From Octopus bimaculoides (taxonomy: Eukaryota), in the NCBI RefSeq assembly GCF_001194135.2, contig NC_068983.1, forward strand, positions 17,803,905 through 17,867,904: a stretch of 64,000 nt of DNA. Direction: 5' to 3'. A program made the translations under genes and the position numbers. The notes below the pieces were generated by a model. It was not told where the DNA came from, did no database searches, and worked only from the letters and a program-made list of their open reading frames with translations. Below are positions 1 through 64,000 of this stretch, piece by piece. Each line of letters begins with the position of its first letter. Positions within the stretch are counted from its first letter, which is position 1.

Positions 1-44
1 ACTTTTGTTATTTACACCACCTGTCCTCGTCTGTTGTTATTATA

Positions 45-234
45 TGTATATTCTCCTATATATACATACCATACATATATACATGTATGCGTGTATATAT
101 GTATATATGTGTATATATGTATATACATACATATATACATATATACATACATATATACATACCATACATATATATACATATGCGTGTATATATGTATATA
201 TCTATATCTGTATATATATATGTATGTCTATCTA

Positions 235-271
<37 letters not shown>

Positions 272-323
272 GCATATATATATATATATATATATAGATA
301 TATATATATATATATATATATAG
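45..323. repeat. Compound microsatellite (TA)n/(CATA)n/(TC)n
   Basis: Simple repeats visible directly; they generate the YI/LS-repeat ORFs in the track. Confidence 0.95.
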
Positions 324-600
324 ACGCAGGCATGATTGCGTTGTAAGGAGCTTGCTTGGCACCTTGGGCAAGTGTGTGTATTTGGTACACGGAAACTGAA
401 AGAAGCCCGTCATATATATCTATATCTAAGTGTGTGTATCTTTGCGTCTGTGTTGTCCCCCCCCCCATTGCTTGACAACCGATGTTGGTGTGTTTATATC
501 CCCGTAACTTAGCAGTTTGGCAACAGAGACCGAGAGAATAAATACTAGGCTTACAAAGAATAAGTTCTGAGGTCGATGTATTCAACTAAAACCCACTTAC
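324..600 (+). mobile_element. SINE family A (tRNA-derived), degenerate copy with deleted head
   Basis: Shares gcaccttgggcaagtg, ggaaactgaaagaagcccgtc, gcttgacaaccgatgttggtgtgttt and ggcttacaaagaataag with the copies at 8.5-9.0 kb and 51.0-51.4 kb. Confidence 0.8.
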
Positions 601-894
601 TCTTAGCGCGATCATTTCTCTGATTACCTTCCGGCCTAACGGTGAAACGCATACTTTACTGTATGTAACAGAAAGACACACACGTACTTTGAGTACGCAT
701 CGTTTCTTGTCTTGTTTCTTTAATCTCGATTTTTACTGTACTTCTTTCCTTTGATTTTTTACGACGCACTATTCTCTGTGTTTTTACTCTTGCTTGTTTA
801 CATTTAGTCCATCACTTTTCGAAGTTTTTTGTCTTTCTCTTGTTAACTCTCCCGTTGATCATATGTCCGATTTTTATTCCATTTGTGTTATTTC

Positions 895-939
<45 letters not shown>

Positions 940-1818
940 NNNNNNNNNNNNNNNNNNNNNNNNNNNNNNNNNNNNNNNNNNNNNNNNNNNNNNNNNNNNN
1001 NNNNNNNNNNNNNNNNNNNNNNNNNNNNNNNNNNNNNNNNNNNNNNNNNNNNNNNNNNNNNNNNNNNNNNNNNNNNNNNNNNNNNNNNNNNNNNNNNNNN
1101 NNNNNNNNNNNNNNNNNNNNNNNNNNNNNNNNNNNNNNNNNNNNNNNNNNNNNNNNNNNNNNNNNNNNNNNNNNNNNNNNNNNNNNNNNNNNNNNNNNNN
1201 NNNNNNNNNNNNNNNNNNNNNNNNNNNNNNNNNNNNNNNNNNNNNATAATAATAAAGAAGTTACGACGCAAAAACGGATAAATTCAAAAGAACATATTTA
1301 TCTTCTTCAATATATATTTCAGTATAAAGAATTCATTAAGATGCTTAAATCAAAATTTCTTTACACATCATTCAGGAACAGATATAACATCAGAAAAAAA
1401 TACATTCCGTTTAAAAACACAAACCGTTCATGGCGAAAAAATTTCACATATATACGAATCCAAATTTACTAAGTACAGAAGATTAATATTTAACGAGAAA
1501 GAGAGAAATTAATGTATAATAAATAAATGCGAACGAAATGTTTTTCTTCGTATTCAGCTGTGACTTCTTCAGACAAAGACTTAAGTGAAAATGGTGACTA
1601 GAAAATAGAATTAAATCAATATTTGTTTCTAGCTGGAATGTTTTCAGTCTAAAGATGTTAACACTAAGTAGAACCAGAACTGATAATAACGAAATTCTAT
1701 TATTTTTCAAGAAGTGATGAAAAGAAAATATAACCAAACAGTCAAACATATAAACAGTTACACACATACGTAGGTGCATGTCATGATATATATCTATATC
1801 TCTTTCTCTCTCACTCTC

Positions 1819-1923
<105 letters not shown>

Positions 1924-2274
1924 ACACATAGGCTTGAGTGTGTGTATAATTATATGAAAATGTGTACATATGTTCATGAATGTAAAAGTAATATTCACTT
2001 GAATTAGGTACTTAAATTGAGTCAACTCGTTAGGTCGAAATAATACGCACACACACACAACAATATAATGTAAATATCAAACTTGGTGCATAAGGACCCG
2101 CCGAATGATATTCTTGTAGTGTATGTAGACAATTAGACCCGGCTGAATGAAGAAATCCGCTCTTGAGTTATTCAGACATTATATTAAGAACACAGTCCAC
2201 AATATTTACGAAGGGCAGATTCCGAGACAGGTGAATCAAATATAAATGCGTAACAGTAGAGGTACAGATGTCAA

Positions 2275-2557
2275 TCCATTACGGCTCTTTCTGAAGTCTC
2301 CTTTAAATGATTAATGAAAACATTACATCATTGTAAAGAGACCGTAAGGAACCATTTCAGTTGACAGATTCTGTCGACTGAAAAGGCAGCAGAATCACGG
2401 GGAATGTTTAGCTTCGTGGATTTTATACTATGTTAAATCATTTTGAATGTCTTCTACTTCGAATTTCATGAAGTCGCCTGACTAAAACGGCTTCTTTACA
2501 ATGATGCAACGTTTTCATTAACTAATTAAAGGAATCGTTAAAAACGGCCGTAATGGG
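2275..2557. mobile_element. piggyBac-type MITE with ~71-bp imperfect TIRs
   Basis: Arms 2275-2345 and 2487-2557 align as ungapped reverse complements (about 15 mismatches by eye). Right end is GGG|TTAA; left end is TCAA|TCC (a decayed TTAA|CCC). Confidence 0.7.
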
Positions 2558-3071
2558 TTAACACTTGTATCTCTACTGTTACATATTAGATCGNNNNNNN
2601 NNNNNNNNNNNNNNNNNNNNNNNNNNNNNNNNNNNNNNNNNNNNNNNNNNNNNNNNNNNNNNNNNNNNNNNNNNNNNNNNNNNNNNNNNNNNNNNNNNNN
2701 NNNNNNNNNNNNNNNNNNNNNNNNNNNNNNNNNNNNNNNNNNNNNNNNNNNNNNNNNNNNNNNNNNNNNNNNNNNNNNNNNNNNNNNNNNNNNNNNNNNN
2801 NNNNNNNNNNNNNNNNNNNNNNNNNNNNNNNNNNNNNNNNNNNNNNNNNNNNNNNNNNNNNNNNNNNNNNNNNNNNNNNNNNNNNNNNNNNNNNNNNNNN
2901 NNNNNNNNNNNNNNNNNNNNNNNNNNNNNNNNNNNNNNNNNNNNNNNNNNNNNNNNNNNNNNNNNNNNNNNNNNNNNNNNNNNNNNNNNNNNNNNNNNNN
3001 NNNNNNNNNNNNNNNNNNNNNNNNNNNNNNNNNNNNNNNNNNNNNNNNNNNNNNNNNNNNNNNNNNNNNNN

Positions 3072-3112
<41 letters not shown>

Positions 3113-3430
3113 AATTTGCAGAAAAACAAACGAGGACAAAGAAACGAAGACAGGTGTATGAAAAGAAGCAGGAGTATTAGTTTGAGGATCGGGAAAGTGA
3201 GAAAATATGTTACGTTTCGAGTCCACGCTTTTCCACAGAAAGGAATAAGAGAAAAGAAACTGAGAAAGAATTTTTTAAAAAATGTGGATTTAGCGACCAG
3301 GCATGACGGCTCATATATATGCATATATATATGTAGCAAACTAAGAACAGCCGGTGAACAAGCCAAAAAAAACAACAACAAAAAGACAAAAAAAAAAACA
3401 TATATACAGTCCCTGTGGCTATTTCAGGGA

Positions 3431-3562
3431 TTCATCAACGTAATCAAAGCACTAGGGTGCATTACGGTAAGAAATCTCGTATTGGTATGTGGTGTTACTA
3501 TTTTCCCCTGACGAAGGAGTCATTACCGTAATGCCCCCTCATGCTTTGACTACGTTGATGAA
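3431..3562. other. Long imperfect hairpin, 40-bp arms
   Basis: 3431-3470 versus the reverse complement of 3523-3562 match at 36/40; the 52-nt loop contains CTGACGA at 3508-3514. Confidence 0.85.
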
Positions 3563-4026
3563 CCCCCTCAAATGTTTTTTTTGCTTGTACACCGGCTTTT
3601 TTTAAATGGTTTTCTTTTACTTTAAAAAGTAATTTTTAATCGTAAAATATTCTTAATCGATGAACTTTTATCTATACCTTAAGTATTTATATGTTTCTTA
3701 TATATACGTATTTTTATATTTATATATTTATATATTTATATTTTTATATATTTGTTATTTTAGGTTTTATAATGTAAAAACATTTTTTAGACGCTGAATT
3801 ATTAATTTAAAAATTTTTTATATTGCGATAGACTGTACTCACTTTTTTCTATATACTTGTCTAAATGAAATATTGTTTCAACTTCTGTGATTTTGTGCAT
3901 CCGTATTCTATGTATAAGAAAAAGCATTATGTTTCTTTACACGTGATTAAATGTTCGAGATGTGATATATTAGTTGGATGACCTTAAATTTGTTGTTTGT
4001 TCTACAACCAAATGGTTTCAACGTGA

Positions 4027-4071
<45 letters not shown>

Positions 4072-4180
4072 GAGACTTATATATCCACAGACGTGCACAT
4101 TTAACAATTTAAAGAATTTAAAGCAAAACTCAGTGGATTGCAATATGAAATGGTTCATTATTAAATACCTTATACCATAC

Positions 4181-4495
4181 AGAGCGTGGCTTAGTCGTTA
4201 GGACATTTGACTCACGATCGTAAGGTCGTGAGTTCAATTCCTGGCGACGCATTGTTGTGTCCTTGAACAAGACACTTTATTTCACGTTGCACCAGTCCAC
4301 TCAGCTGGCAAAAATGAGGAGCACCTGTATTTCAAAGGGCCAGCGTTGTCACTTTCAGTGTCACGTTGAATCTCTCTGAGAACTATGTTACGGGTACACG
4401 TATCTGTGGAGTGCTCAGCCACTTGCACGTTAATTTCACGAGCAGGTTGTTCCGCTGATCGTATCAGCTGGGACCCTCGTCGTCGTAACCGTAAA
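4181..4495 (+). mobile_element. tRNA-derived SINE (family D) with Meta/MESC-like core
   Basis: A-box-like tggcttagtcgtt and B-box gagttcaattcc, followed by gtgtccttgaacaagacactt, which resembles the central domain of invertebrate SINE superfamilies. Confidence 0.7.
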
Positions 4496-5088
4496 GTTCT
4501 CCCTCCCACTCTCTTCAAACTATACAACAGATTTGGTAACAAAGGTGCGATCTGAATTACCGAAATGATAATAACTATGGTTATACGATGTAATAAATAC
4601 GTTAATAAAAATAGCGATCTGATAATGAATTGTCAGCATGAATTATGCAATACATTCTTAAGCTATAAAAATTAACTTCCCTATTATAACTGTCCAACCC
4701 TTCAGTCCAACTGACATTCTCCTAACCCTCACGTAATATCTCTCACTTTCTATCCTTTAGGACCCCTCTTTTAACCCTGTATCATTTCGTCGTACCTTTT
4801 TGGTTTTTTTTACATATTTGTTTATTCAGCCATTTTCTAAATCTTTTTATATTTCTTCCCATTATATTTTATTTTTATTTCATTATTAGCATATTTTGAC
4901 AAACACACCACAGTCTTCGAAGTAATATACATCTACTTCTATATTTTCTTATGCCTGTACACATGCTCTCGCAACATCTTAGAAGTAATATACATGTAGC
5001 ATTACATATATGTGTGTATACGTATGTATGTATGTATGGTTGTATTTGTACGGATGAGTATATTTGTGTGTTTATATATGCGTGTGCA

Positions 5089-5176
<88 letters not shown>

Positions 5177-5290
5177 GTGCAGGTATTTGAGTATAAGTGG
5201 GTGCGGGTGTCTTTATGCATATATATATATATATATGAATTTCATTTGAAACAAAAATTCAATGTTGTTCGCAATTTTCATACATTCAAA

Positions 5291-5336
5291 GGTGGCGACC
5301 TGGTAGAAACGTTAACACGCCGGGCGAAATGCTTAG
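5291..5336 (+). mobile_element. SINE family B head, cut by an assembly gap
   Basis: ggtggcgacctggtagaaacgttaacacgccgggcgaaatgcttag matches the heads at 13174, 13404 and 27536. Confidence 0.75.
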
Positions 5337-6099
5337 NNNNNNNNNNNNNNNNNNNNNNNNNNNNNNNNNNNNNNNNNNNNNNNNNNNNNNNNNNNNNNNN
5401 NNNNNNNNNNNNNNNNNNNNNNNNNNNNNNNNNNNNNNNNNNNNNNNNNNNNNNNNNNNNNNNNNNNNNNNNNNNNNNNNNNNNNNNNNNNNNNNNNNNN
5501 NNNNNNNNNNNNNNNNNNNNNNNNNNNNNNNNNNNNNNNNNNNNNNNNNNNNNNNNNNNNNNNNNNNNNNNNNNNNNNNNNNNNNNNNNNNNNNNNNNNN
5601 NNNNNNNNNNNNNNNNNNNNNNNNNNNNNNNNNNNNNNNNNNNNNNNNNNNNNNNNNNNNNNNNNNNNNNNNNNNNNNNNNNNNNNNNNNNNNNNNNNNN
5701 NNNNNNNNNNNNNNNNNNNNNNNNNNNNNNNNNNNNNNNNNNNNNNNNNNNNNNNNNNNNNNNNNNNNNNNNNNNNNNNNNNNNNNNNNNNNNNNNNNNN
5801 NNNNNNNNNNNNNNNNNNNNNNNNNNNNNNNNNNNNNNNNNNNNNNNNNNNNNNNNNNNNNNNNNNNNNNNNNNNNNNNNNNNNNNNNNNNNNNNNNNNN
5901 NNNNNNNNNNNNNNNNNNNNNNNNNNNNNNNNNNNNNNNNNNNNNNNNNNNNNNNNNNNNNNNNNNNNNNNNNNNNNNNNNNNNNNNNNNNNNNNNNNNN
6001 NNNNNNNNNNNNNNNNNNNNNNNNNNNNNNNNNNNNNNNNNNNNNNNNNNNNNNNNNNNNNNNNNNNNNNNNNNNNNNNNNNNNNNNNNNNNNNNNNNN

Positions 6100-6159
<60 letters not shown>

Positions 6160-7871
6160 TGTATATCTACTTATACATCTATATGTGTGTATGTATGCGT
6201 ATGTATAGCTATCTAATTATGCCATATGTATGTACGCGAGGACGTGTGTATGTGTGTTTTTGTATGTGTGTCACTGTTATCGAGTGTTTCTGTGTACTTC
6301 TGTGATTGCGTAATGGCTGTTAGTTTCATTAAAATATGGTTGAATTGAAAGTTATAAATTTCAATCATTTATATGATCGTAAAGATAAAGCTATTCCTCT
6401 ATGTCTCCTGATCGTCCTTGATTCTTCTCTTCTCTTTTCCTGTCTCCTTATACAATTCTGCTCCTCGGCTCTCTTAATACGTAATATTTCTATGGTAACA
6501 ACCATTTCAGACTTTACTTTACTGACGTGTCTGTCGGAATGTACTTGCTTGAATTATGCTGTTGCAATTAAAATCTTTTAACAGAATGATGTACGCTTTC
6601 GGATGCAATATGAGGCACCAAACGCACGTTGTAATCAACTTAACTGCGTATTACTCGAGACGCAAATACCCATCAAAGGGGAAAATTCCTTATTTACTTC
6701 GTGAAAGAAAATATGGAAATAAATAAATATTAATTTCATACAAACATTTCGTAGTTTTCTTAGATATTAGTGAATGTAAGTAACGTTAAAGTTATGGATT
6801 AACTGCTTTGTTGTAACAAACATGCCACTTAAAATACAATTTTGTCTTATATGCAAAAGCGTTTTTTCAATTAACTGTAAAAGGAAAACTGTGTTTTTAA
6901 CCTTATGAAGTGTACTGATAGGAAAAACTTGAAGATTGATGTATATATATATATATATNNNNNNNNNNNNNNNNNNNNNNNNNNNNNNNNNNNNNNNNNN
7001 NNNNNNNNNNNNNNNNNNNNNNNNNNNNNNNNNNNNNNNNNNNNNNNNNNNNNNNNNNNNNNNNNNNNNNNNNNNNNNNNNNNNNNNNNNNNNNNNNNNN
7101 NNNNNNNNNNNNNNNNNNNNNNNNNNNNNNNNNNNNNNNNNNNNNNNNNNNNNNNNNNNNNNNNNNNNNNNNNNNNNNNNNNNNNNNNNNNNNNNNNNNN
7201 NNNNNNNNNNNNNNNNNNNNNNNNNNNNNNNNNNNNNNNNNNNNNNNNNNNNNNNNNNNNNNNNNNNNNNNNNNNNNNNNNNNNNNNNNNNNNNNNNNNN
7301 NNNNNNNNNNNNNNNNNNNNNNNNNNNNNNNNNNNNNNNNNNNNNNNNNNNNTATATATATATATATATATATATTAGAAGAAATTTGAAACACTTAGCA
7401 GTCTACTTGGAAGTAAATATTCTAATAATTATGGATGATAGTGTAAAGTTAAATAGCTGAAACTACATCTCAAAACCGAGTCGCGAATTCCGCTTTTCTG
7501 TTGCCTTTATCAACTTTCAGACCAATATCTGTGACATAGAACAAATTACTATAAAATGTTCAACATATGAAGCTTTATGTGTAAGATAAATTGAATTACC
7601 TTCAGCTAGAAATCAAAGCTAGGTGTTACAGAAGCGTTTCCGATAATGTTTCTCTGTTGCACATGCCCCACAATATCGGTAATACAAATATACAACGGAA
7701 AAGTCACTGATATTAACCTATTCTCTTTACAGAAAAATTGGCAACAATAAAGGTTTTATTTAGTTTGACAAAATATAAAAGTTAATGATATTGTAGGTGC
7801 CAGAAGTCTTCAACAGATAAATTGCTATCACCAACCTACTTTTAGCTTGGTTTTAAGGTAACATAACAAAT

Positions 7872-8050
7872 GCAGGCATGCGAGCTTTTTAACCTCACAA
7901 ATTGAGGTTAACAAGCTTGTTTCGCAACAACATGGTTTCAGGTTCAGTCCTATTTTGTAGCAGCTTTAGCATGTGTCTTCTAAAGCCTAGGACCGGCTAA
8001 TGATTTTGGAATTGATTTGAAGGACGGAGACTATGCGGAAGCCCGTAATT
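7872..8050 (+). mobile_element. SINE family A, old degenerate copy
   Basis: caacatggtttcaggttcagtcc...tgtgtcttct...ggaagcccgt resembles the family A head and body. Confidence 0.55.
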
Positions 8051-8978
8051 CTTATATATATATATATATGTGCATTTTTGCCTCTTCGTGTTTATGTTTG
8101 TCTTTTACTGCTTGAAATCCGATTTTCGGTAGTGAAAATCCCCGTATGTTAGCAAAGAGTCAGGCAAAAAAAAAAAAAAAGGTACCGATAGAATAAGAAC
8201 GACATTTAAATAAGTAATGTATGTTTGTATATCCACGGGCGTAGATTCTTTTTGGCTGGGATTCCAGCGTGGTCGCCGTCCAACAAGCGAAACAAGTGAA
8301 AGAACAAAATTGCATAGCAACGCCATTTTGCATTGAGCATAATAGTTGTGTGAGCGATCACATAATATTGTGAAGAAAAACTTTTCAATTTGAAAAACAG
8401 CTCAGCGGGAATTATACCAATTAAAATTTCGGAGTTATTGCCTTGATCAAATTCGATTACCTTTAGTCGTGCGTACTTTTTTCTTTCTCGATTCGACTTA
8501 AGTTTTTGATGTCCTATCAAATCTATATATTGTCTTCTTATGTTTTTTTATTTGTTTCAGTCATTTGACTGCGGCCATGCTGCAGCACCACCTATAGTCG
8601 AACAAATCGACCCCGGGACTTATTCTTTGTAAGCTTAGTACTTATTTTACCGACCTCTTTTGCCGAAGCGCTAAGTTACGGGGACGCAAACACACCAACA
8701 TCGGTTGTCAAGCGATGGTGGGGGACAAACAAAGACACACAAATGCATACAATATACACACACACATATACACATATATGTATATATATATACATACATA
8801 CATACATGCATACATATATATATATATATANNNNNNNNNNAGGCTTCTTTCAGTTTCCGTCAACCAATTCCACTTACAACACTTTCGTCGGCCCGAAGCT
8901 ATAGAAGAAGACACTTGCCCGAGGTACCACGCAGTGGGATCGAACCCCGAACCATGTGGTTAGGAAGCAAGCTTCTTT

Positions 8979-10477
8979 ATTTCATTCTTTTAAATTGCCA
9001 TAAAGGCATTACATAGGGGGTGGGGACACTACAACACATGTGGGACATATAATAATTAAAATAAAAATATGATTGCTATGAATGACATGAAAATGAACAT
9101 GAAAAACATTAAAATCAAAATATTAAAATAATGATACATGCATGATAACTGAGAAATGAGAATATGAAAAGTGTGTTACTCACCCCACACTGAGTAACAC
9201 CACTCGTCAGCTCTGAGTCCTGAGTCCTCTTTAGTTCTTGATCTAGTCTTTCGTTTACCGTTTTCCCCATCGCTGAGTGACAGCACTCTCTCCTCCATGT
9301 ACACGTAACCTTTTCATCAAGGGAGGGGGTCTTGTGAACTTTGTGGTGTCTGTTCTTTCTTCTTTTTTACCTGTGGGGAGAGGGGATGGGTGGGTTTGGT
9401 GTCTGCATGGGGAGAGTGGGGTCTGAGTGGTCTTGGGTGGGATGGAGTTGGTCTGGGGTCCCACATCACACTGACTGTTCTTCCTTTTCTTTCTTTTTCC
9501 TCTGTCACTGTCCATTCATCCTCCTTGTTCCTTCCAACTATCTGTATTTCTTCCTTTTTCTCCTCCATCTCCACCATCGCTTCTACTGTTGTTTTCCTCT
9601 GCAGAAGGCAGTGGGCTCTAATGTGCCCCTTTTGGCCACATTTAAAACATTGTGGGATTCTGCCTTCCACCCACACTCTTAACACGATCTCCCCCAACGT
9701 CACTGTCTCCGCCATACTCTCCAATTGTTCTCCTCTGCTTGTATAATGAGGTCCAGTGTTTTTCCTCTCCATCCTCCGGCCTCCGTTTCCGTGGCTTGGA
9801 GGGCAGCCACTACCTCCTCACTTTCAACGAGGACGGCTACCGCAACCCAATTAACTTCTATATCGGGTGGAATTCCTTCTACCCTCACCTTAGAAGTCTT
9901 CCTTTCAAGGTACGTGGGTAGAAGTACCATTTCCTCCGCTTTTACGGTTGCACTCGGCAGCCTCTTTGCCTCCTCTGCTGTCCTAAACTGGACAACCATC
10001 GTCCCATATCCATTTCCTTTCGCTATGTATGTCACTTCATTCGAAAGTCCCCTCAATGCTTTTTCTACTTTTTCCATCTCAATCCGCTCCACCTTCCTAC
10101 TCTCCACTGAGTACATCTTGTAGATAAGGGTCTTCTTTTCCATATTTTCCATAACCCTTTTCGGGGGTAGTAACTTTACGTCACCGCCCACCTTCTGTGT
10201 CATCTTACACAGCTCCTTCAGTCCGGCTAGGTCCACCTCCCTTTTCTTCACCTTTGCAGCCTCAGCAAAACACTTTACTCTTTCCAAATGCTCGTCCATT
10301 CTATTTACCGTCTTAACGAGCTCCTCTTCCGCCGAGGATAGCCCATACTCGCTCAGGTCTGAATACATTTTTTTCTATCGGTATAACACTCACTTATAAA
10401 CCGCTGCCACGTAGCACAAAAAATCCCGTCCGACTCGTCAAAAATCAACACAGCGAATAGACCGACGCATGCGCGGA
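8979..10477 (-). mobile_element. ORF1-only non-LTR (Tx1/L1-like) retroelement with 14-bp TSD
   Basis: aagcaagcttcttt is duplicated at 8965-8978 and 10478-10491. The element has a short 5' UTR, one gag-like ORF1 and a 3' UTR ending in aatgaaataaa. No EN/RT is visible. Confidence 0.8.
9317..10368 (-). pseudogene. ORF1 protein with CCHC zinc knuckle, one frameshift near 9725
   Basis: ORF 10368-9700 joins frame 9772-9317 through a 1-bp slip. It contains CFKCGQKGHIRAHC (CX2CX4HX4C) and is homologous to the ORF1 at 31600-32611. Confidence 0.75.
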
Positions 10478-11289
10478 AAGCAAGCTTCTTTCCATACAGT
10501 CACTCATGCGCCTAATTTAACTGGAGAACGTGAACTTTTTGCACTAGTATCCTGCTATCAAGTTTCTCCCAAGTGATTTTCATTCGGCAGTTTTATAATA
10601 AGCGTGAAGAATTTTTCACTGGTTGTGTTATATATTTTCGAAGTGGCCTTTAGACAATACTCTGTTCGTACTTAGGTTATTCATGCTGTATCGCGATTGT
10701 GTTCTTTGACTACATTCCAGATCACCCGTTAGGATGACTTTAGGTCTTCCTGGGAAGGAGCATTTACTACCTTGATGGTATCATATTTCATACTGCGATA
10801 GACAGCTTGTGGGTTTTGAACAAACTTACAGTTTATCATTTTTCGTTCATACGATTTCTTTTACCGTAACGAAGTTATTCACGCACCGCACGTAAATCGA
10901 TACCTGACGCGTGGTACACCATGCACCTGTTCAGGTGATGTCGGTTTGATCATCTGTACAAGTTGTTCTGCAAGAAATTGCAGAACTGTTTTTCTCGGTC
11001 TACGAGAGACTACCATCAACATAGCTATGTGTGTGTACGTGTATGTACGCGTTTAATTTTTACGAAGAAAAGCTTTATAGTGCCTTTCTGACTGAAATTT
11101 TCTCAGTTGCTTTTGTCAGACAGTCTGAAGTAGATAACCGTGCCGAAAGTTTGAATTTCCAGTCAGTTTTTTTCCTTCAAAAATTGAAATAAGTGTGAAG
11201 CAAATCAGATTCATATATATTAACATTGTGATACCTTTCATGTTATTTTCATTGCGATTCGGCAGCAGTTCGCGTTACACTGAATATTC

Positions 11290-11520
11290 TTATTTGTTTA
11301 CGTATACTCCTGCTCATTACATTTTGAGTTCAAATTCTACCGGTGTCGTTTTTGTCTATCTTCTTAACCTTCTGAGTTCAAATTCTGCCGGAATCGACTT
11401 CGCATTTCATCTTTACGGGGTTGATAAAACAAGTACCAGTTGAACACTGGAGTCAATGTAATCGACTAAACCTCCCCCCCCCCCAATTGCTGGCCTTTTG
11501 CCAACAACTGAAAGTAATGG
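11290..11520 (+). mobile_element. SINE family B (Deu/Nin-like core), with a short internal duplication
   Basis: ttgagttcaaattct occurs twice, then tcgactttcgcatttcatctttacggggttgataaaacaagtaccag...gatgtaatcgact-like core. Confidence 0.75.
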
Positions 11521-12536
11521 AAATCAATATTTATTAAATTATTAATTTATTTATTCACTGGTCCGACAACCTTCAACGATAAGATTTTTCACCAATGTAA
11601 TACAGGTAGGTATTTGGAACTGACACATTCAACTGATATTTTGAAAACGTGCTTGTTTCACCCATGAAAGCATGTTCTGCATTATATCTCCGATGAAACA
11701 TTTCCTCCATCAGAACACATTAGAGCATGTAACGAAGAATATAGTAAATATATTGCCTGTTTTGGATTACGGAATAAATAATATGAGTATTGATATATCA
11801 AATTGTCATATTAGATTTCATCATCTGAAACTCAGAAAAGAAGCTAATTTTTAGCTTGGGAATTTTACAAACATTTTTTTATGGAAGTGAAATGTGAACC
11901 TTTATAGGGAAGATTACAAATATTGTTACAAAACCAATAGCAGGCCTCCTAGTAATACATTTAGCTAAAACCTAAAGATAATAATAACGTTTATGACACT
12001 TTCTTAGCATGTAGGTAAACAATAATAGCGTAATTTTATACATCATTTTTATTTAAAAGCATCAAATATTGTTTACTCTCTTCGATGTCATTGTATATTA
12101 GGCCGCCTGTAGTAAAACCGGTTTAACGCAATCTATAAATGTGTGCTGTGTATTTTAGGAATGTATAAAAATATATATGTTCATGTGCTTTTAAATACAA
12201 ATACTAGACGAACGTACACACATTCAAATTCGAAATAGAAAAACATGTATTAAATCGAACATTTCTACACGTACATAAAGGTTATGTTTTTAGCTAAGAT
12301 GTTGCATTAAGGCCAGAAATACATGAACAACAATATTTCACGGTAAACATAAAGATTAAATGTATTTCTTATGAAACATCCGAACAGGAATCTCGCAGTC
12401 TTACATTGGTCATTCAGAAAAATATGTTTTCACTTGGAAATGTCACACGCTCGCTCCTTCATAATTTTCATTTTTTTATTTTGTAGCTGATTTCATTTAA
12501 ATGTGCGTATGTATGGGTAAGTACTTACATACAAAG

Positions 12537-12587
<51 letters not shown>

Positions 12588-13122
12588 AGTATATGTGTCG
12601 AAGAGGAGAAATCTATCTCTTGCAAAGTAGGTTTCGATTCTCGTTAGGAAGAATCCATCCAAGCCTGTGACAAAAAGAAATGGGTGAGGCCATTCCAGAA
12701 TACACACTAGTCTAGAATGATCTGGTATCACAATAAAAATAAATAAGGAAGATCAGTTGCTTCCCTGTTTAGCGTATTTACAGATGAAGCAGCCTCAAAA
12801 TGTAGGTTTGTCATTGCATAACTTGTTCAGATAACTTCTAACAGAAGTTTTAATGAATACTATAAATATCTGAAATCATGTTCTAGAGCGTATTCTCAGG
12901 GTGTAGGTGGATTCTTAATAAGCGCTCACACACATATATTCTGTTCAATTATTTCTATTTTCCCATTCATATATTATTCTAAATCGATCATATAATTTAT
13001 GAGGTCTTTGATCTTTTCCCTTTGAATGTAAATTGTTTGTTTCACCAACACGCATCCGTAAATCACATTTGAACGTCTCCTGCTGCCGTATGTATGAGAT
13101 ATATATGAAAATGCACTTAATA

Positions 13123-13159
<37 letters not shown>

Positions 13160-13173
13160 GTTATTGACCCTTA

Positions 13174-13385
13174 AGTGGCGAGCTGGCAGAATCGTTAGCA
13201 CGAGGGGCGAAATGCTTAGCAGTGTTCGCATGTAGCTATCTTCTGAGTTCAAGTTCCCCCGGGTTGACTTTGCCTTTCGTCTTTTCGTGGTCGATAAGTT
13301 GAGTACCAGTAAAACACTGGGGTCGATGTAATCGACTCATCCCCTCCCCCAAAATGGCTGCCTTTGTGGCAAAATTTGAAGCCAT
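13174..13385 (+). mobile_element. SINE family B, first of a tandem pair
   Basis: gagctggcagaatcgttagc head, gagttcaag B-box, gactttgcctttcgtc core. Confidence 0.85.
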
Positions 13386-13403
13386 AATTATTATTGACCC
13401 CTA

Positions 13404-13615
13404 AGGCGGTGAGCTGGCAGAATCGTTAGCACGCCAGGCGGAATGCTTAGCGGTATTTCGTCTGCCGCTACATTCTGAGTTCAAATCCCACCGAGGTCGA
13501 CTTTGCCTTTCATCCTTTCAGGTCGATAAACTAAGTACCAATTAAGTATTGGAGTCGATGTAATCGACTAGTCACCTACACCTAATTAACGGCTTTGTGC
13601 CTCCAGTAGAAAGGG
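13404..13615 (+). mobile_element. SINE family B, second of a tandem pair
   Basis: aggcggtgagctggcagaatcgttagc...gaggtcgactttgcctttcatcc...gatgtaatcgact. Confidence 0.85.
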
Positions 13616-14159
13616 TTATTGTAATTGACCCTCACGAAAAAAATAGCCTCGGTCGTGACCCAGGGATGTCTTTAAAATTTTCACCTTTTTCATCTGCCTT
13701 CGGTTGAAAAATTTTGTCACTTATATAGAGAAATGAATCTGCTTTTGTTTGGTCGAAATCCTCCTTGAAACAAAATTTGTCGAATGTTGTTTGGAAAAAC
13801 GTCGTTTGTTTTAGCAAATAAACCAAAGAACTCTTATGAAATAATAATAACCACCTATCAGATATAACACACAAGGAATGAAAGTGTATATGTGTGTGAC
13901 TATANNNNNNNNNNNNNNNNNNNNNNNNNNNNNNNNNNNNNNNNNNNNNNNNNNNNNNNNNNNNNNNNNNNNNNNNNNNNNNNNNNNNNNNNNNNNNNNN
14001 NNNNNNNNNNNNNNNNNNNNNNNNNNNNNNNNNNNNNNNNNNNNNNNNNNNNNNNNNNNNNNNNNNNNNNNNNNNNNNNNNNNNNNNNNNNNNNNNNNNN
14101 NNNNNNNNNNNNNNNNNNNNNNNNNNNNNNNNNNNNNNNNNNNNNNNNNNNNNNNNNNN

Positions 14160-14325
14160 GTATACATACAAGCATATATGGGTACAGGACATCACAAAAA
14201 ACGTTAAACACAATGAGAAACGAAAACATAAAGACGAAGACAGAAAACGAACGTTTTTCGAACAACGAAAAAAAACAAACAGAGAAACGAGACATGCAAC
14301 ATAAAGAATATTTCCCTTCTAAAGT
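14160..14325. repeat. Dispersed repeat family C (copy 1)
   Basis: caagcatatatgg..acaggacatcacaaaaaacgttaaacacaatgagaaacg...cagagaaacgagacatgcaacataaagaatatt is near-identical to 26618-26790. Confidence 0.85.
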
Positions 14326-15066
14326 TCCTGTTCCAGAGAGAGAGAGAGGGAGAGAGAGAGGAGAGAGAGAGCAAAGAGACAAATTTTTACCAAGGTTTTG
14401 CAAGTAACAGTAGTATTGCTTCTGTGACAACTGCAGACAACGCCAGAGAGGCGGGAAAACCTCACTGTCGCTTGCTTCGAATCAACTCACTGATACCGAA
14501 AGAAATACCAGCAGCAAGAACAACAACATCAGCGACAATAACAGGAATTATAACATGTGCAAGAACACCAGCGGAAAAGGTGACAAGACTAACGGACGTT
14601 TATTCAAATTCAATGAAGATTTCCCAAATTTTATACATTTTAAAGAAAGTAAGAATATCATTAGTACAATTAATAGTAACATCAGAGGCGTATATTGGGA
14701 ACATGACTAGAATTGTTCTGCCACAGACTCTAACACCACTACTTTAGCTTCGTCACAGCAAGGAACAGCAAGTGCACTAACCACTATCACAGCCGCCACA
14801 ACAACGATCACTACTAAATATAGCAAATCTGTTTCAAGAAATTCAGTTCTACTTGTAAACGGCGAATAATTTAGACGAGCCCATCATTTTGTAAAACGAG
14901 CGCCAATGAGCGTAAAAGTGTTAAATTATTTTGGCAAATGCATTGGAAGGGCATCAAGAGGAAAACTGATCGTTTCGTAAACTTGGAGCACTGATAGGCC
15001 GAAAATGACTAGAAAGCATATGGTATCAAAGCTTTCGCCTTCTTTGGGAAGAAATTTCGGAAGAAT

Positions 15067-15741
15067 TTGGATCTTGTTCAAAACGGGGGCACTAGTTTTC
15101 ATTAATGTTTTATGTAGTGTTTTTGGTACCGAAAGACTTTCAAACTTCGTATACTTATCTATTTTGTGTTATAGAACAGAAAAAAAAATTTGTATTCGGA
15201 TTTATTTCATGTAAAAAATTGTCTTATTTCGATAATTTCAACCAATCACTGACAAGTATTCAGCTGTTTACAAGTTACTCCTTTGGCATTTTAAGCGGTG
15301 TAAAGCGTATTTAATCTCTATTACTTCTGACATTTTGCAGAGGCAACACACGTGTGTTCGTTTTCCCTAACCCTANNNNNNNNNNCTAATTGACTTGCTC
15401 CTTCCCTCAAAAACCATGCCTTGTGCCTATAATAGAAAGGTTTATTAGCTACTGCCAATATGCTTCAGCCATTTTTTGACAAGGAAATAATAATTTTATC
15501 ACCGCCGAGATTCGTTTGTTTACATAGTCAGCACTTAATTTATACGGCTGAATGGACGTCAGTCATTGGTTGAAATTACAGACATACGACAACTTTAACA
15601 TGAAATAACTTGCGATGTACGTTTTTTTCTTAAGAAGACTAAGAGAAAAAGATGTTTTATATGACACATTCTACTAGTGTCCCAAGTTTCAAAGTGTTTC
15701 GTTAAGAAAATACTAGTGCCCCCGTTTTGAACAAGATCCAA
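15067..15741. mobile_element. Fold-back/MITE-like element with long inverted arms
   Basis: Perfect 30-bp inverted repeat at 15067-15096 and 15712-15741, with further degenerate inverted similarity inward (aatttcaaccaat(c/g)actgac in both arms). Confidence 0.7.
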
Positions 15742-15849
15742 GAATTTGTCTTTGAAAACGAGGCACAATCTCAACCTATATTTCCTTTAATTAATGAGGA
15801 AGCATTATTAAATCCTTCCTATATGGAGAAAAAATCTGAAGAGAGAAGA

Positions 15850-16100
15850 CATTGGTGGTAGAAAGCCACTTTAAAAAGCAATAAAGACGTAAGAGGTGCG
15901 TCTTACTCGTAGAAAAACTTCAAAAGATGAGCGGATGAACGAGAATTGTTAGGAAGATGATTTTGCAAACAGAACCGAAAAACGTAAAAATACCCGACAT
16001 TCCTATACTCCCAAACGTTACAGAGCTGTCGGTAGTGGTGGAGGGTAGAAAAAACTTGTGCGCAGTATCACCACACATCTAACAGTTTTCCACCACAAAA
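15850..16100 (+). pseudogene. Possible decayed third ORF1 of the Tx1-like family
   Basis: Hand translation ILQTEPKNVKIPDIPILPNVTELSVVVEGRKNLC resembles IIQAEEEQLESMAETVTLGEIVLRVWVEGRIPQC and IPETLELPNEEKLAIMLERRPQKC. The zinc knuckle is lost. Confidence 0.35.
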
Positions 16101-16659
16101 CTGGCCGGCAGATGGCAAAATTGCGCACTTTTTCATTCCACAGCCAAGAACATCAAAAAGAGGAAAACCAATATCAATATAAACCCCACAAAGCCTCATG
16201 GAATAGCGAAGCAGAATAAACATAATGGACAAGAAGAAGAGGTGTAGTAGTTTAAACTACGCCCAAAGAAGCATCAGCAACAACAATAAGAAGTTGAAAG
16301 TCGGAAGCGAGGTGCTTAACTCAATTGAATTTATTGACAGATGGGCGAAAGAGGCGAAAATAGAAAAAGTGTATGTTTGATCTAAGTATGAAGCTGTAAA
16401 TCTGAAAACGCTGGTAGTAGAAAGTGCAGATGTTGGATATGTGGACTTCCTCATATAGTTCTATATGGAGGCCCTCCAGTGTCAGGCGCACTGCAACATC
16501 ATCTTTCGTTATTTGTATACCATCAACACTTCTATTTCATGTCTTCTTTGCCTCATTAAATTTGCCTTTTGCAAAATCCCTATACTTTACATATCACCTG
16601 TATCTGTTGGCAAATAGAAAAAAACCGTTATGAAAATCCATCCTCCTCCTCCTCATCAT

Positions 16660-16810
16660 CGGGCATTAAGAGAATCTTGAGAGAGCACATAAAATGCTTT
16701 ACAATAATTTTTCCGTTTCTTTACGCTCTGTTTCCAAATCCCACCGAAGTAAATTTTGCCTTTCAGCTCTACGAAGCTGATAAAATAAAGTAACATTCAA
16801 GTACTGAAAT
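16660..16810 (+). mobile_element. SINE family B, degenerate
   Basis: tctgtttccaaatcccaccgaagtaaattttgcctttcagc resembles the family B core. Confidence 0.55.
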
Positions 16811-16849
16811 GAAAATAAGCTATTGGGAAGTGCGTTAGTACACTGCCTT

Positions 16850-18500
16850 CCTTATAAGAGCTGGTTGCAAACACGAATAATCCTCAGTAGGTATATCCAT
16901 GACAACTTTCATTTCATGAGATACATCTTGAGAAATAAACCTGACTTCGGCCGGCGTTCTGATCAAATTGGAAAAGCTGAAAGCTTTTGGTTACGTCAAC
17001 CATCGTTACTTGGCAGCTGTCCTCAAATAATAATTTCAGTTCACTTTCAGAGCGGCAACTACACAGTAGTCGCCATAAATGGCCATATATCGGGACCGTT
17101 TCGAGACGCGCGCATGGAACGGTATGCGTGTACAGATTCTCTTGACTGCTGCAAGATCTGGAGTTGTTGATCAGCATCCTATTCGAACTTGGTTGTAGAC
17201 GTTCAGTATCGACATATGCGGACGATATCGTTGTTAATTGAATAGGAGACCTAACAGATGGTTTTGACTGGAATGTAAAGAGTGACTGGAGTAAATTTGA
17301 ATCCCATCATATCGATGATCTTGCGACTCCTCGTCAGGGCAGGTCGGTCCATGTCATCGGACTGTGTGACGGGAACGCTAGAGAAACGGGAAATCTGTTT
17401 GGTATTAATCTCCAGGATCCGAAGCAAGATTGCAATAAAAATGAATAATGCTATATACAAAAAATATTAGGTGAAGCTATCCTTGAAACATCGGGTTGAG
17501 ATGATGAACGCTTCTATCACCTCCAGTAAGTATTGATGCCAGACTATCGTGCTTTGCTTTAGGTTTCACCTGACTACATTCGTTTCTTGTAAAAGTAACA
17601 TCCCCGGAAAGAACGGTTCAGTAGGTCGTGGCTATTGATGCGTAGACATACCCTGAAACTGTAACATTAACAAAGATTCCTTGACAGTAAAGAGGCTTGG
17701 TCGTCTCATTCAAGAACATCTTTCCACAACCTTGAAAGAGCTGAAGTCCTGGTCAATCAAAAAGCAAATAATGAGCGTCTATCATCCGGAATGTTGTCTG
17801 ACGCTAACAGCCCTTTAACTATTGGGCATTATGGTTGGTGTACCTTCCATATTGGCATTCTATAGAGAACTGGTCGTAGGGAAAAGAGCGACGATATTTC
17901 CAACGACGTTCGCGTTGAATCAACTAGGTTCTCTATTCTGAAGAAGTGTCGGCCCAGAAACTATGAATTATTTCTATAGATCCCTGTGATACCGGTAGTA
18001 TTGCCACTTCAAGTGTAACTTTTACAGGCATGTAAGTGCCGTCAGCTGGGTCGGTCTGCGACGAGCACAGATTGAAGAAACCTTTCTATGCACATGCATT
18101 CTATGTCCAAATATTTGTTCCCTTAAGTAGAAGGTATCCGGCTATTGGTCAAGTTCTTTATGAAGATCGTTCCACTACTTTCTTCATCCGGAAAGATCAG
18201 GCAGTTTTCCTCTGTCTGGCATTTATGGCAAAATATGTTGTGTGATAGCCTGAAGGCAGACCCTTTTCTCTTTGGTGAAGCACTTATCATTCATCAAGAT
18301 AGAAGAATGAAAATTTATGCAGTTTTCCATACATTGTCTCTAATCTAGAACCTCTCAATCACTTGAACACATGATTTAGAGTCCTTCCTACACTCGATCA
18401 CATCCAGATTTCCGACCTTAGACTGGCTTATGAGCTGTTCTAGTTTTTTTTCAGCCTTGAAGGTCTTGAGAAAAGGTAATAGGCACTTTCCTACACATTT
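16850..18500 (-). pseudogene. Heavily decayed Tx1/L1-like ORF2 (reverse transcriptase region)
   Basis: Minus-strand remnants ILLRILE, LIDQDF and GHLWRLL lie in the same order as RT motifs and as LRHLW in the 32.6-33.4 kb fragment. Many stops and frameshifts. Confidence 0.45.
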
Positions 18501-19019
18501 AGACTAAGTTGTACACAAAACTATATTACTCTGGCATGTTATAGTTGATCTACTTTATTTAGTATCGGTACTAATGTATATCCATCTAATATCTCCAATA
18601 TCTGTAACTATTATATGTTATTAACTACTTATGGATAATGAAGCAATGTTATGATGTGGTTTGTTTCCCTGCTTTCTTGATATCTTCAGGCTGCTGTTTA
18701 CAAACATTTATCTTCACGATAACACTTCTCTTCCTCTAGTAAAATGCTGTATCTTTTCAGTTGAACAACCAGCCTGTAATAAATTATAGATCTGCATGTT
18801 GTTAGTTATATCCTGCATTTCTTTTAAGTATAACATACATATAAGTATAAAGTCCGTCAAAGAGTAAGAAAAGCTTTCACAGACGAACTAGCCAGAGTTG
18901 GATAAGCTCCATCAGGTTATCTGCACCTGCCCTTTGAATTATATTATGATGGCGCAGAATAATGCAGATAGTATACCGTACCTGTTTGGGCCGGTATGAA
19001 TTGAATTGTATCATCCACT

Positions 19020-21700
19020 GCGGAAAATACCTTTACTTTTGGAACTTGGAAATTATATATCTTTTGTCAGTGTGAAAAAGTGCAGCAACTAACTTATGAG
19101 ATGGAGAGATATTCTTGGAATATTGTAAGGATTGTTAAGACCAGTTGGGCAAAATGTGGAGAATTTATGACAGAAGATAAATATAAAATATAGTTTAACG
19201 GCCTGGGAAGCAAACATAAAATCTGTGGGTTTCATGCTGCATAAAAAATAAATGCCTCAAAGTTAGTAATACTTTACATCGGGATTTCCTGCAGAATGTG
19301 CAACAATACGACAGACGGTAAAACACAGTATTTTAATGATCAAAATTTATGTTCCTACAAGCGATTACGATGATGAAGAAATTCTATCAAGATACAGAAA
19401 AAATATATATAATTGGTAAAAATAGTATGTTTCAAGTTAATGGGGATGCAAAATTTGGATTAGATGTTCAAGATATTTGGAAAAGAACCTGTTTGTAACT
19501 ATAACTTGGAAAATAATGGTATGGAAGTGAGATGATTAGAAAATGTAGAAGAACACAAACTAATTATAGGAAATATATATCAGCACAACCGTCATGAACA
19601 ATAACATAGCTTCCTCAGAGCGTTATATAATAATCATATCGACTTTATTCGCTTCAGAAGAGATCTGTCTATTATAAATGAAATAGAGAAACGTTTTTTC
19701 TTTTGCAATTGTAAATACAGGCAGTGATCACAAAGCTTTAGTCACGTCTTACACCAAGTAGGGATAAAATATTACTTTGGAAACTTTAAAGGACTCAGCG
19801 TAGTTGTTTAATTTAAGGCGCGGATAAGAGAAACATTCGCACCTTTGATATACATAATTTGATGGAAATAATCAAAGAATTATCAGTTTCATTTGATGAC
19901 CTGATACATCAAAAATCGTTATGACTCATGATAGAAGGAATAAAATTAAGAAGCCTTGGATAAATGGTTTTTAATCAGATGTAATAACAAAAGAGATCTG
20001 GAAGAGAAACAATATGGAAACGAGGCAACAGAAATGGAATATATATTAGTAAAAAGGAAAATAGTAGCAAAAAGTATATAACACAATAAGATACAATGTG
20101 TTACGAAAAAGGTAGCCAAATAAAAGCTCATAATAAGGAAAGTGTCTCAAAATAAGTGTTCTAAATGGTTAAAGATCTCACGAGAAACTGTATATCTAAG
20201 TGACAGATTATTTCAGCTAATCATTGTAAAACATTAACCAAAGAAAATGACGTTTCTCATAGACGGAGAGAATATTATCATGTACTTTATTGTGACGAAG
20301 CAGGAGTAGATAGCACGTTTTAAAGCAATCCAGAAGGAAATTTACCTTTAATACACAGCAAAACCTAGGAATCACTTCAAAAATTACTTAGGCAAATAAA
20401 GGAATAAAATGTTATAAATTCCTTGCAAGACACATGGATGAAGAAGAGATAACACTAAAGCAAATAGTGAATATATCCCCGAGAGTGCTTGCCAGAATTG
20501 CATAGTCCAATAAATAAATTGACAGAATTCTTTGTTATATCACTGCCAACGAAGTGAAGGACCAAAACACAGGTGTTGAAACAACTGTACACTTAATTTA
20601 ATTTACAATCCAGGAAATTGTTTGTTAATGTGATTTGCTTCCTTGAATGTTACAAATAATACAAATAATAGAGAAACACAGGAGGCTGTTTTGCAAGAAC
20701 GGAAAAACATCGGCGAGAGAATGTGTAGTAAAATATCCTAATAGAAAAATTAGAACAACATTTAGACCTCTACAAGAAGTGCATAGACTTTTGACCATGT
20801 GCAGTATGTGACACTGTAATTTGTTGTGAGACCATATACCACCATCCTACTTATAACAAATGATATTAAATCTTTACATGCAAAAAGGAAATAGTTTCGT
20901 GCGAAGCTAGAGTATGTTCTTTCACCAAGCCTTTTCAATATATCACTATAATGCACACGGACGGAAGTCAGATCGTCTTTGAAAGGAAATATTAAAATGA
21001 GCAGAAAAGTCAGTAATCTCCGTTTTGTTAAGGATAATGATTTAATAAGACACAATGAGAAAGAATCTGTAGATCTTACAATAGTCATCATACATCTGCA
21101 TAATATGAAACGACAGTAATTATTCATAAATGCAGAAAAATGGTAACTAGTAAGAACAAAAAGAGGATCAATCCAATTGAGATATCTGCTTAATCATGAT
21201 GAATTTAAATATTTCGGAAGAATAGTAATAGAAGATGAGATCAAAGAAAGAAATAAAATGCCGGATTGCAGCTTCTACAGCGATTTTAATAAAATTAAAA
21301 CCTGTCTGGAAAAGGTGGTAAGACTAAAATACAAGAATTCATTGAAGGATAATGGTAATTTTAACTACACTTTACGGGTATGAATTGCTGATGTTGCTTG
21401 AGGAAAGTGAGAAAAATATTATGGCGTTCGATATTTTATACACAGATATTTCGCATTCTGAATGCAGAACATCAAACTAACAAGTGTTAAAAGAAAATCT
21501 TTGGATAAACTGTAAACTATAAAGCTATATTGTAAATTGCCAACAGATGGAAACAGATGGAAAATTAAGTTGTTCGTGTTACAATTCTGTTACACTACTA
21601 ACAGTAGTAGGTTTGATCAAACAAGAACAATCCCTCGCTAAAAAGGAATAGGAAAACTGAATGGTTGATTCAGCAACATGAAGGAATGAACAGAGAGAAC
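19020..21700 (+). mobile_element. Decayed RTE-clade LINE (APE endonuclease + RT)
   Basis: Remnants FGTW...QQLTYEMERYSWNIV, IKIYVPTSDYDDEE, NHIDFI, GSDHKALV (endonuclease), then SPSLFNI, SNLRFVKD and FKYFG (RT). Confidence 0.8.
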
Positions 21701-22632
21701 GATGGTGGAAAATTTGAGGTTTGTTGAAATCTGGATAGCATAGAAGGGAGTCTTGTCTTTATTTTAGATCTTACAACAGTCATTTTCAATTACAGGTCAC
21801 TCTTTATTATGTCACTAATCGAATTATTCTTGATTTGCTGACTCCGGTCAGCTTTTATTTATTCAAATCAAAACATGTTTTAACTCTTTAATCCAACATC
21901 TATTGTCTAATGCAACGTTTTCTGACAATCCATGTAATGCATTTTTCTACTTCAACATCTCATATTTGTGCACCGTCGATATTCACCTCTGCGTAAAAGG
22001 CTTTTGGACTGATTCTGGTAGATAGCGTTCTACTTGGGTATATAAGTTTCAACATACTTATCCTAATACGTTTCTCTTGTTTTTTAACTGTCAAATGCTC
22101 CATGATTGCTATAATGACGTTTTCTGTCGCCCTCCTTTCTTCGTATATACAGTTTATCAACATGGTGCATTATTAGTGACATTCTCATTCTATCATATCA
22201 CATTCTATATATTATGCCAAGAAGGATTGTTGATCTATTTAAGAATATTCTTACCATTGCGATTCGTTTTCACGATCTTCCTAGACATTTTCTCATTTTC
22301 TTCTCTACCCTTACCTCTCACTTCTTCATGATACGATTCTTCATCTGTCGCAGTACCCTGCACACTTATATCTCGGTAGTTTAGTGTTCTGATACCGGTT
22401 CTATTTACTTGGATTATGTTACTCATTTGAAAAGGTACGTACTAAATTATTATAACTTTTTCCTCCTCTCCTCTGAGACTTGATGTATGCTAGGTCATAT
22501 AATTCATGTCTCAACTTGGAAGTTTTGTGGTATTTGTTCCGATTCCTTATATTCAGAGTTCCGATGCCAGTTTTGTCCTTAACCTTCCGAAGTCGATAAA
22601 ATATATACCAGAAAGAATTCGATGTAATAGGT

Positions 22633-22812
22633 TCAGAACACTCCATAACTACCACCGCCACCACTGCCATAGCTGCATTCACCAATTCTGCCACTGCCAA
22701 TGTCAGCACCACTAATGTCACCACCGCTAATGCCGCCTTCGCCAATACCGCCACCTCCAATACCATCACCACCAATGCCGACAAGGCCACCACCACCGCC
22801 ACCACTAGTAGT
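22633..22812 (-). other. Glycine-rich pentapeptide repeat, possible exon or pseudo-exon
   Basis: Stop-to-stop frame TTSGGGGGGLVG-IGGDG-IGGGG-IGEGG-ISGGD-ISGAD-IGSGR-IGECS-YGSGG-GGS-YGVF*, with 15-bp periodicity. There is no ATG in frame. Confidence 0.35.
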
Positions 22813-24296
22813 TTAATCTTGCAATATATAGAAAATACAGTGTCATGCAATCATAAACTACTGCCATGCTTGGCAAACGAGTACCCACTACTGAAGACAT
22901 CCAACAAGATCGAAATCACATGGTCTGATGGTCTCAAATTTAGGATGGCATGAGTTATCTCCCGCTTGCAATAAACATCAAGTGCATAAAACAAACTAAA
23001 TAAACCAGCTGGAGGAGATGTCTTCCTGGAGTTAAATTTGCAGTATCATCGTCTCTTACAGAACACCCACGTTGAAACGGAGAACAAAATGACATTTTCG
23101 TTTGTATACAGCTTCTATCTTGAACAGAGATTTTCTAAAGGATTACTTTCCATATTAATGCACATATATACATATCTATATTCTCACATAAATATACATA
23201 AACACATCACATATATATATATATATATATATATAATCCTTATTATTGTTGTTGCTACACACACACATACGCATGTACACACATATGCATTAATGTATTG
23301 CCATATTAACATTGAGCAGCCAGCGATGCCTGAAACTGGTAACAAGTGTATAACTGTGATATAGGTTTATGTGGATAATGTGTATATATGTAATTTATAA
23401 TGCATAGAAAATATAAATCACAGTTGAACATGTGTATGTCCTTGTATTAATTCATATATACATGCATATATGCGTACCTGCATACATAAATGCATACATA
23501 CACGCGTGTACGCAAACTCACAATGTTCTTATGAAGAATATATGCATGCAAACATGAAGGTATGTATGTGTATTTGCAAATTTCTGAATATGTAGAGAGA
23601 GTGAGTTGGGGCGAAAGAAGCGAACAGAATGAATCTTTATATATGATATATTTGCATGCGTGTGTGTATATGTGTGTGCGCGTGAATATTTGAAATAAAG
23701 AGAAGGCAGCAGCTGAGGAGAGACAGAAAGAGAGGTGAGCGAGGCAATAATGTAAGGTGTACCATGTAAACCGTGTTCAATTATGTTTTAATCATAGAGC
23801 AATCTCGGAATAGATCGTGTTACTAATGTCATTTCAACATGAACCGGAGAACAATACCCCAGAGAGTTGCTCAGAACTCATTGCAAACCTAACATAGGGC
23901 CTAAAATTTCTCCACAAACATAGATGATTAAATAGATCGTGTTCAATATATCGTAAGCTAATGGATTGGATTTCTTTCACGATCGAGGTGTCATAAAGAA
24001 AGCAAATTAATAGGCTGACCTGCAATGGTATTATATGTGACCTGAGACAAATATAACGGAACTATTAATCTTTTCAAGTGTATAGATGATAATGTTGTCC
24101 TTAACAGCATTCAGTAAAAATCGCTTCTAGCTTTGCATGAATTTGTCATTTGTTTCAGTCGACGATGATTTCTGAAACATACTCCAGCATTTGATTATAT
24201 AAAACCCTTGAGCTTTTGTTTGTAATTTGATTTATGGTATGTTGACAGAGTTGCCATGCTGCTACACACAACCCCATATATAAAGGCAGTGTGCGC

Positions 24297-24347
<51 letters not shown>

Positions 24348-24407
24348 TATATATATGTATACATACGTATATGTGGATATATAGAGGCACACACATTTAC
24401 ATGTATG

Positions 24408-24444
<37 letters not shown>

Positions 24445-24514
24445 AATATATGAGCAAATGCATATATATATACATGTATGTATATACGTTCATCTGCATG
24501 TACATATAGATACA

Positions 24515-24800
24515 TAACTGGGTACATGACGTAGCAAAAGAACAAGGACAAAATGGTAAACAAGGTGCAACAAACAAGCAGGCCACATAGAAACATCCCC
24601 TTCATCAGCTGCCACCATTAAAACTCCGGCGTTTCGAAGAATTAAGGCAGTACGCATCGTTAAAATGGTTCTTCCCACGAACACAAATTAAATTGTTTTC
24701 GTGGACGGTAGTGGCGGACGGAAAACAAGACAGGAAAACGAAACGGTGAAATAAACAAACAAAAAGGCTGTACAGCCAGACGTGAAGTGTGTATGTCTTG
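24515..24800 (-). repeat. Unclassified repeat resembling Penelope-terminal sequences
   Basis: The minus strand carries TTC-GAAACGCCGGAGT...CAG-CTGATGA-AGGGG; a similar motif (CTGAAGAAGGG) adjoins family C at 26760. Confidence 0.35.
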
Positions 24801-25784
24801 AACTNNNNNNNNNNNNNNNNNNNNNNNNNNNNNNNNNNNNNNNNNNNNNNNNNNNNNNNNNNNNNNNNNNNNNNNNNNNNNNNNNNNNNNNNNNNNNNNN
24901 NNNNNNNNNNNNNNNNNNNNNNNNNNNNNNNNNNNNNNNNNNNNNNNNNNNNNNNNNNNNNNNNNNNNNNNNNNNNNNNNNNNNNNNNNNNNNNNNNNNN
25001 NNNNNNNNNNNNNNNNNNNNNNNNNNNNNNNNNNNNNNNNNNNNNNNNNNNNNNNNNNNNNNNNNNNNNNNNNNNNNNNNNNNNNNNNNNNNNNNNNNNN
25101 NNNNNNNNNNNNNNNNNNNNNNNNNNNNNNNNNNNNNNNNNNNNNNNNNNNNNNNNNNNNNNNNNNNNNNNNNNNNNNNNNNNNNNNNNNNNNNNNNNNN
25201 NNNNNNNNNNNNNNNNNNNNNNNNNNNNNNNNNNNNNNNNNNNNNNNNNNNNNNNNNNNNNNNNNNNNNNNNNNNNNNNNNNNNNNNNNNNNNNNNNNNN
25301 NNNNNNNNNNNNNNNNNNNNNNNNNNNNNNNNNNNNNNNNNNNNNNNNNNNNNNNNNNNNNNNNNNNNNNNNNNNNTATATTTATATAGATATAACTGCA
25401 GCTCCGTATTTGTTTTCTGCAAATACGCACACACATGCATATACATATACGCATATATATATATATATATAGTGTGTGTGTGTGTGTGCGTGTGTGCGCG
25501 TGTGTGTGTGTGTGTGCGTGTGTGTGGATATGTGTGTGTGTGTGATTGGTGTGTGACAATGAAACATGCAGAAAGGAACAGAAAAGTTATTGCATATATC
25601 AGGCAGTGGAAAAGGATCTTCCATAATGAGGAAAGATCCAGGACTGACGACAGGTGCTGCTTAATTTGTTACTTTGTATTTATGCGTTCAAATCTGAAAA
25701 ATATTTTCCACTCTCATTGTACATTCATACAGTTGATTATTGCTATTCTTATAGGGCTAAAAATACATGGTCCTGATGCCGAGG

Positions 25785-25910
25785 ATCAAACAAAATGTTT
25801 TGTGCGTCGGGGAAATGAAGTATGGTATTCGAACTCTGAGTTCAAATTCTGTTGAGGACATACTTTCAACGCCTCTTTCCCAGGGTCGAAGAATTAAAGT
25901 GCCAAATTTG
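25785..25910 (+). mobile_element. SINE family B, degenerate
   Basis: ggtattcg..ctctgagttcaaattctgttgagg...cagggtcgaagaattaaagtgcca. Confidence 0.6.
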
Positions 25911-26196
25911 AAATGAAGTAATGAGATCATTGTTATCACTCACAGTATGAATTCCAACTTCAGCTGCGCTGCACTTTGAAGGAAGGGTGAAAGATAGTTC
26001 ACAATGTACCTTTAGTTCAAGACCAAACATTTTTTTTTATCGAAATAGAAGAATGCAGTGACAAGGCTCGGGCAGAATATATAGTATGATGGTAGTGATA
26101 CGAAGTTAAGTAAAATCTTGACCTCATTTCCTGATACACACGCACACAAACATACACATACACACGCATATATGTATATAAACACACACACACACA

Positions 26197-26248
<52 letters not shown>

Positions 26249-26617
26249 NNNNNNNNNNNNNNNNNNNNNNNNNNNNNNNNNNNNNNNNNNNNNNNNNNNN
26301 NNNNNNNNNNNNNNNNNNNNNNNNNNNNNNNNNNNNNNNNNNNNNNNNNNNNNNNNNNNNNNNNNNNNNNNNNNNNNNNNNNNNNNNNNNNNNNNNNNNN
26401 NNNNNNNNNNNNNNNNNNNNNNNNNNNNNNNNNNNNNNNNNNNNNNNNNNNNNNNNNNNNNNNNNNNNNNNNNNNNNNNNNNNNNNNNNNNNNNNNNNNN
26501 NNNNNNNNNNNNNNNNNNNNNNNNNNNNNNNNNNNNNNNTATACATATATAACATAAATAATGTATAATTATATGCATATATCCATATATATATGTATAT
26601 ACCGACATCTATATGTA

Positions 26618-26790
26618 TACATGCAAGCATATATGGTTACAGGACATCACAAAAAACGTTAAACACAATGAGAAACGAAAGCATAAAGACGGAAACAGTA
26701 AACGAACTTTTTTTCGGACAACGAAAAAAACAGAGAAACGAGACATGCAACATAAAGAATATTACCCTTCTTCAGTTGTCCTTGCTCCAT
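26618..26790. repeat. Dispersed repeat family C (copy 2)
   Basis: Near-identical to 14160-14325. Confidence 0.85.
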
Positions 26791-26991
26791 CTACTCCGCG
26801 TATATATGCATACACAGAAAACACTCATATGCTCATATATATGTAATCTATTTAGTAGATATAGGAATAGGGAGCAAGCTGTTTCTCAGAAGATTGAAAA
26901 AAACGTAATAAACAACCTTAATCGAGTTTTCGAAACTTATAGAACTCTCATCAGATTTGTTTACATCAGCTTGATTAATCCCCTCTCTCTC

Positions 26992-27039
<48 letters not shown>

Positions 27040-27089
27040 ATGCGTGTGTTTGAGTGTGTATGTGTGTGTTTTCGTATGTGTTTATGATG

Positions 27090-29666
27090 GCTCTCTCAGG
27101 CATGTTCTCAGTCATGGAGTCAGCTACTGTTACCAGCACGGAGGACGACAGAAACATTTCACAGGCAGTAAAAATTCTAAATGATAACGCAATTCTGCAA
27201 AGAGATCTCAACGCAATATAAAAGTCTGGCGACTTATATAAAAATCCTTAGTCATATCATGTCAATATTTGAGCCACAAAGAGGCGGGGGTCACAGAGTT
27301 CATATGTTTGCAGCAATACAGCCAGCAAATGTGTCCACGTACTCCTTGGTGAGTGTGAGGTGGCGGCCTCTGCCAGAGTTGAATCCCGCTGGGAACCATC
27401 TTCCAGTAATCCAGATTTATTGCAGGCTTCCCTTTATGTAGCGCCATCATGTCCTTCAACAGTTTTTAGGTCAACGAAACTCGTTGGTCCTCTGAACAGA
27501 TGCAAAAGAACGGAGGTAGAAACACTCTTGCTGGCGGCGAGCTGGCAGTAACGTTAGCACACCGGACGAAATGCTTAGCGGTATTTCGTCTGCCGTTACG
27601 TTCTGAGTTCAAATTCCACCGAGGTCGACTTTGCCTTTCATCCTTTCGGGGTCGATAAATTAAGTACCAGTTACACACTGGGGTCGATGTAATCGACTTA
27701 ATCTCCTTGTCTGTCCTTGTTTGTCCCCTCTATGTTTAGCCCCTTGTAGGTAATAAAGAAATAAGAAACACTCTTGCTGGCTTGGGTGCATTGTGTAAAC
27801 TCGACCTAGACAACTGTCAAATTTTATGCCCCGTTGTCCACCAACAGGTTGACCTGCCTGTCTTTGTGTCCATTTCTTTGTTCCATGTGTAGTAGGATGG
27901 TACCTGTGGATACAGCAAAGTTCTAGCAAACGGATCTACTCGACAAATCTTGAAAAACGCGGTCAGAGTGGTATCTTTTGGTTCTTGTGCCAAGTGAGCA
28001 GCAGTCGCAGTAGTAACGTACACTCTGACCATTTTCAAGATGCACCGCAAGCTGCTCAATAGCTGGATGTCTTTGGTGCAGAGGGAAGCTGAATACGCAC
28101 CAAAAGACTTCGTTACTACTGATACAACGACCCACTTGGTACTGAATTACATTATCTCGATTGTTGTCGTTTTGAAGGCAAAACATAACAGCATCGGAAC
28201 CCTTATCCGCGTACTTACAGACGTACTTGATGGACTTGACAGAGTTGCAGAACTCAACGTTGTTGTTGGCGTCGAAAACCTTTTGTAGAAGAGAGCAATA
28301 AGGAACTATTCATCTATTGTCAATTTCACACTGGCCAACTTTTGCAGTGGATGCTCCATCTTCAGATCTTCTTCGTCTGTACAATGGATACCCATTGTTC
28401 TCATTCTCTGTTTCGAGAAGCAACTGTCGGGGTTTAGTTGTCTGAACGAAGTCGCTTCTGATTTAACCTTATGAAGCACAGCCTTTTCGACACCATTTTC
28501 GCAGTCATGTCAACGGCAGAAGAGGCCTCACGAACGATGTAGGTGGTTGAACGAATTTGGGCGAATCATAAAAGGAAGCGTGTAGAAGGCCATGCAAGAA
28601 ACTGACTTGGTGGTTTGTTCGTCGGGATTGTTGGTATTATACTGTGGAATACCGAAATGGTATCCAACCTCACTATTCACGAACAGCAGTGAATGCTGCA
28701 AAGCATCGTATGATCTGTGTGTTTCACAAATTCTTTGTAGAGTGTTATCATGACATTTGAGAACAATGTCTCGTTTGCGAGGCTGTTCACCATGAGGAAC
28801 ATCGGCGACCTCATTACAGGAAGGGGCTTTGTAGTGCCCAGCATGCTCTCCGGTCGGCCATTGGTCAGCATTAAATATGACATTGAATTTTGGTGAGGTC
28901 GATGCTTCTAAGGCATACTTGAAGCTCTGAACGTAGCTGTTTTGCGTACAGCATATCCTGAAGCTGAAGTATAAACTCCTTTCTGGTTCCGAATGAAATT
29001 GAGTCTCGCTTGTTCGTGATAGTCACCAATAAAGTATAAAGTTGAAGAAATTGAGGCTCTTCATCAACAGAAGGCTGGAGTGGTCCAATCCTATGTTAAA
29101 CCTGTCCCTGTACTTTAAAAGTAGGCATAAAACCATCATCACTGACAATGTTTGCCCCCGAAAGATGTCATCTGAAACGCGCAATTGTACTTTCTGATGT
29201 TGTTGCGGCATTGTTTTAAATTTGATAATGAACCTAATAGAAGTAACTTCAATAGTTGAGCTGGATCCTCGAGGATGGGTAATCTAACCTTACCATTAAA
29301 GCAACACATTCCAGAACTTTCTCCTGACCACATTTTGGCGGAGCAGTGTTGGCAAATTACGGACATACTACCAATCAGTATTTTAGGTAGAACAGCATAG
29401 TTACAATTTGGATCATATTTGAACTCCTTATACGACCATCATGAAGAACATACCCTTGAAGCACCCTGCCTAGTAGCTCTACGTATTACATTACCCTCAA
29501 GCCGGTTACCTCGATCAGTTGGGGTTTCGGAAGCTCTAGCAGCAGCAGTTGCAGCAGCTCTGTTCAGACAGACTGTACGCTGTCCGTCAGTTTCTGCTGC
29601 TAAAGCAGCGGCAGCTCCTGCAACATTTCTCTTTTGACGTTTCAAACGCTGCTCATCGGTAGCCAT
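27090..29666 (-). mobile_element. Helitron RepHel remnant, internally deleted, lacking the helicase
   Basis: CQHCSAKMWSGESSGMCCFNGKVRLP, NIRKYNCAFQMTSFG, HRSYDAL, GYPLYRRR, VKSIKYVCKY, RHPAIEQLAVHLENGQ, RGPTSFVDLKTV and DPASLWLKY occur in RepHel order. Confidence 0.9.
27536..27763 (+). mobile_element. Full-length SINE family B with 18-bp TSD, inserted in the Helitron
   Basis: agaaacactcttgctggc is present at 27518-27535 and 27764-27781. The Helitron reading frame continues across the insertion (QQECF-YLR). Confidence 0.92.
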
Positions 29667-30999
29667 TGTTCTTAGAAATAGCTCATCTCAAAGCATTTTT
29701 GGTTAACCTACTATTAGTATCCTCTGGTGTTTCATTAGCTCGCCTTATTTACAACTTCGAAACTCGTGCAGTGTTGCGCCCTATTCAAGATCGAGATCGT
29801 TTAGGAATGATTATTGGATATTTTTGAATCGACAAAAAAAAAAAAAAAAAAAAAAAAAAACTTACACGCCAATGGTGACAAATACAAATAGATTTTTACA
29901 CCTTGTGCATTCCAGCACTACATGGGAACCGAAACATGGCTAATACAGTATTTAGTATATTGGATTGTTTAAGTATATGTCAAAAGGTAAACGAGCTATG
30001 CAATGGAATGATAGTTTAAATGAGTGGCAAGCTTATCTATAAATACTATTTATAGGCAAAAAAAGTTTATAATGAATTTGCAAATAGTTTTTAATAAAAA
30101 AAAACGGAAATGAAAAGTAAAATAGGATAAGATGTATAGGTTTGGGATATTTGAATATGGTTGTAAGCCTGGTTAATTATGCTGGAATTAATTGGTAGAA
30201 GTTAAAGGCCGATTAAAAAAAAATAGAAGGCAATATCAAATACTTACCAAGAAGGTGCGATTTCTGCAACTGAGCTTCAGGTTTTGTTGACACATATTAC
30301 GTGTAAGCGTTCATGAAATAATAAGTATTGATTTTCCTAATACAACTTGTATGCAGAAATCAATAGTGCATACAATCAATAGTGCACACAAATTTGATTA
30401 AACCTTGAAAAATGCACGTATGATTTAATTGCAGTGACGAAACACTGTATCCAGTTAGATAAGATGAAGAAATTTCGCGAGCTGTCTTTAAAATCGCATT
30501 ATTATGTTTTACACAGTGTAGTTTGTTATGGATTGTTTAAAAAACGATGCGTCTCAGTAAAAACAGGAGTTTTAAGTAAAAGCGTAAAAATATTGAAATA
30601 ATTAGGAATTTTTCATCTGAATCTGGTGCAAACTGACTGTAATCGCCAGAAAGTGTAGGATAAAAAACCCAGTTTAAACCACTTATTTAGGGCGTTTTGA
30701 ATTAAACATGTTCATACAAATTAAGAAATTCTGTTAGGAATTGAAATTTGAAGTTTCGACTAAGTTTCAACCCATTTAGTCGCGGATATTCCCCTTCTAA
30801 AGCGGATGATCCTGAAAAATGTTTTGCTTCAAACAGTTCTTGTTTCAAAGTTGATGTTGAATTGCAATCTGGAGTAAATTGGTACCAATAGGCAGACAGA
30901 GGTTATTGGCTAAACAACGACGCTGAGAAAAATAGCTCAAACTAATATTTTAAATTTTAATCAAGTCACAGAGGGAGCATACACACATGCAGGGACAAG

Positions 31000-32611
31000 C
31001 AACACATGAAAAATGAAATGAAAATGAATATAGTTACAATGAAAATGAAACGGCCATCTTGGCCCCGCTCCGAGATGAAACCGTGATTTCCCCTTTTTTT
31101 ACAGTTTAAGGGAAAAGTTTTTACATATGTTCTTCTAACCGAGATGGTTACGAGTTTTACTATTTTTTAAAAAACAAAATGTTTAACCAAAAGGTTTTTA
31201 TGAGTCTTTTGACAGTCTTTAAAACAAATCATAACTTACCACTTTTTTGTTATCTCAACATAATCCACCACCGAGGCACGAGGTTCAATCTCGACCTCCG
31301 GCCCCAGTGGATTCACTTCCGTGGGAAAGGCCTCCTTCAATGCGCTATAATTTACATCATCCATTAGGATACAACTCATGCTCTTGTCGTAACCTACTTC
31401 TTAAGTTCACTTTTACTATACCTTTCAGTTTTGAAATTCTTCTCACTAACTTTTGGGCTGTCCTATATGTCACTAGAAAAACCTTACTTCTGTGTATGTC
31501 TTGTATGTCTGTGCATTGTGACTGACTCTGTGCTTTTCTGTGTCTGTAATTCTGCGTTATCCTGTCATTGTCTGTCTATGATTCTCTGTCACTGTATGTC
31601 TATGTATTTGTGTGTTTGTGAGTCTGTATGTTTGTGTGCCTGTAAATCTGCGTGTTTCGTCTGTGTGTCTGTGTTTTTAGGCTTTTGTGATTCTGAATTA
31701 TCGTGTGACTGTTTGTATTTCTTTGTGTCTGCAAGCCTTTGTGTTTATGTGTCTGTGGGTCTGAATGTTTATGTGCTCGCAAGTCTTTGTTTTTGCTTGG
31801 TAATGAATTCTTATCTGTAGCATTTTTCACTGGAGGTCCTACTGGCGAACGTTTCCTGCTTTTCGTTGTAGGTTGGTTTACATCTTCCTTGGCTTTGTAG
31901 TTTTCTGTTCCATTATCGTTAGTGACCTCCTCCTCTCTCTTTTTCTTGATTTTACTTCCACAAAAATTACTATCTTGTTCTGTTATTTGATTCCGCTGTC
32001 TCTCCGCCATTATATTCTCCTGAATACTCCCCTCTACGATTTCTATTACTGCTCTAGGGCATCTCTTTCTTAAGTGCCCTCTTTTACCACATTCGTGACA
32101 CTTTTGGGGCCTCCTCTCCAACATTATCGCCAGCTTTTCTTCATTTGGTAGCTCTAAAGTTTCAGGTATTCCTTCATAATACTTCTGGCTCACTGCACAA
32201 ATTATCTCTATTCCATAGCTAATTTACTTGTTGGGTCCGGTTTATCATGCCCATCCTACAATCTTCGCCGTTTCCCTCCCTATCTTCGAAAAAAATCGCC
32301 GATATTATATATTCTGGTTCCATCCACGGTGAGATTCTTCCCACACTAATTCTAACAATCCGTTTGTCCAAACAGTTTAGCAGCAATGTCCATTTCTCCC
32401 CTTGTATCATCCTCGTGGAGGATTTTTCCGCCTCCTCCTCTGATACAAAGATTACCACTATAGACGCATATCTCTTCTCTCTCGTAATGAACGCTATGCT
32501 GTCTCCTATATGTCTTTCCGAATTGTTTTCTATTTCTTCCTGCGGTGCATTTTCAATTCTGTTTTTATTTGAAAATGTTCTGAATATTACCGTCTTCTTT
32601 CCCATTTTCAC
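31000..32611 (-). mobile_element. Second Tx1-like ORF1 (zinc knuckle) with 3' UTR, frameshifted
   Basis: CHECGKRGHLRKRC knuckle. VRISVGRISPWMEPEYI aligns with VRVEGIPPDIEVNWV of the 9.3-10.4 kb ORF1. The ttcatttt-rich 3' region is similar to that element. Confidence 0.75.
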
Positions 32612-32617
32612 TTTTGG

Positions 32618-33432
32618 TTAACCACCGAAACTAGCGAACGAGGAGAACATCCGTTTTGCCAGCGGAGGCCACATCCGTCCCCCATCGAGAAGAATCCAGA
32701 GATGCCTCAACCTTAGCGCAGATTTGCGCATCAACAGCCAAGGCATAGCTAGTCTTTCCTTTAACGGTCTTTTACAGTAAATAGAGCGTCTTACAAGTGG
32801 CTTCAAGCCTTCAACAAAAAAGCGAAAGAATTATCTTTCCAACTTGATCAACCACGAATCCGGGCAAGGAACGACGGTTAGGCGGTAGGTAATGACCGAT
32901 ACGATGAATACCTTGGCCACCTCTGCCCTCCCTTTCAGGGATATCCACCTCCAAGACCAGATCTTGACTATGTGTGCCACCCTGCTCGAAACCTCCGCCC
33001 GGTTCTTCTCTACCTGGAGGTCTGGACCAAACCAGACCCCCTAGCAACTTAACCAGTCCCTCCATTCCAACGTCCTACAACGCTGTCTGAAGGTATCGAC
33101 TCGCCCCTCCAGGTGCCGAGTTGCAAGCCGACTGATTTTTCCCAGTTAATCTTTGCTCCTGCCACCGTCTCGTAAACCTCAATTGCCTTGCCTACCTCCT
33201 GTACGTGTTCCATTCTGGTCACGCTGATGGCGATGTCATCCGCATAAGCTGAAACCGACTCTCCACATCCTGGCTCTCTCGGGATGCTACTCAACTTTCG
33301 CAGTAACGGTTCAAGAGCCATCACATACAAAAGCGGTGAGAATGGACACCCTTGGCAAACCGAGCATTTGATACAGAACGGTCTTGATAGAAAACCGTTC
33401 ACCCGAAAGATCGAGTTAACGTTTTCGTACAA
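32618..33432 (-). pseudogene. Tx1/L1-clade reverse transcriptase C-terminal fragment
   Basis: QGCPFSPLLYVMALEPLLRKL, SAYADDI, GAKINWEKSVGL and LRLRHLW, with frameshifts. Confidence 0.88.
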
Positions 33433-33479
33433 TTGTATTATCTACATAAGGAAGCCAAGGCTCAAGTCAAACTGTGCAA

Positions 33480-33655
33480 GAATACAGTTCTATATTTAAG
33501 AGATGAGGAATTATGTACATTATTTATATTTGACGGATATTTGTTCACATCTTGTTTGTTGTTAACACAACGTTTCGGCTGATATACTCTCCAGCCTTCA
33601 TCAGGTGTCTTGGGGAAATTTTGAACCTGGTTCTCATTCCTAAGGTATTTTTTGA

Positions 33656-33660
<5 letters not shown>
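33480..33660 (-). mobile_element. Penelope-type terminal repeat (non-autonomous)
   Basis: CTGATGAAGGCTGGAGAGTATATCAGCCGAAACGTTG architecture, typical of PLE pseudo-LTR ends. Confidence 0.6.
33564..33609 (-). ncRNA. Minimal type I hammerhead ribozyme motif (dimer-type)
   Basis: Stem I GACAC/GTGTT, CTGATGA+A, stem II GGCTG/CAGCC, GAAA, palindromic AACGTT in place of stem III, predicted GUU triplet. Confidence 0.55.
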
Positions 33661-33699
<39 letters not shown>

Positions 33700-33946
33700 T
33701 TATTATTATTATTAGGGTCACTGCCTGGAATAAAACTCGGAATCTTTGGGCGTCGAGTAGACATTGCGTCTCACTTTTTCATTCTTGCATATTATAATTT
33801 TATTTTAATTTTTCTTCTACTATTATAATTCGCTTTTATAATTTTTAGTTCCCTGATTTTATGTTTGTTGCGTTTTGTACCGTCTTTATGTTTTGTGATG
33901 TCTTAAAAATTCTTTGTATAGCCCTTTTGGGGTAATAAAGAAATCG

Positions 33947-34110
33947 GTATTTCGTCTATATTTACATTCTGAGTTCAAATTATGCCGAGGTCGACTTTGC
34001 CTTTCAGCATGTCGGGGTTGATAAAATAAGTACCAGCTGAGCACTGGGATTGATGTGATCGACTAGCCCCACTCACCCAAAATTTCAGGTCTTGTGCCTA
34101 TAGTAGGAGG
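33947..34110 (+). mobile_element. SINE family B lacking its 5' head
   Basis: Starts at ggtatttcgtc; gaggtcgactttgcctttc core; caggtcttgtgcctatagtag tail. Confidence 0.8.
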
Positions 34111-34434
34111 CTCTTCCCAGAGAAGAGAATATGTTACTTTAAGCATATATTTTCGAAACTGAATTGAATAAAATTTTATTCCATAATATTCTGTTCTGCC
34201 CATTAAATCTAGGCATAGATCAAACTGAGAACAAACCACTAATGACTTTTAATTGTCTTGATCTAACTCTGTCGATCATATGTTTTCATTTCACTAAGAA
34301 ACAATCTCCTGCAATAACTTTCCACAAAAATTAATAGAGAGATTAAGAGAGAGATTTCTTTCTCAAGAGAATATGATTGATTCCATAGAAGGCCTTGTTG
34401 AAATCAAGAGTCATGTCATCGAGGTTGGAATTCT

Positions 34435-34527
34435 TTGTTTGTTTGTTTGTTTGTTCCTTCCTTCCTTCCTTCCTTCCTTCCTTCCTTCCTTCCTTCTTTC
34501 TTTCTTTCTTTTTCTTCTTTCGTTCCT

Positions 34528-34570
<43 letters not shown>

Positions 34571-34600
34571 CTTCTTTCCTTCCCTCTTTCTTTCTCTCTG
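34435..34600. repeat. Compound tetranucleotide microsatellite (TTTG)(TTCC)(TTTC)
   Basis: Directly visible; it explains the KERK/FLS ORFs. Confidence 0.95.
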
Positions 34601-34789
34601 TGTGTCTCTGAATATATTTAAATTCTCATGAAAGTAGTGCAGAAGCTGTGTTAACCAGTCTTTGCCACGTGAAAACTGCGCGTAGGATTTAAGAGATTTA
34701 TTTTTCTTTTTGCTCTCTAGAAAATCAGTTATTCTTGATCTCACCACCTTCTCAAATATTTTAATGATATGAAAGGTGAGATTGGACGG

Positions 34790-36925
34790 TAATTTACTGC
34801 CAGAAATTACCCATCAATAAATTGACTATTAAATTCTTTTGAAGTTGACCTATTTGATCTTGTTAGAAACATTAAATTTTCAAAATATAAAACTCTAAAA
34901 TTCTTTCTACAAGGATCTTCGTACATACACACACACACACATACATACATACGTACATACATATCTGTGTGTATATATGAGTTGAGTAAGTGATATACTT
35001 ATTTATATAATATTGTAGATATATAATATTATATGGAGTGCGTGAATCTGTTGCTTGTCAATGTGTGTAAATATTTATTTTTAAAAGTTCTGTTGCGGGA
35101 GAATGATATAGTGAAGAATCTTCTATTTTGATAAACAAAATGAAACCCCTGGCAACGACAATAAATTTAGCTGTAAATCAAATAAGTGCCCATCAGTAAA
35201 TTGACTTTTCAATTCTTTTGAAGATGACCTATGTGCTCTTGTTAGAAACACTAAACTTAGAAACGCTATAATTCTATTTAGTAGGATGTTAATAAAAAAA
35301 AAAAATATGAGAAATACAATATTCTAGGAATATCAACCTGCATTTGGATAAAGCTGGAAACCTGCTCTAAGTGAATAACGGATCTCACTATTGTTTTGTC
35401 TATCATTTCTAACACAATTAACTATACAAAGAACATATGAGGTATTTGAATGGCATTAACAACGGAAGCCTCCGGAATACCTCAAATCTAAATAAACATA
35501 ATGAATCAGAACTACTCACTCTTGATCAGCCCTATTATATTCTTGAAGACCACAAAATTAATTTCAATGACGATCCATCAATAAGACTAATTAATCCTAC
35601 AGAATTGAGCTTAATTATAATTAGAAAACAATTTCTAGATAAGATTTTACCTAAGGTTAAGCAGGTTTCTCCATTAAGCTTTTCGAAAAAGACTCAAGGT
35701 CTCTAATTGATTGCTTTAAATCCTAACTTCGACATTAATGATTACTACGCTTCCATCACTAAAACTCGGTGAATTGAAGTACTTAACATTTCTAACATAA
35801 TTGTTACTATTACTGTTAATGAAATAGAAGTCTATAATGCAAACAAGAAAACCTGGCATCTATTACAACGGATCATTATGGATTAAAATTTCTTCTAGAA
35901 TCCTCTTCATTGACGGTATGAAAGGAAACTATTCAACTGAAATTAGCAATCTTAACTCTTTGTTCCTACTCTTTAATCTCAAAGATAAAGTCCACGGTGT
36001 ACAGGGTACTCTCCATAGTTACGGCCGTCTATTGCAGTTCACTACTTGTAACTTCTGGGCTATAGACAGGATTACAAAATATTTACATCACTTTTTAAGA
36101 ATGTACTACTACATATTGCATAGATATTAATCGCACAGTATGTAATTTATTTGATACAACTCTTAATACTGCTAATAATTTATACTATCCTATTCGCGAA
36201 CATAATAAATCACTGAATTATATGTATAGACATCTTAACTACCTAAGGGCTATTATAAATTGTTTAGTAAGGAATGTCTCACTTAAACATTATTATATTC
36301 CAGCTAATGGATAGATACTTAAATATTCTGCTACATATTACAATAAGACCTCATAGAAGCGCATGTAATAAAAGATATTTATCATACTAAATCAAACACC
36401 AGAGCAGTTAGTCGTTGGAATAGAAAAATGAATAATCGCTGGTTCAACTTTCCGCGTAATTTGCATGTTACCACCCCTCAGTTTAGACAACTTCAACCGC
36501 AACCGTGTTTTGTAATGCATTTAATATATGCACGATCAAAATCTTGCATTCTACAGCATCTAACTTTCCTCAAATTATGCCTTGTGTCTAAAATATATAA
36601 CTGCATTGTAATAGAAAAAGCCCGTTAAATCCTAATTGCTTAGGAAAGAACATTGTATACCAATGTAATGCCCATATTGCAAATTCAGCGAATACATACG
36701 TTGGTGGTTCTATTGCTAAGGAAATTAAGGCATGAAATAGAAGTCTATAATGCAAGCATTAAAACCTGGCATGTATTACAACGGATCATTATGGACTAAA
36801 ATTTCTTCTAGAATCCTCTTCATTGACGGTATGAAAGGAATCTATTCAACTGAAATTAGCAATCTTAACTGTTTCTTCCTACTCTTTAATCTCAAAGATA
36901 AAATCCACAGTGTACAGGGTAGTAT
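34790..36925 (+). mobile_element. Decayed Penelope-like element RT region with internal duplications
   Basis: FEDDL..LVRN, LEDHKINFNDDPSIRLINP, FDINDYYASI, MQTRK..YYNGSLWIK and WFNFP remnants. Approximately 34790-34900 recurs at 35185-35290, and 35819-36007 recurs at 36733-36920. Confidence 0.75.
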
Positions 36926-37954
36926 TAACCTTAGGTAACATAAACACACCTTTCATGACGTCTCTTCTCTTTCATATGAGCACAAAATTGGCAGCCTAAT
37001 TTTTGAATGAGAGTCATATTAATTCTCGATAAATTTGTTATTTTGAGCACAACGTTTATATTAATCCAAGCAGAAGTAACGCATAGCCTGTCTTAAAATT
37101 TTCTCTGCATTTCATAATCCACCATAACAAAAATAATACACATATACGTGTGTTTAATGTGTGCGTGTGTATGTGTGTACATGTGTGTGTATATATCTAT
37201 GGTTACACATACACACATATTGGAAATTTCAGAGTGTACTGAGGAAGACAATGAAAAGATTTGCGCAAGTACGTGGAAGAGGCGCATAAATATAAGGACC
37301 GAGTCTTGAAGGCTCATTATAATATCATTATAATATCATAGCCTCAATGGGGCTAAAAAGAAATGCCTAAGAAATGGACCATTTAATCTTGACACAAAGC
37401 GGCAGAGAAAGCTAGCAAGTATCTCTAGATTATGAAATCTGTTCTGTGGGTCTGGTTTATGTGTTTTGATCTGTATGAATGTGCCTGTAGTCGTATGCAT
37501 AAATTTTTGAGTGCATAAATTTATGTGTTCATAAATTTTTGTGCGCTTCTGCTTCAACAGCTGCTTGTTCAAGTGCACAAGTTTGGATATGAGCTTAACT
37601 ATTTTATGTATATTTGTGTATACAGGTCTTGTATATGACTATGTGTATATGACTATGTGTATATTTTCGCATATATATGCGTTTATAAGTGTCGCCGTTT
37701 TGTATATATGCTCGAGTGTCTCTCTTCGTGTGTGTCCGTTTATAAATCTCATTTGTGTGTTTGTGTGAGTTTTTGTATGTGTGTGTGTAAGTGTGTCCTA
37801 GCATGTCTTTGTCAGGGCGTGTGCATCTTTCTTTTAGCTTTTACTTTTATCAGTTATTGGACAGTGACCATGCTGGGGCACTGCTTTGAAGGTGTTACTC
37901 GACCAAGTCGACTACCTTATTGTTTAACTGTTTATAACACATACACACGTGTAC

Positions 37955-38027
<73 letters not shown>

Positions 38028-38289
38028 ACGTAACATAACACACACACACACATATATGACCATACCACTTCGCCACGCCGCAGTTACACATATTAAGTGC
38101 AGAAATACTTCCAGTTGCGTCAAGCAAGGTCACTGGTTCTGACAATGTGTTTTTAATCACGCCCAGGTTTTGTGTCCCAGGTTCTGCTCTTAACCAGAAT
38201 AATGTCTTTAATCTCACAATCTCTACAGAAAAGTATGATGATATTTTGAAGCACGTCTCAGTGTGTCCCATTTGAAAGAAAAACAATCC

Positions 38290-38830
38290 TGCTGTTTCAT
38301 CTATCTATCGTCCTCTTGTTCTCACTTCTAACATCTCTAAGATAAAAAAGACAGTCATTTACAGTGACATTCGCTGACACATTAAATCCCTCTCTCCCCT
38401 CAGTGACCCCCAGCATGTGTTCTGCGGAACCAGATCAACTCGCAATTTTCTCTCTTAAATAAGAGCCCATTCACCAGTGGGCTCTCGTTTTAGAAAAGTG
38501 TAGTGAAAGAATGTTTATGTCTTAGACAACAATAAATCCCTCAACTCTAAGTGGGATGCAAATCTGTCAAAACGTCTCGCATACGAGCTACACCTTCCTC
38601 ACTTTCCTTGAATCTTTGTGTTCTGTCTTATGCCAGCATCGTGACTGTGTTGCCGGAACTCTTTCTGCCTCACTCTCGGTCATCTCTGGTATTCCCCAGT
38701 TCGCAGTTTATTCCCGCCTTTCTTCCTTTTATTTATCAATATTTTATTTGCTACTGGATGCAACAACCTTCAACTCTAATATAGATGACGCTTCATTCTT
38801 CCTAAATTTCCTTCGCCATTGATCATTCGC
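38290..38830 (+). pseudogene. CR1/L2/Jockey-group RT fragment
   Basis: IYRPLVLTSNISKI, LSDPQHVF..TRST and VAGTLSASLSVISGIPQ. Confidence 0.7.
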
Positions 38831-39839
38831 ACGCAGCGAATTCTTCATTGGTTCCATAAGCAGAAACCTGAAGGCATCTTTCTATGATACCATGCGCACC
38901 TTATTTCTTTTAACAGCAACAATACTAAAGCACCACAGGTGTCATAAAAACACCAGCTCATCACACCCTACTAAGGCTTGACCAACACTCTACTGGAATC
39001 CATGTAGTCGTTACAAATGTAAGATGCCACTTCCACAGAGGATCTGGTTTGGTGAAAGTGCATCCTCAGGTTAGGAAGGGCTCCATCACAAGTTTGGCCC
39101 TGAAGCGAAGTGCCAGAAAATATTCAAACTCCCTATAACTGCTGATACTCTAGAAGGCTCAATTAAGACCCATTGTGTTGCATGTGGAACAGATCTGCAA
39201 CTATCCACAGAGACAGCCTGTACTGCATTAAGGGAACAATCCCTCTATTACCTGGAAATTAATCACTAACTGACACACTCCAGTCACTGGTCGACATACA
39301 TGCTATCCCTTCCCTTTGTCTTTTCTAACATCACCATACTGATCTCTGTACTTTGGGGCTGGATGATCTCGTGACTCCACCGAACGGATGGATGTTCCTG
39401 TCTCATTTATTTTTCTACCTCTTGTTACTCTTGATGCCTCTACCCATTCTTTCGTCTCCGTACTATATATGCTTGTGTATGTGTGTTCAATCCTTTCTCC
39501 ATTGAACATCGGCCCGTTTCTGTCTTTTCCCTCAAATGTATTTCCTGCAGGTTTTGACCCGCCACAGTTTAAAAGTCATATTAATAGAATGAAGCTCACC
39601 TCTCTCGGAGGGTATCAGACAAGAAGAGATCAAGGGTTTAGCCTTCCTTTCAGACTCATCAATTAAAAATATAAGATATATTCACGTGTGTATGCATGTT
39701 TATGCGTGTGTGCATGTGCATGTGCGTACAATATATATGTTTGTACTTCACAACTGCCAATATGTTTATGTTTCCGTAATTTAGCAGTACGGCAATTAGT
39801 AAGCAATATAATGAATACGGAACTTCAAATAAATACCTA

Positions 39840-39900
39840 CATTGCAGTGTGGCCGCATGACGAATGACTGAAACAAGTAAAACGATAAAAATAAAAGAAG
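39840..39900 (+). mobile_element. SINE family A 3' tail
   Basis: tggccgca...aatgactgaaacaagtaaaa matches the family A tail. Confidence 0.6.
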
Positions 39901-40349
39901 GCATGAATGTAGTATACTTAAGGAAAAGGAATCAAAACTTTAAGAAATAGGGTAAATGATGTTTATGCTTTATTAGAAAGTATCATTAGGTATCATTGAA
40001 AATATACAGATTGAACCGTGGAATGAGGATTGAAACACCGAGCTCTGAGTCTTGGGTCAAATGTTAATCACAAGTCCTAAAAAAACCGGCAAATTTTACT
40101 GTCAAAACAAAGCTAAAAATACATCATTTCCAAACTGAAATTAAAAATTACGATAAAAACAAAATAATACATCAACATTCAGATTAAGTTCATATCTTCC
40201 AATAGAAATAACCACATTCTTTCTGATCAATATTATCGATCATGCTTTAATATTCAATTCAATTGATTCCCCACATAATTTAAAACAATAATCCGAAATC
40301 TAAATTTCTTTTTCTTCTCTCTTACGATTACTGTTATTATTAATATTTT

Positions 40350-40418
40350 TGTTTTTAGTTGTTGCTGTCGTTGTTGTTGCTGTCGTTGTTGTTGCTGTCA
40401 TTGTTGTTGCTGTCGTTG

Positions 40419-40487
<69 letters not shown>
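40350..40487. repeat. (TTG)n/(TTA)n trinucleotide microsatellite
   Basis: Directly visible. Confidence 0.95.
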
Positions 40488-40489
<2 letters not shown>

Positions 40490-40683
40490 GCTTTCTTTAA
40501 TTCTTTGCGTTTGAATTCCAAAGATTAAGGGATTTTCTCAACGCTAGCGTTGCAAAACAAATAAATCAAATGAGGATTTTCTAGTATTTTCCACTAAGGT
40601 TTTTTTCATATCTCTCTCCAACTCTCTCTCCCCCATGTTTCTCTCACTCTCTCTTAATTTCTCTCCATATTACTTTCTCCATT

Positions 40684-40760
<77 letters not shown>

Positions 40761-42782
40761 ATATATCTTTGTCTCTTGAATCTTCTACTTTCATCCTTTT
40801 TTTATTAATTTTCTCCCCTTTCTGAAGAAAATAAATGAAGGCATTTGGGGCGAAATCTTTCACATGTGTTCACTTAGTCATATCATGATAAAAACACATT
40901 TATTAGCATACTTCTTTGTGGATTAATATCAATATCAGTCCATGAAAAGCATTGGCTTGCTGATAATATTATATTCTTTGTGACTCAACTACTGTAGAAC
41001 ATCACGTTTCATGCATTTGGCAATAAGCTTTTTTGCTTTTTGTGGTTTTTTTCTCTGTGGTTATGCCATTTCTATTATACTTTCCGATGTCCGAAATATT
41101 GTAATCTATATACACATATATCTACTGAATATAGGATCACGGACTGTAATAACGAACTCGAAGTTTAGTAATCAAGTTTTCTAGCCACCACGAAAGAATA
41201 TGAAATGCAATAATAGATTTCTTCTGTTCTTTTTGCTGACCTTAGTCATGGAACTGAGGTCAAACTGGGATACCCTTTTTTGAATGGTGAGTAGGTTTCG
41301 TCGATCATATCGATCCGAGGACTTTGCTTAGAACTTTGTATCGACCTTAGAGAAATATAAAAGACAATGTTGACTGAGCGTAACCGAGACGTATCGAATC
41401 ATCACATGCTTTTATTGTCGATACATCGATTCCACGCCGACACACACATACATACACTGTAACACACACGGAATGTTTGTTAGGAAGAAATTGGTATCTC
41501 TGAAAACTTCGACATTGCTGCCATTATTCTAAACATATCATGTTACATATTGGTGAAGGTTGGAAATAAGCATACGCATCACACCGTTTGATATTTCTAT
41601 CCTTCGTCCAATTAAAATAAAAATATCCCACCCCAAAATTACAAAGACCAAAAATGAAAACAGTATGAAAATTGTGAAAGGACTAACGAAGACTGACCGG
41701 TAATCGAGGATCATGGGGTCAAATAAACCTACACGTATCCAACAAACACGTATGTCTCTAAACACAGTATGAGAAAAAAACAATAAAGTAAAAAAGAAAA
41801 GAAAAGTGTAGACCTGTAAGAACTTGCGTTTAAAAGACTTCTCAAGCAGTTGCAGTGGAATTATGTCGGTGAGAATGTCGTATTTATGCAACGAAAATTT
41901 TGACACGTCATGAAATGAAATAAAATTCAAAAAGTATTTGACAATATTGTGTGTCAGTAAATGCCTTCTAAACAATGTAGTAGCTTTAGTTTTAACACAC
42001 GGTCTCAGACCAAGTACAACACTGACATTTTGAAAACTTCATCTAGGAAAATTTCTCTGAAGAATGCTGTTAAATATCTAAATAAAAATAACAAATTACA
42101 CAACAACTTCACACTATAAAACACTGCATCTTACACAAAAACAACTTTGACTGAGAAAATTCACGCGGCATCCGAGAAACAAAACCCGCAGAAAAGACAG
42201 GTCTCCAATCTCAAGCATATCTTAATAATGTAACTGACAGCAAGTCTATTGAACGAGCTGACTATTAGAAATCATTTAAAAGAAGATTTCTTTGAAGTTA
42301 AAAGTACAGAATTACTAGACACTTCAATTGTTGTAAATGTGTAAAGAAGGCCCTCAGATTATCGTCTGCAAGCAATTGTGAAAGGTTTATCAATGATGAA
42401 AAATGACAGAACTTCCTTATGGCAATGTTTTGTTTGAACAATCCTACTTTACGTTTGCTACATTCTTTACGTCTAAAAGGTTAAAATTGTGTCCTTAGAC
42501 TTGCAAAATCTGATATTCATTTTACTAAAAATATCAGCTTGATAAGCCACATCTCCACGAATGAAATTCAATGAAATTTGCTAGTTAGTCATCATGGTTT
42601 TTAAAGAAACATTCAATAGCAGTGTCGTAAATCTGGAAACATTTTGACAGCCATCGAACTTCAGTATGAAGTGTAAATAACCTAAGATGACAACCGATCA
42701 GGCTTTAATTTATTAATTGAGTATTTCTGTCAGAAACGCGTTGAATTTCAGTAACTATTTCTGATGTTAGTACAGCAGTGAT

Positions 42783-42990
42783 TAAGGTGGTGGACTGGCA
42801 AAATCGTAAGGATGCTAAAGAAAATACGTTGCAATATTTAGGGTACAGTTCTTTACGCTCTGTGTTCGAATCCCACCGAGATTAGCGTTGCTTTTCATTC
42901 CCCATAGGTCAATAAAACAGAGTGCCACAGATTGATGATACCGGCTAGCCTCCTCAAATCAAAATTATAGGCTTTCTTCCAAAATTAGAG
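42783..42990 (+). mobile_element. SINE family B, degenerate
   Basis: aggtggtggactggcaaaatcgtaagg...gttcgaatcccaccgag...ttgcttttcattcc. Confidence 0.6.
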
Positions 42991-44479
42991 ACAATTATAT
43001 TATATGAATATTTACAAAAACTCATTGCATTATGCCCCTCGTAAAACTACAGGCGTAATTCTGCTTTAAGCCATATAACCCCTCTTAATATTTTGGAATT
43101 TTCAGAAAATTTTTATGAATTTGTATTTTACATACGGAAATTTGCACGACTAAGAAAATAATTAAAAAAAAAATTTTTTCGGAATTTAAAAAAAAATTAA
43201 GCTTTTGAATTTTTGTTAAAATCACATTTTAAAATACGGAAATTCCGAAGTTTTGGCTTAAATTCCAGCAATGTACCAATAAATGTGTTGATAAGAAGAA
43301 AGATATTGAAAAACGTCAATACGCCAGACTAACAAACAGACGTGGAGGGTATGAGGTGGTCGTGAGTTGTGCTAAAAATAACAGCTAAATAACCCTTAAA
43401 TTACACACCAAAGAAATATGTTTGATTTTTGTATAATCGTATGAATTCTCATGTGCAGAAGACAAATTCGCAAAAATTTCCTGAAAATTCTCCAAAATAC
43501 CAAAATAAGTTAGGAGAGATTTTATGGCGTGCTGAAAGAAGAATTTCGACCAAATATAAATCTACACGCATACAATACTTCTATGCTTCTAAAAGCTATT
43601 TTATACAATTGAACATATTCACGTATAGCCATATTCTTCAATAGGTAAAATCTGGCGCCTAAAATGAAATTATCTGGGTGATATAGTTTGTAGTATTTAT
43701 TCAGTATGGTGTACCGGTGCCCATTAGAAGACAGAGCACATAAACACTCCGAAGTTTGTTCTTCGAGATTCCGATGAAAGTTCTTTTTTCTCTTTCTAAA
43801 CGCACGCAAGTTCACAAGTTTCAACTGCCATTTTAGAGTACGCACACAAGTATGTTTTCGTTATATATGTATATATCGTTGCCTTAGTATCAAATGGGTT
43901 TGCTGGACATGTCAACATGTTGAGATAATTGGAATACGAAAAATGAGTTATAATAATCTTCCTCCCATTGCATGTTGGAATTCTCTCGATAACCTGGCAT
44001 GTGCTCATAGGCCACGTATGCATAATTAACACACCAAAAATATTTTATTTATGTATGTCATGTAAACATTGCGCAATTTATAAAATAACTCAAACCAATT
44101 AACCAGTTATCATTAAATTGATTATGAAACCAGAATCAAATAGGGCTAACTGGATGGTTCATTAACAAAACCTCAATACTGAACAACAAACTACTTTGGA
44201 CGAACTATTAATATCATTACCACAAATTATTGAACTGCCATCTAACTTTTAATTCATTTTCATACTACTGTCACTACAATTAATTGCATTAAAAGATTTG
44301 AATAACATTAGAATGATTACGTCATATGCTACAGCTAAGCTAAAATCAAATGACTAGTTACAATATTTGACTGCAAATTAAAGCAAGAATAATTAGAGGA
44401 CTATTTGGTAATAGCAATGTTTTATTTTGCTATCTCCCTCATTTGGCCAGTGCTTTTGTAACAAGAGAGCTTGTGAAAG

Positions 44480-45230
44480 TGTAATCATCTCCATCCATAT
44501 GCTTATGCTATGAGTTCAAATCTTTGCTTTCTCCTTGGTGACAGTGGCGCAGCATTGCAAGTTTTTTTGGTGAGGGTGCTGTTAGTGGCTTGACGTTCCC
44601 ATTTCTCAATGACACGTTCTTTAATACATTGATAACTGATTTTTCAGTTTCTAGGGTTAACGATATTCTAATTGTTAAGCTATAAAGCTTAGCAGCTTCA
44701 TATGTGATCCTAACATTAAAATATCCCACTCCAGTATAATTTCCGCTATCACTGCAAGTTTTGTAATCTTAAAAATCCACGCTCAGACATTAAATGTACA
44801 TATATTGCAATATCCTTCAGATGTTTTTCAATGCAGGAATGTAAATTGTCAACGTCCTGTGTATTATTCATGTGAGCTGGGTGCTGTTCTTTAAGAAACG
44901 TTGAAAGGCATAAGACAAAATTTTGATGCGATTCTGTGCTGTACAAGAATCAGACTAAAGAATTAGTGGCTTTGAAGATCTACTTAATAATACGGATAGC
45001 AACAATGGTTAAATCAATTGGAAGTCTACCTGCAGTAGACTCTATCCAAGTTACATTATATCCTCTAGTAGTTTTCTCAAACCTAGCTGTGGGATTACAA
45101 GTGTTGAGTTTTTTCTTGTAATAAGCAGAGCCAATAATTTTGGTACGAGGGGGCGAAAATGCATTCTCTAAATCAAACCTGATAAGTAGAACTGACGAAT
45201 CATTGTTATTCATAGGAGTGAATAACAAGT
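44480..45230 (-). pseudogene. Sola1-like DDD transposase remnant
   Basis: FDLENAFSPP...AYYKKKLNTCN, WIESTAGR, SDSCTAQNR and QDVDNLHSCIEKHLK match Sola-type motifs (FDLQ..YYKRKL..YN; SDxCxxQN; D..HS.IE) in order, across frameshifts. Confidence 0.7.
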
Positions 45231-46125
45231 ATAGGAGTAGATGACAAATAATGAAGTGCCGATTGCCAAGCTTCAGAATGTGTCTATGTTGTATATGCAG
45301 CTAGTTGATGTGACTGAATTGCAGTATGTGTAGATGGTCCAGGTGTAGAGGTCAGAAGAGGCATTGTTAGACAATTTGTTGTTGAATTGATAGCTTGATC
45401 ATTCAATGGTTCATCACAGTTACCTGTAGTCGTAACACATAAATCCAATTCTTTGCTTTCAATAGATTCCGGGTGCTCATTCTCACTAGAAATAAATTAT
45501 TCAAATTATTTCACATATTGAAAGAAGAATTTTAAAAACATATTCTTTACAAAATGTGATATTATAAAAATACAGTGCCATATATTTTATGTTGCTTATT
45601 AGTATCATAAGACTAAAGCACTCAATGTGGACACACAAATATCTATAAAATAAGTTTGTCTCGTTGTACTTGTAGCTTCTTCGATTTAAATTTGATATTG
45701 GAATGATAGCCATGGAAAGAATATTCAAGTAATACATACATCAATTAAATTATGATGCTTTGACTTTACAGATAAATATCAAGGCATTATAGTGTTAATA
45801 CTTTACCTGAGATTAGTAAAATCTTCAATAATCTGCTGAGAGACAAAGAGTAGCATTCTTGAACTTCCCTTCATTTTGATAATGACATAAACACTTGAAA
45901 TGGTTGATTGCTGATAAGTTGAAGCCAGTGTGCCTGTCTTAGTTCAAAGTGCATGTTTTGAACTGCAATTAGCCTGTTTTATTTATGACATAATTAATTA
46001 ATTAAGTATGATAACACAAAACTAATGGCAGCACAGAGTTTTAGGAAGGTCATAGATCACTTGAATATAACAAAATGCAATTCTGCCATGATGACAAGGC
46101 AACCGATTTTGGTATGAAAACAACG

Positions 46126-46158
<33 letters not shown>

Positions 46159-46638
46159 NNNNNNNNNNTATATATGCATATACATATATATGAAGAGATG
46201 GAGAGAGTAAGCATTAGCTTACACTCTTCATTACTTTGACACTGTCTGTATAGGTGCACAAGTGTGTGTCACATCAAATGTCAAATTATCGCAGAAGAAC
46301 ATGAAAGGAATTATTTTGCTGAAGAAGATAACGTACCGTCCGGTCTGGTAATCGAAATCACATGGGCTCGTAAATCCAGTCACATTCTCTCAAAATGGGC
46401 ACGTAAATACAAGTGCTTTCTCTCCAAGTGCATTCTCAACCTGCTGTTGGCGTTAAGTACAGACACATTAAATACTTGCTTAAGCACATCTCACATACCT
46501 ATATGTCGATTCACACATTCGTTTGTGTGTATGTCTGCATGTGCGTGCGTGTTTGTGTGTGTGCGTGTAGTCAGAGAGAGAGAAACAGAGAGATTGATAG
46601 ATTGGCATGGATACTTACACGTAAGAATCAATGACACA

Positions 46639-46668
<30 letters not shown>

Positions 46669-46669
<1 letters not shown>

Positions 46670-46891
46670 GACGGGGTGATGAAAAGTTACTGGCTTTGGG
46701 TAGAAGAAAATACAGGAGAGTCAGTTAATTATAATATTATTCAACATATTCGCTTCTGAAATTCACACACTTATTGCAGCGGTCCTTCATTTCTTCATTT
46801 GTGTAAGCTCTGTAAAAAAACTCAGAAAGTTGGGCATCAAAGCAGGTCGTTTGCGATACCCTTAAAGCCAGGAACATTTTACACACCATCG
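46669..46891. mobile_element. Mariner-type MITE in a TA tract
   Basis: TIRs ggggtgatgaaaagttactggcttt and aaagccaggaacattttacacaccatcg, flanked by TA. Confidence 0.8.
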
Positions 46892-47489
46892 TATAATGCT
46901 TCCATGAAACTAGAACAGATGCAGCATTGTTAAGTAATCAGTATCATATAATATTGTTAAGCAATCATTATTGGGCGTCTCTTGAAAGTCACCTTATAAA
47001 TAATTATATTAAAAATACTACAGGCCTTAATAAGTTTAAGCCTATGAATTAGTTTTAATGTTATATACTAATCATAACTATTTCAGCTTCTGTACTGATG
47101 TTACACATCTTCTACAAACCTATACTTTTTGACAGTAATTCTTTTAACGGAATCTTGTTTTGCTTTACATCTGTCTGCATTGTAATTAAGTATTTTCACC
47201 TGAAGATAATCTGCTGTGAATCTTTTAAGTCTACATTGTCAGACGTGTCTTAATCATCTGACAACAGGCAAACAACTAATGACATCAGACACAATATATC
47301 TCTGCTGTCCTCAATTGAATCAAAGGAAAGTTCGACATTCTTGTTTCCAAAATATCTGGGCAATAGTAAAAAAAAGACGCGTTAACAAAGATATGTATAG
47401 ATTATGAGACACTTTCAATGTGAGCATATAAGCAATTATTTTGAGATTTATATGTCTTACACGGGAACTATACAACATATGCATATATA

Positions 47490-47710
47490 TTCGCATTCCT
47501 TTATTCGTTTCAATCATTGAACCTCAGCCACGCTGGGGAACCACCTAAAGGGATTTAGTCGAACGACCCGACCTCAGTACTTAGTTTTGAAGTTTTGTAC
47601 TTATTATTTTGGGTCACTTCTGCTGATATGCTAAGTTACGGGGACATAAAAAACAATCGCTGGCATCCAACGTGCGTAGGGACGTACACAAAAAACAATA
47701 CATACATACA
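47490..47710 (-). mobile_element. SINE family A, 3' part, degenerate
   Basis: gtttcaatcattgaac...gctaagttacggggaca matches the family A tail. Confidence 0.65.
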
Positions 47711-47873
47711 TGTGTGCTCATATGTATATGCAATGAAATTCCACACAGTTTCCACCTACTAACCTCATTCGCAAAACATTGATCTGATCGCCGCTATAAT
47801 ACTTGTTCATGGTGTTCGAAGTGAAACTGAATCTAATGTTGTAAAGATTCTTAACAACATAGCCAGGATTGTG

Positions 47874-47914
<41 letters not shown>

Positions 47915-48094
47915 TNNNNNNNNNNCAAAAAAAAAGAGAATCACAAATGTCACTAAATGCGACTAGGGTGTTAGGAAACACCTACATTACTAGAACTAAG
48001 AGCTAAACCGTTCTAATACTGTAGTTAATGCACATGGATGAAAACACATACACTAACAGAGACCATAATCGTCCGAAAAGTGCCGGTCAAGAAT

Positions 48095-48147
48095 TCTTAA
48101 TATTGACGCGTCAGTTTCGGCCATTACCGTTGCCTCATCAGTTAAGA
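48095..48147 (-). ncRNA. Type I hammerhead ribozyme (monomer 1)
   Basis: TCTTAA-CTGATGA-GGC(AACGGTAATG)GCC-GAAA-C-TGA(CGCG)TCA-ATA-TTAAGA. Stem I is a perfect 6 bp, the core is intact, the triplet is AUA, and stem III has one mismatch. Confidence 0.8.
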
Positions 48148-48359
48148 CAGCCTGACTTCTGTTCTTTCCGGACTCGCTTCGCCATTAGCATTTATGCATT
48201 CGTCATCCAAATAATTGTATGATTTAGCGATTCGCTTATGTGTAAATATAAAATTAATACAAACAGTAGTTTGCAATGTTACGCCAAAAACGAGATACAA
48301 ATGTCACTAATTGCGACTAGGTTGTTAAGGAAATGCCTACATTGCTAGAACTAAGAGCC

Positions 48360-49900
48360 CTGGTTATTGTTCCCAGGTCTCTTCTGGCCCGGAGTGGTAG
48401 CATCTATAATGGTTCCAGCTATGAACCAGCTATGAGTGTTTGGTAAACTGTATGGGAGAATTCTGATTGTAAGAGTGAGGAACCAGACAGAATATACTAG
48501 GGTAGGTACAGTGCTGTTTTAGGAGTGGAGGGGATGTGCAGATTAGATATTTGTAGTAAGGCAGACGTGGGAGAAGTTTTTAGAAAAAGGGAGAGATGCA
48601 TATTGGGCCTGTATGAACCCAGAGAAGGCATAATACCGTATGGATAGGGATGCAATCTAATAAGTGTTGCGGTTGTATGGAGTAGATGGTAGATTGTTGA
48701 GAGCTGTACAGACTTTCTATAGAGAAACGAGGGCGACAGTTACGGTGGGTGGTGAAGAAAGTGAGTGGTTTGATGTGAAGGTTGGGTTACGACAAGGTTG
48801 TGTGATGTCTCCGTGGTTGTTTAATCTATTTATGAATGGTGTTGTGAGAGAGGTGAATGCTGGAACCTTTGGTAGGGGAAACCAAATGGTGGGAGAAAAT
48901 GAAGAGAAATGGCAGGTGAGTTAATTGTTTGTTGACGATACAGCACTGGTGGCGAATTCGGGAGAGCAATTGAGAAGATTGGTGGTAGAGTTTGGAAGAG
49001 TGCGTGAGAGGAGGAAATTGGGAGTGAATGTAGCTAAGAGTAAGGTGGTGAGATGTTCGAGAGATGGAATGGCTGGTAGGATGTATGTGCGTATAAATGG
49101 TGAGATTTTTAGAGGAGGTGAGTGTTTTTAAGCACCTGGGAGCACATGTAACGGCGGATGGGGGTGACGGCTGAGGAAGTGGGATATAGAGTTAGGGTTA
49201 GGGAGGGGAGTAAGATACTTGAAGTTGTGAAAAGTTGAGTATGAAATCGAAATGAGGTGTGTATGAGGGCATGATTGTGCTAACAATGTTATATGGTGCA
49301 GAGACGTGGGGTTTGAGAGAGGCGGAAAAGAGGTGACTAGGTGTTGCTGAGATGAAATGTTTGAGTGCTATGATTGGTGTGACACGGATAAACAGGATGA
49401 GGAATGAAGAGGTGCGACGGCGAGCAGCAATAAGAGAAAATCTATGTACCAGAATGGATTGACGAATGTTGAGGTGGTTCGGCCTAATGGAGTAGATGGA
49501 TTGGATGAGGAACGGATGGTAAGGAGGGTGATGAAGGCGGAAGTGATATGCAGCAGAAACAGTGGCAGACCTCGGTTTGTGTGGATGAATGGAGTGTGGA
49601 AAGCTTTGGTGGTTAGAGGTGTTGGAGTTAGAGAGGCAGGAAAGTTTATTAATGATAGGAAATCTTGGAGAGTGTTTGTGGACAGACGAGTGAATTGATG
49701 TTGCTCAAAGGGGGTACGGAACCAGCATGATGCGGTGGGGGTGATCCAGCATATGCAGTCTGGCCCCGCTGCTGATATCTAGAGATGCTTTCTATGCCGT
49801 GACCCAAGCATCAGACGGAGCTTGCAACTATGAGCTGGGAAAGCAATTGAATGCCTTGTCTGTGTCTTTTGGCTACCCCCTACTATGGAGAATAGGTTTT
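48360..49900 (+). mobile_element. 5'-truncated RTE-clade LINE (RT, C-terminus, 3' UTR)
   Basis: VKVGLRQGCVMSPWLFNLFM, LFVDDTALV, LGVNVAKSKV, GRPRFVWMNG; few stops and frameshifts. Confidence 0.9.
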
Positions 49901-50067
49901 GGTAAATAAAAATAACACAAATGTCACTAAATGTGTATAGGATGATAGGAAACACCTACATTGTTAGAAATAAGAGCTAAACCACTCTAAAGCTGTAGTT
50001 AACACGCATGAATGAAAACATATACCCTAACAGGGCCATAATCGTCCGCAAAGCACCGATCGGGAAT

Positions 50068-50120
50068 TCTTAATAATGACGCGTCAATTTCGGCAATTTC
50101 TATTACCTCATCAGTTAAAA
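50068..50120 (-). ncRNA. Type I hammerhead ribozyme (monomer 3)
   Basis: TTTTAA-CTGATGA-GGTAAT(AGAA)ATTGCC-GAAA-T-TGA(CGCG)TCA-TTA-TTAAGA. Stem II is 6 bp, the core is intact, the triplet is UUA. Confidence 0.8.
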
Positions 50121-50155
50121 CAGCTCGACTTCGGCTCTTTATGGTTTCGTCACAA

Positions 50156-50312
<157 letters not shown>

Positions 50313-50497
50313 AAGGTGAAACTTATAGAAAAACAAAAGACGAAGACAGGTGTATGAACAACAAGAATGTATATTAGTTCCATATTCGGGGAATGTGTAT
50401 GTATAAAATGGATACATATATGTGTTTGTATGTGTGTGTGTATGTATGTGTGTGTGGGTGCGTGTGTGCGTGTGTGCGCGTATATATATATATGTAC

Positions 50498-50536
<39 letters not shown>

Positions 50537-50618
50537 GATATACAGGGCAGGGAATCGTCAATTAGTAATAAAATTAATAATTAACAATTTTGCCGGGTAG
50601 CCCAGGAGNNNNNNNNNN

Positions 50619-50672
<54 letters not shown>

Positions 50673-51017
50673 CTTGTATGTATATATGATATATATATAT
50701 ATATGTATATATATATATTTATATATAAGTAGCTTAGTGTACACATTTTAAAGACTAACAGATTCTTGCCCTGAGGACATGAGAAATCACGAGAAGAAAA
50801 CGGAAAAAAGTTCATTCAAAAACTGTAGGTGTGAATAAAAACACAAAAGAAAAAGAAAGGAAGGAAGAAGAGTTACATCCCTTTTGGCCATAAAAGCTAT
50901 AATTGAACTAGTTGTGGAATAATACGTCGGAGCGAGTTCCAAAGTTTGCGAGACAGCTGCTCAATCTAGAGAGAGTATTGACCTCTAGTTCGTCAAAAGA
51001 AATTTGCTCGTGTACGC

Positions 51018-51438
51018 TTTACTCTACTCTTTTATTTGTTTCAGTCATTTGACTGCGTCCATGCTGGAGCACCGCTTTTAGTCGAGCAAATTGACCCCCA
51101 AGACTTATTCTTTGTAAGCCTAGTACTTATTTTATCGGTCTCTTGTGCCGAAACGTTAAGTGACGGGGACATGAACACACCAGCACCGGTTGTCAAGCAA
51201 AGCTAGGGGGACAAACACAGACACACAAACATACACACACACACACTTACATATATATATATATACATATATACGACGGGCTTCTTTCAGTTTCCGTCTA
51301 CGAAATCCATTCACAAGGCTTTGGTCGGCCTTAGGCTATAGTAGAAGACACTTGCCCAAGAATGCCATGCAGTGGGACTGAACCCGGAACCATGTGGTTG
51401 GTAAGCAATCTACTTACCAGACAGCCATTCCTGCGCCT
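51018..51438 (-). mobile_element. SINE family A, near full length, with internal microsatellite
   Basis: Head aggcgcaggaatggctgtctggtaag...ccgggttcagtccc, core ttgggcaagtgtcttctactatagcc, tail gactgaaacaaataaaa. Confidence 0.88.
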
Positions 51439-51544
51439 ATGTTTGCACTTGTCGAATGTATCTTTTAGATTTTACAATAGTTTAAAATCTAATCTCAATA
51501 TTGAATCTTTCCATTATTTAATATAAACTAGCGTAAAACATAAT

Positions 51545-51735
51545 TCTTTCTACTCGAGGTACAAGGCCTGAAATTTTTGGGAGGTGGCTAGTCAATGACA
51601 TTGGCCTCAGAACTCAACCGGTGCATATTTTATCGGTCACGATTGGATGAAACGTAAACTCAATGTCGGCGGATTTTAAAGTGTGAACGTAGAGGGAGAA
51701 GAAAGGCTGCTATGCATTTTATCAGGCGTGTTGAT
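51545..51735 (-). mobile_element. SINE family B, degenerate, minus strand
   Basis: ctactcgaggtacaaggcctgaaattt...ttttatcg...ggatgaaa..aaa.tcaatgtcggcggatttt is the reverse complement of family B. Confidence 0.65.
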
Positions 51736-51785
51736 GTATTTGTAAGTTTTGTGCTTTAACTTGCTTTAAAATAGTAACCTCAATT

Positions 51786-51840
<55 letters not shown>

Positions 51841-54689
51841 ATTTCAGGTAACTTGTAAATGAAGAAAGAAAAGAGAAAAAAACATGTCGAACACTACAGG
51901 AAAGTTCTAAGATAAATCTGTCTACAAACTGACTTCGTATTTTTATCTGCTGTACTAAAAATATACAAAGTAAAATGAAATAGAATGAAATGAATGGGTT
52001 ATAATGTCTCTTGGATACATTAGATTATTTAGAAAGTAGTCTGACAATGTGGAACTAAAAGAATCAAACCAGATTATACTGGAGCTAAGTAAGTAATTAC
52101 AGTATAGACAGATGTAAATATAAATCAAATTTGGTTAAGGGAATTAGTGACACTAAGGTTTTTTTTCTTTTTTCAGAGGATACGTATCAGTAGAACATAA
52201 AGAGGTTGTAGTGGTTGGTTCAAAAAATTCCCATTAAGATATAGACTTAAATTTAGAATTACAGCGAGAAAAACGCAGGAATGAATATAGCATATTGATG
52301 TTAGAAAATTAATAGAGTAATGGATACTTTTTTTACAAGGAAACTTTGGCGAGATGTCCAACGGTGATTTGTTAATAAGATCGAACAGAATATGCTGCGT
52401 AATGATATATATTTCTTTGTTTTATGGAGAGGGTTTTGTATGTGGATGTTAGGTGTAGATACTTTCCGTGTGTTCAATCTCAACACTATTCTTTACACTA
52501 CTCTCTTTCTCATTCTCTGCATGTCTTTACACACAATACTTATATTTACATGCACGCACGCACATATATATGCTTCCCTCTATCTGTATGTATGTATGTA
52601 TGTAAGTTTGTATCCATCTAGTCGGCTATTTATGTATCTGTATATATAAATATATGTACATATTAACATTAGCATATGTAATTATAATTTGACATACATG
52701 CATATATATTTATATACATATATATATTAAACTATAATTATATACGTACATTATATAGCCTTTTAGTTAAATTTATATGCCTAGAATAAACAAAAAACCA
52801 CAACAGTGCAATGTAAAACAACTATATACAACCTAATTTCATGCTGTTGTCTGATACATCTTCACGATATATAAGAAAGATGACTTTTGGATGTAAAATC
52901 GTTAAGAAATTGGTGTCAGAATGCTTATCTAAAAGAAGGAAATACCAGATTATCTTATGGCTAAAGAATTAATTAGAATGTAAATGTAAACAACGTTTGG
53001 TTAAGCGAATTAGGGACGTTGTTAGGAGATACATATCATTAGCAGGGCTGGAAAGGCGGTAGTAATTACTATAAAAATGGTACTTAGATGTAGTCTTAAA
53101 CTCAGTAGTGCAGAGAATAAAATATATATCACACTGTTGAAGAAAATTACAAAATTAATGAACGTATTTGCGAGGGAGACTTAGGAGAGACGTCCAATGG
53201 CGATTCATTAGCAATGTCACTCAGAAAAAGCCGGAAGGTGACATTTTTCTTTCGTTTATTGAAGACAATATAGAAGTATAGATAATTACGTATCTCTTTC
53301 TCTCTCTCGTTCTGTCTCTCTCTCCCTCAATCTCTCTTCAGACACCTACATGTATATATATGTGTGTGTGTGTGTGTTTGTGTAGTATGTATTCACACAG
53401 GCTCACACACAAACACACGCACATACACACAATCGTTTCTTCATTTTTCATACATACGCATTATAAACGGATTGTCAACATTTCTAACACGAACTCATAG
53501 ACGTCTACAAAGCCCTGTTTTGCTTTGAAACTTTCGAGAAAAGTATGGCACAAAATGGTATCAAGTAGCATACCAACAAACCGCTCTTTTGCATTCATCC
53601 AAAGTGGAATTTCAGCTCATCAGTATATGAACATATACTCCTCCATTTTTATGGTAATGTTGAATCACTATAGATATGTATCTATAGATATGTATCAATC
53701 ATACCTAACAACTCTAGCTTTTGAATGTGTTATGTAACTTGAAAGAGTGCAAGTGAGATTATCTCTGGAAACTTTACCTTGCAGAACTGCAGCAGTCGGC
53801 GGTCTTTAGGGGTTACGGTTCAAAATTTGATAGGTAATTGAATTTACGCAGCTTGATATTATACAAGTTGCCGTATGAAAAAGTAGCCCGGGTTTCGTAG
53901 CTCAATGTAAAAATAGTAATAAATTTACATGTGCTGTACACATATGAAATGATATGGTTTCAACTTTAGACTTTTCAACACCTGTTGGAATGACCTCCTT
54001 ATGTGAGATTGCTACGTCAGTTTACATGCTGACAAATTTGGTCTTCGAGTAATCCTTTCGCGAATGTCCTGAATAACTTCCGACGTTCGAACTGTATCGT
54101 CTCCTTGTTTTGGGCCGTTGTACGCGGATCCTGTAGTGCGTAACTTTATCAGTACTTATATCGTTCTCTTTACCGGTAAATCTAAAACTTGACTTCAAAC
54201 ATTTCACGCGTTTGCTTAACAAAATCCTCTCCCGCATATGCTCTCACAATCTCTGCTCTTTCAGTTATTGAGTGAGTCATCTTGACGAAACGGCTAGAAA
54301 TTTTCACTCAATGTAAAATAACAATCAAATAATGTGGTGAAGATGCGGTGAGGATAACATAGCAAACAGTCGACTAGTGCATTTTTGATCAGCAGTTAGA
54401 AGCCATTGAAATAATGCAACGACACTTGAAAATGAAAGGTCTAGTGCCTTTCCGTGTGTGTAAATTTATTTCTGTATCTACACTATGCTACGGAATCCGG
54501 TCTGCTTTATTGTGCGCCACGCTGTAGACTTTAATCCCTTAATATTGAAATCGCTGCTTGAAAAAGGCGATTGAGTTCGCAAAAACATGTTGATATCGAC
54601 CACATAGACCAGGGTTTTATCATTCATCAGAGAAAAACGGTTCTATTTTGTAAGGGCTGAGCATGCGTTAAAAATGTCGATACAGATGA

Positions 54690-55830
54690 ACTGTCAAATG
54701 TATCGGTGATCGTACAACTTCGAAGATATCTCTTTATATTAAATACACTGACACCCAAGTTCCTATGCGGTGATGTTGGTTTATGTCGAGAGAATGGATT
54801 GGGAATATCTCATGGCTGTGATGGTCACACTAGTGATAAATTTAAGGAAAAAATCATTGATACCTTTAGTCTATTAGGCCTCAAAAACTTTGTTACTACT
54901 AATCTCTGAAAAAAAAAAGACTTTTTCGATGTTTCCCTAGATCTAAACTCCCGCTCTTATAAACCTTACCATAAGTCAAGCCAGAAACTCTCCTACATAC
55001 ACTAGCAGTTCTGCATTCCTCTAGTGTTTAAAAACCTGACAGCTAACAGTAATAGAATATCTAATTTCTCTTCTATAGAAATATTTCATAAGGCAGTCCC
55101 CTACTTTAAGAAAGCCCTAGCTAACAGAGGCTTCAAAGATATGATATATTAAGATCCTTGAAGTAAAAATATGAATCATAAAAATTTAACAAAAATAGAC
55201 TTAGGAAAATAATATAACTCACCTCCACTTTCTCCTTAAATGTTTAATCTAACATGGGCGAGACATTCCTGTCTCTTTTACATAAATAATTCCCAGTAAA
55301 CTATAAACACAAGAAAAAGTTTAAAACAGCGCGATTAAAATATCATACAGCTGATGCTCCTATATGAAGAACATTGTCAATCATAATTATCTCCCAGTTG
55401 TAAATGTCAAGACCTTGAAACATGCACACTTGATCAGGTGTGTATGATAAACTCCGTCGTATATGACAAGGAAGTCAAAGTAACGATTAAAGAAAAATTA
55501 CATCGGGTTATGCCAAGGCGATTTCAAAAGATGTTATTCAAGCTACATGTCTGCTGTCCGATACGTTGACAAAAGCAAAGATACTAAGTTGGCTAAACGC
55601 AAACGGTCTTCAAACCCCAATATAAATTGAAAAATGTGAGGTTGAAGAGTTGATGTAACAAAGATGTCATGTTGATCTGAAGAGTTAGCTTTCTATATCT
55701 GCATTGTTTTGAAAATGTACAATGCTATTACAAAATGTTAGCATGCATACTAGAGCAGACATTGTGCACTAAAATAACGTTTATTTTTGCCTGATGAAGG
55801 TTGCAAAACGGCTGTAATCCTATGCATTTC
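54690..55830 (+). mobile_element. Decayed Penelope-like element (RT thumb + GIY-YIG region) with 3' CTGATGA
   Basis: DGHTSDKFKEKIIDTFSLLGL, FFDVSLDL...YKPY, IFHKAVPYFKKAL, CQD..TCTLDQVC; CTGATGAAGG at 55791. Confidence 0.75.
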
Positions 55831-56363
55831 AACTGGCGAAATAAATATCTTTCACTGCTCCTGACTTAGTTTATATACCCCTTAAGAAATAATTTCACTG
55901 ATTGGGTCTACTGTATTTCGGCTGCATCGGACTCTACATTACTTCCCACTATATTAGATTACATTGTGGTATGTTGCCGGGTCCACTAGTAGAGCCGTTT
56001 TCTGATTACGACAGGATTCTATAAATCCATATATTGCAGACACAATTACACACACGCGCGTGCACACACACGTCACACATGTATGTATACATGTATATAT
56101 ATATATATNNNNNNNNNNNNNNNNNNNNNNNNNNNNNNNNNNNNNNNNNNNNNNNNNNNNNNNNNNNNNNNNNNNNNNNNNNNNNNNNNNNNNNNNNNNN
56201 NNNNNNNNNNNNNNNNNNNNNNNNNNNNNNNNNNNNNNNNNNNNNNNNNNNNNNNNNNNNNNNNNNNNNNNNNNNNNNNNNNNNNNNNNNNNNNNNNNNN
56301 NNNNNNNNNNNNNNNNNNNNNNNNNNNNNNNNNNNNNNNNNATATATATATATATATATATAT

Positions 56364-56466
56364 AGGGGTTTGACAAAACAATGGAAACACCTTAAAATTT
56401 CAAACAAATTTATTTTAATATGGGATAGGATCACCTTTGGCAGTAATTACAGCTTGAATTCTACGA
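56364..56466 (+). mobile_element. Isolated Tc1-type 5' end
   Basis: TA followed by ggggtttgacaaaacaatggaaacacc...cctttggcagtaattacagc, a typical Tc1 terminus and subterminus. Confidence 0.5.
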
Positions 56467-57179
56467 TTTATGTTGCAGGTGTATATTGGGGGCTAGATAC
56501 ATAGACACACATTTCTTCAACCAACTTTTGAATCGGTTGAATACTAAGTCTAACAATTCTGGAATCAATGTGTCTATAGACTGGCTTTGTATGTTTATCT
56601 AATGCTTCAACAGACACAAAATATTTAAAGTCTCCTAGAAAATCAGATCATTAAAAAATCAGTCTGACAATGGAGAAATAAAAGTATCATAAGATTATCT
56701 TGAGGCTAATGAAATTAATTACAATGTAGACAGATGTAAAGAAATAAACAAGATTCCGTTAAGAGTATTACTGACAAAATATATATGTTTGTAGACGATA
56801 AGTATCATTTGAGAAAATACAAAATATAAACTAGCAGATGCGGTAGTGATTAGTATAAAAAGACCGCTGATAGACTTGAAATTAGTGAAATCTTAGGGAA
56901 AACACAAGAAATAATATAGCATACTGTTAAAGAAAATTGAGAAATTAATGGCTATATTCATACAAGGAGACTTTGAAGAGACTTCCAATGGTGATTCGTT
57001 AAATTTGCGAATGAAATATGGCGACATGTCATATATTTTTGATACTGTTTTTTGTTGATCGGAAAGTCTTACTAGGCGTGGATAATTACGTTTCTCTCTT
57101 TCTCTCTTTCTCTTTTCTTTCTCTCCCTCTCCCTCCCTCTCTCTCTCTCTCATAACTCTTAGATTTTCATATATACCTA

Positions 57180-57965
57180 TTATCATATGTTGGCTGGTCT
57201 ATGTGGCAACATACTTGTATGGAATCCTAGATATGCAGCTGTTCTACCAGAAAGATACATAATCTCCAAATACAACCATTTAGTGGCATAGTGAATACTT
57301 GTTGAGGCATTTTTTCCCGAGCCCCAATCATGCGTTCCTCCCAGTGTACAGTCATGCCACATAGCCACTTGAGCAGAGAAATGTGAGAGGATCATGTGTA
57401 GACGCGATGAAATTTGTGTGAGGTGATCATTGAACTATATCTATTACAAAAGATCCACTATCAGTTGGGGCATTTTGTGACTGGGATAGTAGGTACTGTT
57501 GTTATTCTTTCAGTCAACAGGGTTTTACTTCAGCTTTGAGAGATGTGTTGTCTTCTCTCTTAGGATGATATTTATTTGACTAAGTGGCTGTTGGCATTAC
57601 ATCCGCAAATGTCTTGAACACCAAGTCAAATCTCCAGCAATAACAGCCGAGAGCTGAGACGTACTAGAGCAGTGCATAAAATAAGGCAAGGTTTTCGTGG
57701 AACGCCCACTCTGCAAAGCTTTGACTAGAGTTAGCATTACTGATGCAGCAAAGAGATAGGCAGCAAACGTTCCATTATCGAAGCTACAGAGAAGTATATT
57801 AGATGGCTTTGGATAAAGAGAGTAGTTTTCTGGTTTGTGGTTTACTACTGGGATGCAAGCCGAGACTTGATAAATCCTGGCTGAATCGACGTGCTAGTTG
57901 GAGTCTGTGGTATGAGACTCCTGAACCCCCCCCCCCCCATTATGAAGACATCACCAGTGAGATGT
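57180..57965 (+). mobile_element. Decayed HERO-like (RLE-type) non-LTR element, 3' end
   Basis: GF...LCKALTRVSITDAAK...IIEATEKYIRWLWIKRE resembles the RLE C-terminus (GCRGF...EAAE..SRWLWIKR), followed by a 3' UTR-like tract. Confidence 0.6.
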
Positions 57966-58403
57966 ACTTTGGGATTAACTAGGTTCTGAGATTTGATTAT
58001 AATCTTTTTTCATAATATACGTATAATATATCTCTCTCAACGTGCAGTTTTCGATTTTATGGCTAGATGAATCCTTCGTAGTAGTATAATATCATAAGAA
58101 GGTACAATTATGTTAAACGAAGTTTATAATTCAACATAATGCGATAGTTAAAAGAAACGGAACTTTATGAGGTTCGAATATTTTCAATATTTTAAGTTGA
58201 ATGCTAAATATTGTTCAATATTGTTCAAATTAAAATTCTTTCTGTTAATCGATTATCCTTAGCACAACAGACCACTTATTTATATTTCATCCGTCCACTT
58301 AATTGCTTTATCACGATTCATCTATCTGTCACTATGCAACGATAGGAAATTTGTTAAAACGGTACATCTTATGTTTTTTTTTAATGTTATTCAGTTGTAT
58401 TAG

Positions 58404-58590
58404 AGGCGGTGAGCTGGCGGAAGTGATAATACAGCGGGCAAAGTGCTAAGTTCAAGTTCCACCGAGGTCGACTTTGTTTTTCATTATTTTGGCGTCGATA
58501 AAATAAGTATCAATTGAGCACTGAGTTCGATGTAATCGACTTACTCCCTCTCCCGAAGTTTCCGGCCTTGTGTAAAAAAATTGAAACCAA
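58404..58590 (+). mobile_element. SINE family B with internal deletion
   Basis: aggcggtgagctggcgg...ccaccgaggtcgactttg...gatgtaatcgactt. Confidence 0.8.
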
Positions 58591-59088
58591 TATTATGTAG
58601 TTAAATATATTTCTGATGGTTCAGTATATTCATGCAGTTTAGATTTACAGGCAATAAAGAAAAATGCAAAAACATTGAATAAAATCAAAGTAGCAACTAA
58701 AAAAAAAAGCCCCAGAAAAAAAGACGATATATCAATATGGGTCAATAAAAAAACAAACGAAAAATATTGGAAATCAAGAAACAGTTGCAAGGCTTGCCGG
58801 AAATACAATGCAAAATAAATATTTTGGAGACACACGTAATACGAACATAGTTAGAACACTCGACAGGCGAAACACGGTTTCAAATCTTTTCTATCGTTGA
58901 ATACGATATGAGTCAATATTTGTCCATAGCTCTATAATGCAGGTATAAAAGCACACGTGTACACACACCACACAAACACACGTTTGCACAAACACACACC
59001 CATGCACGTTCACCTGAGCACACACATTGTTCTTGAGAAAGGGTGAATACATATATAGATACATACATATATATATGTATATTTATAC

Positions 59089-59123
<35 letters not shown>

Positions 59124-60063
59124 NNNNNNNNNNNNNNNNNNNNNNNNNNNNNNNNNNNNNNNNNNNNNNNNNNNNNNNNNNNNNNNNNNNNNNNNNNNNN
59201 NNNNNNNNNNNNNNNNNNNNNNNNNNNNNNNNNNNNNNNNNNNNNNNNNNNNNNNNNNNNNNNNNNNNNNNNNNNNNNNNNNNNNNNNNNNNNNNNNNNN
59301 NNNNNNNNNNNNNNNNNNNNNNNNNNNNNNNNNNNNNNNNNNNNNNNNNNNNNNNNNNNNNNNNNNNNNNNNNNNNNNNNNNNNNNNNNNNNNNNNNNNN
59401 NNNNNNNNNNNNNNNNNNNNNNNNNNNNNNNNNNNNNNNNNNNNNNNNNNNNNNNNNNNNNNNNNNNNNNNNNNNNNNNNNNNNNNNNNNNNNNNNNNNN
59501 NNNNNNNNNNNNNNNNNNNNNNNNNNNNNNNNNNNNNNNNNNNNNNNNNNNNNNNNNNNNNNNNNNNNNNNNNNNNNNNNNNNNNNNNNNNNNNNNNNNN
59601 NNNNNNNNNNNNNNNNNNNNNNNNNNNNNNNNNNNNNNNNNNNNNNNNNNNNNNNNNNNNNNNNNNNNNNNNNNNNNNNNNNNNNNNNNNNNNNNNNNNN
59701 NNNNNNNNNNNNNNNNNNNNNNNNNNNNNNNNNNNNNNNNNNNNNNNNNNNNNNNNNNNNNNNNNNNNNNNNNNNNNNNNNNNNNNNNNNNNNNNNNNNN
59801 NNNNNNNNNNNNNNNNNNNNNNNNNNNNNNNNNNNNNNNNNNNNNNNNNNNNNNNNNNNNNNNNAGATGTTGGTGAGAGGGATAACTACCCTTGGCAAAC
59901 AGGACACAGTCGTGTGTCGATAAGCCAGCTGGAGGAGATGTCCTCCTGGGGCTAAAAGCAACAGTAACATCCACCCCTAGGGGTCAGCCACACTTAAGTG
60001 GCAATATACTACACTTTATCGTGCAGTTACTGTTAATACTTCATTTAGAGAATTAACATTGCT

Positions 60064-60097
<34 letters not shown>

Positions 60098-61331
60098 ATG
60101 CACCAAACAGTGGTGAGGAATAAACAATCTTAATGTTAGTTAGAATACGATTGTGACATTTTAATTGAGTGTTTTCAGTAACAAACATTCATTATACCTT
60201 GCTGCATATTCGGGTTGTCGTGGTCTAGCTTGGCAACCCTGCCAAGCTTGCGTTCTAAGGACGAGTATTTTGGGGAACTAGCAGGGTAAGAAGCAATAAC
60301 TGCCACAAAGCAGATGATAATAGGGCCGTCAATGGTTATCCAACACTGTATATGCATGTACTTTAAACTTGCATATCTACGTCCAGAGAGCATGTTGTCA
60401 TTTTATTCATATGATGTCTGAAAAGAATAAGTGGCCTTCATTTTCATCTCTGGGAATGACTATTTAATGTGGCAACATAACGCCATGCAAGAGTGGGAGT
60501 CTTGCATGGCAATTTGATACATCTGATATGGTGTTTTATGTCCTTCATATTTAGGTGATATTGCAAAGTCTGGGAAGCGCTTTAACCATTTGGAATGTCT
60601 CCTGTATTTTCATACATACTCAATAATCTTGATTTTATCTCACCTTTTGCGGCTCTCAGAGGTTTCATTCAAACATCTAAAAAGTTATGTGAAGACAGCT
60701 GCATCTTCACTTTGTTTTTGGTGTTTGTGGGATTGCTAATGCAATTTGTGTAATACCCGCTGTAGTGTACTGGTTGTTACTATAACATAGTTACGAGAAG
60801 TTCGTTAGTGATATGTATCCGTATGGGCTCTGAATCAAGTACTTTCTGTATAGTAATCTTGGGGATTCCAGCTACAAGCATATATTTCACTCTTAATACA
60901 TTCAAGCAGAGTATTTTATTGTGAAGAATTGTGTGACTTAAAAAGAATTCGACATTCAATGATAAAAGAAATGGTAAACACGAAATATGGTCCACGAACT
61001 GCTAGAACTTTAGACATTGAAGCTAAAGTTGATCAATGCTAGTTGTGTCAACGAAAAGGCTCGATACTGAAAAATACCAAACATCTACGACACCAGGAGC
61101 ATTATTCATGATGCATCATATAACATCCATGAGATGCATGCATACATATAATACATACACACATACAAACACAAATACGCACACACGCGCGCGTACACAC
61201 ACATATATATGTATGTAGGTGTGTATGGAAGTCTGTACGTGTGTCACTATGTCAGTATATGTATTCGTGTTCACGCATATGCACACAAATACACACACAG
61301 AAACATATATTATATATATATATATATGTGT

Positions 61332-61362
<31 letters not shown>

Positions 61363-61567
61363 CGCACATATACACACATCCATACATTATGGAGTAACGA
61401 TCTCATCTCTTCGAACATTATTTACGGTCTTCTATAATACGGGTATAGCATTACCATCTAGAAATAAATTCATACTCAATCACATATTCAGATACTCGTT
61501 CACACGTACCTCTGCACACGCACTTGTAATTTCGCATTGCATTTTATGTGTTTGTATACATACAAAG

Positions 61568-61646
<79 letters not shown>

Positions 61647-63087
61647 AATATTTGCATGCGTGTACATGTCTGCACACTTCTACATGCACGCCTCTTTATC
61701 TATAGGTTTATGTCAGTGCGCTTCTGTGGAAAAAGTGCATTTGCATGTTAAAGATATTTCTAGAGTTTTACATTGATCGTTAATAGGAAATATATAGCTT
61801 CTAGTTTGGAACCTTCCGTTTCAAGTCTAATGGAATCTTTCTTCCCGCTAATCTAAAATCAAATTTTACGACACCCTGGGCGAATTCTGAAATTCCCGTA
61901 AGACACGAATCATAACCATTTTTGCATTTCCATATGAATATAAATATTAACGTATATAGAAATGTAAATGCGTGTGTATTTATCTTTGTGAATATACATG
62001 AAAACACACACACACACAAATAAGCAAGTGAACATATGTAAATGTATGGTATATATATTTGTGTATACACAGATACACACACATCTATATATATATACAA
62101 GCACGCTAAAACACACAGACATATAATTGTGTAGTTGTGTAACATTGCGGGCAGTTATATTCTCCATAATCATGAGTACAAACTCTATGTATGATTTCGC
62201 GTTTGTAAGATTTGAAATCAATCTAATCCAACAGTAACAACAACATAAATGACAAATGTTCGTATATATTTCTGAACCTTCCCACCGCACCCCCTAAAAT
62301 AATCCAAGAATGTTTCTTATACTAATTAAGTTTTATCTAGAATCGGTTTACAGTTACGTAACTTTCGCTGTTGCTATTTCAGTCCATCTGAGAGAATTAT
62401 GTCTTTTCCTAAGTTATTTATGATTTCTTACATATATTTTTGCTTGTCAGCCCAAAATGTAGCCAAACCACTCTTTCTGATTCACCTTCAGTCTCGTGCA
62501 ATGCACACAAACACTCTCTATCTCTCCACTCAACTCACTATCTTTTTTACAAACAGACACACACGTTGATATATATACTATTTTTGCTTATCGGTACAGT
62601 CCTCATCGGACTCTAATTTATTCTTCTCCTAGCTGAACCTACCTTCTCCATATTTGATCTGTTACTCTGCTCACTACTTTTCTGACGACAGGACCGTTTT
62701 CTTTATGAAAGTGAAAGGCCTAACTTTAAGATGAACAACCACAATGGACTGAGATTTATAAGGTTAACCTCTTCATTATCATTACATAAATAAGGGAATT
62801 TATCACGCAGAGCTGACTCTTGATACTTCTAATAAACACCGTAAGCATTACGTTTTGTAAACTGCAAATGCGAGAATATGCGCTGTGTAAAACCTAACGT
62901 CGAGCCATTGCTTAATATTCCGCCCCATTCTAGATCGCATTTCTTAGTTTTTGGGTACCTTCTGGTAAGCATATATGTATACCAGGATACATATGATTTG
63001 GGGGATAGAAGAGATACTGTGTAGAATAGATGCAGCTAATTAGAAAGCTGCAGAAACAAGTCATAAATGAAACTATATCGAAATATT

Positions 63088-63225
63088 CTTTTACTCTATT
63101 ACTCTTTTACTTGCTTCAGTCATTTGATTGTGACCATGCTGGAGCACCGCCTTTAGTCGAGCAAATCGACCCCAGGACTTATTCTTTGTAAGCCTTGTAC
63201 TTATTCTATCGGTCTTTTTTGCATG
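63088..63225 (-). mobile_element. SINE family A 3' tail
   Basis: cttcagtcatttgattgtgaccatgctggagcaccgcctttagtcgagcaaatcgaccccaggacttattctttgtaagcc. Confidence 0.85.
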
Positions 63226-63419
63226 CTTAAATCCCTTCCTGGAAGATAATTGTGAAAGTAATAACATCATCTCACTAGAACAAGCAGTTGGGGACAATGG
63301 AATCTGGGGATGCGCCGAGCAATTATTGATAAACAAAACTGTGATGCCAGTGGGGTGAAGTTTGAGAGTAAGAGTTTGATGTTTTCCGTCGTGTTACGTG
63401 GGTCGTTTCGCTTTCTCGG

Positions 63420-63942
63420 AGGCGTTCTGACTAATTACCGCCTATTAGAAAGCGAAATGACCCACGTTACACGACGGAAACAGTGCAGCCTCGGGGGCTA
63501 AGAGATTGATGTTTTGGGGATGCATAAAAAGTGATGGTTCAAGAAAGTTGGTTAAAATTTGTCGGTAACTTGAATAGTGAAAATGCATCCAGTTGCTGAA
63601 GGACAATTTGATATTAGACTTGGATAATGGTGAGATTTTTCAGCATGGCGGAGCTCCATGCCACAGACCGCGTGCAACACAATAAGTTTTGCTGATGAAG
63701 GTGTTGCTATATTGAAAGATTGGCCAGCTTAGCGTCCTGACTTGAATATCATGGTGCAAATGTGGACAGAACTAAAGAGAGGAGTTCGTCAGAAGAAGCC
63801 ACACAATCTTGAAGAATTGTTGTAGCTCAGCCACAGAGAATGGTATATCATACCTGTAAAGATGGTGAAGGATTTATAGGCATCTCTTCCCAGGCGCATT
63901 CAAGCAATTATTCAAGCTAAGGGAAGCCACACGAAATATTAA
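63420..63942 (+). pseudogene. Tc1-family DD34E transposase, C-terminal half, decayed
   Basis: LMFWGCIKSDG, GEIFQHGGAPCH, DWPA*RPDLNI and SLPRRIQAIIQAKGSHTKY* across frameshifts. Confidence 0.88.
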
Positions 63943-64000
63943 CAACGTACAATACCCTTGATTTCTTTATGTGAGGTAGTCGAAAACTTTAGCAGAGCCA

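Follow-up and report, generated by a model that had tools for sequence, protein, structure and literature searches.

What is the repeat of about 354 bp that recurs in a stretch of the Octopus bimaculoides genome, and does its RNA belong among the self-cleaving ones? Short non-coding tandem repeats that carry hammerhead ribozymes, the retrozymes, are known in mussels, corals and salamanders, and a preliminary description of the window (the whole 64-kb stretch of DNA analysed here) had likened the octopus repeat to them. Our analysis leads to the same class: with a probability of roughly 70%, the region preserves, in decayed form, a genomic copy of a non-LTR retrozyme of animals: a ~354-bp non-coding repeat with a type I hammerhead on its minus-strand transcript. 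The locus is therefore a fresh example of an element kind already known, not a new kind. What survives of the earlier interpretation is the class itself, defined by non-coding units of ~354 bp and 38% GC, head-to-tail order, a type I hammerhead on one strand and a strongly folded ribozyme strand; the supporting argument from a covarying stem II does not survive.

The layout of the repeat was established by a blastn search of the unit against the window and by MAFFT alignment, which returned the three monomer starts reported before (47943, 48297 and 49917, the first two 354 bp apart). Unit 1 (47943-48296, 354 bp) is the only complete monomer, and its functional strand, like that of the other two units, is the minus strand. 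Unit 2 (48297-48358) comprises the initial 62 bp in plus-strand numbering, is 90% identical to unit 1 and joins it head to tail, while unit 3 (49917-50155, ~239 bp) is 83% identical to unit 1 and ends abruptly at a (CA)77 microsatellite. Every monomer had been said to bear a hammerhead, which holds for units 1 and 3 but not for unit 2, which ends after 62 bp without a ribozyme. Support for the tandem order is minimal, one complete junction, clean and full-length, between units 1 and 2, and because just 1.2 units are contiguous the repeat is absent from the output of TRF for the window. Animal non-LTR retrozymes are head-to-tail arrays of ~150-450 bp units with one type I hammerhead each, and this is the arrangement seen here, with the ribozyme kept in two of the three units. 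Beyond these units, blastn found nothing further in the 64 kb. To their left, an A-rich stretch (47926-47942, assigned to the minus strand; CAAAAAAAAAGAGAATC on the plus strand) resembles the unit end CCAAAAACGAGAT by direct sequence comparison, and is probably the tail of another unit lying inside the assembly gap at 47916-47925. A continuation of unit 3 past the (CA)77 tract, at 50392-50428, was considered and rejected: it scores 30 against 16.5 +/- 2.4 for shuffled sequence, but the AT-rich segment 6724-6757 matches equally well.

Between units 2 and 3 lies a nested relic of a LINE-type reverse transcriptase (48359-49916, plus strand, antisense to the ribozyme), 5'-truncated and riddled with stops (43 in one frame), in which RVT_1 fragments were detected at E 4e-7 and 0.0035. 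Its motifs, FVDDTALVA..KSKVV, suggest a LINE rather than a Penelope-like element (PLE), and its A-rich 3' end adjoins the start of unit 3. Microsatellites stand on both sides of the array: (TA)18 at 47876-47911 on the left, with the N gap between it and the array, and (CA)77 at 50158-50312, which directly adjoins unit 3 and is followed by (TG)n and (TA)n arrays at 50421-50727. Scans for tRNAs and for bacterial promoters and terminators gave results that were irrelevant or negative. Elsewhere, at 9703-10368, the window also holds an intact 222-aa ORF1 with one metaclust protein match, at 79% identity.

The units themselves are without coding capacity, as had been proposed. Their longest ORFs reach about 64-65 aa; the plus-frame ORF of 65 aa has no relatives among 1.84 billion representative proteins, and the minus-frame peptides have none among 5.8 billion proteins. 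With GC contents of 38.4% and 38.9%, and with no LTR, PBS or PPT, they have the composition of retrozymes, which are non-coding and lie below ~45% GC. No matches came from DNA pattern scans for the ribozyme signature, run with two patterns on the metagenome collection and extended to collections of viral and prokaryote genomes.

Whether the repeat encodes a ribozyme is the central question, and a descriptor combining a regular expression with base pairing recovered type I hammerheads at exactly the coordinates given earlier, 48095-48147 and 50068-50120, both on the minus strand, against a background of 0.03 matches per 60 kb of first-order Markov random sequence. Counting the helix closing helix I, the two span 48086-48156 (unit 1) and 50059-50129 (unit 3) on the minus strand, as delimited by the descriptor, a covariance model and a per-pair table. 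In both, a helix I of 6 bp leads into CUGAUGA and helix II; GAAA comes next, then the palindromic helix III, AUA in the two-copy consensus, and the cut site. The unit 1 core (48095-48147) reads UCUUAA CUGAUGA GGC..GCC GAAA C-UGACGCGUCA-A UA up to the predicted cut, between 48101 and 48100, and then UUAAGA; that of unit 3 (50068-50120) reads UUUUAA CUGAUGA GGUAAU-AGAA-AUUGCC GAAA U-UGACGCGUCA-U UA up to a cut predicted between 50074 and 50073, and again UUAAGA. A type I hammerhead is recognised by C3 U4 G5 A6 N7 G8 A9, G12 A13 A14, an A15.1-U16.1 pair and an H17 other than G around a three-way junction, in a topology that leaves helix I open and caps helices II and III. Every one of the core nucleotides is intact in each copy, in agreement with the earlier claim of a shared core. 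A third descriptor match, at 26908-26960 on the minus strand and with the same spacing as the two real sites, has neither flank similarity to the unit nor covariance-model support, and is treated as chance or as an unrelated relic.

The covariance model was derived solely from four retrozyme hammerheads validated by experiment, one each of coral and mussel and two of axolotl, and both octopus copies align with it from end to end. It scores 48095-48147 at 18.8 bits (E 0.0035, rank 1 in the window) and 50068-50120 at 14.6 bits (E 0.065, rank 3). The Rfam hammerhead models, to which the preliminary description had looked for confirmation, gave none: nothing in the whole window reached the gathering score, and neither the 2.3-kb region searched at E<=10 nor two 101-nt slices yielded a significant hammerhead match, Hammerhead_3 scoring just 18.8 and 11.2 bits on the slices against a gathering score of 48.5.

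How well do the helices pair? Helix II is a perfect 6 bp in unit 3 and has 3 contiguous pairs only in unit 1. The stem II sequences had been said to differ between copies and still pair, in the manner of covariation; the differences (C-G/U-G, A.G/A-U and C.A/U-A) are one-sided and copy 1 keeps only its 3 contiguous pairs, so that they are not covariation and the argument is invalid. The single true compensatory change, A-U/G-C, falls in the helix that closes helix I. Across the structure, standard pairs occupy 89% of pair cells, compared with 26-52% when the partners are slid. Stem III had been called perfect, which is true of the two-copy consensus (U-A at 15.2-16.2) but not of either real copy: unit 1 has C.A and unit 3 U.U at this pair, which adjoins the cleavage site and is thus intact in neither, the U.U being the sole flaw of the unit 3 hammerhead. 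The 13 core bases are unchanged, which at 17% divergence would happen by chance in about 9% of cases, and conservation of the hammerhead segment as a whole (85% identity between copies) does not exceed that of the remaining unit (83%); the comparison involves two ribozyme copies, too few for statistics on core conservation or covariation.

The helix III region is, as noted at the outset, a 10-nt palindrome (UGACGCGUCA) in both copies, and the suggestion that it could support dimeric folding agrees with thermodynamic prediction: helix III is worth 0 kcal/mol as a hairpin, while the two copies reach -18.5 and -18.1 kcal/mol as self-duplexes. A hairpin too unstable to stand and a self-complementary helix III are the marks of a dimeric, or 'double', hammerhead, and the octopus ribozymes are predicted to have both. 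The repaired consensus could form a 5-bp helix III hairpin and might also act alone. Folding of the units gives a further asymmetry between strands. The minus-strand RNA of unit 1 has an MFE of -99.4 kcal/mol (z -4.35; 0 of 100 shuffles as stable), with 60% of its bases paired, the high self-pairing expected of retrozymes, whereas the plus-strand RNA has z -0.37; folded as a circle, the two strands give z -3.81 and -0.14. Unit 3, a truncated and more diverged copy, has no excess stability on the minus strand (z +0.64), and in the hammerhead segment of unit 1 a competing fold is favoured (MFE -19.9 vs -5.3 kcal/mol for the hammerhead fold).

Mollusc retrozymes of similar size, 350-390 bp, were characterised in 2020 in Mytilus galloprovincialis (Cervera & de la Pena, PMC7229834), and animal non-LTR retrozymes as a family have a GC content below 45%. 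The octopus units share with the mussel retrozyme the non-coding head-to-tail arrangement, the size range, the low GC, the type I topology with its 6-bp helix I, and a helix III that is short, palindromic and CG-rich; the context of helix III up to the cut is ...GAAACGCGCGUC in the mussel and ...GAAAYUGACGCGUCAWUA in the octopus, with U following the cut in both. Other likenesses to animal retrozymes are the highly self-paired RNA of the ribozyme strand (unit 1) and the co-occurrence of PLE-type minimal hammerheads. Short palindromic helices III are also found in the validated coral, mussel and axolotl hammerheads; the octopus helix III is longer (A15.1 and U16.1 are separated by 12 nt, compared with 4-8 nt in the validated examples), and the triplet at the cut is AUA where the others have GUC or, in one axolotl ribozyme, GUA. 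Outside the catalytic core there is no sequence similarity to the validated retrozymes. The octopus array also differs from animal retrozymes in being diverged and interrupted, 1.2 contiguous units plus a separate fragment. Most invertebrate retrozyme ribozymes are reported to act alone. The octopus ribozymes recall the 'double hammerhead' ribozymes, among them satellite 2 of newt and axolotl (Forster 1988, as cited by PMC4209133 and PMC7229834), in that helix III is unstable as a hairpin and palindromic, and a single extended helix III, shared by two ribozymes of a multimeric transcript, could let them cleave as a dimer; the palindrome is 10-12 nt in the octopus units and 4-6 nt in those examples. 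Among cephalopods, automated annotation of the giant squid genome lists 235 'hammerhead 1' loci (PMC6962438; Rfam Hammerhead_1, clan CL00010), likewise type I hammerheads in a cephalopod genome. The octopus copies score far below the Rfam thresholds (<=18.8 bits vs 48.5) and would therefore escape a survey of that kind.

The reading that competes most closely holds that the units are solo or stacked pLTRs, or partial-tandem pieces, of an autonomous PLE rather than a non-autonomous retrozyme family in its own right. The pLTRs of PLEs bear hammerheads (PMC4209133), and PLE insertions are partial tandems that frequently lie at microsatellites, for which PLEs are reported to have a preference; a 2026 preprint describes animal retrozymes as closely related to PLE pLTRs. 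Separate from the repeat, there is a minimal hammerhead of PLE type at 33564-33609 on the minus strand (GACAC CUGAUGA A GGCUGG-AGAGUAUA-UCAGCC GAAA CG UU GUGUU; random expectation 0.005 in 60 kb), with an architecture that fits the minimal PLE hammerheads described in PMC4209133. PLE relics had also been placed at 34.8-36.9 and 54.7-55.8 kb; PLE-like peptide motifs can be seen there by eye (35422-35703 and 54661-55627), but Pfam, PDB and protein-database searches lend no support to protein relics, and a PLE-like pseudo-protein joined across frameshifts has no match in a protein-database search. The minimal PLE hammerheads (Cervera & de la Pena 2014, PMC4209133) flank a PLE ORF and have a helix III that is absent or 1 bp; their helix I measures 4-5 bp, and their helix II is long, with a bulged 5' base. 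The octopus units share with them the type I topology, a presumed dimeric action and tandem or partial-tandem insertion at microsatellites, yet their ribozymes do not take the minimal pseudo-LTR form: helix I has 6 bp and an internal loop, helix III is present as a segment of 12 nt, and no base is bulged. There is furthermore no same-strand PLE ORF beside the units, the sole coding relic between them being of LINE type and antisense; blastn finds no similarity between the unit and the sequence around the PLE-like relics; and the junction of units 1 and 2 is clean, full-length and head-to-tail. We consider this origin improbable.

Less probable again is that the repeat is a common satellite, or a segmental tandem duplication, whose hammerhead-like string is a product of chance and plays no catalytic role. 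Such a string would sit comfortably with the failure of the Rfam models, the 15.2-16.2 mismatch in both copies and a ribozyme segment not more conserved than its flanks (85% vs 83%), and the two hammerheads are homologous and therefore count as one event. Against chance, however, the descriptor would be expected to match only 0.03 times per 60 kb, the architecture is that of the validated family (6-bp helix I, internal loop with closing helix, palindromic helix III), the excess RNA stability is confined to the ribozyme strand, and the unit length is typical of retrozymes. One might finally see in the A-rich plus-strand end of each unit, and in the LINE 3' end that adjoins unit 3, a plus-strand SINE-like element mobilised by LINEs, with the neighbouring relic as its partner and the minus-strand hammerhead as incidental. 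This we regard as very improbable, given that Rfam and tRNA scans find no tRNA, 5S or 7SL-like head, that units 1 and 2 adjoin without a target-site duplication or flanking DNA between them, that the plus-strand RNA has no structure signal in linear or circular form (z -0.37 and -0.14), and that the unit tail and the LINE 3' end share no similarity. A simpler view of the A-rich tail is that of a preferred target of the LINE endonuclease, which explains where the LINE landed.

If the region is a retrozyme copy, as we favour, what could it still do? The array is old (83-90% identity), a LINE-type relic lies between its units and its ribozymes have a broken 15.2-16.2 pair, so that function at the locus, including release of a self-cleaved or circular 354-nt RNA, is unlikely; and with the two cut sites 1,973 nt apart as assembled, no 354-nt RNA is possible from the assembled locus. 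Unit divergence of 10-17%, replacement of most of unit 2 by the LINE relic, the lost 15.2-16.2 pairs and the spacing of the cut sites together make it most likely that the present copy is dead. For the family, a life cycle can be proposed in which transcription, cleavage, circularisation and mobilisation by PLEs would proceed as the retrozyme literature describes. A multimeric minus-strand RNA would be made first. Helix III is too weak as a hairpin but is a perfect palindrome, so the hammerheads of neighbouring units could pair through it into a double hammerhead. A host tRNA-type ligase would then close the product into a circle, with an expected head-to-tail junction of ...GACGCGUCAAUA (...GUCAAUA) joined to UUAAGAAUUC..., and a PLE reverse transcriptase would copy the circle into multimeric cDNA for integration at microsatellites. 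A bolder and doubtful extension is that the window holds a dead copy of a retrozyme family still active in a cephalopod or other mollusc and invisible to Rfam, with an unusually long palindromic helix III of 10-12 nt and obligate double-hammerhead cleavage, whose intact arrays elsewhere would give rise to abundant ~354-nt circular RNAs.

In its present state the locus is fossil, and useful as a seed sequence for a genome-wide search. Two hammerhead architectures, which the literature assigns to retrozymes and to PLEs respectively, occur here within 64 kb, and their co-occurrence bears on the current proposal that retrozymes derived from PLE terminal repeats. Should the family be alive elsewhere in the genome, circular-RNA retroelements with ribozymes would be known from a further animal lineage, and the hammerheads would gain a variant that escapes the curated Rfam models and is marked by its long palindromic helix III and its AUA cut site; automated hammerhead counts in such genomes would then be too low.

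When the window, which is AT-rich (36% GC), is searched by blastn with the proposed unit, three pieces and no others are returned: a complete 354-bp unit at 47943-48296 (unit 1), a 62-bp piece at 48297-48358 that is 90% identical and abuts the first head to tail (unit 2), and a 239-bp piece at 49917-50155 that is 83% identical (unit 3). With just 1.2 units in a contiguous run, the repeat escapes TRF. The 17 bases between a run of N at 47916-47925 and unit 1, CAAAAAAAAAGAGAATC, are similar to the unit end, CCAAAAACGAGAT, a likeness which suggests that the gap probably hides another unit. The draft assembly leaves 14 runs of N in the window, among them 940-1245, 5337-6099 and 59124-59864. Most of these gaps are edged by (TA)n arrays, and so repeat arrays, the present one at 47916-47925 included, were probably collapsed or truncated during assembly. 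Dinucleotide microsatellites occur about once per 2 kb.

Type I hammerheads lie on the minus strand of units 1 and 3, exactly where the preliminary description had placed them, and together with the blastn copies they bear out its observation of a tandem repeat that carries hammerhead ribozymes. With a slash marking the predicted cut, the unit 1 ribozyme (48147 to 48095) reads UCUUAA CUGAUGA GGCAACGGUAAUGGCC GAAA CUGACGCGUCAA UA/UUAAGA, and that of unit 3 (50120 to 50068) reads UUUUAA CUGAUGA GGUAAUAGAAAUUGCC GAAA UUGACGCGUCAU UA/UUAAGA. The cores had been called identical, and indeed every core position is present and the same in both copies. Helix I has 6 bp, and past a 3x3 internal loop comes a helix that closes it (unit 1, GUCAGG/CUUGAC; unit 3, GUCG.G/C.CGAU). 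The one compensatory change that distinguishes the copies, A-U to G-C, falls in this closing helix. Unit 3 has a perfect helix II of 6 bp capped by an AGAA loop, unit 1 only three contiguous pairs there, and the pair 15.2-16.2 is broken in both ribozymes (C.A and U.U). The covariation previously proposed for stem II has to be given up, as the differences there are one-sided changes and losses instead. Standard pairs fill 89% of the pair cells; sliding the 3′ partners by 1-3 columns lowers this to 26-52%. The CpG observed/expected ratio is 1.31 at 47943-48296 and 1.23 at 49917-50155 versus 0.81 for the whole window, and both ribozyme copies keep CGCG at the centre of helix III, though their overall divergence is 17%.

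Chance was assessed in two independent ways. A descriptor combining pattern and pairing (the core, helix II of at least 3 bp, A15.1-U16.1, H17 and at least five of the six helix I pairs) matches both ribozyme sites and 26908-26960 in the window, with 0.03 sites expected per 60 kb of first-order Markov random sequence. A covariance model whose sole input was four retrozyme hammerheads validated by experiment (coral Amil224, mussel Mg353, axolotl Ax353 and axolotl Ax330; PMC7229834 Supplementary Table 2) was run with filters off on both strands of the window, and it gives 48095-48147 the top rank, at 18.8 bits (E 0.0035), and 50068-50120 the third, at 14.6 bits (E 0.065). Because the two ribozyme copies are homologous, they count as one origin. 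By our own arithmetic, a 13-base core would stay unchanged at 17% divergence with a chance of about 9%, and identity in the 53-nt ribozyme segment as a whole (85%) is on a level with that of the remaining unit (83%); selection cannot be demonstrated from two copies. We rejected 26908-26960 (minus strand) as a third ribozyme: its helix II is weak, helix III is absent, its flanks are unlike the 354-bp unit and the covariance model gives it no support. Its segment lengths, 16 and 12 nt, are the same as in both real ribozymes, and it adjoins (TA)19. Another hammerhead-like match of the model, at 22885-22931 (plus strand; 15.4 bits, E 0.036), has the core CUGAAGA and mismatches at 10.1-11.1 (C.C) and at one position of helix I; it is a degenerate relic or else a chance match.

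The Rfam hammerhead models, with which the preliminary description had proposed to check the ribozymes, give no match at gathering score anywhere in the window, and none of the hammerhead families is found in the 2.3-kb region at E<=10. In 101-nt slices, Hammerhead_3 reaches only 18.8 and 11.2 bits (gathering score 48.5) and RAGATH-1-hammerhead 12.3 bits; the 12-nt helix III segment and the large loop 2 are the likely cause of the miss.

The predicted fold of the unit 1 minus-strand RNA (-99.4 kcal/mol) contains helix I and the closing helix, and is far more stable than dinucleotide shuffles (-79.9 +/- 4.5; z -4.35), none of 100 matching it, while the plus-strand RNA has z -0.37. When the minus strand is folded as a circle, opened at the predicted cut site, z is -3.81, none of 200 shuffles is as stable, and 60% of the bases are paired, with 18 G-U pairs; the circular plus strand has z -0.14. 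This modelled difference between the strands suggests that selection has acted on the minus-strand RNA, as would be expected of a retrozyme. The truncated and more strongly diverged unit 3 has no excess stability (z +0.64), and in unit 1 a competing fold at -19.9 kcal/mol is far stabler than the hammerhead fold at -5.3 kcal/mol. The helix III hairpin is predicted at 0 kcal/mol in both copies and at -0.5 in their consensus, i.e. not formed, and the self-duplex at -18 to -20 kcal/mol; thermodynamic prediction thus upholds the earlier suggestion that the palindromic stem III is suited to dimeric folding. The same behaviour is known from those metazoan type I hammerheads that act within multimeric transcripts as double hammerheads when they cleave (PMC7229834, PMC4209133), and a palindromic helix III is shared by all the ribozymes with experimental validation, from coral (ACAGUACUGU), mussel (ACGCGCGU) and axolotl (ACACGUGU and ACAUGU) (PMC7229834).

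A plus-strand reverse transcriptase relic of 1,558 bp separates unit 2 from unit 3, with RVT_1 fragments (E 4e-7 and 0.0035) and 43 stops in one frame. From FVDDTALVA, KSKVV and a long C-terminal tail, we take it to be of LINE type and not of Penelope-like element (PLE) type. Its A-rich 3′ end touches the first base of unit 3, its truncated 5′ end meets unit 2 at position 62, and unit 3 ends abruptly at (CA)77. The simplest reading would be that a LINE inserted into the A-rich end of a unit and that the array lost about 290 bp or more. The predicted cut sites, between 48101 and 48100 and between 50074 and 50073, lie 1,973 nt apart because the relic interrupts the array and unit 3 is cut off, and therefore the locus as assembled cannot release a 354-nt RNA. 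Judged from its sequence, the locus is an old, inactive copy, a fossil, as the units have diverged, the nested LINE is full of stops and both ribozymes are defective.

A relaxed PLE-type descriptor (helix I of 4 bp or more, helix II of 5 bp or more, no more than 6 nt where helix III would be, a bulged base optional) matches the window once, where 60 kb of random sequence would give 0.005 matches. This complete motif, GACAC CUGAUGA A GGCUGG..UCAGCC GAAA CG UU GUGUU at 33564-33609 (minus strand), combines a helix I of 5 bp and a helix II of 6 bp with a bulged A, and has CG where helix III would be and UU as its cut triplet; it adjoins a (TAT)n array, and its features fit the published description of PLE ribozymes (PMC4209133). 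The ribozymes of the 354-bp units, in contrast, lack the feature set of PLE minimal hammerheads, and so the window contains both published architectures, that of retrozymes and that of PLEs. PLE protein relics had also been proposed nearby; their motifs are readable by eye, but searches of Pfam, PDB and the protein database do not back them. The motifs are EDHKINFNDDPSIRLINP at 35422-35703 (plus strand) and, at 54661-55627 (plus strand), FFDVSLDLNSRSYKPYHK, RKII.LTSTFSLNV and a Cys-rich linker with VVY/NYIG..FKR; both stretches are frameshifted and by eye resemble PLE reverse transcriptase and GIY-YIG endonuclease. Two pairs of direct repeats near the first, 35819-36008 / 36732-36921 (190 nt, 95% identity, spacing 913) and 34805-34897 / 35184-35276 (93 nt, 82% identity, spacing 379), may be a pseudo-LTR or partial-tandem structure, and no hammerhead was detected in either. 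The array is flanked by (TA)18 on one side and by (CA)77 and then (TG)n(TA)n on the other. Dinucleotide arrays padded by 35 bp per side make up about 6% of the window, and we estimate the chance of both array ends lying there at about 0.3%. A microsatellite bias of PLE integration has been reported, with which these flanks agree, though this is only suggestive.

Other elements also populate the window. Non-LTR retrotransposon ORFs lie at 9317-10368, 31600-32611 and 33049-33432 (all minus strand), with a CCHC zinc knuckle in their ORF1-like proteins (E 0.004-0.006) and one reverse transcriptase fragment that matches RVT_1 (E 9e-14). Transposon proteins of the window were searched against the protein database, where a 222-aa ORF has a single relative, a metaclust protein at 79% identity. 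A 232-bp unit repeated 2.1 times at 13154-13631, with a tRNA-like T-arm string GTTCAAATCCCACCGGGTCGAC, is possibly a tandem tRNA-derived SINE; neither ARAGORN nor Rfam calls a tRNA there. Short dispersed repeats (26615-26777 and 14160-14326; 50333-50379, 3136-3182 and 14223-14243, at 90% and 83% identity) directly adjoin microsatellites or assembly gaps and look like a microsatellite-associated element family. Scans for the ribozyme DNA signature in metagenome, viral and prokaryote genome collections gave no match, and peptides translated from the unit have no relatives in protein collections.

Animal non-LTR retrozymes were defined in 2020 as tandem repeats of non-coding, GC-poor units, 150-450 bp long, that carry type I hammerheads; they are expressed as highly self-paired circular RNAs, which tRNA ligases ligate, and are presumably mobilised by PLEs (PMC7229834). 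Those characterised come from coral, mussel and axolotl, the mussel units being 350-390 bp with about 5,000 ribozyme copies (PMC7229834), and a 2026 preprint relates animal retrozymes to PLE pseudo-LTRs. No paper describing cephalopod retrozymes was found in the literature; Rfam annotation lists 235 'hammerhead 1' loci in the giant squid genome (PMC6962438). The 354-bp repeat shows every sequence-testable feature of the family, and we put the probability that a retrozyme-like origin explains what this sequence once was at about 0.7; this part of the preliminary reading stands as the best explanation of the original sequence, although the present copy is a fossil. The repeat is of a known kind, a further example of the animal retrozymes, distinguished by its 12-nt palindromic helix III, its AUA triplet and its invisibility to Rfam.
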